NCBI GenBank assembly: GCA_965237955.1
Contig: OZ250169.1
Span: 3,808,001-3,872,000 of the forward strand
DNA length: 64,000 nucleotides
Source of the DNA: Candidatus Marinacidobacterales bacterium
Lineage (GTDB): Bacteria; Acidobacteriota; Vicinamibacteria; Marinacidobacterales; SMYC01
Direction of reading: 5' to 3'
In this document: piece by piece, positions 1 to 64,000 of the stretch
Numbering within the stretch: position 1 is the first letter of the stretch
Layout of the letters: every line of letters begins with the position of its first letter
Made by a program: the position numbers and the translations under genes
Notes under the pieces: generated by a model
What the model saw: the letters and a program-made list of their open reading frames with translations, nothing else
What the model was told of the DNA's origin: nothing
Databases searched by the model: none

Positions 1-445
1 GCTCGTCCAACTGGATCAAGTGAGACTGTCCGCCAGCGAGCGTGAGCTTCATCGTCCTCCAGTCGGGAAGCTCGAGCGCGGTCTGTCGGACCATCCTGAC
101 GCCATCGAACTGGATGTTGCCGGCGATACGCCCGTAGCCGAACCCCTCGAGCTCCAACCCCTCGACAGATTCCCACCGGATGAGAGTGTCGAGGTCGGGT
201 GGAACTTTGAGCGTCAACCCTTCCGGGGCGACTTCGAGACGGTAGCCGGTCATTGATGGATAGTCCTTGGCGACGAGCCACCCCGCAGTGGCGAGAAGCG
301 CCACGCCGACGAGGATCGAACCGGGCTTCGCGCCTCATGTGGAGACGATCCAAAGGGCGATCACGGCGATCGCCGCTGAGCGGCCGAACACGACGATACG
401 GTTGAACTGCGTATCGAAGTGGATGACCACGTCGTCGCTCGCCAT
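1..445 (-). pseudogene. Membrane protein with an in-frame TGA (335-337); runs off the window edge
   Basis: MASDDVVIHF...IALWIVST* continues in frame as GAKPGSILVGVALLATAGWLVAKDYPSMTGYRLEV..., with two hydrophobic segments. Confidence 0.5.
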
Positions 446-608
446 GCGGGAGGAGCCGTGCCCGACGGGCTCGCCAATCTGCTCCGAGACGAGGCAGCCG
501 GCTGCCGTGACGACAAGAAGGCAACAAGCGAGGAACCATTTGGGGGTCATCCATCCAGTTTGGAACCCGACTTGCCGGACGTCAACCGTCACGGCTATTC
601 TCACGCCC

Positions 609-1756
609 ATGAAAACATTGCCGCTCGTAGCCCTATTGGCTTCCATCCCGGCGACCGCTCAAGAAGACTGGCCGACTCATGGCGGCGATCCCGGCGGAAT
701 GAAGTACTCGAGCTTGTCGCAAATCACGAGCGACAACGTGGACCAGCTCAAGCTCGTGTAGACGTGGGAGACCGGAGATGCTCCCATCCCCGCGGCGAAA
801 ATCGCGTTCCGGAATACCGAGATCAAGCCGGGCAAGTTCCAGGGCACACCGGTGATGGTGGACGCTAAGCTCTTCATCGCTACTTCCTACACCCAGGTTG
901 CAGCGCTCCAGCCGGAAACAGGAAAGGAGCTTTGGCGTTACGACCCTCGAGCCTACGAGTGGGGCATGCTCCCTCGCGGCTGCGGGTTTAGAGCGGCCGG
1001 TTCCCGCGAGCGACGTGCCCTGGGAGCGTCTCGCGACCACTCAGCCCTTCCCTACCAAACCCCCGCCGTTCGGGCGGCAGGGCTTCACCGAAGACGACCG
1101 CGTTGATTTCACTCCGGAGATCAAAGCCAAGGCGCTCGAAGCCATCAAAGGCCTACGGCTCGGTGACATCTTCACCCCGCCGTCGCTCGAGGGAACGCTT
1201 CTCATGCCGGGCGTTTGGGGCGTCGCAAATTGGGGCGGCGCGGCGTTCGACCAGGAGACCGCCATCCTCTACGTCAAGGCGACCAACTGGCCTTTCGTTT
1301 TCAAAGTCGGAAAGCCCAAGACCGGGACGGCCGACGGTTCAGATCGAAGACGGCATTCCGATCCACAAACCGCCCTACTCGACGCTCACCGCGATCGACC
1401 TGAACGGCGGCGAGCACGTGTGGCAGATCCCGCTCGGTGACACGCCGTCCCTGCGGGAGCATCCTTTATTAAAGGATGTCGATTTGCCGCCTCTCGGCGT
1501 CGGGCCGCCGCAACACGGTCAGTCGGGCCCTCTCGTGACCGCGGGCGGGCTCGTGTTCATCAGCGCGTCGAGCCCTTACCTGTACGCCTTCGACAAAGCG
1601 AACGGAGAGCTCGTATGGCAAACTGAATTGGGCGGCGGCGGATTCGGAAACCCCATGACCTATCAATCGCGCTCCGGACGTCAGTTCATCGTCATCGCTA
1701 CGTCGCAATCAGACGGAAGCGAGGCCAAGTTGATGGCGTTCGCACTCGAGCCATGA
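609..1756 (+). pseudogene. PQQ-dependent (quinoprotein glucose dehydrogenase-like) dehydrogenase, disrupted
   Basis: Signal peptide then DWPTHGGDPGGMKYSSLSQIT and an in-frame TAG at 759-761. FQGTPVMVD...TGKELWRYDP is followed by a large internal deletion near 985. The C-terminal parts (GVANWGGAAFD; KPPYSTLTAIDLNGGEHVWQIPLG; GPLVTAGGLVFI; NPMTY) lie in different frames. Confidence 0.85.
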
Positions 1757-2751
1757 CTGCGCTCGCCGCCGTCGTTGCTCTTTTCCTGAGCCAAACACTT
1801 GACGCCGAGATTGTGCGCGTGTCCGTCGTCCGCGAGTCGAACGACGAAGTCGAGCTCCAGATCACGTACCGGCTAGCGCGAGTGCGCGAGGAGACGTCCC
1901 TCGGTGCCATCACGATGTTCGCGGGAAGCTCCACCAGTCATTGGTCGTACCAGACGGCGACGCTCGAGCCCGGTACCCACGAGGCGACGGTCACGGTGGG
2001 TCGGAACGCTGACGCGCCGCCGGTGTACCGCTCGGACAGCTTCAAGATCTCGATGTGGGGCGGAGCGCGTCTCGACTACACCTACCCGTTCGAAAAGCTC
2101 TGGTGCGCACAAGCGAGTGCGTGTCACGATGGCATGCTGGTGGCGGCACGAAACGCGCCGCTCGAAGAGCGGCTTACCTCGGTCCTTCCGTCGATCCGCG
2201 CTCAGGCGATCGCCGAAGCCGATGGACTCGACGACGAGCAAAAGCGTGAGCTCTTGCCGGGAGTTGTCGAACGCGTTCATCACGCCGAGCTTGATGTCCG
2301 CTTCAACGCTTTACGTCTTCTACAAGATTGGCAATTCAAGGATCCGATGCTCACCGTCCCTCTCGTCGAGGCGATGTCAGACCCCCACCCCGGTATCTCA
2401 CGCGTCGCGACGTCCGTGTTGACACGACTCGCCGAGCCGTCGGACACGCTTGCCGAAGACGCTTTGAAGCGCGCGGCTCAGTCGGCCGACGAGTCCACCA
2501 GGCGCTATGCCGAGGAAGGCCTCGCTCGACTCGAGCGAGACAGGAAACTTGCGCTGAAACCCAAGCTCGAGGGACCCACGCCCGATAACGAAGCCGACTG
2601 CATCGAGAGGGGCGGCCGCTGGGGGCGATTCGGTCTCTATTTGATTCCCGAATGCAACTTGCCGGCGACGATTCAAGAGCTCGCGTTCCGCTGGTCGTAC
2701 CGGGATAGTTTCGCGCCGGCCAAGGTGCGCGGGCAGGTCGAGGTGTTTTGA
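1753..2751 (+). CDS. Secreted HEAT-repeat protein; C-terminus probably truncated or chimeric
   Basis: N-terminal signal peptide; HEAT-like helices (DVRFNALRLL, DPHPGISRVATSVL, DESTRRYAEEGL); Cys-containing tail CIERGGRW...CNLP. Confidence 0.55.
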   Translation: MTALAAVVALFLSQTLDAEIVRVSVVRESNDEVELQITYRLARVREETSLGAITMFAGSSTSHWSYQTATLEPGTHEATVTVGRNADAPPVYRSDSFKISMWGGARLDYTYPFEKLWCAQASACHDGMLVAARNAPLEERLTSVLPSIRAQAIAEADGLDDEQKRELLPGVVERVHHAELDVRFNALRLLQDWQFKDPMLTVPLVEAMSDPHPGISRVATSVLTRLAEPSDTLAEDALKRAAQSADESTRRYAEEGLARLERDRKLALKPKLEGPTPDNEADCIERGGRWGRFGLYLIPECNLPATIQELAFRWSYRDSFAPAKVRGQVEVF

Positions 2752-2799
2752 TGACATTCCGGAGGGCTGGCCGGTGATGTCTGTCGTGAGAGAGCCCAA

Positions 2800-3899
2800 T
2801 TGGACAAGCGCCTCTTGTTGCTGAAAGAGCTTCTCGAGAGAAACGGCGAAAAGCTTATGCCGGAACGGGAGCTCGCCTCACCGTTCGGCCATGGCTATCC
2901 CGTCGCGCGCCAGGTGCTCGAGACCTCTGTCGGTAAGGAAACGGAGGACTTGGAGTGGCTTTCGAACGGCGGTTACCTGGAGCGGCAGTTCTTCGACAAG
3001 ATTCACCTGTGCCCTTATTGCTCGCACTACGCCATCAACTTCCACGAAGTCTGCCCGCGCTGCAGGAGTGCCGACACGGGTATCGTCGAGATGGTGCACC
3101 ACTTTCGATGCGGCACGGTGGCGCCGGAGGCCGAGTTCCGAAACGGCGCACGCTTTACCTGCCCCAAGTGCCGTCGTCCGCTCCGGCACTTGGGGGTCGA
3201 TTACGAACGTCCGAGCGCGAGCTACGTTTGTGGAGGGTGTCGTCACCTCTTCCTCGATCCGCCAGTGTCATGCCGGTGCCTGAACTGCAGCGAGGAGTTC
3301 GACGTGGCAAAGGCGAAACTGCATAGCGTCTATTCGTACTCTCTTTCCGAGAACGGCGCCATCGCGGCCTCGCGAGAAAGGCTCGAGGACGGGCCCGCCT
3401 CTGGAAAATTTGTCGATGAAGAGCTGGCCATCTACAGCTTCGAATTTTTCGAAGAGCAGCTTGGCCAGGAGGTTCGAAAGTCGGAGCGCTACGAAAGGCC
3501 GGTTTCGGTAATGGTGGCTGGGCCCGACAATCTCACCGAATATCAGGATCTTCACGGAACGGAGGCTGCGGCGCGCTGCTGGCGGGACATCATGCAAGTG
3601 GCAAGGGAAGAGCTCAGGGACTGCGATATCCCTGCCCGCGCGCACGGCGGAGTTTCGTGGCGCTTCTCCCGGATACACCGCTCGCAGGCGCCCAGGTAGC
3701 GGCAAACCGCATCCTGGAACGGGTCCGGAATCTCGGCAACGTAGCCGCGGGCGTGACTCTGTCCGTAGGGCTTTCGAGCCTGTCTCCCGACACCCGGGGT
3801 ACCGAGCAACTGCTCTCCCTCGCGCAAGAGAGACTCGAGCGCGCTCGTGCGGCGGGTGGAGACGGCGTCGAGCCCGAGGCGACGGAGGACAACGCGTGA
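2800..3899 (+). pseudogene. TackOD1-like multi-zinc-ribbon domain plus GGDEF-like domain, frameshifted near 3650
   Basis: CPYC..CPRC..HFRCG..CPKC..LRHLGVDY..CGGC..CRCLNC array. GGDEF-fold motifs (SERYERPVSVM, LRDCDIPAR, VALLPDTPLAGAQVAANRI, VTLSVGLS) are split over two frames, and the GGDEF motif itself is degenerate. Confidence 0.7.
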
Positions 3900-6235
3900 A
3901 ACAAGGAGCGTGCCGGACACGTGCGTGGGTGATGCTCGCGCTCGCGCTCTGGGGTCTGAGTGGCTGCGCGAGCCCCCGGGTTTCGGTTCCCGCCCTCCCC
4001 GCCTCGTCCCAGGTCGAGCCCTTCGAGCGAGCTTTGATGTCCTACGTTCGTGCGGAGCGCCCCCCGACGGAGGAAGCTCTTTTCGCGGCCATCGAGCGAG
4101 AGCCGTACGACGAACGGGCCCGGGAGCTTTTACGTGCTCTGTGGGACGAGCACGGTAAGGGCTCGAGAGAGGCTCCGTTGCCACCCGATATGGCCATCGA
4201 CCAGGTACAGAGTCCGCTCGAGCCGTCGCGATTGATGCGTCTCGTTCTCGGAAGGAATGTCGAGGTGCGCCAAGCCGTCTATGGCGTGGTCGAGGCACGC
4301 GGACGGCTCCGGGAAGCGAATGTAAGCGTCACGCCAGAGTTTCGGCTTCTCACCCGATTTCACCCCGTAGGGATATTCGCTTCGCTCACCCAATCGATCT
4401 TCGGTGGCATGTGGCAACGCAAGGCCGAGATGCGCGAGGCCGAGGCGCTCGTGGTGGAGGCGCTCGCAGAGTACGCCCGCGTGCGGACCGGAATCCAGGA
4501 CCGAGCCCTCGACGCCTATTTCGACCTGCTGGAGGCACAAGAGCTCGCCGAGGTTCTGACGAGAGAGCTCGAAGCGAAAGATGAACGATACCGTGTCGTT
4601 TCCGTTCTAGCACGCTACGGGACAGCGCTGGATCGCGACGTGCTGGCCGCGCGTCACGATATAGAGACGACGCGCCGGCGACGCATCGACGTGGAGCGTC
4701 AGTCAACGCTGGCCGAAGCCACTTTGAATGCTCTTCTGAACCGATATGTAGCCGAGCCGATACCGGTGGCGAGACGGTCGGTTGCCCAAACATCACCCGA
4801 GAGCCTGGAGCGCGCTCTGGCCCTGGCGGAGCAGACTCGAGCAGACATTCGGAAGGCCGAAGCTCGCGCCGAGGGAGGGCGTGCCGGTGAGGACAAGGTG
4901 GCCTCGGCGCTCCCCCGCATCGACCTGCGCGCTTCGTACGGAGAGTCGAGCGAGGAAGGCCGCGGTGACTTCCTGGAAGGCGCGAGCATCGGGATGGTCT
5001 TTGCCACTCCGATTGCGATCTGGCCCCTCAGACAAGCCCGCCTCGATCAGCAGGAGGCCCTGGTGCGCCAACTCGAGCTCGAGCTCGAGAGAGTGGAGCT
5101 AGAGGTCGCGGTGGAAGTCGTCGCAGCCTATGAAGCCCTTGCCACGGCCGAAATGGTGCGGCAGGAGCTTCGGCGGCAGATGGAAGCCGCGCGGGAAGCG
5201 AGGCGAGTCGCCCATGTTGTCGAGCGGTGGGGAGGACAGGGCGGCCGCCTGCTTTCCGTGGAGGCTGAAGTGGCTTCGACCGAGGCCCGCGCCGCGTGGA
5301 TTCGCGGGGATTACGGCGTGCATCGCGCTCGGGTAACCCTCCATCGCGCGGTGGGCGTTTTGCCGGAACGACTCGATTTCGAGAACCTTCTCCCTAGCGA
5401 AGCACGTCTACCCGTTGCGACCCGAAATCCGGGGGACGGCCGCGCATTGTGGGTTTGGAGTCCCGACTTTCAGGGCTCCTCCGCGGAGAGGGAGTTCTTC
5501 CTTGATTTCGCCGAAGCAAGACAGCTCGGATCGATCTTTCTCTTCGTCTCGCTGCGTGAGCTCGACGAGCATCCCGACCGCTTCCGTTCGTTTCTGAGTC
5601 TCGCCCATGACCGGGGGGTGGCCGTTTCGGCGCTGAACGGCGAGCCCGAATGGACTCGTCCCGGGAAGCGAGCTTCCGCGGATGCCTTTGTCGCAGCCGT
5701 CATCTCCTTCAATCGCTCGGCGGCGCTGGGAGAGCGGTTCGATGGTCTTCACTTGGACGTGGAGCCACACCTCCGATCGGAATGGGACGAGAACAGCGAG
5801 ACGACCATGGCGCACTATGTCGACCTGCTCGAATCGGTTTCGGAGCGGACCCGCCCGGAGCAGCTTCCGTTGGTCGTGGACATCCCAGTTTGGTGGGAGT
5901 CGAGAACGTTTCACGGAGCCTCCTTTCTCGAGAAGATCGCGGTTGTCGCCGACGAGATCGTCGTCATGGCCTATGATCGGCCAGCAGATCGGGTCATCGA
6001 TGATGTGGCCGAGGAAATGGCTTTAACCGCGGCGCTCGGAAAGCGAATGTGGATTGGAGTCCGCGCCAAGCGAGAGGACTTTGCTACCGGAGACGATCTT
6101 CAGCCTGCGGAGTCTCGCCTGGAAGAGCTGCTTTCGAAGATAGCGGAGGCCTATAGCGGGCGCGCGGAGCTCAAGGGTCTGGCCATTCATGATTACGACG
6201 CCTACCGCGAGCTCCTCCTCCACCGCGGGTACTAG
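3896..6235 (+). CDS. TolC-family outer-membrane lipoprotein fused to a C-terminal GH18-like TIM-barrel domain
   Basis: Lipobox LSGC; OEP repeats (DAYFDLLEAQ, LPRIDLRASYG, EVVAAYEAL); C-terminal ~270 aa with RALWVW, AHDRGVAVSAL, FDGLHLDVEP, DEIVVMAY and GLAIHDY. Confidence 0.75.
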   Translation: MKQGACRTRAWVMLALALWGLSGCASPRVSVPALPASSQVEPFERALMSYVRAERPPTEEALFAAIEREPYDERARELLRALWDEHGKGSREAPLPPDMAIDQVQSPLEPSRLMRLVLGRNVEVRQAVYGVVEARGRLREANVSVTPEFRLLTRFHPVGIFASLTQSIFGGMWQRKAEMREAEALVVEALAEYARVRTGIQDRALDAYFDLLEAQELAEVLTRELEAKDERYRVVSVLARYGTALDRDVLAARHDIETTRRRRIDVERQSTLAEATLNALLNRYVAEPIPVARRSVAQTSPESLERALALAEQTRADIRKAEARAEGGRAGEDKVASALPRIDLRASYGESSEEGRGDFLEGASIGMVFATPIAIWPLRQARLDQQEALVRQLELELERVELEVAVEVVAAYEALATAEMVRQELRRQMEAAREARRVAHVVERWGGQGGRLLSVEAEVASTEARAAWIRGDYGVHRARVTLHRAVGVLPERLDFENLLPSEARLPVATRNPGDGRALWVWSPDFQGSSAEREFFLDFAEARQLGSIFLFVSLRELDEHPDRFRSFLSLAHDRGVAVSALNGEPEWTRPGKRASADAFVAAVISFNRSAALGERFDGLHLDVEPHLRSEWDENSETTMAHYVDLLESVSERTRPEQLPLVVDIPVWWESRTFHGASFLEKIAVVADEIVVMAYDRPADRVIDDVAEEMALTAALGKRMWIGVRAKREDFATGDDLQPAESRLEELLSKIAEAYSGRAELKGLAIHDYDAYRELLLHRGY

Positions 6236-6246
6236 ACCCATATGCC

Positions 6247-7433
6247 ATGAGATTGAAGAAGATCGAGGCGATGGCGGAGCCCCGGATTCCCCCCGATCGC
6301 GCGGGCGAAGTGGAGGCACGGCGCCGATTCCGGCTCCGAGTGCTCGGCGTCGTTTCGTTGCTCGTCCTCGCGGTCGTCGTCGTTTGGTGGTGGAAGGGGC
6401 GTTTTGTCTCGACCACGGGAAGGGTGGTGGCATACGAAGTGCTCGTCAACGCGACGGAGCGGGGACGAATCGTGTCTCTTCCCGTCACGGAAGGCGAGCG
6501 TGTCCGGGCCGACGAGGTCGTGGCTCGTCTCGATCCAAAGGAGAGACAGGCGGAGTTGAAGCGAGCCGAGGCGGTTTTGCAGCAAACGCGTTCCCATCTT
6601 GCTGCGCTCGACGAGACCGGACTCGATCCCAACGCCTTCGCCCAGGTCGAGATTTCCAAGCGGGAGCACTTGCAAGCTCGCGAGCGGTTGAGCCGAGCGC
6701 AAGCGGAACTCGAGCAAGCGCAAAAGGAGCTGGCTCGGCTGAGACGATCCGCGGAACGGGTCGATCGAGTATTCTTGCTCAAAGCAGTGACCCGTGCCGA
6801 GTGGGAGGCCGCGCGGGAGGATCTCGACAAGGCGGAAACGCATCACGCCGCGGCCCGCACTCGGGTGGCCGAGGAAGAGGCAGCCCGTTCAGGCGGCCGA
6901 GCGCCTCCTGGAGCGAGCCCGGGAAGCCCTTGCCTTCGCGCGACGGGAGCTCGCCGATGAGCTCGAGGCGCGCCGGATGGCGATCGTTCAGGCCGAAGGA
7001 CAGGTCGAGGCGGGCGCGCGCAGGGCTCGCGGAAACATCCATCCGCGCTCCCCGGGACGGCGTCGTGTCGTGGCTTCCTCGTAGGGTCGGAGAGGTGGTG
7101 GACCAGAACGATATTATCCTGAGCCTGATGGATCCCGACGAAGTCTGGATCGAAGCCTACGTGAGTGGCGAGGAGTTATCTCAGCTGCGGGACGGGCTTC
7201 CGGCGAAGATACATTTTTCGGGCCCCTCACGGGAAATTTTCGATGGACGCCTGCTTCTGCTTCACGCTTCCCCGAGAGCCGATCAGCAGACGGTTCGGGT
7301 GGGGCCGGAAAGGGCGCGCTCCGCGGCTCGGCTCGGAGCATTGCTGCACGCGGTGAAAGTGGTGTTCGAGGGAGAAGCACCCCAAGGACTCTGGCCCGAG
7401 ACGATCGTCCAGGTACGGATCTCGAAACGCTGA
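6247..7433 (+). pseudogene. HlyD-family periplasmic adaptor (membrane fusion protein), frameshifted near 6885 and 7020
   Basis: N-terminal TM helix, GRIVSLPVTEGERVRADEVVARLD lipoyl half and coiled coil; the second half IRAPRDGVV...VWIEAYV is in another frame. Confidence 0.8.
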
Positions 7434-7526
7434 TGTTCCTGCTCGGTTTGCTCCTTGACAGGCAGCGAGATGTAGAGATAGAAACAGGCATGAACGAAGA
7501 CTTTCGACTGCGGTCTGGCAGAGGCC

Positions 7527-8192
7527 GTGACGTTCGCCGCCGGGGGCTGGCTGGGTGCGGGTTCACTTCTCCTGGCCGCCGCTCCCTGTCTGGGGACCCC
7601 GATAAGCTTGGGATCGACGGACTTCGAGTATCTGACCTCTCCTCCTCCGAATTTCCAAACGAGCGGAAACGGTGCGAACGAGCCCATCGGGGACTTCACC
7701 TTTCCGATCCCGCCGGGCCTCTTCGATGCGTCGGGTGATCCCGGATCTTTCGTGGCCACTTCGTTGTCGATTACCTTCACGGTATTCGACGGCGATACCG
7801 CGACCGAGGACGAGCCCGATTTCGGCGATCTGTTTCTCTCCCTCGGAATCCCTGGAACGTCATCGATCCTGGAGTTGCCGCTTCCGCTCGCTGGATTCGG
7901 CGACCAACGTCTGGATACCGCCACCAATACACTCGACCTCGGTGATGAGGTCACAACGGGGCTTGCTCTCGCCGCTTTCCTGTCCGAGACCCAGGGCATG
8001 ATTCTATTCTTCATTCTGGATGCGGACGAAGGGGGTAACCGGCTCACCTTTACCGACGCGCCGGAGGACGACTTCTTCCTGTCCGTTACCCTCGACCAGC
8101 GGATTCCAGAGCCGGCCACGTTGGCCCTTCTAGCGATGGGGATTTTCCTCGCCGCTTGGCATCGACGCCGCAAGATCGCGGCGAGGAGTTGA
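7527..8192 (+). CDS. PEP-CTERM sorting-domain surface protein (start uncertain)
   Basis: C-terminal IPEPATLALLAMGIFLAAWHRRRK; acidic, Ser/Thr-rich body. Confidence 0.85.
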   Translation: MTFAAGGWLGAGSLLLAAAPCLGTPISLGSTDFEYLTSPPPNFQTSGNGANEPIGDFTFPIPPGLFDASGDPGSFVATSLSITFTVFDGDTATEDEPDFGDLFLSLGIPGTSSILELPLPLAGFGDQRLDTATNTLDLGDEVTTGLALAAFLSETQGMILFFILDADEGGNRLTFTDAPEDDFFLSVTLDQRIPEPATLALLAMGIFLAAWHRRRKIAARS

Positions 8193-8209
8193 GACGAAAA
8201 GGCCTCGAG

Positions 8210-8483
8210 TTAAAGCCCGTCATCGTCCTTTTCGAGCGCTCGCTTGCCAAGCTGATCTCGAAGAATACGATTCTCGGTGACGAGGTACTCGTTGCGCAGG
8301 AGCAGTTCTCGGTCGACCGATCCGGTGATGTACGCCAGCATGGTCTTCCAGTCCATTGGTCTCCCCGGAGAACTGGAGTAACTACCTGACCACGGCCTGT
8401 GATTCAACCGGTCTAACGGGCAGAGGCCGAACCCTCTCAAACTGCTCTACGAGGCGCGCGTTTGAGTTTGTTGACCAGACGGG
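8210..8483 (-). mobile_element. Remnant left end and N-terminus of an integrase-core transposase element
   Basis: MDWKTMLAYITGSVDRELLLRNEYLVTENRILRDQL is a typical N-terminus of this family; truncated after ~45 aa. End-like sequence GAGTTTGTTGACCAGACGGG at ~8464-8483. Confidence 0.6.
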
Positions 8484-8560
8484 CTCGACGATCGTTCGAG
8501 GTACTTGCTTGAACTACGTCGAAGACGGCAAAGTCAACGGCACTATCTGCGTCGATTGAG

Positions 8561-9505
8561 CTAGGGGTAGCTGGCGACCCCAACCGTCCGCTCTTCGGGA
8601 GAAAGGCTCTCGGTACGCTCGACGACGAGCGTGCCGGTGCCTTCGTTGGTAAAGACCTCGAGGAGTAGGCTGTCCGCCTCGTTGAAGTTGATGATGTGCA
8701 CGCGCCTGACGCCCCCAGTGAGCGCTGCTTCGATCGAGGCCGCCTTGGGCATCATCCCCTCGGCAAGGCTTCCCTTTTCACGTAGGGCTCTCAAGCCGGC
8801 AAGATCGAGATAGGACACGAGCGAGTCCGGATCCGAGGCGTCTTCGAGAATACCCGGAGCGCCGGTGGCGAGGATGAGTTTTTCCGCCTTCAACGAAACG
8901 GCGAGGGCGGCGGCAACCGTGTCCGCATTGATATTGAGAAGCGTCCCGGAGCTGTCGGCGGACAGAGGGCTCACGACCGGCAACAACCCGAGCCCCAACT
9001 GCTTTTCGAGCACGTCGACTTCGACGCCTTCAATGTCGCCGACGAAGCCGAAATCGACTGGAGCTTCTTTCTCGCGCATGACCACCGGCGGGCGCTTCGA
9101 CGCTTTGATGAGACCGGCATCGACACCGCTGATCCCAACGGCGGGTACTTGAAGGTCACGGCACGCCGCGAGGATGCGGGTGTTGATGAGCCCATTCAAA
9201 ACCATCGTCGTCACTTCGAGAGATTCCTCGTCGGTGACGCGCCGGCCCTGGACCATGCGGGTGTCGACGCCGAGCGCTTTCGCGAGCTCGGTCGCTTGCG
9301 GCCCTCCGCCGTGAACGAACACGATACGGATCCCGAGTTGATGCAGGAGCGCAACCTGTTCGATGAGGGCGCGGGTCGACGTTTTGCTGGCGAAGATGGC
9401 GCCGCCCGCCTTCACGACAAACGTCTTGCCTTTGTACATGCGGATGTACGGCGCAGCCTGCTTGAGCGCCGTGACGACGATCGCCCGTTCCGTCGCGGCT
9501 TTCAC
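8561..9505 (-). CDS. argB: Acetylglutamate kinase (AAK domain only)
   Basis: PYIRMYKGKTFVVKAGG, VHGGGPQ, GRRVTD, LNINADTVA and GMMPKA motifs; GTG start overlaps the argF' stop. Confidence 0.95.
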   Translation of the reverse strand: MKAATERAIVVTALKQAAPYIRMYKGKTFVVKAGGAIFASKTSTRALIEQVALLHQLGIRIVFVHGGGPQATELAKALGVDTRMVQGRRVTDEESLEVTTMVLNGLINTRILAACRDLQVPAVGISGVDAGLIKASKRPPVVMREKEAPVDFGFVGDIEGVEVDVLEKQLGLGLLPVVSPLSADSSGTLLNINADTVAAALAVSLKAEKLILATGAPGILEDASDPDSLVSYLDLAGLRALREKGSLAEGMMPKAASIEAALTGGVRRVHIINFNEADSLLLEVFTNEGTGTLVVERTESLSPEERTVGVASYP

Positions 9506-10509
9506 GAAGCCTCCCTCAAAATCTCGTACAGCACGGCCATCTGCGCCCACATGCGGTTTTTCGCCTGGTGAATGACGACGCTCCGCGGTCCTTCGAGCAC
9601 TTCTTCGGTCACGACGACGCCGCGGCGCACGGGAAGGCAATGCATGAACCGGCAATCCGAAGCGGCACCGTCGAACCAGCTTTTCTCCACGCGCCACCCG
9701 TAGAGATCCTTCTTCATCTCACGTTCCGCGTCGTCGTCGCCGTAGTGCTTCGCAGACGACCACGCTTTCGCGTAGATGACGGAAGCTTCGGTGAGCGCCT
9801 CGCGGGGATCGTCGCTTTCACCGATCGAGCCACCCGAGCTCGACGCCGACGCGCGCGCCCTGGCCATGACCTTCTCCGGCAGATCGAAACCTTCGGGTCG
9901 CAAGACCGTCACATCCATCCCGCGCATCGCCGCCATCTGGAGCGTCGACGCCGGCACCGCAAGCGGAAGTGCCTTCGGATGATTCGCCCACGAGAGCACG
10001 AACTTTCCCCCGGCGCGAGGGATGTCGAGCTCGTTCATCGTCTTCCAATCAGCGACGCTCTGGCACGGATGGCGGATCGCGGACTCCATATTAATGACGG
10101 GCACCGGCGACAGCTTGGCCATCGCTTGGAAGTCACGGTCTTCGACGTCGTCGTCGAGTGATTTCTTCGCCGCGAACGCGCGGATGCCGAGAGCATCGCC
10201 ATAGGAAGCCAACACCGGAACGGCTTCGCGGATGTGCTCGGCAGCGGCACCGTCCATGGTGACGCCAGCTCGGGTTTCCAGTCCGTGGATCCCGCTGTCG
10301 GGTGAAACGACGAACGAACCGCCGCCGAGGCGCATCATCGCGGCTTGGAACGACGTCGACGTCCGGAGCGACGGGCTGAGAAACAAGAGGGCAAGCACTT
10401 TGCCTTCGAGCGCTCTAGGCTCAGGATGCTCTTCGAGCCGTTGGGCGAGCTCGAGCAGATGCTCGACCGCTTCCGGAGCGAGCTCGCTCAGGTCGTTGAA
10501 GCCAAGCAT
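9502..10509 (-). CDS. argF: N-acetylornithine carbamoyltransferase (AOTCase, ArgF' type)
   Basis: SLRT carbamoyl-phosphate motif, EHIREA, HPCQ, SWANHPKALPLAVP and HCLPVRR, characteristic of the ArgF' subfamily. Confidence 0.9.
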   Translation of the reverse strand: MLGFNDLSELAPEAVEHLLELAQRLEEHPEPRALEGKVLALLFLSPSLRTSTSFQAAMMRLGGGSFVVSPDSGIHGLETRAGVTMDGAAAEHIREAVPVLASYGDALGIRAFAAKKSLDDDVEDRDFQAMAKLSPVPVINMESAIRHPCQSVADWKTMNELDIPRAGGKFVLSWANHPKALPLAVPASTLQMAAMRGMDVTVLRPEGFDLPEKVMARARASASSSGGSIGESDDPREALTEASVIYAKAWSSAKHYGDDDAEREMKKDLYGWRVEKSWFDGAASDCRFMHCLPVRRGVVVTEEVLEGPRSVVIHQAKNRMWAQMAVLYEILREAS

Positions 10510-11627
10510 GACGCCAGGGCGCGAGACAACTCGCCGACGTGTTTCTCCGGAAGATTAAGAGCTGGCATGAGCCGTAAGACATTCGGATCCGCGCTCGTAC
10601 CGACGAGAATGTCGTGGCTCAGAAGATCATCTCGTACGACGGTCGCGGGTATCTCGCACACGAGGCCGAGAAGAAAGCCCGCACCTTGAATTTTTTTGAC
10701 GGGCCCTATTACACAGGTCGAGCGAATGAGTGACGATACGTTGCGCACGTGCTGCAGTAGGCCTTCGCTTTCGATGACGTCGATGACGGTTTCAACGAGA
10801 GCGCACGCCATGGGACCACCACCGAAGGTCGTTCCGAGACTTCCCTTGGACGCTCGCTCGGCAACGGCGTCGGTCATGAGAACCGCACCGACGGGAAATC
10901 CCGCGGCCACGGATTTCGCCGTCGTGAGAATGTCGGGCACCACGTTGACGCGCTCCGCCGCGAACCCGAACCCGGTGCGGCCAACGCCGCATTGCACTTC
11001 GTCGAAGATGAGGACGGTCTCGGTCTCATCGCAGCGCTCACGAATCGCTTTCAAGAAATCAGCATCGAGATCGACAGCACCCGCCATCCCCTGGATGGGC
11101 TCGACGATCACGGCCGCGGTGGCCTTATCGATAGCGTAGAGGCCGTCTGCTTTGTTTGGGGGGATGAACTTCACCGGAAACGGCGTCAACGGGAACGCGT
11201 ACCACTTGTTGGCAGCTCCCCAGGTCACCGCGCTCGCGGCGGCGGTACGGCCATGGAAGCTATGCTCGATGGCAACGACCCTTTTGCGCTTCGACCCGAA
11301 AAACGCCAGCCGCAGCGCGTTCTCATTCGCTTCGGCGCCGCTGTTGACGAAGAACACGTGGTTCAGCCCGGGGGGCGCGAGCGCCGCGAGCCGGTCGGCG
11401 GCGCGTTCTCTCACTTTCAGGGGCACCACGTTCGATTGGAACGTGAGCTCTTTCGCCTGGCGCGCCAGCGTCTCGACAACGCGAGGATGCCCGTAACCAA
11501 GCGACGCCACGGCGTGTCCGCCGTAGAGGTCCAAAATCCAGCGTCCCTTCGCCGTCAACAGATGGACGCCCTCCGCGGAAACCGGCTCGAAGGGAAGGTG
11601 TGGGTACACGTCGAGAAGGCTCGTCAT
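10488..11627 (-). CDS. argD: Acetylornithine aminotransferase
   Basis: DLYGGHAVASLGY, NSGAEANE, SFHGRT, FDEVQCGVGRTG, TAK (PLP lysine) and GTTFGGGP motifs. Confidence 0.93.
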   Translation of the reverse strand: MTSLLDVYPHLPFEPVSAEGVHLLTAKGRWILDLYGGHAVASLGYGHPRVVETLARQAKELTFQSNVVPLKVRERAADRLAALAPPGLNHVFFVNSGAEANENALRLAFFGSKRKRVVAIEHSFHGRTAAASAVTWGAANKWYAFPLTPFPVKFIPPNKADGLYAIDKATAAVIVEPIQGMAGAVDLDADFLKAIRERCDETETVLIFDEVQCGVGRTGFGFAAERVNVVPDILTTAKSVAAGFPVGAVLMTDAVAERASKGSLGTTFGGGPMACALVETVIDVIESEGLLQHVRNVSSLIRSTCVIGPVKKIQGAGFLLGLVCEIPATVVRDDLLSHDILVGTSADPNVLRLMPALNLPEKHVGELSRALASCLASTT

Positions 11628-11638
11628 GACTGGTAATT

Positions 11639-12715
11639 CTAGATCCATCCGGGGCCTGAAAGGGTCAAGCCCGTGGTCTCGGGAAAGCCGAGCAGGCGGT
11701 TCATCCATTGGACGCCACCACCGGCGGCGCCTTTCGTCAGGTTGTCGATCACGGAGAAAACGGCTACGGAATCCCCTTCGCACGCGACGCCAAGATGCGC
11801 GTAGTTGCTGCCGACGACGTCTTTGAGCTTGGGCGTTCCCGACACGACGCGCACGAACGGCGACGAGGCGTAAAACGTTTCGAGCTCGCGAGCGATCGCG
11901 TCGCGATCGAGATCCGCTTGGAGTTTTCCCTGCACCGTCATGTGAATGCCGCGCGCGAACGGCCCCGAGTGCGGGATGAAGTGGAGCGCTGGCTTCACGC
12001 CGGCCACGCGCTCGGTGATGGCGGTGACCTCGGGTACGTGTCGGTGCGCGAGCGGCTTGTACGCAAAGAGGTTGCTCTGGCGGAGCGGGTGGTGCGTGCT
12101 CGCTTTCGGTTCTCGGCCGGAGCCGGTGCTGCCGGTGATGCCGACGGCGTAGAGATTCGGCTCGACGATGCCGAGCTTCAAAAGCGGCACGATGCTCAGA
12201 AGAAGCGCGGTCGCAAAACAACCGGGATGCCCGATATGTTGCGGTGTTTCGGTGACATGTTCCGGAAGCGCGCTCGAGAACTCGGGCACGAGCTCCTTCG
12301 CGCCGTGCGGTGAGCCATAGACGGCTTCATAGGCGTCCGCGCTCGAGTATCGAAAATCGGCCGACAAATCGACGACGCGGACGTCGGTGCTTCCGTTCGC
12401 CGAGCCGAGGAGCTCCTTGACGAGCGCGGCGGACGCGCCATGGCTCGCTGCGGAGAACGCCGCCACCGGACCACTCGCTTTTTCGAGGATGCCGGGAAGA
12501 TCGGCGCGCGAGCAGAACGTTTGATCGCCGTACGTGGAGTGCAAATGCGGGAACACACTTTCGAGCGTGTTCCCCGCCTGGCTTTCGGAAACTGCCGCGG
12601 TCAACTCGAGACGCGGATGCGCACTGAGCAATCGAAAGAGCTCGCCGGCCACGTAGCCGGAAGCACCGAGGACGATGGTGGCAATCGGTTCAGTTTTTTC
12701 AGTGGGCTCGTTCAT
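11639..12715 (-). CDS. argC: N-acetyl-gamma-glutamyl-phosphate reductase
   Basis: GASGYVAGEL, DLSADFR, HPGCFAT, TGSTGSGR, HRHVPE and IDNLTKGAAG motifs. Confidence 0.96.
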   Translation of the reverse strand: MNEPTEKTEPIATIVLGASGYVAGELFRLLSAHPRLELTAAVSESQAGNTLESVFPHLHSTYGDQTFCSRADLPGILEKASGPVAAFSAASHGASAALVKELLGSANGSTDVRVVDLSADFRYSSADAYEAVYGSPHGAKELVPEFSSALPEHVTETPQHIGHPGCFATALLLSIVPLLKLGIVEPNLYAVGITGSTGSGREPKASTHHPLRQSNLFAYKPLAHRHVPEVTAITERVAGVKPALHFIPHSGPFARGIHMTVQGKLQADLDRDAIARELETFYASSPFVRVVSGTPKLKDVVGSNYAHLGVACEGDSVAVFSVIDNLTKGAAGGGVQWMNRLLGFPETTGLTLSGPGWI

Positions 12716-13772
12716 GGCAATGCTCGAGGACGATATCGCCTAGCGTCGCGCCCGACGTGCGAGCGTTCGCGGCATCGAGAGCGAGTTGGCGTCGAATAAT
12801 GTCGATACCCACGGCGTTGTCGGTTGCCGGACCGGTCACGACGGTCGGCTCGATGCCGAAGCGCTCTCGTAGGAGCGTAACGCCGCCCCATGCAGCGACG
12901 GGATCGTTGGCCGAGAGCACGACGGAGGTGAGGACCGAGCGAATGGCGTCGTCGCCGAGGATCGCTTCGACGCCGTAGGCGCCAAGAAGGCCGTCGCCGA
13001 GCTCGAAGACGATGACGTCTGGTTGTCCTTCCGCGAGCTCGTTGAGCATCGTTTTCGTCAAGTCCGGACCATTACCGTCCGTCGTGGTGACGACGCCGAG
13101 GTCGGTGAAGATTCGAGTCTCTCGAGCGCCGGCGTCTTCCATGGCGAGGATATCGCGCCGCGCCGAAACTCCGGTCGCTTTGAAAGCATCGACCACGAGC
13201 CCTTTGTGGCGGAGACGCGACACGATCGCGCACGCGGCTGAAGTCTTCCCCGAATCCATGCACGTGCCGGCGACGGCGACGACAGGAATGCCCTTCGTGT
13301 CAAGCTTGATAGGCTTGACAGGCTTGGGGCTTTTCGGAAGCTTGGCGCCGCCGACGCGCGCGGGCACACCGATGCGCTCGCCGAGGTACGGGAAGTCGAG
13401 GACGGAGCCTAAAACTCTGCAATCGAAGGGCTCGCCGCGTTCAGGGTCGGCGCTTTCACACGTGCCGAGCACCCCACCGAGATTGAGAAGCTGGAGCGTA
13501 TCGCCCGGACGGACAGTGGCGGGCACCGAGCCCGAGTAGCCGAAAAGAGCCCTCCGGTGACCGAGGGCGCCGACCAGCACGTCGCCGCGCTTGACGATGG
13601 CCATACGCCCGCTCGCGAGCTCGAGCTCGTTGTAAGTGGCTTTGTCGTTAAGGACTTCCACCGCCACGACCACGCCCTCTTCCGCGGGGATGTCCGCGCT
13701 GAGGCGGAGCTCAGGTGTCAGCCCACAGCTCTGGGCGACGGAGGCAATCTTGTCGGCGACCGCGCGTTTCAT
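12699..13772 (-). CDS. DUF1611/DgcN-like P-loop-fold protein, first gene of the arg operon
   Basis: VVAVAGTCMDSGKT, AFKATG, DAGA..FTDLG..TT and DVIVFELGDGLLG resemble the DUF1611 C-terminal domain; its 3' end overlaps the argC start. Confidence 0.7.
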   Translation of the reverse strand: MKRAVADKIASVAQSCGLTPELRLSADIPAEEGVVVAVEVLNDKATYNELELASGRMAIVKRGDVLVGALGHRRALFGYSGSVPATVRPGDTLQLLNLGGVLGTCESADPERGEPFDCRVLGSVLDFPYLGERIGVPARVGGAKLPKSPKPVKPIKLDTKGIPVVAVAGTCMDSGKTSAACAIVSRLRHKGLVVDAFKATGVSARRDILAMEDAGARETRIFTDLGVVTTTDGNGPDLTKTMLNELAEGQPDVIVFELGDGLLGAYGVEAILGDDAIRSVLTSVVLSANDPVAAWGGVTLLRERFGIEPTVVTGPATDNAVGIDIIRRQLALDAANARTSGATLGDIVLEHCHERAH

Positions 13773-13794
13773 GGCATCATCCCCAAGGGACACG

Positions 13795-13833
13795 AATGCA
13801 TAATTATTAACTTAGATTGCATAAATAGTCAAC
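13795..13833 (-). promoter_or_regulatory. Tandem ARG boxes (ArgR operator) overlapping a sigma70 promoter
   Basis: AATGCATAATTATTAACT-tag-ATTGCATAAATAGTCAAC forms two 18-bp boxes 3 bp apart; the minus strand reads TTGACT-17 bp-TAATAA. Confidence 0.85.
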
Positions 13834-13853
13834 CCGGAGCGGGCTCGGCGGAA

Positions 13854-14741
13854 TCAACTGGCGCTGGACAGGTCGAGGGCGTCCGCGAGCTCGCGGAGCT
13901 TGCTCTGAACTTTCTTCGTGTTCTCCGGCCCGATCCGCAGGAGCTGCTTTTGCGCCGGAGAGAGCACCTCGAGGCGTGATTCCACGAACGTGTAGTTCAC
14001 GCTGTCGGCGCGGAGGGTGATGCGGTCCTCCACCACCGGCGTCTGCAGCAGAATCGAGATCGCCTTCCGCAGAGCGTCTTCGAACTGCTGATCTTGATAG
14101 CCCAGCTCCGCGTACGCCTCGTCCATCAAAGGCTTCGCGTTGCGATACACGGTAGCCAACCCTTCCGTGTCCATCGAGGCAAACGCCGACGCAAGAACGT
14201 TGTAGCGATGGTAGCCGCGCGGGTCGAGGAAAACCTGGGGCGAGCGCTGGACCACGTTGAACTTCTCCTCGGGCGCGAGATACGGAAAATGGCGCGCCGG
14301 GTTCTCCCCCTCCGCAATATTGTCGACGGCCGCGACGATCTTGCGCACGAGCTCGTCCGTCAACAGGAACGACGCCAATCCCGGATGCTGCGAGAGTTTC
14401 CCGAGAGCTTCTCGCGCGAACACGTCGCTTTCCGAGAGAGCGGGGAGAACGACCTCCGGTTCTTCCGGCTCGGGCTCTGGCTCTTCCTCTGCCGGTTGCG
14501 GTAGAGCGAGGGGAGCCGGACGATCGTCGGAAGCTTCTTGCTCCAGCACCGTCACCGGTCCGCGGCTCGAGAACAACCAGAAAAGCGTGAGCCCGGCGAC
14601 GAATGCGAGACCGGCGGCTGCGATCAGAGGCCACGTGAGTAACGACCCCTCACCGCCGTACCTTATGGGCGCCGACGCCGAGGAAGCGGTGTAATCGTCG
14701 TCCTCGGACTGATCGAGGTTCTGGTCGTCCCAATCGCTCAT
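13854..14741 (-). CDS. DUF3014 family membrane-anchored protein
   Basis: TM helix, Pro/Glu linker, LPALSESD, VAAVDNIAEG, YHRY, PLMDEAYAELGY and LSPAQKQLLRIGPEN. Confidence 0.85.
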   Translation of the reverse strand: MSDWDDQNLDQSEDDDYTASSASAPIRYGGEGSLLTWPLIAAAGLAFVAGLTLFWLFSSRGPVTVLEQEASDDRPAPLALPQPAEEEPEPEPEEPEVVLPALSESDVFAREALGKLSQHPGLASFLLTDELVRKIVAAVDNIAEGENPARHFPYLAPEEKFNVVQRSPQVFLDPRGYHRYNVLASAFASMDTEGLATVYRNAKPLMDEAYAELGYQDQQFEDALRKAISILLQTPVVEDRITLRADSVNYTFVESRLEVLSPAQKQLLRIGPENTKKVQSKLRELADALDLSSAS

Positions 14742-14898
14742 TTGAAGGTACCGAGTTACCTGCATGCTAGACCGCGGGCACAGGGCGCGCAATTCCGAAG
14801 GACGTGTTGGCACGCGACTTGCTCTAGACGTGCCACGTCAAACACGACGGAAGCGGTTTCCCCCTAAAAACCGCTTTCGGTTTTATCTGGAGGAAAGC

Positions 14899-16528
14899 AT
14901 GAGTCGCATTTTTTGGACCTTCGTGACACTTTGCGTCATCGCCGGAGTGATCGCCGCGATCGCGATACCGTCTCTATCGCGAGCCCGCATATCTTCGACG
15001 CCAACGGAACAACAGGCGTATTCCGGCGGGACGGCTTATCTCGAGGGCGGCGGCGAGTACGCGCCGGCTCCACCACTATCCGCGTTCATCGGAGAAGGCG
15101 GCGGCGAGTACGTACCTTACCAACCACCCAACGTCTTCGTACACAACACCGAGGACTACGACCCCATCGACTACAACACGTTCCAAGACGCTCGATTGAA
15201 CCCACTCTCTACATTCTCGATCGACGTCGACACCGCGTCCTACAGCAACGTGCGACGCTTTCTCGAGATGGGACAACGTCCTCCGAAGGACGCCGTTCGC
15301 ACCGAAGAGCTCATCAACTATTTCCAATACGACTATCCCGAGCCGAAGGGCGAGCAACCATTCTCGTTGACTGCCGAAGTTTCCCCGTGTCCGTGGAAGC
15401 CCGCGCACCGTCTCGTCCACATAGGTCTTCAGGGGCGAAGGATTCCGGACGACGAGCTGCCGCCCCGAAACCTCGTGTTTCTTCTCGATGTTTCCGGATC
15501 GATGGCGCAGACCAACAAGCTGCCTTTGCTCCAATCGTCGATGCGCCTTTTGACCAAACAACTCGGTGCCGAAGACCGCGTCGCGATCGTCGTTTACGCC
15601 GGCGCGGCCGGGCTCGTGCTCGAGCCCACCCCCGGATCGGACAGACGAACGATACTCAAGGCGATCGATCGATTGCAGGCGGGTGGTTCGACCGCGGGAA
15701 GCCAGGGCATTCAACTCGCCTACGAGGTCGCGTCCGAAAGCTTCATCGAAGGCGGCGCCAACCGCGTCATTCTCGCCACCGACGGCGATTTCAACGTTGG
15801 CGTCAGCAGTCGGGGAGGTCTCGAGGAGCTCATCGAAGACAAGCGGGACAGCGGAATCTTTCTCACCGTTCTCGGCTTCGGCATGGGGAACCTCAAGGAC
15901 GCCACGATGGAGCTTTTGGCGGACAAGGGCAACGGCAACTACGCCTACATCGACTCCCATCAAGAGGCGGAGAAAGTTCTCGTCCGCGAAGTGGGAGCGA
16001 CGCTCGTGACCATTGCCAAAGACGTCAAGATTCAAGTGGAGTTCAACCCCGCCAAGGTGTCCGCCTATCGCCTCATCGGCTACGAGAACCGCATCCTCGC
16101 AGACGAAGACTTCAACGACGACAAGAAAGACGCCGGCGAGCTTGGTGCGGGCCACACGGTGACGGCGCTCTACGAAGTCGTGCCGGTAGGAGTCGAGCTC
16201 GACACCGGGAATGCCGACCCTCTGAGGTATCAGCAAGTCCGACTACCCGGACCTGCGGCGCAAAGCAACGAGCTTCTCACCGTCAAGCTTCGCTACAAGA
16301 AGCCCGACGCATGGGTAAGCACGCGCTTCGAGCGCCAGCTCTACGACAGCCCTCACCAGCTCGAGAGCGAGAGCGTGAAGTTCTCGGCCGCCGTCGCCGC
16401 GTTCGGCATGCTGCTGCGTGACTCCGAGTTCAAGGGAGACGCGAGCTTCGACATGGTCCTCGAGCTCGTTCGAGAAAGCCGCGGCGATGATCCGTACGGT
16501 GACCGCGCAGGTGGGTGGCACAGGCATG
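14899..16528 (+). CDS. VWA-domain protein (YfbK-like, DUF3520); last residues lost next to the IS
   Basis: PLSTFSIDVDTASYSNVRR, NLVFLLDVSGSM (MIDAS), LATDGDFNVG and YRLIGYENR; homology stops at DPYGDRA just before the IS5 element. Confidence 0.88.
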
Positions 16529-17617
16529 CTGCCTTGGTGCACAACTCGCGATCTCGGTCCACAATTGTCCTTTACTCACGGATTCGAGGTTCCCCATGAG
16601 CATTTTCAAACGCACTCAGCGGAAGTATGTGAAGAAGGCCTATCGCGTGAGGAATTGGCGTGAATATGAGGCGGGTCTACGCAACCGTGGGAGCCTGACC
16701 GTCTGGATCTCGCTCACCGCCGGCAAGCTTGTGAACTGGGACGCGCCCCGGCCGAGGAGGAGGAACCCGGGCCGTCAACGCAAGTACTCGAACCACGCCA
16801 TCGAGACGGCTGTCACCCTGGGCATGGTGTTTCATCTGTCATCTAGGCAGAGCGAGGGATTGCTGCGATCGTTGTTCGCTCTGATGAAGCTAGACAATGA
16901 TGTGCCCGATCACACCACGATCTCGAGGCGCAAGGCGAAGCTGGGTAAGGTCCCCTTCTACCAAGACAAGCAGAAGACGCCGTTGCACATCTTGATCGAC
17001 AGCAGCGGTCTCGCTGTCCACGCCGGCCAGCTGCGCAGAGCACCAAAGAGCAGGGACTATCGCAAGCTCCATCTGTGTGTCGACGAGCAGAGTGGCGAAG
17101 TCGTCGCCGGCGAGCTGACGAGCAAAAGAGCCCGCGATTCATCGCGGGTTGCATCGCTTGTCGGACAGATCGACAGTCCCATCTCATCGGCCAGAGCTGA
17201 CACCGCATACGACGCCGGCGGCGTCTATGAGGCAATCGAGAATCACAGCGCTCATTGCTCGCCGAGGGTGCTGATACCGCCGCGCAAGGGCGCCCAGCTC
17301 GCATCGGGGCCGGCGAGCAGCCGACAGCGCAATCGCAACATTGCAGCACAAGCTCGGCTCGGCAAACGAAAGTGGCACACAGAATCGGGCTACAGCAAAC
17401 GGAGCAAAGTCGAGACAACGTTCCATCGCTACAAGGCTATCGTGGGCTCAGCGATGCGAGCGAGAGGGTTGGCGGCACAGAGAGTCGAGGCAAGGATCGG
17501 GTGCAAGATTCTGAACACCATGACGGCGCTCGGGATGCCTGATAGCGAGATGATCGGATGATGGGAGTCGGGGCCAAGCGAGCTATCGGCCTCTATCGGA
17601 GTTGTGCACCAAGGCAG
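16529..17617 (+). mobile_element. IS5-family (IS903-like) insertion sequence
   Basis: 19-bp perfect terminal IRs CTGCCTTGGTGCACAACTC / GAGTTGTGCACCAAGGCAG; no flanking target duplication. Confidence 0.88.
16596..17561 (+). CDS. IS5-family transposase
   Basis: YRVRNWREYEAGLRNRGSLTVW, PDHTTISRR, IDSSGL, RKLHL, ADTAYD and GYSKRSKVET motifs. Confidence 0.92.
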   Translation: MSIFKRTQRKYVKKAYRVRNWREYEAGLRNRGSLTVWISLTAGKLVNWDAPRPRRRNPGRQRKYSNHAIETAVTLGMVFHLSSRQSEGLLRSLFALMKLDNDVPDHTTISRRKAKLGKVPFYQDKQKTPLHILIDSSGLAVHAGQLRRAPKSRDYRKLHLCVDEQSGEVVAGELTSKRARDSSRVASLVGQIDSPISSARADTAYDAGGVYEAIENHSAHCSPRVLIPPRKGAQLASGPASSRQRNRNIAAQARLGKRKWHTESGYSKRSKVETTFHRYKAIVGSAMRARGLAAQRVEARIGCKILNTMTALGMPDSEMIG

Positions 17618-18681
17618 AGACGTTGCGCCATATCGCCTCGGAGGGGGCCGACTATCTCTACACCGGCGCCTGGGGAAAGAAGTTCGTCGAGAAGTCACGC
17701 GAGAAAGGTTATTGCGTGAGCCTCGAAGACATGGCGGACTTCCAGGTGCGCTGGTCCGATCCCGTCCGCTCCACGTACCGCGGCTACGAAATCGTGAGCG
17801 AGTCGCCACCGAAAAAGGGTGGCGTTCAGATCGCCTACAACCTCAACATTCTCGAGAACTTCGATCTGAAGAGCCTCGGTCACTACGCGACGTCGGCGGA
17901 AAGCCTCGAGATCCTGACGCGGGCGCTCGGCCGGGTGGAGAACGATATGCGGTACGGGATCGCCGATCCGAAAGCGTTTCAGATCCCAACGCAGGTGTGG
18001 CTGTCGAAAGACTACGCCCGGTTCGGCGCCGATTTCGTACGGCAGACGATGGTCGTTCCCAATGTGGATTTGACGCCGCACAAAGCAGTGGCAGCGCTCC
18101 ACCGTCCGGGCCCGATACGGATCGCGCGGTCCGCCGACGCGCCGCCGCTGGTCGACGAGAGCAATCACAACGTCATCGTCGATGCCGAAGGGAACTGGAT
18201 CACGTCGCTTCACACCGGACACGGCGGCGCGCCGGGGATCTTCATCGACGGCTTGCGGGCGACCGGGAGCGGTTTGCCAGGCCAGACGGTCGGCCCAGGC
18301 CGGCGGGTGAGCCCTAACAACACCGGTACGATCGTGGCCAAGGACGGAAAACCGTGGCTCGCTCTCGGCTCGCCGGGCGTACCGCCCCAGCCGGTGACCC
18401 AGATACTGGTGAACATCATCGACTTCGGCATGGATCCCGGCGACGCCGCGGACGCATCCCGCTTTTTCGCCTTCCGTACCAACGAGCGGGTTCTGGCCAT
18501 CGAGTCCCGCATCTCCGACGACGTGCGAAAGGGTCTGAAGGCCCGCGGCATCAAGATCGAAGACCTTGGTCCGTACAACTGGCACACCGGCTCCATGCAA
18601 ATCGTCTAGAGGGATCCGGAGACGGGAAAGCTTCACGGCGTGACCGATCCCCGCCGACTCGGCCGCGCCGCCGGCTTCTGA
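17618..18681 (+). pseudogene. ggt: Gamma-glutamyltransferase C-terminal half; 5' part deleted, in-frame TAG at 18607
   Basis: AETLRHIASEGAD..YTG, PVRSTYRGYEI, LNILENFDL, GPGRRV, LALGSPG, QILVNIIDFGM and GSMQIV*RDPETGKLHGVTDPRR. Confidence 0.85.
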
Positions 18682-18687
18682 AGTACC

Positions 18688-18713
18688 GAGGGGAAGCCGA
18701 GGGGCTCCCCCTC
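18688..18713 (+). terminator. GC-rich hairpin after ggt
   Basis: GAGGGGAAGCC-GAGG-GGCTCCCCCTC stem-loop; no strong U tract. Confidence 0.35.
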
Positions 18714-18948
18714 AGACTTCATGTAATGGGGGACGTGATGAAAAGAAGCACCTCGCCGCAATTCTCGGTTCCGTTGTACTGGCTCCTGCACCGGCCTATT
18801 CGCAAGGTGCTTCCGCAATCAAGTGTTGGCAGCCAGCCCCTAACCCGTTTGCGGGGAACCGGCTTGGCGAATCAGGCCGCGATCGGGTAGGTGTGCTACC
18901 CTCCCACTCTCGAGCTACATCCACACGATGCGCGAAGGGAGGACCGCC

Positions 18949-21021
18949 ATGTTGAAGCGTTCGCTGATTGTAGCCTCTCTCGCCCTCTGCCTCGTGAGCC
19001 AAGCTACCGCCCAAACGAGCGGCAACCGGTTGACGCTTGAAGGGTACCTCGATTACGAGACCGTCGACGACCCCAGACTGTCTCCCGACGGAAGCCGCGT
19101 CGTCTACACGCGCCAGTGGTTCGACAAGCTGGCCGATCGGCAGCAATCGTCCGTCTGGATCGTGAACGCCGACGGCACCCGCAATCGCTTTCTGATCGAT
19201 GGCTCGAATGCTCGTTGGTCTCCCTCGGGCGACCGGTTGGCATTCGTCGCGCCTGGCGAGCCCAAGGGGCCACAAGTATTCGTACGCTGGATGGATGCAG
19301 AAGGGTCCGTCACTCAAATCACCCGCGTCGACCAATCCCCTTCCAACGTCGCATGGTCTCCGGACGGCACCAAGATAGCTTTCACCATGTTGGTAGAAAA
19401 GAAGAACGAGTGGCCCATCGATCTGCCGAAGCCGCCCCAAGGAGCCAAGTGGACCGAGTCCCCCAAGATCATCGAGCGGCTCGAATACCGCCGGGATGGT
19501 ATCGGCTATATCGATACAGGGTACCTTCACATCTTTGTCGTTGCCGCGGAAGGCGGCACACCGCGGCAGATCACTTCGGGCGACTACGACCACCCCGGGA
19601 GAGACCCTACTGCGAACAACAATCTGGCCTGGACGCCGGATAGCAAACAGATCCTCTTCAGCGGGCTCCGTGCCCAAGATGCCGACTATCAATGGCGGGA
19701 GTCCGAGATCTACGCGGTCGATGTCGCCACGAGCGAGGTGCATCGCCTCACCGATCGCAAAGGCCAAGATCAGACACCGAGAGTCTCGCCCGATGGAACG
19801 AAAGTCGCCTACAGGGGTTACGACTGGCACCGCGACTTTTATATGCACAAGATCTACGTCATGGACATCGACGGCCGGAATCCTCGACTGGTCTCCGGCG
19901 ATTGGGACCGTCGCTCGAAAGCCCTTTTCTGGGGAAGCGACAGCGACAGGCTCTACTTTACGGCCGAGAACGAAGGCAGCCGCAACCTTTACGCCCTTCC
20001 TCTGACCGGACCTAAGGCCAACAAAGTGGTGCCGGTGACGGAAGGTAACCATTGGGTCACGGTGTCCGAGATCAGTCCCAAAGGCCAGGCCGTTGCGGTT
20101 CGGACCGATTTCCATCGGCCGCAGGACGTCGTTCTCTTCGACGTTGCCCGAGCCGGAGCGATGAAGCAGCTGACGCACGTCAACGACGATATCCTCGAAG
20201 GCATCGATCTCGGGGAAGTGGAGGAGATCTGGTACGAAGCGCCGGACGGTGTTCGCGTCCAAGGCTGGTATATGACACCGCCGGATTTCGATGCGACGAA
20301 GACCTATCCCATGCAGCTTCACATCCACGGTGGCCCTCACGCCATGTACGGAGCACAGTTCAAATACAGCTGGCACGAGCACGCGGCCAACGATTACGTC
20401 ATCCTGTTTACCAACCCCCGAGGCAGCAGCGGTTATGGCAGCAAGTTTGGAAACTTGATCGCCGACGCCTACCCCGGCCCGGACTATCAGGATTTGATGG
20501 CCGGCGTCGACACAATGCTGGAAAAGGGCTTCGTCGACGAGCAGAATCTCTTCGTCACCGGCTGCAGCGGAGGGGGCACCCTCACGGCATGGGTCGTTAC
20601 CCAGACGGATCGATTCGCTGCAGCCTCTTCCAACTGCACCAGCGTGGATTGGATAAGCAAGCTGGGCAACACGGACATCGTCATATCATTCTATCGCTTC
20701 CCCAAGCTTCCCTGGGAAGATCCGACATTGTGGTTGAAGCACTCCCCCATCAATCACGTGGAGAACGTGAAGACACCGACGATGCTCATCACCGGAGAGG
20801 AAGACCTGAGAACGCCGGTCACCCAAGCTGAGCAGTTCTATCGGGCCTTGAAGTTCTTGAAAGTCCCGACAGCGCTTCTGCGCTACAAAGACCAGGCTCA
20901 CGGAACCGGGAGCCGTCCTTCCAACTTCATGAGGACTCAGCTCTATTTGCGCTACTGGTTCGACAAATACAAACGCCCATCGGGGCGGGCAACGGACCAT
21001 CAGAGTAACCGGGACCCTTGA
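18949..21021 (+). CDS. S9-family peptidase (dipeptidyl aminopeptidase/acylaminoacyl peptidase)
   Basis: Signal peptide, WSPDG beta-propeller repeats, IHGGPH, NPRGSSGYG, GCSGGG nucleophile elbow, EEDLRTP and AHG. Confidence 0.93.
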   Translation: MLKRSLIVASLALCLVSQATAQTSGNRLTLEGYLDYETVDDPRLSPDGSRVVYTRQWFDKLADRQQSSVWIVNADGTRNRFLIDGSNARWSPSGDRLAFVAPGEPKGPQVFVRWMDAEGSVTQITRVDQSPSNVAWSPDGTKIAFTMLVEKKNEWPIDLPKPPQGAKWTESPKIIERLEYRRDGIGYIDTGYLHIFVVAAEGGTPRQITSGDYDHPGRDPTANNNLAWTPDSKQILFSGLRAQDADYQWRESEIYAVDVATSEVHRLTDRKGQDQTPRVSPDGTKVAYRGYDWHRDFYMHKIYVMDIDGRNPRLVSGDWDRRSKALFWGSDSDRLYFTAENEGSRNLYALPLTGPKANKVVPVTEGNHWVTVSEISPKGQAVAVRTDFHRPQDVVLFDVARAGAMKQLTHVNDDILEGIDLGEVEEIWYEAPDGVRVQGWYMTPPDFDATKTYPMQLHIHGGPHAMYGAQFKYSWHEHAANDYVILFTNPRGSSGYGSKFGNLIADAYPGPDYQDLMAGVDTMLEKGFVDEQNLFVTGCSGGGTLTAWVVTQTDRFAAASSNCTSVDWISKLGNTDIVISFYRFPKLPWEDPTLWLKHSPINHVENVKTPTMLITGEEDLRTPVTQAEQFYRALKFLKVPTALLRYKDQAHGTGSRPSNFMRTQLYLRYWFDKYKRPSGRATDHQSNRDP

Positions 21022-21169
21022 AAATGGGCGCGGCTTGAATTTATAGTGGATTGCATCCGCCCCTGAATTGTTGTGCAACAGCACGGCAGGAACCCAAGAA
21101 GGCCTTGTAGAGCTGACCCGAGGTAGTGGCAGAAGTGTGGGTGGTTGTGCGATTGTTCGATTCGTCTGG

Positions 21170-21330
21170 ATCGGGTTTTTTTCGTCCGCGACGGGAAGAG
21201 CCACTCGGGATCGCCCCAGCCCTTGCGCATCGCGTGTTCGCGCAGCGCAGCGACGTGGCCGCGGAGGTGAGCGATGAGAGGTCGACCGTCCTGGCCTCGG
21301 CCGTCTTCGTCGACTTCACCTCGCGTGTCG
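21170..21330 (-). pseudogene. Tyrosine-integrase fragment
   Basis: REVKSTKTAEARTVDLS and, in another frame, KGWGDPEWLFPSR resemble phage-integrase internal segments. Confidence 0.4.
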
Positions 21331-21671
21331 AAAGTCCGAGCCCCCCAAAGTACTCTTGCTCGAGGCCAAGCTCCTCGCTTCGCTGAAGCACGCCTTCATC
21401 GCCACCGAGAGCATGGCCGACGGGATGAGCGGAATTCGCCAATCACGCGTGGCCTGCTTACGAGCTAGGCTAGGGCTAGAAGCGGAACGGATGATTCGAG
21501 GCGAACCCGCTCGCGAGCGATCATTGCCTCCGATCGCACAGGACTTCTCAGCAGACGTTCGGCAGTGCGGGTCACGGTGCGGTCGAATATTGACGAGCGA
21601 CAGGATGCCGACCGACGGCAGGGATTGTCCCGACGCCGGCCATTGGAATAGATTAATAGGTACAACACCGT

Positions 21672-21774
21672 CAGAGATAGTTCGTACAGGGAAGACCAGC
21701 GAATTGAAGATGATGAGCGATACCGTGACGACCGGACGCGTTGCGGATTTGATGTTGTCTCGAAAAGGGATCAT
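21672..21774 (-). pseudogene. Rhomboid-family protease N-terminal fragment
   Basis: MIPFRDNIKSATRPVVTVSLIIFNSLVF(fs)LYELSL, then unrelated sequence. Confidence 0.6.
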
Positions 21775-22975
21775 AGTTTCTCGCTGGGTCCTGGTAGGGC
21801 TTCTGGTCGTATCGTTCCTGTTGGTCGATGCTGGACGGGTGGCGGGTCAAACGATCGAAACGGTGGCTCTAGAAGCATTGTACAGTCTCGATTTTGACGT
21901 CGCCGAAGGAAAATTCCTGCAGCTGATAGAAGAGGATTCGACCAACCCGACTTACTGGAACCTGCTGGCGTCATCCATCTGGCTGAAGATCGTCTACCAG
22001 CAGGAGAAGATGAACCTGGTGGGCTACACAGGTTCCAGGCTCGGGACGAGCGACTCCGAGGACGCGGTCGACGCCGAAACCGAAGCCCGGCTTCGCCGCA
22101 CGCTGGCCCGGGCCATCGAAACGGGCGAGGCGACTCTGACGGATCATCCCAACGACATCGAGACGCTTTACGCGTTGGGGGTCGCTCACGGCACGCTCGC
22201 CGGCTTCGAGGCAACGGTCAAGCGTGCATACTTCAAAGCCCACGGGGAGGCGAAGAAGGCTCGCGAATACCACATGCGGGTTCTCGCGATCGATCCATCC
22301 TACAACGACGCCCGGCTGACGATCGGCACGTACGACTACACCCTGGGCGTGATCCCGGGTTTCGTCCGCTTTCTGCTCGGGTTCATCGGTATCCGGGGCG
22401 GTGACAAGGAGGGCGGTATCGAGCAGCTGGAATATGCCGCCCAACTCGGACGTCGAGCCAGCACGAACGCGAAGTTGGCGTTGGTCGTCGTCTACAAGGG
22501 CGAGAAGGAATACGATATGGCTCTCGCTGTTCTGAACGACCTGCATTCGCGCTACCCGAGGAACTTCCTCCTGGAACTGGTCCAGGGATCCGTCTACGAA
22601 CGCAAAGAAGAATGGGGCCGTGCGAGCGAAGTCTACCGTGCCGTCCTCGCTAAGATTCAGACTGGGCAGGATGATTACGACCGTCTCGAAGTCGACTCTG
22701 TGCTCTTCAAGATCGGTGAGATCAACGTTCACGGGTTCGAGACCGAAGGACTGAGCCTCGACGAGGCCGTGGATGCATTCGAGAAGGTCGTCACCAGCGA
22801 TGAGGCGGGCGACGACCTGAAGGGAAGGTCCCACCTGTGGATGGGGAAGATATTCGACTCCGGCAATCAGCGGGCCGAGGCGCTGGAGCAGTACAACGCC
22901 GTGCTCGTGCTGGATTGTGCCGACGACCTCAAGCGCGAAGCGAGAGACTACCGACGTCGGCCTTTCAAGGGTTGA
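21752..22975 (+). CDS. Secreted TPR-repeat protein (start uncertain)
   Basis: Hydrophobic leader, ALYSLDFD, VLAIDPSYNDARLTIGTYDY, GDKEGGIEQLE, YPRNFL and TPR helices. Confidence 0.75.
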   Translation: MLSRKGIIVSRWVLVGLLVVSFLLVDAGRVAGQTIETVALEALYSLDFDVAEGKFLQLIEEDSTNPTYWNLLASSIWLKIVYQQEKMNLVGYTGSRLGTSDSEDAVDAETEARLRRTLARAIETGEATLTDHPNDIETLYALGVAHGTLAGFEATVKRAYFKAHGEAKKAREYHMRVLAIDPSYNDARLTIGTYDYTLGVIPGFVRFLLGFIGIRGGDKEGGIEQLEYAAQLGRRASTNAKLALVVVYKGEKEYDMALAVLNDLHSRYPRNFLLELVQGSVYERKEEWGRASEVYRAVLAKIQTGQDDYDRLEVDSVLFKIGEINVHGFETEGLSLDEAVDAFEKVVTSDEAGDDLKGRSHLWMGKIFDSGNQRAEALEQYNAVLVLDCADDLKREARDYRRRPFKG

Positions 22976-23132
22976 ACGACAAGGCAAGGACAACGTCCTT
23001 ATCTTTCCGTCTGTAGAACGTAGCGATCGCCGCGACGGGCCAATCCGCTTTCGGGAAAGGCTGCTGAAATATTACTACCGGGAGGCCGCATGAGTTTTTT
23101 GACCACACGAGCATGGGATAAACTCTCTCTTC

Positions 23133-23792
23133 GTGGGAGAGCGAAAGAGCGCTTTTCGGGATACGGTCCTCGTTCTTGGCGCATTGCTCCTTGCCACCTG
23201 GGTGGCTCCCCGGTTCCCCGAATGGACCTCACGCTCTCAGGTGGCGCTCGGCACTCTGGGGCTTGGGTATGTGCTCTGGTCTGCACGACGGGACGGCGTT
23301 CGTCTCAGGTGGGTAGGACTGCGATTCGACAACCTGGCTGTTTCCACATCCATCTACGGGCTCAGCTCGGCCGCGCTTCTCTCTCCGATCTTGGTGAGAG
23401 CCCCCCTTCCGTCGAGCTTGCTCAGTGAAGTTCCCTCCTACTACGTCTTGGCGTTCTTCCAGCAGTTTCTCGTAACGGCCTGCTTTTGGAGGCATTTCCG
23501 GACCCTGTTGCGCCTGCCGCTCGAAGATGTAGCGGGCGCAGGCGGCGAAGGCTTCGCAGCCGCGCTCGGCGCGAGCGTTTTCGCCCTGGCCCACGCTCCC
23601 AATTGGGGCTTGATGGCCCTAGTGTTTCTGGGAGAGTCCTTCTGGCTGTTTCTCTTCGGCCGCTTCCGCAACCTGTTCGCCCTGTCCCTCGCCCACGCGG
23701 GGGCGGCTCTCGTGGTCAGCCACCTGCTCGTCCCATCCTGGTGGCTTCCGTCCATGAACGTGGGACTGGGGTTTTGGCGAGGCGTCCCATGA
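23133..23792 (+). CDS. CPBP/CAAX-protease-like membrane protein (degenerate EE motif)
   Basis: Multiple TM segments; AFFQQFL, FALAHAPN and RNLFALSLAHA. Confidence 0.65.
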   Translation: MGERKSAFRDTVLVLGALLLATWVAPRFPEWTSRSQVALGTLGLGYVLWSARRDGVRLRWVGLRFDNLAVSTSIYGLSSAALLSPILVRAPLPSSLLSEVPSYYVLAFFQQFLVTACFWRHFRTLLRLPLEDVAGAGGEGFAAALGASVFALAHAPNWGLMALVFLGESFWLFLFGRFRNLFALSLAHAGAALVVSHLLVPSWWLPSMNVGLGFWRGVP

Positions 23793-24730
23793 GTGACGCC
23801 GTTGGCTCGGGCCTGGCGTTGGCCTTCACCCCCGCGGCCGCTCTTGGAATCGACAAGCCGGGTTTCGGCGTACCTCTGGTCGCGGCACTCGCGGCTATGT
23901 TCTTGCTGTTGCTTCCCTACTTCGTGTTTGCGGCGGGACACGTGCCCTCCGTCGGTCGGGCACAGGTCTGGTTTTGCGCGATGGCCCTGCTTTTTCCTTA
24001 CCTTGTATATGGCCTCGGCACGGGAGCCCTCGCCGGAGAGGCTTTCGCCCGCCTTCTAGCCTTCGTAACACTCCCGACGGCCATCCTCTTGCTTGCCCGA
24101 AGCGGCAAGACCCCGGGCTTTTGGGACGTCGTGGCGGTTCTGGCGATTTGGCTTCCTTTCGACTTTCGTCTCCTCGAGGGGATTTGGATCTGGCCGGAAG
24201 GACAGGGCTCCTACGGCTATCAGGTCGTGCTCGCCGTGGACCTGGCGGTCTTGCTGTTCGTCGGCTTTCGGGGCGTCGAAGGGGTCCGTTACTCCTTCCG
24301 GCTCGCTCGGGCGGATGCGGCACCGATTTTCGTGAACTTTCTCGTCTTATCCGCCATCGCGATCCCTCTAGGAATTCAAATCGGGTTTATCGCGTATCAA
24401 CCCAGGGCGTTCGATATGGTCGCATTCCTCGGATCGTTTCTCGTTATCTTGATCTTCATCGGCGTTCCCGAGGAGCTTCTCTTTCGAGGTTTGATTCAGA
24501 ACTTCCTGGAGAAACGGTGGGGGCGGGGTTGGCCGGCCCTTTTTGCGGCGGCAAGCATTTTCGGCGCCGCTCACCTCAACAACGGCGACGCGCCGAACTG
24601 GAAGTACGCATTCATGGCCACGATTGCGGGCGTGTTCTACGGCCGCGCCTTCCGACAATCCGGCGCGATTCTCGCCCCGGCCCTCGTTCACGCCCTGGTC
24701 GACGCCGTCTGGCGCGCCTTTTTTCGCTGA
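23789..24730 (+). CDS. CPBP (CAAX/Abi) intramembrane metalloprotease
   Basis: PEELLFRGLIQ, FGAAHL and ALVHALVD motifs; ATGA overlap with the upstream gene. Confidence 0.88.
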   Translation: MSDAVGSGLALAFTPAAALGIDKPGFGVPLVAALAAMFLLLLPYFVFAAGHVPSVGRAQVWFCAMALLFPYLVYGLGTGALAGEAFARLLAFVTLPTAILLLARSGKTPGFWDVVAVLAIWLPFDFRLLEGIWIWPEGQGSYGYQVVLAVDLAVLLFVGFRGVEGVRYSFRLARADAAPIFVNFLVLSAIAIPLGIQIGFIAYQPRAFDMVAFLGSFLVILIFIGVPEELLFRGLIQNFLEKRWGRGWPALFAAASIFGAAHLNNGDAPNWKYAFMATIAGVFYGRAFRQSGAILAPALVHALVDAVWRAFFR

Positions 24731-25290
24731 GCACTTCTGGGGGCGCATTCACGGCCTTTCGGCATCCTATTCCGCCGTATCCGCGATCTAACTATCGCCT
24801 ATTCCCGCTTGAACACCTCTTTTCGGCTACGATAGGACGTGTTTGTGCTGGGTTCGCGCAAGAAGCAACAGCTCGTCAGACAATTAAGTGATTCGTTCGC
24901 TGTTAGTTACAGCGGATGGTGTCGAATAATCTCCGAATCCGAATACCGCGTCCGAAACCGTTCGGTAAAGGCCGAAGGTCCGTCGAGCCCCACCTCTCTG
25001 CCGCTGCCATCCAGCCGAGGCTCTGCTTCCGGACGTGATCTCGCGCTCGCCCGGAGCGCGTCCCCGACACAGATGACAAAGCACAGGCTATTGAGATATT
25101 AAGTCCGAACGGATCGGTGATCCATGAAGCCAAAGGCTTTGCAGAAGCAGATCAATGGGGATCTTGCGAGAAGCGAATGCGAATGTCGCTGTCACCGGGG
25201 CGTTCCCGGAGGTGCGGCAGCATGTTGAGCGCGACGGATGACAAGCAGCAAGCAGATGACAGCAGAGTGGACCCAAGTGGAGTGCGTCGA

Positions 25291-26472
25291 ATGTTAAGAG
25301 GAATCTTGTCGGCTATAGCGTTTTGCTCCCTGTGCCTGCTTGCCGCAGCTGGGCTTCGAACCACATCGGAAGCGAGCGCTACCCAGGCCATTTCAAAACC
25401 GGTTCGTGTTACAACGTTAGCTCACTATGTCAATTGGTACAACGGCACGAATTTTCGTAACGCAACGACGGTTCCCGCCAATGGATTGGGTGAATACGAG
25501 TCAACCGATCCTTACGTGATCGCGTTCCACAAATCAACATTCTTGCAAAGAGGCAAGATACCCCTGATCTCATGGTGGGGTAGAGACGACAGCCGGGGGG
25601 ACGAATTCTTGGATACATTCTTCGCCGTTCCTCCGTTGAACCACCAAGGTGACGTTCAAGTGAGCTTGCTGTATGAAGCGAGAGGAATATTGCTCGAGGA
25701 GAACGAAGAAAAAGTCGATTTCAATCGACAAGAGACGAGGGCACGATTCGTTTCAGACATCATCCATCTAGACAGAAAATATTTCTCGAACCCGGAGCAT
25801 CACGACCGATTCTTCAAGATCGACGGCCGACCCGTCATTTTCGTTTGGTATTCACATGCTTTCCGAGGCCCGTTTCACGAGGCGGCGTCCGACGCTCGCA
25901 AGTACGCCGATTTCTACTTGATCGGGTCGAATTTCACGTTAAGAGGCAATCTTCTCGACGAATGGAAGCAGTTCATCCCCGCGTTCGACGCGATATCTGC
26001 CTACGGCGCCTATGACGAACATTTCTTGGCGGAATACGGAGGTCCAAACGAGAAGTATGTAAGTCAGTACTTCGCCGGAGCAGCTTTGTGGTCTCGATGG
26101 CTTGCAGAAAACGCTCCAGACACGGATTTAATCTTACCGATGTCTTTTGCATTCGACAATTCCAAATCCAACCAACCAACCATCGCATTCTATATGAACA
26201 CCGACGAAGCAACTCTCTTTGCAGAGAAGGTAAGACTGGCAATTGAATGCTCACTATCAGGAAACCCGATATTCGACAAGGTAATCCCGACAATCGTTTT
26301 TGCGTCCTTCAACGAGCATTTCGAGGGCACGCCTCTAGAACGCTCAACTCACTACGAAGACAAGGTCAGGCCGTACCAGGTTTACGGGGACATCTATCGC
26401 GACATTTTCTTGAGTCCGATAGCAGCTCGTACATACGTTGACCCGGCCAGATGTGAAGGTCTCCTCTACTAG
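25291..26472 (+). CDS. Secreted GH99/GH71-like glycoside hydrolase
   Basis: Signal peptide, AHYVNWY, LISWWG, IDGRPVIFVW and SFNEHFEGT (ExxE); visibly lower GC than the flanking genes. Confidence 0.65.
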   Translation: MLRGILSAIAFCSLCLLAAAGLRTTSEASATQAISKPVRVTTLAHYVNWYNGTNFRNATTVPANGLGEYESTDPYVIAFHKSTFLQRGKIPLISWWGRDDSRGDEFLDTFFAVPPLNHQGDVQVSLLYEARGILLEENEEKVDFNRQETRARFVSDIIHLDRKYFSNPEHHDRFFKIDGRPVIFVWYSHAFRGPFHEAASDARKYADFYLIGSNFTLRGNLLDEWKQFIPAFDAISAYGAYDEHFLAEYGGPNEKYVSQYFAGAALWSRWLAENAPDTDLILPMSFAFDNSKSNQPTIAFYMNTDEATLFAEKVRLAIECSLSGNPIFDKVIPTIVFASFNEHFEGTPLERSTHYEDKVRPYQVYGDIYRDIFLSPIAARTYVDPARCEGLLY

Positions 26473-26539
26473 CAGACCGCTGCTCGCGTTTCGCGCTCAC
26501 ATCTGATTCCTTCGAAGGAGCCCGATGCTGGAATCCGCT

Positions 26540-26640
26540 AGATATCCGTCAAGCAGCGCGACTGGCGCACCCATCTGAGCGCTTTCGAAGAGTCGGTGGA
26601 CCGCGACACGCGGCTCATCGCCATCACGCTGGTGAGTCGA
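26540..26640 (+). pseudogene. Class-V aminotransferase fragment
   Basis: VKQRDWRTHLSAFEESVDRDTRLIAITLVS, with no start or end. Confidence 0.45.
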
Positions 26641-26822
26641 AGCGCTTGCCGGAGTCAAGAGCGATTCGTGCACCAAAGCCATGGCGCTCCCGAGCTACCC
26701 GGATTAAACTTCCTCGCCGGTTATCCGGGAGCGAGCCCGGTTGATGGCCGAACGAGCGCGTGAACGAAGTGTGAGCGCGCGGTGATGGAGTTTCTTACCA
26801 ATTACGAATTGGAGGCGTTACC

Positions 26823-29800
26823 ATGCCGAACCTTCCCGGACGTCCGTTGGATTACGTGGCCGCCCTCGCGACGCTCTCGATCCTCCTGGCCCTGCCCGCG
26901 ACGACCGCCGCACAAGCTCGACTGGAGGTTTCCCCCGAGCACTATCAGAATCTCCGTTACCGCTACATCGGCCCGGTGGGGAACCGGGTGGCCTCCGTGG
27001 CGGGTGTACCCGGGGATCCGCTGACCTATTACGCCGGCGCCGCTTCCGGCGGCATCTGGAAGTCGGAGGACGGGGGCGAACACTGGCGCCCCGTCTTCGA
27101 CGACCAGCCCGACCACTCCATCGGGGCGCTCGCGGTGGCGCCGTCGGATCCTAAGATCGTCTGGGCGGGCACGGGCGAGACGCACATCCGCTCGAACGTC
27201 TCCCTCGGCACCGGCGTCTACAAGTCCACCGACGGCGGTGAGACGTGGCACCACATGGGTCTCGCCGGGCCGAGCCGCACCTCGCGGATCGTCATCCACC
27301 CGAAGAACACGGACATCGTCTACGTGGCAGCGCTGGGACACTCGCACGGCCCGCAGGCCGAGCGAGGAGTCTTCCGCACCAAGGACGGCGGTGAGACCTG
27401 GGAGCATGTGCTGTTCGTGGATGAGAACACGGGGGCCTCCAGCCTCGAGATGGATCTGAACAACCCCCGGATCCTCTTCGCGGGGATGTGGCAGATCGAG
27501 ATCCACACCTGGGGTAGCGAGAGCGGCGGAGCGGGCAGCGGGATCCACATGTCGCGAGATGGCGGCGACACCTGGACCAAGCTCGAGGGGAACGGTTTAC
27601 CAAAGCTGCCGGTGGGAAAGGTCGGCATATGCCTGACTCCCGCGGACTCGGATCGGGTCTACGTTTTGATTGAGACAGGCGACGGCGTGCCCTGGCATGG
27701 ACAGGAGACAGAGAGCGGCGAGCTATGGCGCTCGGACGACGGTGGCAAAAACTGGCAGCTCATAACCCACAACCGCAACCTGGGTGGGCGGACCCACTAC
27801 TACAACCACTGCTTCGTGACACCGGACGACCCGGATGAGGCTCTCTTCTTGACTGGCTCGATCATGCGCACGAAGGAGGGCGGGCGAACAGCCACGCCCC
27901 TCTCCGGGCGGCAGCGCCCTGGCAGCGACCACCACGATCTGTGGATCGATCCGACCAACGGGGACAGGATGATCGTCGGCAACGACTACGGTACGGCGGT
28001 TTCGGTGAACCGGGGCAAGACCTGGCACATCGTCCAGCTCCCCATTGCCCAGATGTACCACGTGACCGTGGACACCGCGATCCCTTACAACGTGTTGGGC
28101 AACCGGCAGGACGGTCCCTCGACGCGCGGTCCCAGCAGAAGCCTAATCCACCGTACGTTCCGTGGCACGGAAATGCCCCGGTTGGTGTGGCATGGAGTCG
28201 GCGGCGGCGAGAGCGGTTTCGCGACTGCGGATCCCACCGACCCGAACATCATTTGGTCGAGTGCCTCCGGCTCCGGCGCCGGGGGCGGGATCGTGGTCCG
28301 CTACAACGAGACTAACCGACTGTTCCGTCAGTTGGAGGTCTGGCCGGAGAGCACCAGGGGGTGGCCCGCCGCCGAGCTCAAGTACCGATTCCAATGGACC
28401 TTTCCCTTGCTCATCTCTCCCCATGACCACAAAACCATCTACGTCACCAGCCAGTATGTCCATCGAACCCAAAACGACGGACAGAGCTGGGAGATCCTCA
28501 GTCCGGATCTCACCACGAACGACAAGTCGAAGCAGGGTATCTCGGGTGGTCTGACGCCGCACAACGTCGGCGTCGAGTACTGCTGCGTGATCTACGCGTT
28601 CGATGAGTCGCCGGTTGAACAGGGCGTGCTCTGGGCCGGGACCAACGACGGACTGGTTCAGGTGAGTCGTGACGGCGGCCAAAACTGGACGAACGTCACG
28701 AACCGCATTCCGGATCTGCCACCGGACGGTGTGGTGCGGAGCATCGACGCATCCAGGTGGGATGCGGCGAAGGCCTATGTCGCCATCGAGCATCACCAGC
28801 AGGGCAACTTCGAGCCCCACGTGTACAAGACCGACAACTACGGAGAAGACTGGGAAAAGATCACGAACGGAATCGCGGATAGTCCCTTGAGCTACGCGCG
28901 CTCCATCCACGAGGATCCGGTGCGACCCGGGCTCCTCTACCTGGGTACCGAGAATGCGCTCTACGTCTCGTTCGACGACGGCGCGCGCTGGCAGTCGCTA
29001 CAAAACAACCTGCCAGCAGCACCCGTGTACGGGCTCGTGGTGCAGGAGCATTTCAACGATCTCGTCGTCGGTACTTACGGCCGGGGTTACTGGATCATGG
29101 ACGACATCACGCCGCTCCAGCAGCTCACCTCGGACGTGGCGTCCTCGGAAGCACACCTTTTCGACCCGCGGCCGGCCTACCGGTTTCGGCCGACCACCGG
29201 AGCCTCCATGAGGATGCGCTACGACCCGGCCTCGGGGGAGGAGCCGCCGGAAGGAGCCTCCATTCATTATTGGCTGTCTAAAGAGCCGGAGGGGCCCGAA
29301 GCGCCTGAAAGGAGTGTTCAACTCGAGATCAAAAACGCCGCGGGTGAGACGGTAAGAACGCTCGAGGGCACGAAGGACACCGGCATCAACCGCGTTTGGT
29401 GGGACTTCGAGGGCGAGCCGTCGACCCAGATCAAGCTCAGGACGAAACCGCTGTATGCCGACTGGGTCGATCTCGGCGACGAGCGTACGCGGCGCGCTTC
29501 GGTCCGCCGGATCTCCGTCCTGGAGCCCCCCGGCACGTATACCGTGACCCTCCAGGTGGGCGGCAAGGAGTACAGCCAGAAGCTCCAAGTCCTCAAGGAT
29601 CCGCACACCGAAGGGACGGCGGAGGACATCCGGGTTCAAACCGACATGGTGCGCGAGCTCCGGGACGATCTAAACAGGGCCGCCGAGGCCATCAACCGCA
29701 TCGAATGGATCCGCCGCCAGCTCTTGGATTTGAAAGAGGTGGTGACTGGGCTCGGTGACGCTGAGAGCGTCGTTTCGGACGCCGATGAGCTGTCCGGCTT

Positions 29801-30110
29801 GTTCATCACTCTCGAGGAGAAGCTGCTTCAATTGAGGATCACGGGCACGGGCTCGGACAGCTCCCGCTGGCCCACTAGGCTGGCAAGCCACATCGCGTAC
29901 TTGGCCAGGGCGGTGGCGGTGGCTGACTTTCCGCCGACCGACCAGCATCGAGAGGTCCACCAGGTGCTCAAGGAGCGACTTCAGGAGTACCAGCAGGAGC
30001 TGGAGGGGCTCATGCAGAACGAGCTTCCGGCATTCAACCGGACCCTCGACGAGCGCAACCTTCCCCGGCTGGTCACGGGTCGGGGACGAGCCACGACATC
30101 GAACCAGTAG
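26823..30110 (+). CDS. VPS10/BNR-repeat glycosyl hydrolase-like secreted protein
   Basis: YRYIGPVGNRVASVAG, repeated Asp-boxes (KSxDGGxxW), DHHDLWIDP, RFQWTFP and a C-terminal helical domain. Confidence 0.9.
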   Translation: MPNLPGRPLDYVAALATLSILLALPATTAAQARLEVSPEHYQNLRYRYIGPVGNRVASVAGVPGDPLTYYAGAASGGIWKSEDGGEHWRPVFDDQPDHSIGALAVAPSDPKIVWAGTGETHIRSNVSLGTGVYKSTDGGETWHHMGLAGPSRTSRIVIHPKNTDIVYVAALGHSHGPQAERGVFRTKDGGETWEHVLFVDENTGASSLEMDLNNPRILFAGMWQIEIHTWGSESGGAGSGIHMSRDGGDTWTKLEGNGLPKLPVGKVGICLTPADSDRVYVLIETGDGVPWHGQETESGELWRSDDGGKNWQLITHNRNLGGRTHYYNHCFVTPDDPDEALFLTGSIMRTKEGGRTATPLSGRQRPGSDHHDLWIDPTNGDRMIVGNDYGTAVSVNRGKTWHIVQLPIAQMYHVTVDTAIPYNVLGNRQDGPSTRGPSRSLIHRTFRGTEMPRLVWHGVGGGESGFATADPTDPNIIWSSASGSGAGGGIVVRYNETNRLFRQLEVWPESTRGWPAAELKYRFQWTFPLLISPHDHKTIYVTSQYVHRTQNDGQSWEILSPDLTTNDKSKQGISGGLTPHNVGVEYCCVIYAFDESPVEQGVLWAGTNDGLVQVSRDGGQNWTNVTNRIPDLPPDGVVRSIDASRWDAAKAYVAIEHHQQGNFEPHVYKTDNYGEDWEKITNGIADSPLSYARSIHEDPVRPGLLYLGTENALYVSFDDGARWQSLQNNLPAAPVYGLVVQEHFNDLVVGTYGRGYWIMDDITPLQQLTSDVASSEAHLFDPRPAYRFRPTTGASMRMRYDPASGEEPPEGASIHYWLSKEPEGPEAPERSVQLEIKNAAGETVRTLEGTKDTGINRVWWDFEGEPSTQIKLRTKPLYADWVDLGDERTRRASVRRISVLEPPGTYTVTLQVGGKEYSQKLQVLKDPHTEGTAEDIRVQTDMVRELRDDLNRAAEAINRIEWIRRQLLDLKEVVTGLGDAESVVSDADELSGLFITLEEKLLQLRITGTGSDSSRWPTRLASHIAYLARAVAVADFPPTDQHREVHQVLKERLQEYQQELEGLMQNELPAFNRTLDERNLPRLVTGRGRATTSNQ

Positions 30111-30319
30111 GTCACCCCGGCCTCGTCGATGGCGGCCGCGGAGCTCGGGAAGCGGTGCCTGCATCATTGACTGTTGCGCGCATAAGGGCAAGGCTCTGTA
30201 GTGCAATAGGTTACATCAGATTTTAACGTCACCGGACTTCACCTTGCGCCAAACTAGGCATAAGTCCCGTCCTCGCAAGACGATGTGGACGAGCCAGCAA
30301 CAGTAAACGGAGCAAGCAC

Positions 30320-30587
30320 CCACGTACTGCATGGCGATGAAATGGACGCCGTCGCTTTCACCAATCTCGTAGATAGGGGCGACGTTCGCATGCTTGATGG
30401 CGGACACGGCTTTCGCTTCTCGCACGAAGCGTTCCAGCCGCTCCGGATTCTCGGCAAGCTCGGGCGGGAGGATTTTCAACGCAACAGTGCGATCGAGCTT
30501 GGTGTCCTCGGCCAGATAGACTTCGCCCATCGCGCCCTCGCCCAGTTTTTCGACGACGCGATAGTGCGACAGCGTCTCAGGAATCAA
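30320..30587 (-). pseudogene. Ser/Thr protein kinase N-lobe fragment
   Basis: HYRVVEKLGEGAMGEVYLAEDTKLDRTVALKIL...IAMQYV, then homology ends. Confidence 0.85.
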
Positions 30588-30591
30588 TGTT

Positions 30592-31161
30592 CTATTCCTC
30601 TAGTCCTATGCGGCGCATCAGGTCGGAGAAGCGCGGATCATGATCGATATCCCTGCCTATGGGAGCGACGCGCACGAATAGCAGGTCGCTCGCTCGCTCG
30701 TCGTAAGCTTTCTCTAACCATTCGAAGCTCCGGTCTAGGTCTCCAAGGCCCGCGTAGACATTAGCTCTTTCTAGGGGCGCGACGTATCGAGAATTGGCTA
30801 GCTCTTCCAGACGCTCGAGCACGGCGTGCGCTTCGTCGACGCGCCCCGACTTGGCGTAGGCGTGCCCGAGATTGCCCAGTCCGTATGGCGTGTCGTCGAG
30901 CTCCACCGCCTTCTCGTAATGAGGGATCGCTTCGGAGAACAAACCTCGTAGCTCGTAGTTTTGGCCGAGCCACATGTGACCGAGCGCCCAACTGGGGTCG
31001 AGCTCCAACGTTTTCCGAAATTGCTCAGCGCCCTCCTCGTGGCGACCCGCAACCCCGAGCCACCGCCCGTAAATCAGGTTGATGATCCGCGACAGCGGAT
31101 CGAGCTCGACTGCCATACGTATTTGTTCAATGGCCTCGTCCATTCGCCCGGTGTAGACTAA
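30592..31161 (-). pseudogene. TPR C-terminal domain (kinase/TolB-TPR type), 5'-truncated at ISAzo13
   Basis: GRMDEA...ELDPLS...LGHAYAKSG...FEWLEKAYDER...DPRFSDLMRRIGL. Confidence 0.8.
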
Positions 31162-33087
31162 GGGCCGCCGACAAAATAACTGTCTAGTTTTGAGCACACT
31201 CTTCCTGTTTCAGGTCGTGATCGCGATGTCGTCTGGCATCACGAGAGCCTGGCAAGCTCCCTAGAAACGGAACATTTGTAGATCTTCAGCAACCAGCGCG
31301 TGTTTGACAAACGGTCCTCATTTTAGGGAGGATTACGCCTATCAAGGAGCACTTCTCCTATTATGAGACCTACGAGCTATCAGTCTGAAGATCTCGACCG
31401 CCTGTTGAGGAAGCACAAAATAGCTACCCTCGATGATTTGAAGGCAGTGTTGGGTACCGATGTGGACTCGACCGTCTTCCGAAAGCTCAATGAGTTGGCG
31501 TATCGGACAAGCTACTCCCACCGTGGTAGCTACTACACGTTGGACGAGATCGCCCAGTTCGATCGAAAAGGTCTTTGGTCGTTGCGCTCAGTGTGGTTCT
31601 CGAAGTACGGGACGTTGCTTGCGACGGTAAAAGCGTTGGTCGCGGCCTGTGAGGCAGGCTACTACGTCGACGAGCTCGAGGACGTGGTGCAGGTTGACGT
31701 TAAGGCTCCTCTGTTGAAACTGGTCCGAGAGAAAAGATTGGCGCGCGAGCAGGTGTTCGGCCGATATCTGTATCTGGCCACCGATGTGAGCACGCGCAAG
31801 CAACAGCTCTCGGCCCGCCAGGTACATGAGGCGTCACCTTCCACGTTGGGCTGGGTCGGGGGAGTCCGCGTGCTCCCCGTGGAGTTGAAGGCTGCGATCG
31901 TTCTTTTCTACAGCCTGCTCGATGAAAAGCAGCGCCGTCTCTACGCGGGAGTCGAGGCCATGAAGCTCGGTCACGGTGGCGACCAACAGATTGCCGAACT
32001 GCTCGGGATGGATCCGAGCACGGTAGCCAGAGGTCGTAGGGAATTGCTAATGAGAGATGTTGAGCTCGACGGAGTTCGGCGAAAGGGTGGCGGACGGCGC
32101 GCCGTGCAAAAAAAACGCCAGAAGTCATCGCCAAGATCGAAGAACTCATGAAGCACGACACCGCGGGCGATCCGATGACGGGAGTGAAATGGACGCGGCG
32201 GACCACCGACAAGATTGCTTGCGAGCTAAGAAGCCTCGGTGTGAACGTCAGCAGCAAAACCGTCGGTCGACTGCTCAAACAGCTCGGCTTCTCGTTGCGG
32301 GTGAACCACAAGAAGCTGTGCGGTGCCACGTCCGAAGATCGCGATACCCAATTCGCGTGTATCGCCGAACTGCGCGAGCGTTTTGCCGCAGCTGGTCATC
32401 CCATCATCAGCGTAGACACGAAGAAACGGGAGCTGGTGGGATTATTCAAAAACGGCGGGCAGGCCTGGAACCGCGAGCCGACTCTCGTCAAAGACCATGA
32501 CTTCCGTTCCGAATCGAACGGCATCGCAATCCCCTACGGCGTCTACGATCTGCTCGCGAACCGCGGGACAGTGTTCATTGGTACCTCGTACAACACCCCG
32601 GACTTCGCCGTGAATGCCATCGAGAAGTGGTGGCGAACGGAAGGACGGCGACGCTATCCTGCAGCCCGTGACCTCGCGATATTGGCAGACGCCGGGGGCA
32701 GCAATGGCTATCGGTGTCGGGGTTGGAAGCACGGGCTTCAAACGCGGATTTGCAATCACCACGACATCGCTATCACCATAGCCCACTATCCGTCCGGTAC
32801 ATCCAAGTGGAATCCAGTGGAGCACCGTCTGTTCAGCGAGATCAGCAAGAACTGGACGGGCAGGCCTCTCGACAGCTACGAAACCATCCTCAAATACATC
32901 CGCACGACCACCACCTCTTCCGGTTTGCGAGTACGCGCACACCTTATCCGGCGTCGTTATCCGAAGGGCGTCAAAATCACTGACGAGCGGATGCAGGCGC
33001 TTTCCGTTACAAAGGACCAGACTCTACCCAAATGGAACTACACCATCCGACCGTCTTGAAAACGGGAACTTATTTTGTCGCCGGCCC
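31162..33087 (+). mobile_element. ISAzo13-family insertion sequence
   Basis: IRs GGGCCGCCGACAAAATAA / TTATTTTGTCGCCGGCCC, flanked by TAA on both sides. Confidence 0.9.
31363..33059 (+). CDS. ISAzo13 transposase (ORF1 31363-32151 plus ORF2 32148-33059, probable -1 frameshift at A8, 32108-32115)
   Basis: LDEKQRRLYAG, TAGDPM, ISVDTKKRELVG, ADAGGSNG, SKWNPVEHRLFS and WNYTIRP; the -1 frame reads KKTPEVIAKIEELMKHD. Confidence 0.88.
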
Positions 33088-33167
33088 TAAGGGAAAGCGA
33101 CGCCGGAGGCGTTGGCAGTCGCAGAGAAGCGAGGGGAAGCTAGGACAGGTCGAGATTCAAGGCGGGA

Positions 33168-33715
33168 TCACTCGTCGTCGGACTTGAAGCCGATACGTTG
33201 TTTCGACGGAGGAGTTTCCTCCACCAGCTCGCGGATGGCTTCGAAGACGACCCGGAACCTGGCGTCGTGCTCGGCGTATTTTCTCTCGAGAGCTTCGATC
33301 TTATGCGCGAGGTCCTTGTGCGTGGCAAGCAGCTCTCGAAGTCGGACGAACGCTCGCATGATCGCGATATTTACTTTGACGGCCTGGCTGCTGCGAAGAA
33401 CGCTGGAGAGCATTGCAACACCCTGCTCGGTAAAGGCATAGGGACGGCGACGCAGGGCCATTCTCGCGGCGGGCTTGGAGATCACAATCTGTGATCTCCA
33501 AAGTTCCAGCTCCTCCTTCGTGAGCTGGAACATAAAGTCCTCGGGGAATCGCCAGATTGCGCTTTACTGATTGAACGAGAGCTCGGGTCTCGACGCCGTA
33601 GAGCTCGGCCAGGTTGGTATCAAGCATAACCTTCTGGCCGGGGATGAGATAGATGCGGTTTTCAATGACCTCAGATGGGATTGCGATAGGTGGAGATCTT
33701 TTTCGTCTTGGGCAT
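33168..33715 (-). pseudogene. ORF6N (KilA-N-like) DNA-binding protein, frameshifted
   Basis: IENRIYLIPGQKVMLDTNLAELYGVETRAL..VKRN (fs) FMFQLT...[16 protein letters not shown]...RIGF. Confidence 0.85.
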
Positions 33716-33899
33716 AACTTTATTTCTTCCTTACGAGCGCGAACCCTTTCAAGAGCTCGCCCGCAAGCTCGCGGATTGGGCGCCTCGGGGAGTACTTGGA
33801 TCGGAGCTCCGTCAGCACCACCGACGAAGACATCGTTTGCAAGGTCAGCTACGCCAATCAGCGGCCCATTCTGTTTCTGCCCGGCCGCCGGAAGAACGA

Positions 33900-34116
33900 G
33901 CACTAGCCCTTCGATACCATCCTGCGTGTCGACCTCGGCTACCACGTCCGCTTCCCGGAGGTTACCCTCCGGGAAATCCGTGAAAAGCTCTTTCTCCAAA
34001 AAATGGACGGTCCCGAAGTCGAGTCGTGCCGCGATATCCGGGCAGAACAATTCGAGAAAGTCCCGAAGGAAATGCCGGGAGAAACTCCTTGAAGAGCTGG
34101 TCGTGTCCCCATCCAA
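33900..34116 (-). pseudogene. Rpn/YhgA-like nuclease-transposase fragment
   Basis: HDQLFKEFL (fs) FLELFCPDIAARLDF...LEKELFTD...READVVAEV. Confidence 0.65.
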
Positions 34117-34313
34117 GCTGTACCTCCTTACCTGATACAGACGAGAAAAGGATGGAGCGACCTCCCTGCCAGCGACAAGAATCGGCGGAATTCATTTGCG
34201 CAGTCTCAATGCACTGGACCCTCCCATCCCGAGCCCGGCGTCACCGGCAACGGCACTCGAAACCAGCCAACGTCGCGAGCTTTACCCTTCGTGTTAGCCT
34301 TCGCCCCGAGGCC

Positions 34314-34649
34314 ATGAAAGCCACCCTTTCGATTGAAGCCACCACCTCCGCCGACCGCTGGCTCCACCTCTGGAGCACCCCCGATCTCGCCACCCGAACC
34401 ACCATCGAGTGGTCCCCCCGACTAACCCGAAGCCTCGGCCGCTGCTATCCCGAGCGCCGCCTCATCCGCCTCGCCGCCTTCCTCGAAGAATCCGAAAACG
34501 CTCTCCTCGAAGAAGTCCTCTGCCACGAGCTCGCCCACCTCGCCGCGCGCGAGCTCCACGGCCGACACATCCGTCCCCACGGATCGGAATGGAAAGCCCT
34601 CATGCGCGCCGCCGGATTTGAGCCCAAGACGCGACTTCCGGCGCCTTGA
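34314..34649 (+). CDS. SprT-like zinc metalloprotease
   Basis: IEWSPRLTRSLGRC, HELAH (HExxH) and PHGSEWKALM. Confidence 0.85.
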   Translation: MKATLSIEATTSADRWLHLWSTPDLATRTTIEWSPRLTRSLGRCYPERRLIRLAAFLEESENALLEEVLCHELAHLAARELHGRHIRPHGSEWKALMRAAGFEPKTRLPAP

Positions 34650-34759
34650 AGCGGTGCCGGTGCGGATGTACGCCCACTTAAGCCCATGAGCCAGCCTGGG
34701 CCAGATATCAGGTCGCGAGCCCCGGCTCCAGCAACGCGGAATCCAACGGCTAATCCCTG

Positions 34760-34892
34760 CTAGTCCCCTGGATCTTTGATTACTATACAAAGTTAGGCTT
34801 TTCGCCAGCCCATAAGATTCATAAGATTCATGCACTTAGAAGGGTTTCGGCAAGCTCTGCTTTATCTAGTTTGTTCTGATACAGGGGACTAG
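34760..34892. mobile_element. IS630-related MITE, copy 1 (133 bp including flanking CTAGs)
   Basis: CTAGTCCCCTG...CAGGGGACTAG; differs from 38629-38761 at only 2 nt; its ends resemble those of the IS630 at 49342-53479. Confidence 0.88.
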
Positions 34893-35050
34893 TTCCCGGC
34901 GCACGTTGAGAATTCAGTCAAGTTCTCTTAACCTGAGACCGCGTGTGCGGATGTCGCTCCGGGATCCCGTGACAATCGCGAGGCCCAAAAAGTCGCGCGC
35001 AAGTCGATGCACGAAAATGAATCGATAGAGAACTGCCCAGGCTGGCTGTA

Positions 35051-35677
35051 GTGCGTATCTACGTGTACATCCTCAAAGCCGACTCAGGCTTCGCGCCGAA
35101 TCCGTTCTTTGGCTGGTGCACGCTCGCGTGCTGCAAGCCCGCCATCCGGCGAAAGGCGCGTCCAGGAGACTGGATCGTCGGAATTACGCCGAGGAAGCTC
35201 GACAACCATCTCGCTTATGCCATGAGGGTGGATGAGTCGCTTACGTTCGAAGAGTATTGGTCGGATCGCAGATTCAGGTCCAAGCGTCCGCGTTGGCGCA
35301 AAGGAGCACCAATCGTGGATAAATGCGGCGACAACTGTTACGCACCAATAGGCGACGGCGATTTCCGACAACTTCGGTCGCAGCATTGGGATCACAAGAA
35401 CGACCGCGAAGACAAAAGGGGAATGGCCCACGACCTCAACGGCGAGCGTGTCCTGGTCGCGAAACGGTTCTGCTACTACGGCGGAGATGCTGTGCCGTTT
35501 CCCGCGCACGTCGCCTTTCAACCGCCCGCTCGGTTCAACCGCGTGAACTTCACTGATGAGGAGAAGTCGGCTCTCTCCGATTTTTTGAAAGCTCGACCAC
35601 AAGGTATTCGGGGCCAACCGAGGCACTGGCCCACGGACGACACCTCCTGGCAACCGGGAAAGACGCGATGCGGCTAA
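35051..35677 (+). CDS. Nmad2-family (nucleotide modification-associated domain 2) protein
   Basis: YILKADSGFAPNPFFGWCTLACCKPAIRR..DWIVG, YWSDRRF..KRP, GDNCY and VLV..FCYYG. Confidence 0.8.
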   Translation: MRIYVYILKADSGFAPNPFFGWCTLACCKPAIRRKARPGDWIVGITPRKLDNHLAYAMRVDESLTFEEYWSDRRFRSKRPRWRKGAPIVDKCGDNCYAPIGDGDFRQLRSQHWDHKNDREDKRGMAHDLNGERVLVAKRFCYYGGDAVPFPAHVAFQPPARFNRVNFTDEEKSALSDFLKARPQGIRGQPRHWPTDDTSWQPGKTRCG

Positions 35678-36513
35678 TCTTGAGCCGGAAGGGATTCGAC
35701 TCGTCGAGCGGCGGATGCCCGAGTCCCATTTTCCCGGACGGCTCGATGATCTCCCTTCCGATCCCGGACAAGCGTTCGCCGGTGCGCTACAAAGACCTGA
35801 CCTGGCGCGGGCGCAACCTTGGAGACGTCGTCGCAAAACTGACTCGCGGTAAACAGAGAAGCGACTATCGCGCACACCTCGACCCAGATCTTGCGAGAAA
35901 CCTAGCTCCTCGAAATCCAGGATGGCGGGCAACGTTGGGTCAACACAGAGCCGCTCAAGGTCACCTTCGAAATCAAGGCGTCGGCGTTGGCGACGTCTTC
36001 CTCTTCTGGGGCTCGTTTCAGCCAGTAGACGACGAGTTGAGGAAATTGGGACGGCCAGAACATCATGTTTGGGGCTGGCTGCAGGTCGGCGACGTAGCTC
36101 CAGTCGACGACGTCGTTCGTAGCGGTGGTAGCGAGTGGCGATGGGCCCAAGCCCATCCTCACCTAGCATTCCCGCCAGATCCGACGAACACGCTCTACGT
36201 CGCGAATAAGGCACTCTCGTTGCCAGGCGTAGATGTAGGCGCGATTCGCGGGTTTGGCGTTTTCGAATTCGCCTCGGACAAGCGACGCCTAACCGCGCAA
36301 GGGGCGAAGAATACCTCGGAATGGTCCTTGCCCAGCGGGTTCCTACCGAGCGGACGACCTCCTTTGACGTATCACGGCTCATTAGACCGTTGGACGCTGA
36401 AGGGCCAACGCGCTCATCTGAGTGTCGTCGCAAAAGGGCAAGAGTTTGTCCTCGACCTTGCGGTCTACCCCGAGTTAACAGCGTGGCTCGCGGAGACTAT
36501 CGCGGGAGAGTAG
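35668..36513 (+). CDS. Nmad3-family (nucleotide modification-associated domain 3) protein
   Basis: MRLILSRKGFDSSSGGCPSPIFPDGSMISLPIP, AHLDPDL, AAQGHLRNQGVGVGDVFLFWG, HPHL, LTYH and KGQEFVL. Confidence 0.8.
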   Translation: MRLILSRKGFDSSSGGCPSPIFPDGSMISLPIPDKRSPVRYKDLTWRGRNLGDVVAKLTRGKQRSDYRAHLDPDLARNLAPRNPGWRATLGQHRAAQGHLRNQGVGVGDVFLFWGSFQPVDDELRKLGRPEHHVWGWLQVGDVAPVDDVVRSGGSEWRWAQAHPHLAFPPDPTNTLYVANKALSLPGVDVGAIRGFGVFEFASDKRRLTAQGAKNTSEWSLPSGFLPSGRPPLTYHGSLDRWTLKGQRAHLSVVAKGQEFVLDLAVYPELTAWLAETIAGE

Positions 36514-36525
36514 GACTGAAGGAGA

Positions 36526-37239
36526 CTAGCGCACGATTTCCATCAGCAACCCTTTCGAATCCCGAACGGGCTCGTTGGGCACGCGGACCTCTTCCCCTTT
36601 CAAAATGCGCTCCGCGGTCCAACACGCGGCCATTGCGTCCACGATATCGTCCCGAGCCACTTTCGAGCTCCGGTGATTCTCCACTAGCTCCGACGCGTTG
36701 AAGTCGAAAGCCTCTGCCAACAACTCCAGCCGATGTGCAAGGCCCCCTTTGGACTTCTTGCCCTCTTTGACCGATTTGCCACCACTCATTTCGTAAAAGA
36801 CCAGCTCGGGATGGACCTCAACAACCCGCCCCTGCAGTTCAGGAGTCATGTAGTCGTCGACTTCCCGAATCTTAGGAATGATACCGAAGCACTGTTGACT
36901 GATACCCACGGCGTGCGCGGACGATTCGCGATTCAGACGAAGCGCTTCCTCGAAGCTTCGGCCCTTGAGAGCCGGGCGTGCTGGAGCCGAAAAGACGCTA
37001 CTCGAACGAGGGCTTCCAAGAAGTTTTCTCGCCGCTTTGTCGCACTCTCGCCCCCCACGAACCGCCTCGTCCAGAAGTCCGATCGGAACATCGATACACA
37101 GAATCTCGGGCGGGTTCTCCGAGTCGAGAACCACGGAGATCCCGTCCACGACGTCAATCGCTATGCTACGAGAATCCAGCTCGAGCCGGACGACGACCCA
37201 GCCTGCCTTGCAGCCATCGACGCCAGCAATCCAAGTCAT
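36526..37239 (-). CDS. DUF429 (predicted RNase H-fold nuclease)
   Basis: AGVDGCKAGW, IDVPIGL, RSSSVFSAP, EVHPEL and DDIVDAMA motifs. Confidence 0.88.
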   Translation of the reverse strand: MTWIAGVDGCKAGWVVVRLELDSRSIAIDVVDGISVVLDSENPPEILCIDVPIGLLDEAVRGGRECDKAARKLLGSPRSSSVFSAPARPALKGRSFEEALRLNRESSAHAVGISQQCFGIIPKIREVDDYMTPELQGRVVEVHPELVFYEMSGGKSVKEGKKSKGGLAHRLELLAEAFDFNASELVENHRSSKVARDDIVDAMAACWTAERILKGEEVRVPNEPVRDSKGLLMEIVR

Positions 37240-37251
37240 GGCATGTTTCCC

Positions 37252-38169
37252 TCACCCTCGAAAGACACTGTCGCCGTGCCATTCAAGAAACTCTCGATTG
37301 GGTCGCTCGGCCTCAGTCTTCGGCAGCCAGATCGCGCGCCCCTCGAATCGGTAGTAATGCTTGCCATTGTGGAACTCGTCTCGTAGACGCGAGCTCACGC
37401 GGACTTCGAAATTCGGCGTTACCGTCACGTACCCTTGATCGAATAGGGTGTGGACGTCCGATCGCAAGAGGACGCCGTTATCCACGCTATGCATTCCACC
37501 CACACTTACAGGCTGGATATGGGCGGCTTCCAATACAGGAAGGACCTTCTCACCAGTCACCGCGCACCGTTTCTCATAGATGTCGGTCACCGCGAGTCGA
37601 AACGTTCCCTGACCAAGGCGCTGCTTCACTAGCACAGGATCGCCGTACATGGGAGCTGGCTCGCCAGCGGTGACGGCGTGAGCGACGGTGAGCTTCGCCT
37701 GCACCGCTTCCCAGAGCTCACGGCCGACGTCACTGCTCAAGTCGTACCCTTTCCCCTGGACGATGTTTTTTTTGAAATCAGCCGGAGCTGGGATCCAGTC
37801 CGCTCTGTCCAAGAAGAAGGGTTGCTGCAGCAGGATGCAACCGATGGTGTAATCGTCATGGGGCGCGAGGGATTCTCGTCGGTACTTTTCGATGCGCGCT
37901 CGCATCGCGTCATACGAAGGAGCGCCGTTTTTCTCGCCGAACGCGTCCCATGCGAGGCGCGAGGGCGCTTGAACGAACCGTCCGAAGAAACCGCCGCCTG
38001 CGATGTAATTTTCCGGATGGTGCAGTTTAAACAGAAAGGGATCACCGATATCCAAGCTTCGGAAACGGCGCCCGCCGCTCGGTTGCCAGAAGTTCACCTC
38101 ATCTATGTCCGGTCGGGTGCTCAGAAACGTGTACCAATCCCCGTCCGTGACTCCGACGAACGCCTTCAT
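37252..38169 (-). CDS. HNH endonuclease (putative modification-dependent restriction type)
   Basis: VGVTDGDW..FL, EVNFWQP, FLFKL, AFGEKNG, RLGQGTFR..V..Y..RCAVTG, LEAAHI and NGVLLRSDVHTLFDQG. Confidence 0.85.
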   Translation of the reverse strand: MKAFVGVTDGDWYTFLSTRPDIDEVNFWQPSGGRRFRSLDIGDPFLFKLHHPENYIAGGGFFGRFVQAPSRLAWDAFGEKNGAPSYDAMRARIEKYRRESLAPHDDYTIGCILLQQPFFLDRADWIPAPADFKKNIVQGKGYDLSSDVGRELWEAVQAKLTVAHAVTAGEPAPMYGDPVLVKQRLGQGTFRLAVTDIYEKRCAVTGEKVLPVLEAAHIQPVSVGGMHSVDNGVLLRSDVHTLFDQGYVTVTPNFEVRVSSRLRDEFHNGKHYYRFEGRAIWLPKTEAERPNREFLEWHGDSVFRG

Positions 38170-38194
38170 CCCTTGCCCACCAAAGTAAGATGCT

Positions 38195-39030
38195 CTACTT
38201 TTTCCAAGTGTACTTGATGGGATTCGCGGCGCCGCGTTTGCGGTATTCATCGGGTACGCGCTTCCCAACGTAGAGCTTCTTGATGTCCTCCGGCGCTTCC
38301 TCCCCAACGAATCCAAGGCGCCGGGGCACACCGTCTCCCTCAGCAAGACCCGGAAAGTTCGCCGCTGTAGCCGGGAGCCAATCGTCTGCCACAAATGCGC
38401 CGATGATCAGGCCCTGCATCGTGGAAAGGATGACTTCAGCTTCTTGCGCCCGCGACTTACTGATCTTCCACGCATAGTGAGTTGCGTCGTACAGCGACGG
38501 CTCGACGGCGCTCCTATTAACACTGATCAATAGAGCCTTGTGCCGGAACACCTGGTTGAGCGGCGTATCGCTGAAGCTGAATGATTTCTTCGGCATGCAT
38601 GACGCCATAGTCGTTACCGCCAGTCCCGCTAGTCCCCTGGATCTTTGATTACTATACAAAGTTAGGCTTTTCGCCAGCCCATAAGATTCATAAGATTCAT
38701 GCACTTAGAATTGTTTCGGCAAGCTCTGCTTTATCTAGTTTGTTCTGATACAGGGGACTAGCGATATTGGTCAGGCCCGGATACGCATCGATCGGAGCCG
38801 CCTCGACGTCGAAGGCGGTCTTGTCGTCCATCCCGTGGCGATGAATGACGTGCGCGATTTCGAATCCCGCAACCCGGATCTCACGGAGGCGTTTGACCTT
38901 GCTGTCGAGTTCGTCCCCTTCCAGGTTGCTCTCGGCACGGGTGTGCGAAAAGACGCGGTTACCCTGTCCCTTGCTGACATAGAAGGTCTCCCCGTTTCAG
39001 GGATCGATGAGCCTGTAAACGTCCCAGAGG
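38195..39030 (-). pseudogene. LEM-3-like GIY-YIG nuclease, disrupted by a MITE, a stop and frameshifts
   Basis: [25 protein letters not shown]...IHRHGM..TAFDVEAA.ID...LTNIA|MITE|SG...YDATHYAWKI...ANPIKY. Confidence 0.75.
38629..38761. mobile_element. IS630-related MITE, copy 2
   Basis: Same 133-bp sequence as copy 1; inserted at a CTAG inside the GIY-YIG gene. Confidence 0.9.
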
Positions 39031-39039
39031 AACAAGCCC

Positions 39040-39433
39040 TCGATTGATTCCACGAACTCTGCCCAATCCAAGTAGCAGGCCGTCTGGAGCCGCTCTCATT
39101 GAGTTTGTGAAGCAACCGCGTGGCCTCAACGAGGCCGGTCGCGAGCGCTGCTGTGCCAGCGCCGGCGGACCAGGAGCGATTACCGTCGATTCGTCTGGCT
39201 TTGGTCAGGCGCATCGGTTCCTCGTGAAGCGGAACGTATCGCGTACACTCGAAGCCTAGCACGACTCTTCTTCCGCGCTCGAGTCGCTCTGTCAAGGACT
39301 CGGCGAGCGCAGTGATGTCGGTGCCCTCGTTAGGTGTCGTCTCACCGTCGGGCGGCAAGGCCCAGCCAAATTTTGCGACAGAAATCGAGAAAACGTCCGC
39401 GCAACAAATATCCATCGTACCAGTCGAGCTCAC
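39040..39433 (-). pseudogene. Truncated hypothetical protein (RNase H/DUF429-like N-terminus)
   Basis: ICCADV...FGWA...VVLGFEC...LTKAR..DGNRSWSAGAG..ALATGL; joined to the GIY-YIG remnant. Confidence 0.4.
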
Positions 39434-39565
39434 GTCACCGTTTAGAAGTTACTCATAGAAACCGCATCACCATGCCATTCTAGAAACTCGCGATTCGGAC
39501 GATCACTCTCGTGTCCCAAATTTGGATTCGGCTCCGTCATGTCGCTTCCACTTCTCGAAGGTCGA

Positions 39566-42500
39566 CTACTTTGTCCATTCGTCCGAGAGTCGTTCCGCCT
39601 GTTCGAGCACTAGACGAATGGCCTCCTCCTGTTTGTCCGGAGGATACTTGTAGCGGCGTAGTGTGATTCGCACCAAGTTACGTAGCCGCGCTCGCACGCT
39701 CTCGCGCTTCTGCCAATCCACGCTCGCGCTCTTGCGCAGCTTCTCGGTCAGGTCGAACGCGATTTTCTTCAGAAGTTCGTCGCCTAGCTCGCGTACAGCG
39801 CTCTCGTTGTTGGCCAGCGCGTCGTAGAACGCGAGTTCCGAGTCGTTGAGTCCCAACTTCTCACCGCGTTTGGCGGCTTCGCGGAACTCCTTGGCCATCG
39901 CAATCAGTTCTTCGATGACCTGTGCGCTTTCGATCGCGCGGCTGCGGTAGCGGTTCATCGCGGTCAACAGGCGGTCGCTGAACTTCTTCTCGAGGACTAC
40001 GTTGGTGCGGCTGCGCGACTTGATCTCGTCGTTGAGCAGCTTCTGCAGCAGCTCGACGGCAAAGTTCCTCTGCGGAAGCTGTCGCATTTCTTCGAGAAAC
40101 GCGTCCGATAGCAGCCCAATGTCGGGGCGCTCGAGGCCGGCGAGCTTGAAGATGTCCTCCACACCCCCAGCGACCACCGCGTTATCGAGAATCTGCTTGA
40201 GCACCGTGTTCTTGCGGTCTTGCGCCAGCCTCTTGTCGGTCTCCGTCGCTTTGGCGATGACCGTCTTGATGGCCTGGAAGAACGCGATCTCCTCGCGCAG
40301 GGCGATTGCTTCGTCCAGGGTCCCGCAGAGCGAAAAAGCCTTGGTGATCGCGACCACCACATCGAACCAGCGCTTCTTGCCTTCCTCCAACCCCAGTACA
40401 AAGTTCGCCGCGGGTAACAGAAGCGCGGTGGCCTGGGTGCGATAAGCGGCGTAGTCAAAGCCGTGAAGGATACCGCGCGCCACTTCCATCAGCTCCTTGA
40501 GCTTGGCCAGCGCCTCAGCGGTGTCCAACGTCGGTTGGCCCTTGCCGCGGCTCTCGGTGTAAGTCTTGAGAGCTCGCCGCAGCTCGGCCGCGATACCGAT
40601 GTAGTCGACGACAAGGCCACCTTCCTTGTCGCGGAACACGCGGTTGACGCGGGCAATCGCCTGCATCAGGTTGTGGTCGCGCATCGGCTTGTCCACGTAC
40701 ATCGTGTGCAGGCACGGCACGTCGAAGCCGGTGAGCCACATGTCGCGCACGATGACGATCTTTAGCGGGTCCTTCGGGTCCTTGAAGCGCTTCTCCAGCA
40801 GCTTCTTCGAACTTGCGTTGTAGATGTGCGGCCGTAGCTTCGCGTCGTCAGCGGCCGAGCCAGTCATCACGATCCGGACCGCCCCGTCCTCGGGGCTGTA
40901 ATGACTCGGCCTGTCCGCATCCTTGCTCGACACCAGCGTGCCCTTCCAGTGGGGGCGCAGTTCGATGATCGCGTCGAACAAGTCCACGCAGATCTGCCGG
41001 CTCATCCCTACGATCATCGCCTTACCGTGCACGGACGCCACGCGCGCCTCGAAGTGCGTGGCTAGATCCGCCGCGACTTCCTTGATGCGTGGCTCGGCGC
41101 CAACGAGCTTTTCCAGCGCAGCCCACTTGGTCTTGGCCGCCTCGCGCAGCGCGGCGCTCTCCTCGTCCTCGAAGATCTCCTCGACCTGGTCGCTGAGCTG
41201 CTCGATTTCGGCCTGGTTGATGTCCAGCTTGGCCAGACGGCTCTCGTAGTAGATCGGCACTGTGGCGCCGTCGTCCACCGCGTCCTGGATGTCGTAAACG
41301 CTGACGTAGTCCCCGAACACCGCGCGCGTATCCTTGTCGTCGATTTGCACCGGCGTGCCGGTGAAGCCGACGAAGGTCGCGTTCGGCAGCCCGTCGCGCA
41401 GATGCTTGGCAAAGCCGTACTTGTACTTGCCGGACTTCGTGTCCAGCACGGCGCGGAAGCCGTACTGCGAGCGATGTGCCTCGTCGGCGATGACGACGAT
41501 GTTGGTGCGGTCCGTCAGCTGCGGAAACCGTTGTTCATTGGCGGCGGGGGAGAACTTCTGCACCGTGCTGAAGATGATCCCACCCGAGGGGCGACCCGCC
41601 AGCAGCGTTCGCAGCTGCTCGCGGTCTTCGGCCTGCTGTGGTGTCTCCTTGAGCAGAGAGCGCGCACCCATAAAGGTCTGGAACAACTGCCCGTCCAGAT
41701 CGTTGCGGTCGGTCACAACCACCAGGGTCGGGTTCTGCATCTCGGACCGCTGCATCAGCTTGGCCGGCGAAGCACACCATCGACATGCTCTTGCCGGAGC
41801 CCTGCGTGTGCCAGACGATGCCGCCCTTGCGCGAGCCCGGCTCGACCTGCTTGCCATAACTCGCTCGTTCTTCTCGCACCTGGTTTGCTTTCTGCGTAGG
41901 CTGCGTCGCGGCGATGACCGCTACCCGTACGGCTTCGCGTACCGCATGGAATTGGTGGTATCCGGCGATCTTCTTAGTCAGTCCATCATCGCCCTGTTCG
42001 AAGAGGACGAAGTAGCGCAGGTAGTCCAACAGCAGCTCGGGCGCGAAGAAGCCGCGCACCACCTTCTCGAGCTCGAATTCCAGCAGCGGCCGGTCGTTCT
42101 CGTTGTGGATCGTGCGCCACGGCAGGAAGCGCTCGCGGTCTGCCGTCAGCGAGCCGACGCGAGCGTTCAGCCCGTCGGAGATCACCAGCGCCTCGTTGAA
42201 CACGAACAGGTCCGCGATCTCCGTCTTGTAGGCGTCGAGCTGATTGAAGGCCGACCAGATGTCGGCCTGCTCCGCAGCCGGGTTCTTCAGCTCGATGACG
42301 GCAATCGGCAGACCGTTGATGAAGCACACCAGGTCCGGCCGCGGCGGCTGCTTGGTGCCCTGCACCGTGTACTGGTTCACCACCAGGTAACGGTTCCTCC
42401 GCGGATGTTCGAAATCGATCAGCCGCACCCGGTCACCCCGCTTGTCGCCCCCCTGCTCGACCTCGACCGGCATGCCGTCAACGAGTGCCTCGTGAAAGCG

Positions 42501-42755
42501 CCAGTTGCTCTGCACGAGCGACAGCTCGTGCAGCTTCGCCACGCGATGGAGTACCTCGTCGAGCGCCGCCTCCGGCACGCGGGGGTTCAGGCGGTGCAGC
42601 GTTTCGCGCAGCCGCTCCGTGAGCACCACCTGGCGGTAGTCGGCACGCTCGGGCGTTTCTCCATCCGACGCGATGTCCGGACCGTGGCGGTATTCCCAGC
42701 CGGCGTCCTGGAACCAGGTGAGCGCCAGTGCTTCGAGTTCGTTTTCAGTGAGCAT
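39566..42755 (-). pseudogene. hsdR: Type I restriction endonuclease subunit R, one frameshift near 41765
   Basis: [51 protein letters not shown] and MQAIARVNR; split between two frames. Confidence 0.92.
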
Positions 42756-42763
42756 CTCGCCGG

Positions 42764-43902
42764 TCACCCGTTGTAGCTGATGCGCCTCTCGTTCACATCG
42801 ACAATGAGTTGCAAGTACCGCTCGACGAACTCGTACTGGCCCGACGGATACCACAGCGGCTGGATGTTCAATGTCAGCGACCGCGTTCGCCTTCTCTTGT
42901 TTGGCCTGCGCGTCTTCCGGCGCGGGAAGGATCGCGTAGTGGTTCGGGATAGCGTACTCGTCCGCCTTCGTCGCCTTCTCGAGCAATTCTAGCGTCCAGT
43001 CCTGCTCCAAGCTACAACCGAGGAAGAGCAGCGATTGAGACACGAAAGCTTGCCGCAACGCCTTTGGCAACGGTTTGTGGAAGTCGAACGGGTTGCCGTA
43101 GCCGTCGGTGTACTGCGCCTGAGTCAGAATATGAGTTTCTGGGTTGTCCGCATCGCCATGCAGCTTGAGCAAACAGCGATCGCCGCGCACAAGTCGGGGA
43201 AAGAAGTTGTGCTCCTGCGTACCGTGCATGTAGGCGTGGAATTCCACGCCTACACCCCGGTAGGTCTGCTCGATCGCGTCATCGAAGTTGGTGGTGATGA
43301 CACAGCCCTTCGCGATGCGGGGCAGCAGCCCCATCGGTCCACCCAACTTGATCTTCTGGACGCGGTACTTTCGTCCGGACGAAGTTCGACGTCTGCACTG
43401 CATCGTGTTCCACGAGCGCCTGAGCCGCGGCCACGTAATTACCGGCATCGATCAGCGCGAAGATTCCCGCGGCGTCTGCGCCCGGCAGGCGACCCAAAAG
43501 CTCCTTGAGTGCCTCGCCCCACAAGGGCATGCCCATCGGCTTGGACATGCCTGCGCCGACAAACGGCACAACGCGCCCGCGCTCGACGGCTGCGAGCAGA
43601 TCCTGGAACGGTGCCTCTGCCGCTTGAGCGCGGATGAGCTCGATGACCTCCTTATGCCGGGCCTGATGGGTGTCGTCCTCCCACGCCGTGCGCTCGTCGT
43701 CGTAGGCTTCGCGGTCGAGCCAGAACAGCACTTTGCTGCGTTCGTACTGGTAGGCGTCCACATCCGGGCGCGGGCTCGGGAGACTCAGCGGCTCTTCGCC
43801 GTCGAAGAACGCATTGAATTCCGCGTTGGCGTCGTACTGATTGCCGAGAATCCGCAGGGCCTCGGCCAGCAACTGCTTGTGCGGCTTTTCTGCGTCGTTC
43901 AT
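42764..43902 (-). pseudogene. SIR2-like domain protein inside the hsd operon, frameshifts near 43370 and 42886
   Basis: VVPFVGAGMS..GMPLW, ITTNFD, LLKLHGD and LLFLGCSL; the tail LNIQPLWYP...ISYNG* is in a shifted frame. Confidence 0.82.
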
Positions 43903-45143
43903 GCGGCACCTTCGAGCGGGACACGGAGTTCGCCGGACAAAAACTTCGGAAGGAGTGCGTCGCGCATCATAGCCAATAACTGGGATTCCTGGTCACTTGC
44001 GAACATCCGATCCCGCATCGGCTTCACAAATCGATCGAACTCTTTCCGCAGATCACCGGGAGGGCTCGCCACGAGCAGTCGATATGCATTGTTACGGTTC
44101 AGTCCGGGTACCGCCGCATCAGTATTCATTCGATCGAGGCCCAGCGTCTGCAGCACGTAGAAACAGAATGTGAGCTCGACCTTTGGTACGACATAAAACA
44201 CCGTGTCGATCGGATAGAACGGTTTGTCCTCCCAGTACAGGCTGCCGACCGTGCCTTTGCGCCCGACAATGACACCGGGCCCATCGACTAGACCCTCGTT
44301 GTGGTACCCAGTGACTCCGCCGGACCCGTAAACGGGAACAGATCCCGCTACTCGGTCTGTCGACTTGAGCGCTTTCCCGTAGGCCAGTTCAAGCAAGTGG
44401 TCCACACGCTCCCGCCGCCACCCCTCCGGAATCTCGCCGAACTCGGAGTCGACGAGGCGGTCGGGGAAGAGCGCGAGGAGGTCGGGGGTGAGCCCGAGGC
44501 GGCGGCAGATGGACTCCGGCGGCTCGCCGCTGGCTTTGGCGCGTACGGGTTCGAAGTCCACGAACCAGCACTTGAAGATCGCCCGCGCGATAGCCTCCAG
44601 CGTCTCGTTCATCCGGCGGTTCAGTTCGATCTTGTCGTCGAGGGTACCGAGGACATGGTAGATCCGCTCCCGCTCGTCGGCCTCGGGTAACAGAATCGGA
44701 AGCTGCGCGACATCTTTAAGATTGAGCGTCGCCTGCACCGTGGTATTGAGGCGACCGTCGATCATCGCGCGCACTTGGGGGGCGTTCAGTGCGAGCTTCA
44801 CCCAATGCGCCCCAACGCCATCGCGAACGGGGATCACAGCTACCGCGCGCGCTACGTTCCATCCTCGCAAGGTATCGGGGACGACAGCCACCTCGCCGAC
44901 GGTGCCAACTACGGTGAGCAGCAATTCCCCACCGCGCAGTCGGGTTCTCGAATACGCCGACTCGACCGCTGGTGAAACTCGCAGAGGCTGATCGACCCTA
45001 ATTCGGCCATCACGGATATCGGCTACTCGCACGATCGGAACGCCGCCATCCGTATGTGGACCTGGCTGCACTATGCCGTACGAGATCCCTCGACCTTCGG
45101 CTAAGAGAGACGAGCGAGGTACTGACGGCCACTCATCAGCCAT
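43899..45143 (-). CDS. hsdS: Type I R-M specificity subunit S
   Basis: Two TRDs; LDDKIELNRRMNETLEAIARAIFK; GEIPEGW; RDALLPKFLSGELRV. Confidence 0.93.
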   Translation of the reverse strand: MADEWPSVPRSSLLAEGRGISYGIVQPGPHTDGGVPIVRVADIRDGRIRVDQPLRVSPAVESAYSRTRLRGGELLLTVVGTVGEVAVVPDTLRGWNVARAVAVIPVRDGVGAHWVKLALNAPQVRAMIDGRLNTTVQATLNLKDVAQLPILLPEADERERIYHVLGTLDDKIELNRRMNETLEAIARAIFKCWFVDFEPVRAKASGEPPESICRRLGLTPDLLALFPDRLVDSEFGEIPEGWRRERVDHLLELAYGKALKSTDRVAGSVPVYGSGGVTGYHNEGLVDGPGVIVGRKGTVGSLYWEDKPFYPIDTVFYVVPKVELTFCFYVLQTLGLDRMNTDAAVPGLNRNNAYRLLVASPPGDLRKEFDRFVKPMRDRMFASDQESQLLAMMRDALLPKFLSGELRVPLEGAA

Positions 45144-46778
45144 AACCCAGCCTCGCTAAGTTCTTTCGAATCACCTTCCCCAACCGCGCGCTCTCTCCAA
45201 ACTGCTCGTCGAGCTGCGCCGTCAGCCGTTCCATCTTTTCCTCGAAGGGTTCGCCGTCCACTTCCCTTTCTGCCGCGCCGACGTAGCGGCCGGGCGTGAG
45301 CACGTAGTCGTGCTTGCGGATGTCTTCCAGCTTCGCCACCTTGCAGAAACCAGGCACGTCGGCGTAGCCCTCGCCGCGCTTCCACGCATTGAAGGTACCG
45401 GCGACCGTGCGGATGTCGTCCGCGCTGAAGTCGCGCAGCACGCGGTCCTTCATGTAGCCGAGGTTGCGGGCGTCGATGAAGAGCGTCTCGCCCGCGCGGT
45501 CGAGCCCGCCCGCCTTGTCGTTCCCTCGGGCAGCCTTGCTGCGCGTGAGGAACCAGATGCAGGCGGGGATCTGCGTGTTGGTGAAGAGCTGGCCGGGCAG
45601 CGCCACCATGCACTCGACGAGGTCGGCCTCGACGATGGCCTTGCGGATTTTGCCTTCATTATTGGTGTTGCTGCTCATCGAGCCGTTGGCGAGCAAGAGC
45701 GCCATGCTGCCGTGCGGCGCTAGGTGGTGGATCATGTGCTGCATCCACGCGAAGTTCGCGTTGCCCGCGGGCGGGATACCGTACTTCCAGCGCGGGTCGT
45801 CGTCCTTCACGCCGGCGTTCCATTCCTTCATGTTGAAAGGCGGGTTTGCCATGATGTAGTCGGCGCGCAGGTCGGGGTGCTGGTCGCGGCTGAAGGTGTT
45901 GGCCGGCTCCCTGCCGAAGTCGAAGTCCATGCCGCGGATGGCCATATTCATCGAGGCCAGCCGCCAGGTGGTAGGGTTGGACTCCTGGCCGTAGATCGAA
46001 ATCTGGCCCAGGCGCCCGCCGTGCTCTTCGACGAACTTATCGCTCTGCACGAAGAAGCCTCCCGAGCCGCAGCAGGGGTCGTACACGCGGCCCTGGAACG
46101 GCTGCAGCATCTCGACAATGACGGTGACGATGCTCTTCGGCGTGTAGTACTGCCCGCCCTTCTTGCCCTCGGCGATGGCGAACTCGCCGAGGAAGTACTC
46201 GTACACGTGGCCGAGGATGTCCTTGGCCTTGAGCGTGCCGTGGTGGAAAGGGATCTCGGCGATGAGGTCAATCAGCCCCGGCAGCGCGGTGTCGATCTGC
46301 TTTCGCGCATAGTCCTTCTCCAGCACGCCCTTGAGTCTGGGGTTTTCCTTCTCCACCGCTTCCAGCGCATCGTCCAGTAGGCGGCCGATGCCCTTGAATT
46401 CGTACTCACTGGTCTTGCCGTTTTTGACTTGAAGCTTGGTGCCGACCGCTACCTTGGCGTGCGATTGGATGAAGTCCCAGCGCGCCAGCGCCGGGACCCA
46501 GAAGACGTTCTTCTCGGTGTAGTAGTCGCGCGCCTCGATTTCTTCAGGGAGCAACTCCTCGGCGTCGTCGCCCAGATAGTAATCATTCTTCGCGTCGCGG
46601 AAGGCCGCCTCCAGCTCCGCGCGGCGCTCCTTGAAAGCGTCCTAACGTACTTCAAGAAAATCAGACCCAGAACCACGTACTTGTACACGGCGGCGTCCAG
46701 CATCGGCAGTAGCTTGTTGGCGGCTGTCCAGAGCTTTTTGTCGAGATCGTTGAGGAATTGCTGTTTTTCGAGGTTCAT
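45136..46778 (-). pseudogene. hsdM: Type I R-M N6-adenine methyltransferase subunit M, frameshift near 46642
   Basis: LWTAANKL, YKYVVLGLIFLKYV(fs)DAF, GQYYTP, DPCCGSGGF, ANPPFN and LTPGRYVG. Confidence 0.92.
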
Positions 46779-47250
46779 TGACGCCCTCTCGCATGATGGC
46801 TACCCCAAGAGATAACGACGTTCGTTTCGTTGAAACGCCTCCTCGCCGCCCTTGAGGATTCTGCAGACTTGTTCGCGAATGTCGACTGCGGGCTCAGAAG
46901 AAGATTCCCGAGCGGGCGGGCGTCGGAGGGTAGGTTCGGCCTCTCACCCATGAGCACAGCGTAGCGAGTGATACTTGAAGATTTTGGGCGCCTCCGCCAG
47001 CGTGTAGGGCGGGAACGTCGATGATTCGCGTGCGCCCCGACTCGCATGGGTTCGGTTCGTCGCCATGACCTCCTGCCCTTGAACTGATTCTATCGCCTCA
47101 CGGGAAGGGCCGCGACCGCTCCCGCTATAAATGGCGAAGTTTGAGAATGTTACGGCTATCACCCATATGCTACCTAATCGCGACGTCGTTTACTTCTCCT
47201 ACAGTCTCTATCACTTGAGGAACTAGACATCGGTCTCACTTACTTAAAAT

Positions 47251-48969
47251 GCCTCTCCTGCCATTTCAGTGGATCCTCTCGAGGGTGAGACCGCCACAGT
47301 TTAGGTAGACGAGACTGATGAGAGCTTCGGCAGAGTGGAGTCCAAAGCTGCGGTGGCTCAGCAGCCGGATTTTGTTGTTCATTCCTTCGAGTCGGCCGTT
47401 GCTGAGTCTCCACGTGACCCACGCGATGACGCCATCGAAGTGGCTGCGGATCATCTTCGCCGCGCGTTTGACGGGCTCTATCCTCGAGCTCATAGCGCGC
47501 CGCAGCCATCCTCGGAGAAACTTCTTGGCCCATGTCTCGGTTTTGTAGGTGTAGAGGTCCATGAAGTCGTCGCGCAGAAGCATGGCGCGGTAGAGGCGAC
47601 GATTAGCTCGCACCTGCTCGCGGAGCACCCGTTTGTCTTTCGCGCTGCGGTTGTGTTTGGCCTTGAGAAGGGGAAACTTGGTGTTCTTGAGGTTGCGCCG
47701 GGCAGTCCCTTTGAGCTCGCGCACCAGCTCGCGCCGGGTCTTATCCACGGCCTCGTTCAGATGCTTGACGATGTGGAAGCGGTCAAAGATCACCCGTGCC
47801 TGAGGAGCCTTTTTGCCGACGACAGTTATGTACGGCTCCCACATGTCCATGCTGACCGCTTCGAGCTCCGCGGCTCTTTGTGGTCCGAGCTTGCGGAAAA
47901 ACCGCAGCAGCGTCTTGGCCTTGCGCTCCTTTCCCGCCCAGACGACCCGGCCGCTGAGATGGTCTATTACCACTGTTAAGTACTTGTGGCGTTTGCGGTA
48001 GCTGATCTCGTCCATCCCAATCACCCGCAATCCATCGAGCTCGCGCCGCTCATCCCGCTGCTCGGCAACCACTCGCTGGATGATCCGTCGCACCGAACGC
48101 CACGTCACTCGGAAATAGTTCGCTACGGCGCTGACGTCCGTCCTCTGTGCCAGCCACGCTACCTCTTGTTCGAAGCTTTTGGTAAAGCGGCTTCCCTTGT
48201 CTGCCCAAGGCACCTTTTCTCTGACCACTCCACACCGCCGACATAGCACTCGTCGGATCGAGTAGCGAAGATAGGTCCGGACTCCGAACAGGTCCAAGTG
48301 CCGCCAGTAGCGATTGTAGCGATCTTTGTTCTTGCGGACCTTTCGTCCGCAAATCCCGCACAGAGGCTTCCTCCTCCGTGGTACTACATCCACCACCACT
48401 CTGGCTTTGTCCGCCTGGAAGTGGAAACCTCGGACCCACAGGCCTTGCAATCCGATGAGCTTGTTGACTAACGTAGTAACGCGCATCGCGGGAACGCTCT
48501 TTTCTCTTTCGGAAAAAAAGATTCTAGCGTTCTCGCCGATGCGCATCTACACATGGCTTACCCTCTCAACCCACGGGCCTCACCAAATGCCACTGCCCCT
48601 CAGCGGGAGACGAGGCTGTGGGAAACGCCCCCACGGTTCTGGTCGTTCAGACCTTGCTCACGACTGAGTTCTCTTCGAAGCCTGGAAGGGCGTTTTCCAT
48701 AGCCTCCACTAATCGAGCCCCCCCTTCCTTATTCCATATGAATTAATCTTTCTTGTATATATATCAGGAGGGGCCTGTGGGCGCTCGTGGGAAACGCGAA
48801 GCGTTTTCCAAGCGATTGTGGAAAACGCCGCTCCACGTTTGTACGTGCTCACAACCTTTCCCTAAACGCCTCTCTCGCCCGGAGTTTCCGGCGTTTTCCA
48901 CAATCGCGGCAGCGTCCATAGGCCATGCCCTCCAACACAAATCAGATCCCCCGAAACGACAGGAGAACC
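47251..48969 (-). mobile_element. ISL3-family insertion sequence with a long non-coding left end
   Basis: Imperfect 25-bp IRs (GCCTCTCCTGCCATTTCAGTGGATC / GGTTCTCCTGTCGTTTCGGGGGATC) and 8-bp TSD CTTAAAAT (47243-47250, 48970-48977). Confidence 0.88.
47266..48486 (-). CDS. ISL3 transposase
   Basis: CGIC..CRRC zinc finger, VPWA...RFT..FE, IGMDEISY, VSMDMW, FDRFHI and SNGRLEGMNNKI. Confidence 0.93.
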   Translation of the reverse strand: MRVTTLVNKLIGLQGLWVRGFHFQADKARVVVDVVPRRRKPLCGICGRKVRKNKDRYNRYWRHLDLFGVRTYLRYSIRRVLCRRCGVVREKVPWADKGSRFTKSFEQEVAWLAQRTDVSAVANYFRVTWRSVRRIIQRVVAEQRDERRELDGLRVIGMDEISYRKRHKYLTVVIDHLSGRVVWAGKERKAKTLLRFFRKLGPQRAAELEAVSMDMWEPYITVVGKKAPQARVIFDRFHIVKHLNEAVDKTRRELVRELKGTARRNLKNTKFPLLKAKHNRSAKDKRVLREQVRANRRLYRAMLLRDDFMDLYTYKTETWAKKFLRGWLRRAMSSRIEPVKRAAKMIRSHFDGVIAWVTWRLSNGRLEGMNNKIRLLSHRSFGLHSAEALISLVYLNCGGLTLERIH

Positions 48970-50390
48970 CTTAAAATAAGGGACTTATACCTATGGCTTG
49001 ACACGCGCCCGCCGCTTCCGGTGGGCGGCGAGGCTGGATTTGGCATGGCGCTTGCGCTTGCGCTTCCGCTCGTCGTCACCGTCCTGCGGCTTAGGTTTGA
49101 TTTTTTTGGTGCGTGGTAGCGGGCGTTTTCTAAGCAAGTCGTTTATTTACAACTGCTTAGGTACGAGGTGTGGATCGTAATAAGTCATCGTGTCTCCCGT
49201 TGGGAGACAGCCGGACGAGCCCGGCCTCGGTGAGTTCGGGCGCTGTGGGCTGCGCCAGCAGCCCAGCCATGTAGCGGCGGCGGATTTCCCTGTTTCCTAG
49301 CGGCTTCCGTGTTCCACTATCGCCCTTATGGGGTTGTCAAGCTAGTCCCATGGAACAGAAAAAGCTAGACAACACTGGCACTTCTGTGATCTGCTAAATG
49401 CATGAAACACAAGGGCCGGCGAAAAGCCGAATTGAAGCTGTCGTCTCAAGAAAGCGAAGCGCTGACGCGACTGGCGCGACGCAGCCGTAGTTCGCCGCAC
49501 CAAGCCTTCCGAGCGAAGATCGTGCTGGATTGCGCGGCGGGTCTGACGAATATGGAAGTTGCTAGGAAGATGCACACCATGAGGAGCACGGTGGGCAAGT
49601 GGCGAAGACGCTTTGTAGAACAACGAATGGAAGGGTTGTACGACGAACCTCGGCCGGGAGCGGCTCGCAAAATCGGCGATGACCAGATCGAGGAAGTCGT
49701 GACCAAGACGCTGGAGACGACTCCAAAGGGGAGAACCCATTGGAGTACGCGCTCGATGGCCAAGCATCTTGGGCTGAGTCATTCGACGATTGGACGTATT
49801 TGGCGAACGTTCGGGCTTCAACCGCACCGCTCGGAATCGTTTCGTCTCTCGCAAGACCCACAACTGGTCGAAAAAGTACGCGACGTTGTTGGCCTGTATA
49901 TGAACCCACCGGATAACGCGGTCGTCCTGTGCGTCGACGAGAAATCGCAGATTCAAGCGCTCGAGCGTGCTCAACCTGCGTATTCCAGCCATCGTGAACG
50001 CCGAATCCAGAGCAAGCTGAACAGCGAATCCGGTGAAGCCGAACGCTCATCGAAGCGATGAAGTGTTGGGTGACCTCCTTCCCACTGATTGAAAACGTGA
50101 ACCTATCTTACCTGCGTGTTGTGTAGCAAGGGGCGGCAGGTCGGTGCCGGAGGGAGCGGGCGTAAGGAAAGACGCGAAGCGACCTTCCCGCTCCCGTAGG
50201 CAGCGACCTGCCGCGGCCGAACCCCGGGCGATGTGGGGCTGGTTTCGGGGGGTTGCTGGGGTATGGCCTGGCTCGAGAAGACGCTTCCTGAGGCATTCTC
50301 GCGCGTCGTTTTGGCGCCGCATCGTCTGGTACCCCGGGTTTGGCGGTTTCACCCGTTTTTATCGCATCGACGCTGTGGTCCCTCGCTCGC

Positions 50391-51149
50391 TCATGCATCG
50401 GCGTTGTCAAATGCCTTTGGCGCAGCCTTGGTCTTTCTCAGAGAAGCTCCTTTGAGAGTGATGCGGTGCGCGCTGTGGAGAATGCGATCGCAGATAGCGT
50501 CTGCCTGGTTTGGGTCGCCAATCGCTTCGTGCCACTGCTTGAGCGGAATCTGGGTCGCGATGAGTGTGGAGCCACGCTCGGCGCGGTCTTCGATGACCTC
50601 CATTAGATCCCGTCTCTCCGATTCTTTCAGCGGGTGAAGCAGCCAATCATCGATAGCCAGTAAGTCCAGCTTGGCGAGTTTCGTCAAAAGCCGGGCGTAG
50701 GAACCATCACCACGAGCGACCGCGAGCTCGTGGAGCAAGCGCGGTGCTCGCACGTAGCATCCGGTGAAGCCGCGACGACAGGCCCGCTCCACGAAGGCGC
50801 AAGCCAAGAACGATTTGCCAATCCCCGTCGGGCCGGTGATGAGCAGGTTATGGCGCTCACCGACAAAGCGGCAGTTGCCCAGGCTCAAGATCTGTTCGCG
50901 GTTTAAGCCTCGAGGCGCTTGGAAGTTCACGTTCTCCAAACATGCCGGATAGCGGAGCTTTGCCGCTCGCAGTCGTCGAGAAAGCTTACGCTGTTCGCGG
51001 GCGGTCCACTCGGCATCGACCAGGAGTCCCACACGTTCCTCGAAGCTCAGCTCCTTGTATTCGCTCGAGCTCAACTGGGTTTCGAACGCGGACACCAAGC
51101 CGAACAACTTCATGGCGTTCATCTTTTCTATCGTTTCGGGTGTCAGCAT
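50391..51149 (-). CDS. istB: IS21 helper ATPase
   Basis: LSFEERVGLLVD, GPTGIGKS, LAIDDW and ADAICDRI motifs. Confidence 0.93.
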   Translation of the reverse strand: MLTPETIEKMNAMKLFGLVSAFETQLSSSEYKELSFEERVGLLVDAEWTAREQRKLSRRLRAAKLRYPACLENVNFQAPRGLNREQILSLGNCRFVGERHNLLITGPTGIGKSFLACAFVERACRRGFTGCYVRAPRLLHELAVARGDGSYARLLTKLAKLDLLAIDDWLLHPLKESERRDLMEVIEDRAERGSTLIATQIPLKQWHEAIGDPNQADAICDRILHSAHRITLKGASLRKTKAAPKAFDNADA

Positions 51150-52699
51150 CGGGACTCTCCTCCTTCGTAGTGATCCGCGCCTCGGATGTTCTCGTGCTCC
51201 TCTCGCGGTTTCGCTTCGGCGTCCGATTCGAGCACCACACGATCCAGACCAGCCGAGAGAATGTTTTTCACCGTGCGATAGCTGTAAGAGCTCAAAGCTT
51301 CCGCTCGTGCGCAAGCGGCCTCGAGACGCTCACTGCCCCAGCGGCTGCCTAGTCGCATGACTCCCAGGCAAGAGCGAAATCCCTGCTCCGGGTGAGGACG
51401 ACTCTCTAGAATCCCCGCAACCAGCCTTCCCGTGGCGCGACCTGACTGCTCCGCCCAGTGGAGCAGCCGCGACGGCGTCCACTCCAGGTGCTCCCGATGC
51501 GAACGTGGCATATGCTCCGGGTTCGTGGAGTAGTGCCCCTTTCCTTTCTTGCGGGGATGCGACGCGACGCGCTTTCCCTTGAACAGGACCTCCACCACCG
51601 AGGCCGTCACCCGTGCCTCGACTTTCTCGTGAATGAGCTGATAGGGAACGCTGTACAAGTTGTTCTCCACCTCCACGTGGTAGTCGATGTTCACTCTGCA
51701 CCGCTTCCACGTCGATAACTCGTAGCTCTCCTGCGGTAGCGGTTTCAGTACGGGCCGGTCTAGCCTTTCGTACAACTCCCGCCGACTCACACCGAGCTTC
51801 TGCATCGGACGCGCATTCAGGACCTCTAACTTCTCCCAGATGGCTTCGTTCAGTTCCGCCAGGCTGAAGAACGTGCGATGACGAAGCACCGCCAGGATCC
51901 AGCGCTGCGCCACCTGCACTGCCGACTCCACCTTCGCTTTGTCTTTCGGCTTGAACACCCGAGCCGGGACCACAACCGCACCGTAATGCGTCGCCAGCTC
52001 TTCGTACGTCCGGTTGATCCCTGGCTCGTAACGGTCCACCAAATCCACGCCGCTCTTCAAGTTGTCCGGAACCCAGATCTCCGTACTGCCACCGAAGTAA
52101 TCCGACATCCCCTTATGGGCCTTCGCCCACGATTCCAGCGACTGGTTCAGTGTCGCTTCGACGTAGGTGTAACTGCTCGCGCCCAACGTCCCGACGAACA
52201 GCTCCATTTCGACGAGCTCTCCCGTTTTCGGATCGACGATGTGAGGCTTCTTCCCCGAAAAATCGACGAATGTCTTCTCGCCTGCTCGATGCCGTTGACG
52301 CATCGTCGGGTTCAGCTTCTTCTTCCACTGACCGTACAGCTCGCAATAACGGCTGTAGCCGTACGCTCCCGGCTTATTCTCCGCGTACTCCACCCACAGC
52401 TGCAGCAACGTCAGCTCTCGGTGACGCCTCAGCTCCTCGTGGATGTGGGCATAGTCCAGACCCGGCCGTGCGCCAGACGAGCCCGGCGGCGGAAACAGCC
52501 CTGCCTCCAGCTCCCCTTCGCTCAGCTCCTCCGGGAGCGGCCAGCTCAGACCACCCTTCTTCGCCTTGGCCAGGTACTCACTCACCGTTCCAACCGCCAC
52601 GCGAAGTGCCTTTGCGATCATGCGGTGAGTAAAACCCAGCTCGTACTTTAACCTTAGAACCTCTCGTATTTTTCTCATCGATAACCTCTTAGCTGCCAT
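51143..52699 (-). CDS. istA: IS21 transposase
   Basis: MRKIREVLRL HTH, MRQRHRAGEKTFVDFSG, VPDNLKSGV, KPKDKAKVE and VNIDYHV. Confidence 0.95.
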   Translation of the reverse strand: MAAKRLSMRKIREVLRLKYELGFTHRMIAKALRVAVGTVSEYLAKAKKGGLSWPLPEELSEGELEAGLFPPPGSSGARPGLDYAHIHEELRRHRELTLLQLWVEYAENKPGAYGYSRYCELYGQWKKKLNPTMRQRHRAGEKTFVDFSGKKPHIVDPKTGELVEMELFVGTLGASSYTYVEATLNQSLESWAKAHKGMSDYFGGSTEIWVPDNLKSGVDLVDRYEPGINRTYEELATHYGAVVVPARVFKPKDKAKVESAVQVAQRWILAVLRHRTFFSLAELNEAIWEKLEVLNARPMQKLGVSRRELYERLDRPVLKPLPQESYELSTWKRCRVNIDYHVEVENNLYSVPYQLIHEKVEARVTASVVEVLFKGKRVASHPRKKGKGHYSTNPEHMPRSHREHLEWTPSRLLHWAEQSGRATGRLVAGILESRPHPEQGFRSCLGVMRLGSRWGSERLEAACARAEALSSYSYRTVKNILSAGLDRVVLESDAEAKPREEHENIRGADHYEGGESRC

Positions 52700-52761
52700 T
52701 TCCTAGATCGTCCTCCTTCCGGGTACGACCTAGAGTTGCCTTGAAACGTGCTATCGATGAG

Positions 52762-52915
52762 CGTTCGCGATGCCGGAACCGGCGTTCACGTTGCCTGGAA
52801 TCCGTGTTCACCTTCCCCGGAATCGATGTTCACGATCCCCGGAATCCGTGTTCACGATGCTTTGGAATGGATGTTCACCTTCGGCTGGAATCTGCGTTCA
52901 CGATGCCCCGGAATA
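52762..52915. repeat. Seven ~22-bp imperfect tandem repeats at the IS21 end (transposase-binding sites)
   Basis: GTTC(A/G)C..T....GGAA(T/C) units without unique spacers. Confidence 0.75.
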
Positions 52916-53835
52916 CGCACTCAACCTGTCCTGCCCATGAGCTTGGGCCAGCCCGAGCGACAAACCCACGACTACATTCGGCATGGAACGACTGACCTGT
53001 TTGCCGCACTCGACGCCGCAACAGGTGAAGTCTTCGGAAAGTGCTACGCGCGACATCGAGCGCTAGAGTTCAAGAAGTTCCTCGCTGAGATCGAAGCAGC
53101 CGTTCCCAGCGAGTTGGACATCCACGTCGTGCTCGACAATCTCGCCACGCACAAGACACCGGCGATCAAACGCTGGCTTTCCAAGCGACCTCGGTTCCAC
53201 TTTCACTTCACACCGACACACGCCTCTTGGCTCAACTTCGCTGAGCGCTTCTTTGGCTTGCTCACCGAACACGCCTTGCGACGAGGCTCGCACACGAGCG
53301 TGCCTCAGCTCCGCGTTGCGATACAAGACTATCTCGATGCTCACAACGAGAACCCAAAGCCGTTCAAGTGGACGAAATCCGCCGACCAAATCCTCGAAAC
53401 CATCGCTCGGTTCGCCCAGCGAACGCTCATACACATGGCAAATCGAATTTGGACAGTAATTAAAGATCCAGGGGACTAGCGGTATAAGTCCCTAAAATAA
53501 ATGGGAAGGGCGCAGCGCCGGTTAACACCGGGGTAACGTTGGACGGACGGTCCCGTGGAGCGATGCCGAGGAGAGATCCGGGATTCAGAGACGACTTCTG
53601 AGACGAAGGAGACGAGCCGAAGGCGCGGCTCGCGCTGGAAATCTCGCTGGTTGAGCGTGACCGCAGGGACGTCTTCGTACAAACGGCCGTGGCGCAATGC
53701 AGACGTCGGCGACAAGGATGGGATGCTCCGCAAAACCCTGATGGCGAATGGAGGCCCAGGTCTCGCATGGTGGTTCATTTAGGGGTGATCCGTGCGCGAC
53801 GACGTGCGACAATCCAACTTGAGCGAGACGAGAAC

Positions 53836-54135
53836 ATGAAACGGCCCACACGAGACGAGATATTGGACGCGCTCGCTTCACACCGCTCTCTGTTTGAACG
53901 GTACGGGGTTAGTGCCGTCTCCCTTTTTGGCTCGGTCGCTCGGGGAGAGCCAACCGAGGTGAGTGATATTGACCTTTTGGTCGAATTTTCACGACCTATC
54001 GGGCTCCTGAAGTTTGTCGAGCTAAAGCGGATTCTGGAAGAGGTTTTTGGCCGATCCGTGGATATGGTGACACCGAAGGCTCTCAAGCCTCAGCTCCGTG
54101 ATCGGATCCTGAAAGAAGCGGTCCGTGCCGCCTAG
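53836..54135 (+). CDS. MNT-type minimal nucleotidyltransferase antitoxin
   Basis: LFGSVARGE....SDIDLLVEF; LEEVFGRSVDMV. Confidence 0.9.
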   Translation: MKRPTRDEILDALASHRSLFERYGVSAVSLFGSVARGEPTEVSDIDLLVEFSRPIGLLKFVELKRILEEVFGRSVDMVTPKALKPQLRDRILKEAVRAA

Positions 54136-54225
54136 AGCCTGGCGCCTTCGAATCGAGGACATGCTCGACGCTATACGAGCGATCGAGGAGTTTGTCGAGG
54201 GACTGGATTTCGAGGCTTTCTGGAA
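54125..54225 (+). pseudogene. HEPN (DUF86/HepT) toxin, truncated
   Basis: WRLRIEDMLDAIRAIEEFVEGLDFEAF then unrelated sequence; no RxxxxH motif. Confidence 0.75.
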
Positions 54226-54354
54226 ACGACCAATTAAGCGTCCCCCCCGGGGGACCCGTCAAAGATGCCCGCGCGCGTCGCGTAAAGCTCGGATGCGCAA
54301 GTTGCACACGCTTCCTGCAAAATGGTGGAACGTAACGGGCTGGAAGCGGCGCTG

Positions 54355-54591
54355 TCAGGATGCTTCGAGCAGCGACGCTTCTACCTCATCGGGCACATCG
54401 ATGGGCACGAACCAGTCGGCCGGGTATAGGTAGTCCTCGCCGCTTTCATCGATGATACGAATGTCGCTTTCCTTCTCAGCTTCGGCGTCAGGAAGAACGG
54501 CATAGATTTTGTGCAGTTCTAGCGAAGCTTCGTAGCCGGTGTTTCGGACACAGACGGTAAACACTCGGTTGGCTTCGCTAGTTTTGGTCAT
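54355..54591 (-). CDS. Small acidic hypothetical protein (putative antitoxin/immunity)
   Basis: 78 aa; SLELHKIY...IRIIDESGEDYLYPA motif. Confidence 0.7.
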   Translation of the reverse strand: MTKTSEANRVFTVCVRNTGYEASLELHKIYAVLPDAEAEKESDIRIIDESGEDYLYPADWFVPIDVPDEVEASLLEAS

Positions 54592-54597
54592 TGTTCC

Positions 54598-54831
54598 TCA
54601 ATCAACATACCGTTTGCGCTTGAACTCCATTTTACCGATTCCGTGCGCTTCGTAACAGTGCAGCTCGGCTTTGCGTACTCGCCCACTTCTAAGCCGAACG
54701 AGCGCGAAGCCCTTCATCTTGCGCCAGTGACCCCGACTGTAGAGCTTTTGGAGGCGGCGGAGATCACGAATCGCTGAACCAATCGCGATCGTCTCGATGT
54801 CGGTGATTTCACCCAGTAATTCGAAGTTCAT
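54598..54831 (-). CDS. Small basic hypothetical protein (putative toxin)
   Basis: 77 aa; IETIA.G..IRDL.RL...Y..G.WRKMKG...AELHCYEAHGIGKMEFK. Confidence 0.7.
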   Translation of the reverse strand: MNFELLGEITDIETIAIGSAIRDLRRLQKLYSRGHWRKMKGFALVRLRSGRVRKAELHCYEAHGIGKMEFKRKRYVD

Positions 54832-55211
54832 CCAAAACCGTTGTCGTTCCGAGGGCGCTGGCTACAGCCCGACAGAGCCGAATGTAATTATAGATGAGCA
54901 ACTGGCCGACCGGAGTCGAGTTTTTGAACTTTCGGATGTCGTTTGGAATCTCGAGGTGATCGGAGAGGACGGCAGGTTACGCACAGAAGATGAGACAAGA
55001 CTCCGCGTACGAGCCGGAGGTCTCACTTACTTAGAACGGAGTTTTGCAGAGGAAAAACCACACTGGCAACACAGGTAACGCCAGGGTAGCAAACCCGGTG
55101 ATGAGTCAGTCGGCATTTCTCGGCTGGAGAGCAGGAGCATTCGGGCCGACCTGACGCAAGCCAGACTTCAATCGTGGCGTCCCGGGCCAATCGGGTCTAA
55201 GATCAAGATTG

Positions 55212-55442
55212 ATGGAGTTCCAACGCATCACTGTCGACCCGGCTCAAATGGGAGGAGTCCCTTGCATACGTGGCCTCCGGATCCCTGTGGCTACAGTCGT
55301 GAGCATGGTTGCGGATGGGATGACGGAGGCCGAGATTCTGGAAGCCTACCCAGATTTGGAGGTCCCTGATATTCGCGAGGCACTCCAGTTCGCCGCCGAA
55401 GCCGTTCGCGAGCGGGAGCTCCCGCTATCTCGCGTAAGGTGA
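55212..55442 (+). CDS. DUF433 antitoxin
   Basis: [22 protein letters not shown]...YPDL...DIREAL. Confidence 0.9.
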
Positions 55443-55825
55443 AATTTCTCGTCGACAACGCCCTATCTCCCCAGCTCGCTCTTATACTCCGCGAACACGG
55501 CCACGACGCTGTACATGTTCGAGACTACGACATGCAGGCTGCGGACGACCAACCGATTTTCGAGCGTGCCGCCAATGAGGATCGTGTGGTGCTTTCGGCG
55601 GACACCGATTTTGGCGCGCTTCTGGCGGCTTGAGGGTCTGCGAAACCGTCCGTAGCTCCATTTCGAGGAAGGATGTCCCGCCGGCCCGAGTTTCTCGCCA
55701 ATCTGCTTCTTTCTCAGCTGGCCGCACTCGAGCGGTTTCTAATCAAAGGGGCCATCGTAGTCATCGAACCGACGCGCATCCGTGTGCGGGACCTCCCGAT
55801 CGGACAAAGCAGCGTGGACCTCTGA
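55439..55825 (+). pseudogene. DUF5615 PIN-like toxin with in-frame TGA at 55631
   Basis: [10 protein letters not shown]...[23 protein letters not shown]...GAIVVIEPTRIRVRDLP. Confidence 0.85.
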
Positions 55826-56056
55826 CCGGCTACCCAACCGAGACGGACGGACCGGTGTTCCGAGACCACTTATTTAAAACTAAAATGAGAAAGGCGCAGC
55901 GCCGGGTAACACTGAGGCAACAGAGTTAGCTTGCTAGGAGCGCTGCCCGCTACGCATACGCTTCAGGATGGCATCAATTAGCCGCGAAAGCCTCACCTTC
56001 AGCGAAAGGGGGCGGGACCACAGTTGCGGGGATCGCGTACCTCTAGCCGGCTCGGA

Positions 56057-56410
56057 TCAGCTCCTGGGGCGAATACGTATCATGCCGGGACTCACGACGC
56101 TGAAAGCGTCCGTGAGCTCGGCTTCGTGCTCGATGATGGCTGTGGACACTCTCACAACCTTCTGTTTTGCCGCCATTCCCGATAATCTTAGGAGCACGAC
56201 TCCCTTGGTGAGACGACCCAGCCGAAACACGAGCTCGCCAAAATCCTTGTCAGCCGTCAGTAGGAGAGCATCATGCTGATTTGCGGCCTCGAGCACTTCG
56301 TCATCGTTGATGCCGGGAGCCAACTCTGCGATATAGAGCACGTCGTGCCCGTCGTCACGGAGGCGTGCGACGATTTGCTGGTCAACGCTTTCGTCGACCA
56401 GGATGTTCAT
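56057..56410 (-). CDS. DUF5615 PIN-like toxin
   Basis: ILVDESV, GHDV, DDEVL, LLTADKDFGEL and GVVLLRL motifs. Confidence 0.9.
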   Translation of the reverse strand: MNILVDESVDQQIVARLRDDGHDVLYIAELAPGINDDEVLEAANQHDALLLTADKDFGELVFRLGRLTKGVVLLRLSGMAAKQKVVRVSTAIIEHEAELTDAFSVVSPGMIRIRPRS

Positions 56411-56640
56411 CAGCCCATTGGCTTTAGAGGGTAGACGACGTCTGCCTTCAGTGACTTCGACGCGAAGGCGAGGGCGGCCTTTATACCTTCCGGGGTGAGA
56501 CGCGGATGGGCCTGCAGCAATTGCTCGATGGTTTCTCCTGCCGCGAGTTTGTCTAGAATGAGCTCGACGGTGATGCGAGTTCCAGCAACTACCGGCTTAC
56601 CCATCATGACGGCTGGATCGGATTGAATCAGCTCTGACAT
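56410..56640 (-). CDS. DUF433 antitoxin
   Basis: DPAVMMGKPVVAGTRITVELIL...HPRLT. Confidence 0.9.
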   Translation of the reverse strand: MSELIQSDPAVMMGKPVVAGTRITVELILDKLAAGETIEQLLQAHPRLTPEGIKAALAFASKSLKADVVYPLKPMG

Positions 56641-56893
56641 GTCTCACCTGTGACCCATTGTAGCAGAGCGAAGATGTGCAGGGTGAATCGCAGCAATGTC
56701 GAAGCCCACTCCCTTAAAAAAAACTCAGCTGCAGAGGGGTCCTGTGACGGGCGAGCAACACTGATGAGACCCTTGAACCGGAGTCCGATTTGAGCGTTTC
56801 GGCAGATAGCAACAATGCGTGCCCGTCAGCCGCCCGTTCCAAGACTTCTCCTTCTGGGTCTGGACGCGCCCGTTTTAATCGACACCGCACTAG

Positions 56894-58587
56894 CTAGTAC
56901 CCGTCCTGAAGCCTGTAAGGGATTGAGAAAAAAGGAGAAATCGCAAATTTAGGGCTAGTCTTCTGAGGGGGTGTCGATTAGGACCGTGTCGTTGAAAACA
57001 TCCGATTCTAAATGACTTAACTCCAAAGGAGACCAGCCCTAAATGCGAAAAACGATCAACCCACAGCCAAATCTACGTGAGCCCTGGCTGGAGCTGGAGC
57101 ACGCACGCGAACTCGAAACGATCTCGTCGCTGCTCGATGCCCATCCTAAGCTCAATGAGCTGGTACTGCAAGACCTGAAGTCGGTCACCCCATCGGCAGG
57201 GAGCGATGTTGGTCGTGGGGGAATGAGCGCGGAGCAGGTTCTCCGGGCGTTGTTGGTCAAGCAGCTGAATCAGTTCAGCTATCGAGAGCTGGCGTTTCAC
57301 TTGGCAGACTCTCGAAGCTATCGGACGTTTTGCCAGCTCGGCATCATAGAGCCGACCCCGTCGAAGTCGACCCTAGCAGCAAACATCAAAGCCGTGAAGT
57401 TCGAAACGCTGGAGCAGATCAACCGAGAGCTGGTGAGCGTTGCCGAGGATGCTGGGATCGAAAAGGGAAGAAAAGTACGAGTGGACTGCACGGTAGTGGA
57501 ATCAAACATTCATCCGCCTACAGACTCCGAGCTTCTTTATGACTGTGTTCGGGTTCTCACTCGCCTGATGTGCGGAGCTCGCGAACTGCTGGGTACAGTA
57601 GTGGTCTTCGGCAATCGAACGCGTCGAGCGAAGAGACGTCGACTGGGAGTTCTGAACGCGAAGGATAAGCAACAAAGGCGTCGCGTCTATCGAGATCTAC
57701 TGAAGGTGACGGAAGAAACCTATCGCTCCGCTCAACGCGTTGCAGAACAGTTGGAAGAGTCGGGCTTGACCGAGCCTGTGAAGCGAGCGAGTACGGAGAG
57801 GATCGCCGCGGATTTTGAGCACTTTCTCGTCCTCACCAAGAAAGTCATCAACCAAACCCAACGCCGAGTGATCGACGAAGAGCGTGTGCCTGCAGAGGAA
57901 AAGGTCGTTTCTGTCTTCGAAGAACACACCGACATTATTCGCAAAGACCGGCGCGAGACCCTCTACGGTCACAAGGTGTGTCTGACTGGTGGTTCGTCCT
58001 CGATGATTTTGGATTGCGTGATCTTGGATGGGAATCCGGCCGATTCAACTCTCGCGGAAACCATGATCGACCGTCTAGTCGAACTCTACGAGCGGGCCCC
58101 GCGCCAGGTCGCCTACGATGGCGCGTTTTCTTCAAAGGCAAACTTGGAAGCCATCAAAGGCAAGGGAGTTGAAGATGTTGCCTTTACCAAGGCTCAAGGT
58201 TTCGCCGTGACCGATATGGTCAAGAGTTCCTGGGTCTATCAACGCCTGCGGCGATTTCGCTGCGGGATCGAAGGCGTCATTTCGTTCTTGAAACGAGTCT
58301 TTGGTCTCGACCGATGCACATGGCGCTCATTGCCTTCTTTTAAATCGTACGTATGGGGTTCCATCATCACCTGCAATCTACTGGTGATGGCGAGACATCT
58401 ATTAAGATAATAACTATTACTCTTCCGCTCCCATAGCCTTGGATTCCTGACGATTCGCCTCTCGTTTCGTCCAAGATTTTCATTCGCTCTCAACCCTACG
58501 AAGTTCCCTACCGAAACCGTATAATACCCACATCTTCGGTAGGCCTGTCGCACACCACAAGTTATGGTGTTTCTGGACAGGAACTAG
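56894..58587 (+). mobile_element. ISNCY/IS5-like insertion sequence
   Basis: CTAG-bounded imperfect IRs CTAGTACCCGTCCTGAAGC / GTTTCTGGACAGGAACTAG. Confidence 0.8.
57043..58410 (+). CDS. ISNCY-family transposase
   Basis: GRGGMSAEQVLR, SYRELAFHLADS, RVDCTVVESNIHPPTDS, GNPADS, AYDGAF and FRCGIEGVISFLKR. Confidence 0.88.
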   Translation: MRKTINPQPNLREPWLELEHARELETISSLLDAHPKLNELVLQDLKSVTPSAGSDVGRGGMSAEQVLRALLVKQLNQFSYRELAFHLADSRSYRTFCQLGIIEPTPSKSTLAANIKAVKFETLEQINRELVSVAEDAGIEKGRKVRVDCTVVESNIHPPTDSELLYDCVRVLTRLMCGARELLGTVVVFGNRTRRAKRRRLGVLNAKDKQQRRRVYRDLLKVTEETYRSAQRVAEQLEESGLTEPVKRASTERIAADFEHFLVLTKKVINQTQRRVIDEERVPAEEKVVSVFEEHTDIIRKDRRETLYGHKVCLTGGSSSMILDCVILDGNPADSTLAETMIDRLVELYERAPRQVAYDGAFSSKANLEAIKGKGVEDVAFTKAQGFAVTDMVKSSWVYQRLRRFRCGIEGVISFLKRVFGLDRCTWRSLPSFKSYVWGSIITCNLLVMARHLLR

Positions 58588-58841
58588 CTAAGCTAGCTAG
58601 CCGGGCAATGCGTGCAGACAAGGGGCGTCCCAATTGATTGTCGTGGACGCGACCCTGTGTTTCCTCCGACACCTTGGCTTCGTTAAGGTAATGAAGAAGA
58701 GCTGGAGCGTTGTGAGCGTTAAGTTGAGAATTCCAGGAGATATTCTCGAGGCCGCTGGCCTAACAGAGCAGGAGTGTTACATCTTCGTGCTTTCACGGTG
58801 AAACCGACTTCCTGCAATCGCAGGTGGATCCAAGGTACAGT

Positions 58842-59885
58842 TCAGCTTTCGCGTTTGTGCCAGCGTGCGCCGGGACCTTTTCCCTTTACTCCGATTAAGC
58901 CTTCATCGCGCATTCGCTCCAGAACCCGGCGAATCGTGGGCCTGCTCACGCCCGGGCATTCCTTTGCGAGCTCCGAGATCGAAAACGGAAGCACCCGATT
59001 CTCCACGACACTGCGAACCATATCGGCCTTCGCCCTTCGGCCCTTCGCGATCCTACCGACGCGCGCTTCGAACTCGCCGTGCGCGCGAAGGAGAACTCCC
59101 CAAAAATAGCGAAGCCACGGCATGACATCGTGCTTCTCCTCGTGCCAGCCGCGCGAGCTTTTTTCTAGGGACTCGTAATAGGTTTCCTTCGTTTCTTCGA
59201 AGATTCGCTCAAGGCTGATGTAGCGCCCGACACTGTACCCAGCGTGGTAGAGGAGAAGAAGTGTCAGCAGCCGAGCGACTCGACCGTTTCCGTCGGTGAA
59301 CGGGTGAATACATAGGAAGTCGAGCACAGCGAGCGGCACGAGCGTGAGAGCGTCATGCTCGGGGATCGCCTCATCGTAGTCCTTGACGAGCGTTTGCATT
59401 GCTCCTGGTGTCGCGGCGGCGCTCAGCGCCTGAAAGCGCACCGACGTTTCGCCAGTGACCGCATCGCGCCGGGTAATGACTGTCTGTTGCCTTGAACTCA
59501 CCACCCGGGTTCGGCAGGTATCGGAAGACGTTAGCGTGCAGTTGCCGGACCACACCAACGGTAATCAGGATCCCTTCATGAGATTCGTGGATGAGGGTAG
59601 GGCATCCCGGTAGCCAGCGATCTCTTGCTCCGACCGATTCCTCGGGACGGTCGATTTGAGAACGAGCTCTTCGATCCGCTTCTTGGGCGCCGTAATGCCC
59701 TCGATGCGGTTCGAGGATTCCGTAGATTCGATCGTCGCGAGGGTCCTCAGGGACTCGAGGACCTCTGGGCTTTTTCGGGAATACAGCGCCTGCCGCCCCT
59801 TGACTTCGCCAAGAGCGCGGAGAGTTGCTGCGTCGGCGCCGGAGTACTGGATCCCCGCTAAGAATCTAGGACTCAGAGACCGCAT
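58842..59885 (-). pseudogene. Fic-family protein with C-terminal wHTH, frameshifted around 59480-59600
   Basis: IESTESSNRIEGI, EQEIAGYRDAL and FLCIHPFTDGNGRVARLL (Fic motif); CPGVSRPTIRRVL...GKGPGARW. Confidence 0.87.
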
Positions 59886-60168
59886 AATAGCGATTAAATC
59901 GTACCGAAATGATCGCCTTTCGTCGAGGATGATCGCCATTCTGAAGGTCTAGTGACGATCATTTGCCCTGCAACGATCGCTATTCCTGACGAGCATCGCG
60001 ATTCCCTGGCCAAGACAGTTACAGAAGACTAAATAAAAATGTGAATCTTTCAACAAAGGAGCCGTTCAAAAGCGACCAGAACTACAACGTTTTGTTCGCG
60101 GAGCGTAATGGCTCAGCCATCAAAGGACCGGTTTTGAAACACGTGTGCAGACTAGTCAGATGCCGGAA

Positions 60169-60768
60169 ATGACCGACGACCTGGCTCGCGTCATCCTGCT
60201 TGTCGGCTTCGCGCTGGTGGTGCCGGTCGGAATATACCACCGGTTGCGATCTCGCACCGACGAAAGACTTGATCGCCGCCAAGAGGGGTGGCTGATCCTG
60301 CTGACCCTCCGCCCGTTGGCTTTGGCCTTCATGGCGGGCTTGGTGGCATTCCTTATCGAGCCAAGCTGGATGGCATGGGCGTCGTTTCACCTACCAAACT
60401 TGGCGCGGTGGACGGGCGCCGTTTTTGGTGTCATCGCTGGCGGGCTTCTTATCTGGACATTCCGCAGCCTCGGTCACAATCTTACCGACACGGTGGTCAC
60501 GCGACGCAATGCCATTCTGGTAACCCACGGTCCATATCGCTGGGTGCGGCATCCCTTCTACTTAGCTTTTGCCATGGCGGTGATCGCGAACACGCTGATC
60601 ACGGCCAGCGGGTTTTTGGCCATAACCGGGACGGCGGCTTTCCTCGCGATTGTTGCCCGCACATCCATCGAGGAGAAGAAACTAATCGACCGTTTTGGCC
60701 GCGACTATGTGAGCTACATGCGGCGCACGGGCCGTTTTCTGCCGCGGATTCGCCGAGGATCCACCTGA
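60169..60768 (+). CDS. Isoprenylcysteine carboxyl methyltransferase (ICMT/PEMT) family membrane protein
   Basis: LVTHGPYRWVRHPFY and EEKKLIDRFG.DY..Y...TGRFLP motifs. Confidence 0.88.
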   Translation: MTDDLARVILLVGFALVVPVGIYHRLRSRTDERLDRRQEGWLILLTLRPLALAFMAGLVAFLIEPSWMAWASFHLPNLARWTGAVFGVIAGGLLIWTFRSLGHNLTDTVVTRRNAILVTHGPYRWVRHPFYLAFAMAVIANTLITASGFLAITGTAAFLAIVARTSIEEKKLIDRFGRDYVSYMRRTGRFLPRIRRGST

Positions 60769-60993
60769 TTTGGCATCAATTGCTCACCGACCAGCGGCAA
60801 AGTAACGCGTGCGCGTACGAAGCAGCAAAGCGTTCGAGCGACACTCTTCAACGAATCGGGGAGCTGGCCGACCTACAACGGGAGACCAATCGCCTGGCGC
60901 AAACCCCAATCTCCTCCGACTGAACCTTGAAGAAAGGAAGGCGAAAGGACTTCGAAAAGACCCTTCCTGGTTTGCTCAGGTTTAAGCGCACAC

Positions 60994-61120
60994 TTTTCAC
61001 TGTTTATATATTTTCAGCATGCGCTGGAAATAGTCTCAGAGTGAAAAAAGGTTTCAAACGACATATTTTCATTGTCCAGTTATTTTCAACAAACGCTGAA
61101 AAAGGTAAAAACAGTGAAAA
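60994..61120 (+). promoter_or_regulatory. Two tandem ~54-bp imperfect palindromes, probable AbiEi autoregulatory operators
   Basis: TTTTCAC...TTTTCAGC..GCTGGAAA...GTGAAAA (60994-61047) and TTTTCAT...TTTTCAAC..GCTGAAAA...GTGAAAA (61066-61120). Confidence 0.6.
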
Positions 61121-61586
61121 CGGAAAAAGCCTACCGAGACGCCCTTTTCGCGTGCCTCCGGCGCATACCCTCGGCGACCGTAGAAGCCACCGACGACGAA
61201 GGACCCGGGCAGCGTGCAGATCTGCGAGTCCAAGTCGGTTTGCCGGGCGGAGCCACCAGAGCTCTCATCTGCGAATTCAAAGACAGTGGTCAACCGCGCT
61301 GGGCCCGCCAAGCCATCAACCAGCTGTGGGCGTATCGGGACGATCCGAACACGTACTGCGTGTTCATGGCGCCTTACATCTCGCCGAAAACTGCGGAGCT
61401 CTGTGCTCGCGAGGGTGTTGGTTTCATCGACCTCGCCGGCAACTGCCGTTTGAGTTTCGATGGTATTTACATCGAACAGGAGGGTCGGCCCAACCCCGAT
61501 CCTCAGCGGCGAGAGCTCCGGTCGCTCCTCGCGCCCAAAGCGACCCGAGTGCTTCGGGTGTTGTTATCCAGACCGTCCAAAAAGTG

Positions 61587-61620
61587 GGTAGTGGTCTAGT
61601 TTGAATACTAGACCACTACC
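61587..61620. mobile_element. 34-bp hairpin insertion (minimal MITE or IS footprint) with 8-bp TSD
   Basis: GGTAGTGGTCTAGT-TTGAAT-ACTAGACCACTACC flanked by AAAAAGTG twice. Confidence 0.8.
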
Positions 61621-62039
61621 AAAAAGTGGAAGACCCAACCGCTCGCGGACGAAGCGGACGTGAGCTTAGGTCAAGTGTCGAATCTTAAGAAACTACTCCT
61701 CGATCGCGAGTGGATCGAAACGTCGCGGGAAGGCTTGTCTTTGAAGGAGCCTGAAGCGCTACTTCTCGAGTGGGCCGAGAACTATGACCCCAGCAGAAAC
61801 CGCCCACGAGCTTACTACTCACTAAAGAGTTCTGCCGAGATTGAATCTGACATCGCAGACCAGTGCGACAGGGCTGGCCTCCGATACGCGTTGACAGCGT
61901 TTTCCGGCGCGGCGAGACTCGCCCCGGCTGTCCGCTACCAACGGGCGTCGGCTTTCGTCGAGTCCGCCGACAAAATTGCCTCTTCTCTCGATCTCAAAGA
62001 GGTCGAGAGTGGGGCGAATGTGTCCTTGTTGACACCTAA

Positions 62040-62906
62040 GGGCCGCCGACAAAATAACTGTCTAGTTTTGAGCACACTCTTCCTGTTTCAGGTCGTGATC
62101 GCGATGTCGTCTGGCATCACGAGAGCCTGGCAAGCTCCCTAGAAACGGAACATTTGTAAGAAAAGAACGATCGCAGCCTTCAATTCCACGGGGAGCACGC
62201 GGACTCCCCCGACCCAGCCCAACGTGGAAGGTGACGCCTCATGTACCTGGCGGGCCGAGAGCTGTTGCTTGCGCGTGCTCACATCGGTGGCCAGATACAG
62301 ATATCGGCCGAACACCTGCTCGCGCGCCAATCTTTTCTCTCGGACCAGTTTCAACAGAGGAGCCTTGACGTCAACCTGCACCTCGTCCTCGAGCTCGTCG
62401 ACGTAGTAGCCTGCCTCACAGGCCGCGACCAACGCTTTTACCGTCGCAAGCAACGTCCCGTACTTCGAGAACCACACTGAGCGCAACGACCAAAGACCTT
62501 TTCGATCGAACTGGGCGATCTCGTCCAACGTGTAGTAGCTACCACGGTGGGAGTAGCTTGTCCGATACGCCAACTCATTGAGCTTTCGGAAGACGGTCGA
62601 GTCCACATCGGTACCCAACACTGCCTTCAAATCATCGAGGGTAGCTATTTTGTGCTTCCTCAACAGGCGGTCGAGATCTTCAGACTGATAGCTCGTAGGT
62701 CTCATAATAGGAGAAGTGCTCCTTTGTAGGCGTAATCCTCCCTAAAATGAGGACCGTTTGTCAAACACGCGCTGGTTGCTGAAGATCTACAAATGTTCCG
62801 TTTCTAGGGAGCTTGCCAGGCTCTCGTGATGCCAGACGACATCGCGATCACGACCTGAAACAGGAAGAGTGTGCTCAAAACTAGACAGTTATTTTGTCGG
62901 CGGCCC
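62040..62906 (-). mobile_element. Internally deleted ISAzo13 derivative with two inverted left ends
   Basis: 119-bp left end present at 62040-62158 (+) and 62788-62906 (-); truncated ORF1 at 62139-62705; TAA on both flanks. Confidence 0.85.
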
Positions 62907-63083
62907 TAAGGTGTGTTCGCGTGTCTTCGGAAAGGGAAGATCGTTGCCATTGTCGGCGACCGCTCGCCTCGAACGGGAGTGGATCTCCTAAACCTGTTGG
63001 CGAGGTTGACTTCTCCGCCTCAGCGCTCACAAGAAGGAGTGTGAAGGCGTGACCCAGGCTGCTTGGCCAGGCGCCCGGCGAAC

Positions 63084-63923
63084 TCACGTTCCCTCGACGC
63101 CAATTGCGAACTGCTGCAATAATACTTCCGCTTCGGAATCGGCGTCGTCGGTGCCGCCCCATTCTCTGGCCATATGGGTGGTGAGTCGTTCGCGGGCTTT
63201 GCTGTCTTCTAGAAGCTTGGTGAGGTGGACGCGGGTATGCTCCGTCATGATGCGTGCGACGTCGAGTCCAAGGAGGCGCGCAGCGGCCAAGTCCTCTCTA
63301 TAGTCAACGGCCTCCATAACGCTGATGGCGTCACCGTAGAGGCGGTCTCGATTGCCGGCGTCGGCGTAGCTTCGGATCAAAATCGCGAAGTCTGTTGCGT
63401 CCTTGGAGTTTTCATGGCCCCGGTCGGCCCAAGCGAAGAGCTTGAGGAGAGCGAGCCCTGGAAGGGAAGCAACACCAACCACCAGCCCTGGCTCGATCTG
63501 AACGGTGTCCGCAGCGGCGAGCACGTCGTCGTAGCCTGCTACGTTGATGACGCTCGCCGACTCGGGTGGCCAAGCGATGGTCTTATCCGGAGCTTCGACG
63601 CCCCCGAACGGGATGATGTCCACGGGGTATCCGCTTCCGTGGAGTCGATGCGTCATCGCTTTGTCACGGACGAACTGAAAGTCTTCGAGTAGGCGGGCTT
63701 TGATCGCCTCGAACTGGTCCCAATCTTTCACTGCGACCGCGAAGTCCACGTCCCGGGTGGCGCGGTGCACGGTGAGATCGAAGACGTGGGTAAGCAGGAT
63801 ATCTCTAGCCATGGCACCAGCGACGAAGTAGGTCAAGCCGAGCTCTTTCGTTACTTTGTCCACAGCGCGAATCACCGCGAGCGCCGCAGGTTGGATCGGT
63901 CGGTCAGAGCGCACGGAGAGCAT
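63084..63923 (-). CDS. AbiEii-like nucleotidyltransferase toxin
   Basis: YFVAGAMARDI, RATRDVDFAV, VDIIPFGGVE, LLKLFAWADR and KDATD. Confidence 0.85.
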   Translation of the reverse strand: MLSVRSDRPIQPAALAVIRAVDKVTKELGLTYFVAGAMARDILLTHVFDLTVHRATRDVDFAVAVKDWDQFEAIKARLLEDFQFVRDKAMTHRLHGSGYPVDIIPFGGVEAPDKTIAWPPESASVINVAGYDDVLAAADTVQIEPGLVVGVASLPGLALLKLFAWADRGHENSKDATDFAILIRSYADAGNRDRLYGDAISVMEAVDYREDLAAARLLGLDVARIMTEHTRVHLTKLLEDSKARERLTTHMAREWGGTDDADSEAEVLLQQFAIGVEGT

Positions 63924-64000
63924 CGTCAATGTACTTTTCCCGGACCAGCTTGGCCGTTTCCAGGTTCCGCGGCTCGAGAGTTGCGACGAGGTCGGCGTAG
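63904..64000 (-). CDS. AbiEi-like antitoxin C-terminus (partial, continues beyond the window)
   Basis: YADLVATLEPRNLETAKLVREKYIDDALRAL* overlaps the toxin start. Confidence 0.7.
   Translation of the reverse strand, partial: YADLVATLEPRNLETAKLVREKYIDDALRAL

Follow-up and report, generated by a model that had tools for sequence, protein, structure and literature searches.

The window analyzed here, a stretch of 64,000 nt, carries a minus-strand operon in which a gene that we call X precedes argC, argD, argF′ and argB. Our analysis suggests, with a probability that we put at about 0.7, that X is the step-1 enzyme of arginine biosynthesis and makes N-succinylglutamate, by either of the two routes weighed below. 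The role is likely because X lies directly before argC at every locus examined and, among 301 genomes of the phylum, never occurs together with ArgJ or short ArgA. It has already been predicted in print, and thus X itself is not a discovery and the step-1 idea loses the novelty that the preliminary description had claimed for it: the accessible text of GapMind 2026 (a 2024-2026 preprint) presents Steroidobacter ACG33_RS14135 (A0A127FCT3), very likely a member of the same family, as a predicted N-succinylglutamate synthase. What is added here is a set of residues that make an ATP-dependent ligase, in place of a CoA transferase, a possibility.

The operon belongs to a 98%-complete genome of 8.13 Mb, and translation together with profile models confirmed the gene order first described. 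X (12699..13772, minus strand) is an intact ORF of 357 aa with no internal stop and shares 17 nt with argC (11639..12715, minus strand), whose product exceeds the TIGR01850 cut-off as an N-acyl-glutamyl-phosphate reductase. There follow argD (10488..11627, minus strand), an acylornithine aminotransferase whose top model, TIGR00707, scores under its cut-off, and argF′ (9502..10509, minus strand), an acylornithine transcarbamylase with 322 bits against a cut-off of 288 for NF003384, the NCBIfam N-acetylornithine carbamoyltransferase model. The last gene, argB (8561..9505, minus strand), encodes a stand-alone N-acylglutamate kinase that is indeed a bare kinase, with a single AA_kinase domain (residues 27-273) and no GNAT match in a Pfam and NCBIfam domain scan. 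Ahead of X we recovered the tandem ARG boxes and promoter previously noted. ARG box 1 (GTTGACTATTTATGCAAT, 13816..13833, minus strand, two mismatches) overlaps the −35 element and ARG box 2 (AGTTAATAATTATGCATT, 13795..13812, minus strand, one mismatch) the −10 element of a sigma-70-like promoter, TTGACT-N18-AATAAT (13803..13832, minus strand), which is a consensus match only (10 of 12 positions; two sites found vs. 0.7 expected). Sites with a single mismatch, like that of box 2, number two in the whole genome, and the two boxes, 21 nt apart, rank first among tandem pairs genome-wide, followed by a pair at the argG start, all scored against an E. coli-type consensus. Through these boxes, ArgR would repress both the X operon and argGH.

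Neither ArgA nor ArgJ, initially reported as absent from the operon, turned up in the genome as a whole, and a short ArgA did not either. There, the classical-ArgA model matched the ArgB kinase domain only, the short-ArgA model matched nothing and NF005921 gave one weak partial match; PF04768, the NAT domain of ArgA-ArgB fusions, had no match in this genome, which is uninformative because none of the control genomes gave one either. X itself has no GNAT or ArgJ domain match in Pfam or NCBIfam. The proposal of a non-GNAT step-1 enzyme gained support from synteny and from phyletic exclusion, both of which had been put forward as checks. X directly precedes argC in 80/80 of the closest GTDB loci (65-87% identity) and, with varying gene orders, in 41/41 loci from other families of the phylum, a sample drawn from the 82 X carriers of the phylum set; the 11 weaker sister-family matches that we fetched have no arg gene nearby. 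Among 301 phylum genomes, 80 encode a full X and two a partial one, 88 encode ArgJ and 60 short ArgA (E ≤ 1e-23), and none of the 82 carriers encodes either alternative; for ArgJ, an overlap of about 23 would be expected under independence, which does not apply as such to genomes that are kin. Within the class of the source genome, ArgJ occurs in 27 of 28 other genomes and X in none of them, the source genome having X and no ArgJ. Beyond the phylum, five of five gammaproteobacterial X carriers (five genomes being our coverage of Steroidobacterales) lack a match above the TIGR01890 cut-off for classical ArgA. Many Acidobacteriota and Steroidobacteraceae have no step-1 enzyme annotated, and X is present instead in 82 of the 301 phylum genomes.

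X is ~65-72% identical to the gene in the same slot in Steroidobacteraceae MAGs, and these proteins form one clade with it (support 99) in a quick tree that contains three wrong-frame rows (L083, L086 and L131); it is through these same-slot genes that we infer orthology with ACG33_RS14135. According to the accessible text of GapMind 2026, its family resembles X in lying in arg clusters with argB, C, D, F′, G, H and R, in a distant similarity to DgcN, in a succinyl-type ArgF′ and in never accompanying classical ArgA, whereas that text does not treat ArgJ or short ArgA, the OTCase-type carriers, the N-domain or an ATP route. In the mostly open-access literature searched, the family appeared only in this preprint, with no experimental test and no ATP-ligase proposal.

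The preliminary description had X convert L-glutamate into N-acetylglutamate, and on this point ArgF′ leads elsewhere. Its residues A90, P182 and V299 occupy the positions of E92, N185 and K302 of the X. campestris enzyme and fit the SOTCase pattern (A/S/P/V/Q at 92, P at 185, V/I/E at 302). Given that all three residues are succinyl-specific, X probably makes N-succinylglutamate; ArgB, ArgC, ArgD and the succinyl-type ArgF′ would then convert it stepwise to N-succinylcitrulline, and removal of the succinyl group by an M20 deacylase encoded elsewhere in the genome would provide ArgG and ArgH with citrulline. At least five X carriers possess a canonical OTCase and no ArgF′, so that the acyl group is unreadable there and may differ. 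Since X would deliver a succinylated product, a failed rescue of an E. coli argA mutant need not speak against the role. Succinylated intermediates also occur in Bacteroides, where BT3761, like Cabys_1732, is presumably a GNAT-type protein. The accessible part of 10.1101/741918 describes a succinyl-arginine pathway with the SOTCase BT3717, the predicted synthase BT3761 and the desuccinylase BT3549; it resembles the proposed X pathway in its succinylated intermediates and in a knotted transcarbamylase that follows the specificity pattern seen here. Step 1 differs, being assigned there to BT3761, which is related to the N-acetylglutamate synthase Cabys_1732, and here to a P-loop protein.

The predicted structure of X (pLDDT 95.5) consists of an N-terminal beta-rich domain (~1-130) and a SIMIBI P-loop domain (~154-357). 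An assignment to the DUF1611/DgcN fold had been made from the motifs GTCMDSGKT, FKATG and ELGDG; these are present, but they are generic to SIMIBI P-loop proteins rather than specific to DUF1611, and the assignment found clear support in the C-terminal fold only. X scores 15.2 bits with Pfam DUF1611 (PF07755; cut-off 25), DUF1611 N-terminal models give no match at E ≤ 0.1, and the DUF1611 profile alignment begins at residue 160. In structure comparisons, the C-terminal domain matched 2g0t (Z 16.8), 2obn (Z 16.6) and DgcN (7xrj, Z 15.4, rmsd 2.9 Å over 186 residues, 11% identity), tied with dethiobiotin synthetase (Z 14.9-16.2), and also CTP synthase (Z 14.8) and formyl-THF synthetase (Z 13.4). 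With the whole model, Foldseek ranked BioD and SRP GTPases first and 2obn 42nd, 7xrj not being among the matches listed. The N-terminal domain, predicted to be almost all beta, gave no Foldseek match at E ≤ 0.001 when searched alone and a top Z of 3.9 among 48,161 chains, which is no clear match and not proof of a new fold; DUF1611 chains are absent among the matches listed for it, so that X probably lacks the Rossmann-like N-terminal domain of DgcN. X has no TIGR or Pfam BioD match, and the genome encodes a separate bioD. A PDB sequence search returned only resolvases, judged to be chance matches, and all clusters from the ESM Atlas were hypothetical or bore automatic DUF1611-like names.

The Walker A loop, G169-T177 (GTCMDSGKT; 13242..13268, minus strand), is intact. 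In the profile alignment, K198 (13179..13181, minus strand) aligns with the conserved KP lysine (Lys37) of dethiobiotin synthetase and is kept in 75/75 and 41/41 X sequences, and E257 of ELGDG (13002..13004, minus strand) lines up with the glutamate that belongs to VEGAGG in dethiobiotin synthetase and to EGQG in DUF1611. K176, T177, K198, D207 and E257 are invariant in 41/41 distant sequences, yet D207 falls three columns away from the dethiobiotin-synthetase Asp in an alignment that is weak (probability 82.6%, vs. 84.8% for DUF1611). Dethiobiotin synthetase thus has in common with X the fold, GKT, the KP lysine and the VEG glutamate, X having an extra N-domain. The GT..GK, F.ATG and E.G motifs align with those of DUF1611/DgcN proteins (2OBN and 2G0T included), but X reads GKT, KATGV and ELGDG where that family has GK[R/M], TGQTG and EGQG, the Walker A motif being GKM in DgcN and GKR in the DUF1611 consensus; the Mg-ligand position is accordingly Met in DgcN and Thr177 in X. 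DgcN also has a probably different N-terminal domain, a catabolic rather than biosynthetic context, and an Arg at the K198 position, which we counted against our preferred explanation. A sister family unlinked to arg genes keeps identical P-loop residues, so that these give no pointer to the substrate.

Two chemistries could underlie N-succinylglutamate synthesis by X. Acid activation leading to C-N bond formation is the chemistry of dethiobiotin synthetase, CTP synthase and formyl-THF synthetase. DgcN, a D-glutamate N-acetyltransferase, uses acetyl-CoA. On the strength of its sequence features, we narrowly prefer, over a DgcN-like transferase, a CoA-independent Mg-ATP succinate:L-glutamate ligase of the BioD/CTP-synthase superfamily with an unmatched N-domain, which would convert succinate into succinyl-phosphate and then form the amide with glutamate. 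X has the ligase-type features that align with dethiobiotin synthetase, namely the Walker A Lys-Thr, a second Lys and a Glu in the Walker B region; the accessible part of PMC9932657 places Lys15, Thr16, Lys37 and Glu108 along the active site of that enzyme, and that of 10.1101/2022.06.23.497301 gives the Walker A Thr as the Mg ligand. Transfer of succinyl from succinyl-CoA to L-glutamate is a slightly less probable way of filling the same role. DUF1611 structures are the top matches of the C-terminal domain, a single protein of the sister family exceeds the DUF1611 cut-off with 25.5 bits, acyl-CoA is the donor of the known step-1 synthases (PMC4490483, in the part available, for acetyl-CoA), and this reading is implied by the DgcN comparison in the accessible text of GapMind 2026; yet dethiobiotin synthetases are tied with these structures (Z 15.6-16.2), the DUF1611 N-terminal models do not match, and X keeps the Mg-binding Thr that is replaced in DUF1611. 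A ligase, if confirmed, would be a new class of N-acylglutamate synthase and a new chemical entry to arginine biosynthesis, standing in for ArgA/ArgJ in roughly one in four of the phylum genomes sampled and in Steroidobacteraceae.

Other roles for X fit the data less well. The earlier version, with X as an N-acetylglutamate synthase that uses acetyl-CoA and supplies an AOTCase pathway, is the least likely: ArgF′ passes the N-acetylornithine carbamoyltransferase model and the canonical-OTCase carriers might use acetyl intermediates, but all three specificity residues are SOTCase-type, the top PDB match is the Ala92 variant of the X. campestris enzyme, and Glu92 occurs in 0/104 readable ArgF′ next to X (non-Glu in 70/70 close and 34/34 distant ones). 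An ArgJ-like transacylase, which would take the acyl group off N-succinylcitrulline (or acylornithine) and put it back on glutamate, would make up for both ArgA and ArgE, and most operons lack both genes (argE in 0/80 close loci). None of 10 carriers without an operon argE has an ArgE above the TIGR01892 cut-off, so X could cover deacylation there, a point that also weighs against our preferred explanation; X and ArgJ exclude each other, and S. denitrificans also lacks ArgE in the accessible text of GapMind 2026. We nevertheless consider this role improbable, since 16 of 41 distant operons contain an ArgE-like M20 gene and two more an amidohydrolase (18/41 in total), four source-genome proteins exceed the ArgE/DapE cut-off (13 M20 proteins scanned of 27 matches), a pure recycler needs a priming synthase, of which none was found in that genome, and transacylation does not require an intact NTP site. 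Those 18 operons also indicate that X is not simply the deacylase. Similarly improbable is that X acts only in deacylation, or binds NTP without catalysis as a partner or regulator of ArgB/ArgC, leaving step 1 to an unrecognised GNAT or the LysW route. Many SIMIBI proteins are switches (10.1101/2022.06.23.497301, accessible part), and the source genome encodes generic GNATs and a LysW cluster (lysW, lysX, lysY, lysZ and lysJ) that could in principle make ornithine; this leaves the absence of ArgJ and short ArgA in all 82 carriers unexplained. No canonical OTCase was seen in the source genome. The product of the LysW route is free ornithine, not an expected substrate of an acylornithine transcarbamylase.

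Some X-containing proteins are longer. Eight of these, five with ArgG and two with aminotransferase Pfam domains, are likely artefacts or sporadic read-throughs, and P0181 (X with ArgC) has the appearance of a frameshifted assembly. An X-ArgB fusion protein, P0237, was counted in favour of the step-1 role, although it forms a single protein cluster.

The 357-aa gene X (12699-13772, minus strand) is intact, and argC, argD, argF′ and argB follow it closely: three of the four junctions are overlaps, of 17, 22 and 4 nt, and the other is an 11-nt gap. Family scans named all four downstream genes and found ArgB to be a single kinase domain, in agreement with the ORF, gene order and bare ArgB of the preliminary description; X itself matched no family over any cut-off. 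The two ARG boxes before X, also described there, form the best tandem pair genome-wide, with 3 mismatches summed relative to an E. coli-type consensus. In the genome scan, the next-best pair lies 1.6 Mb away, at the start of argG in argG-argH (G000:C1:2210306-2212955, locus L162 of the window's own genome), while argR stands alone elsewhere (C1:3518942-3519385). Directly upstream of X, on the same strand, lies a gene for a DUF3014 membrane-anchored protein (window 13854-14813, minus), which is absent among the conserved neighbour clusters listed. A 221-aa ORF (window 7527-8192, plus), with what we take to be a PEP-CTERM-like motif at its C-terminus, is convergent with argB, and the start of a presumably transposase-like ORF (window 16515-17561, plus) has a near-identical copy at C1:3522074-3523036, close to argR.

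The operon had been described as lacking argA and argJ, and searches of the whole genome (one contig, 98% complete, 6.2% contamination) found neither: ArgJ gave 0 matches (10/14 controls positive), as did the short ArgA model NF005840, and the sole match of the classical ArgA model was the kinase domain of ArgB. NF005921 gave a single weak and partial match, and a NAT-domain search returned no match but is uninformative. No other step-1 enzyme of arginine synthesis was found in this genome, nor was a canonical OTCase seen. A LysW cluster is present (lysW, lysX, lysY-like, a 221-aa ORF without assignment, lysZ and lysJ-like; G000:C1:3536627-3541304, L160), with no lysK adjoining it.

The anti-correlation with argA and argJ that had been anticipated is found among 301 Acidobacteriota genomes, where full X occurs in 80 and partial X in 2. 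ArgJ is present in 88 of the genomes, 60 have a short ArgA (E ≤ 1e-23), and the overlap with X carriers is 0 in both cases, a pattern to which we attach no p-value because the genomes are kin and not independent. At E ≤ 1e-12, short ArgA extends to 83 genomes, and three X carriers then show weak partial GNAT matches. In 28 other genomes of the window's class, argJ (27/28) and short argA (25/28) are often adjacent and X is found in none, whereas the genome studied here carries X and lacks both, which suggests that the module was replaced in this lineage.

Relatives of X are numerous (6678 among 8000 scored candidates; 1401 among 50% representatives). Among the best 80 of 530 GTDB loci, argC directly follows X in all 80, the usual order is argR-argG-X-argC-argD-argF′-argB-argH, and there is no argE-like gene. 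X also precedes argC, in varying gene orders, in 41/41 loci fetched from the 82 Acidobacteriota carriers. Of these operons, 16 include an ArgE-like M20 gene and two an amidohydrolase (TIGR01891) immediately 3′ of argB (L105:14995-16263 and L118:2523-3788), alike in kind to the alternative acylornithine deacylase of GapMind 2026, section 10 (10.1101/2024.10.14.618325). In many X carriers, the deacylation step has no assigned enzyme; DapE-like enzymes are candidates where the operon lacks argE.

A step-1 role for X is already predicted in print. GapMind 2026 (10.1101/2024.10.14.618325) proposed that ACG33_RS14135 stands in for the ArgA missing from Steroidobacter denitrificans, on the grounds of arg-operon linkage, exclusion with Pseudomonas ArgA, a weak Foldseek likeness to DgcN (PDB 7XRJ) and a position-92 rule, and offered N-succinylglutamate as the predicted product. 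Since X is about 65-72% identical to Steroidobacteraceae genes in the same slot, it very likely belongs to this family (A0A127FCT3). To that prediction the present analysis adds the mutual exclusion of X with both ArgJ and short ArgA, X carriers that use a canonical OTCase, an N-terminal domain without a clear structural match, and a residue-based case for an ATP-dependent ligase.

ArgF′ exceeded the cut-off in 71/301 genomes, 66 of them with X; of the 15 X carriers without it, the 5 examined all possess a canonical OTCase (the unpublished genome G023 is counted in these figures). X-argC-argD-argB operons without argF′ occur at L102, L103, L104, L106, L108 and L109; in the 5 genomes that were checked, the transcarbamylase is a canonical OTCase, so that X would also serve ornithine-type pathways. 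The closest PDB match of the ArgF′ encoded with X is the X. campestris enzyme carrying Ala at position 92. Succinyl-type enzymes (SOTCases) are described as having A/S/P/V/Q at 92, P at 185 and V/I/E at 302 (PMC4581275), and the residues here are A, P and V; the pathway is therefore probably succinylated, and the acetyl group of the preliminary description is probably wrong. Of 70 close loci, 68 encode A and 2 encode V at position 92, and the 34 readable distant loci give A16, T9, V3, S3, P2 and I1; position 302 varies more, with Ala in 56/63 close loci and Lys in 4 of the distant ones. The feature is real, and arg synteny and phyletic exclusion make a non-GNAT step-1 role likely; we predict that X is an N-succinylglutamate synthase, whether as an ATP-dependent ligase or as an acyl-CoA transferase, with a probability of about 0.7.

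X had been called DUF1611/DgcN-like and a candidate N-acetylglutamate synthase. In the predicted structure (pLDDT 95.5), residues 154-357 do match DUF1611 proteins (2g0t, Z 16.8; 2obn, Z 16.6) and DgcN (Z 15.4), but dethiobiotin synthetase (BioD) matches about equally well (Z 16.2, 16.1 and 15.6), Pfam DUF1611 scores 15.2 bits against a cut-off of 25, and the beta-rich domain at residues 1-131 reaches a best Z of 3.9 in the structure search; the assignment holds for the C-terminal fold and is probably wrong in detail.

In BioD, CTP synthase and formyl-THF synthetase, ATP serves to activate an oxygen before the attack by an amine. K176, T177, K198, D207, D224, E257 and D260 of X are invariant in 41/41 sequences, and GKT, K198 and E257 align opposite GKT, the lysine of KP and the glutamate of VEG in BioD, whose active site in M. 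tuberculosis is described as comprising Lys15, Thr16, Lys37, Asp49 and Glu108 (PMC9932657). The Walker A Thr, reported to bind Mg in P-loop NTPases (10.1101/2022.06.23.497301), is kept in X (GKT), whereas DgcN (GKM) and the DUF1611 consensus (GKR) have lost it. These residues tentatively point to an ATP-dependent ligase, which we rate at somewhat below even odds and which our literature searches did not find proposed for this family; against it, D207 is not exactly aligned with the BioD Asp, profile matches to BioD and DUF1611 are both weak, and a sister family without arg linkage retains the same P-loop residues. This sister family comprises eleven weaker matches (L122-L132), which score about 185-220 bits against the profile and have as neighbours genes for an M20 peptidase, a PGA_cap protein, an ABC transporter and an M28 peptidase.

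Among the relatives, P0237 (626 aa, on 4 contigs) is a lone X-ArgB fusion protein, analogous to ArgA-ArgB fusions. At L012:8891-11296, ArgC and ArgD share a single stop-free frame of 802 codons, either a fusion or an in-frame overlap, and at L088:4754-6118 a Cys/Met-metabolism PLP enzyme lies between argD and argF′ within the arg operon.
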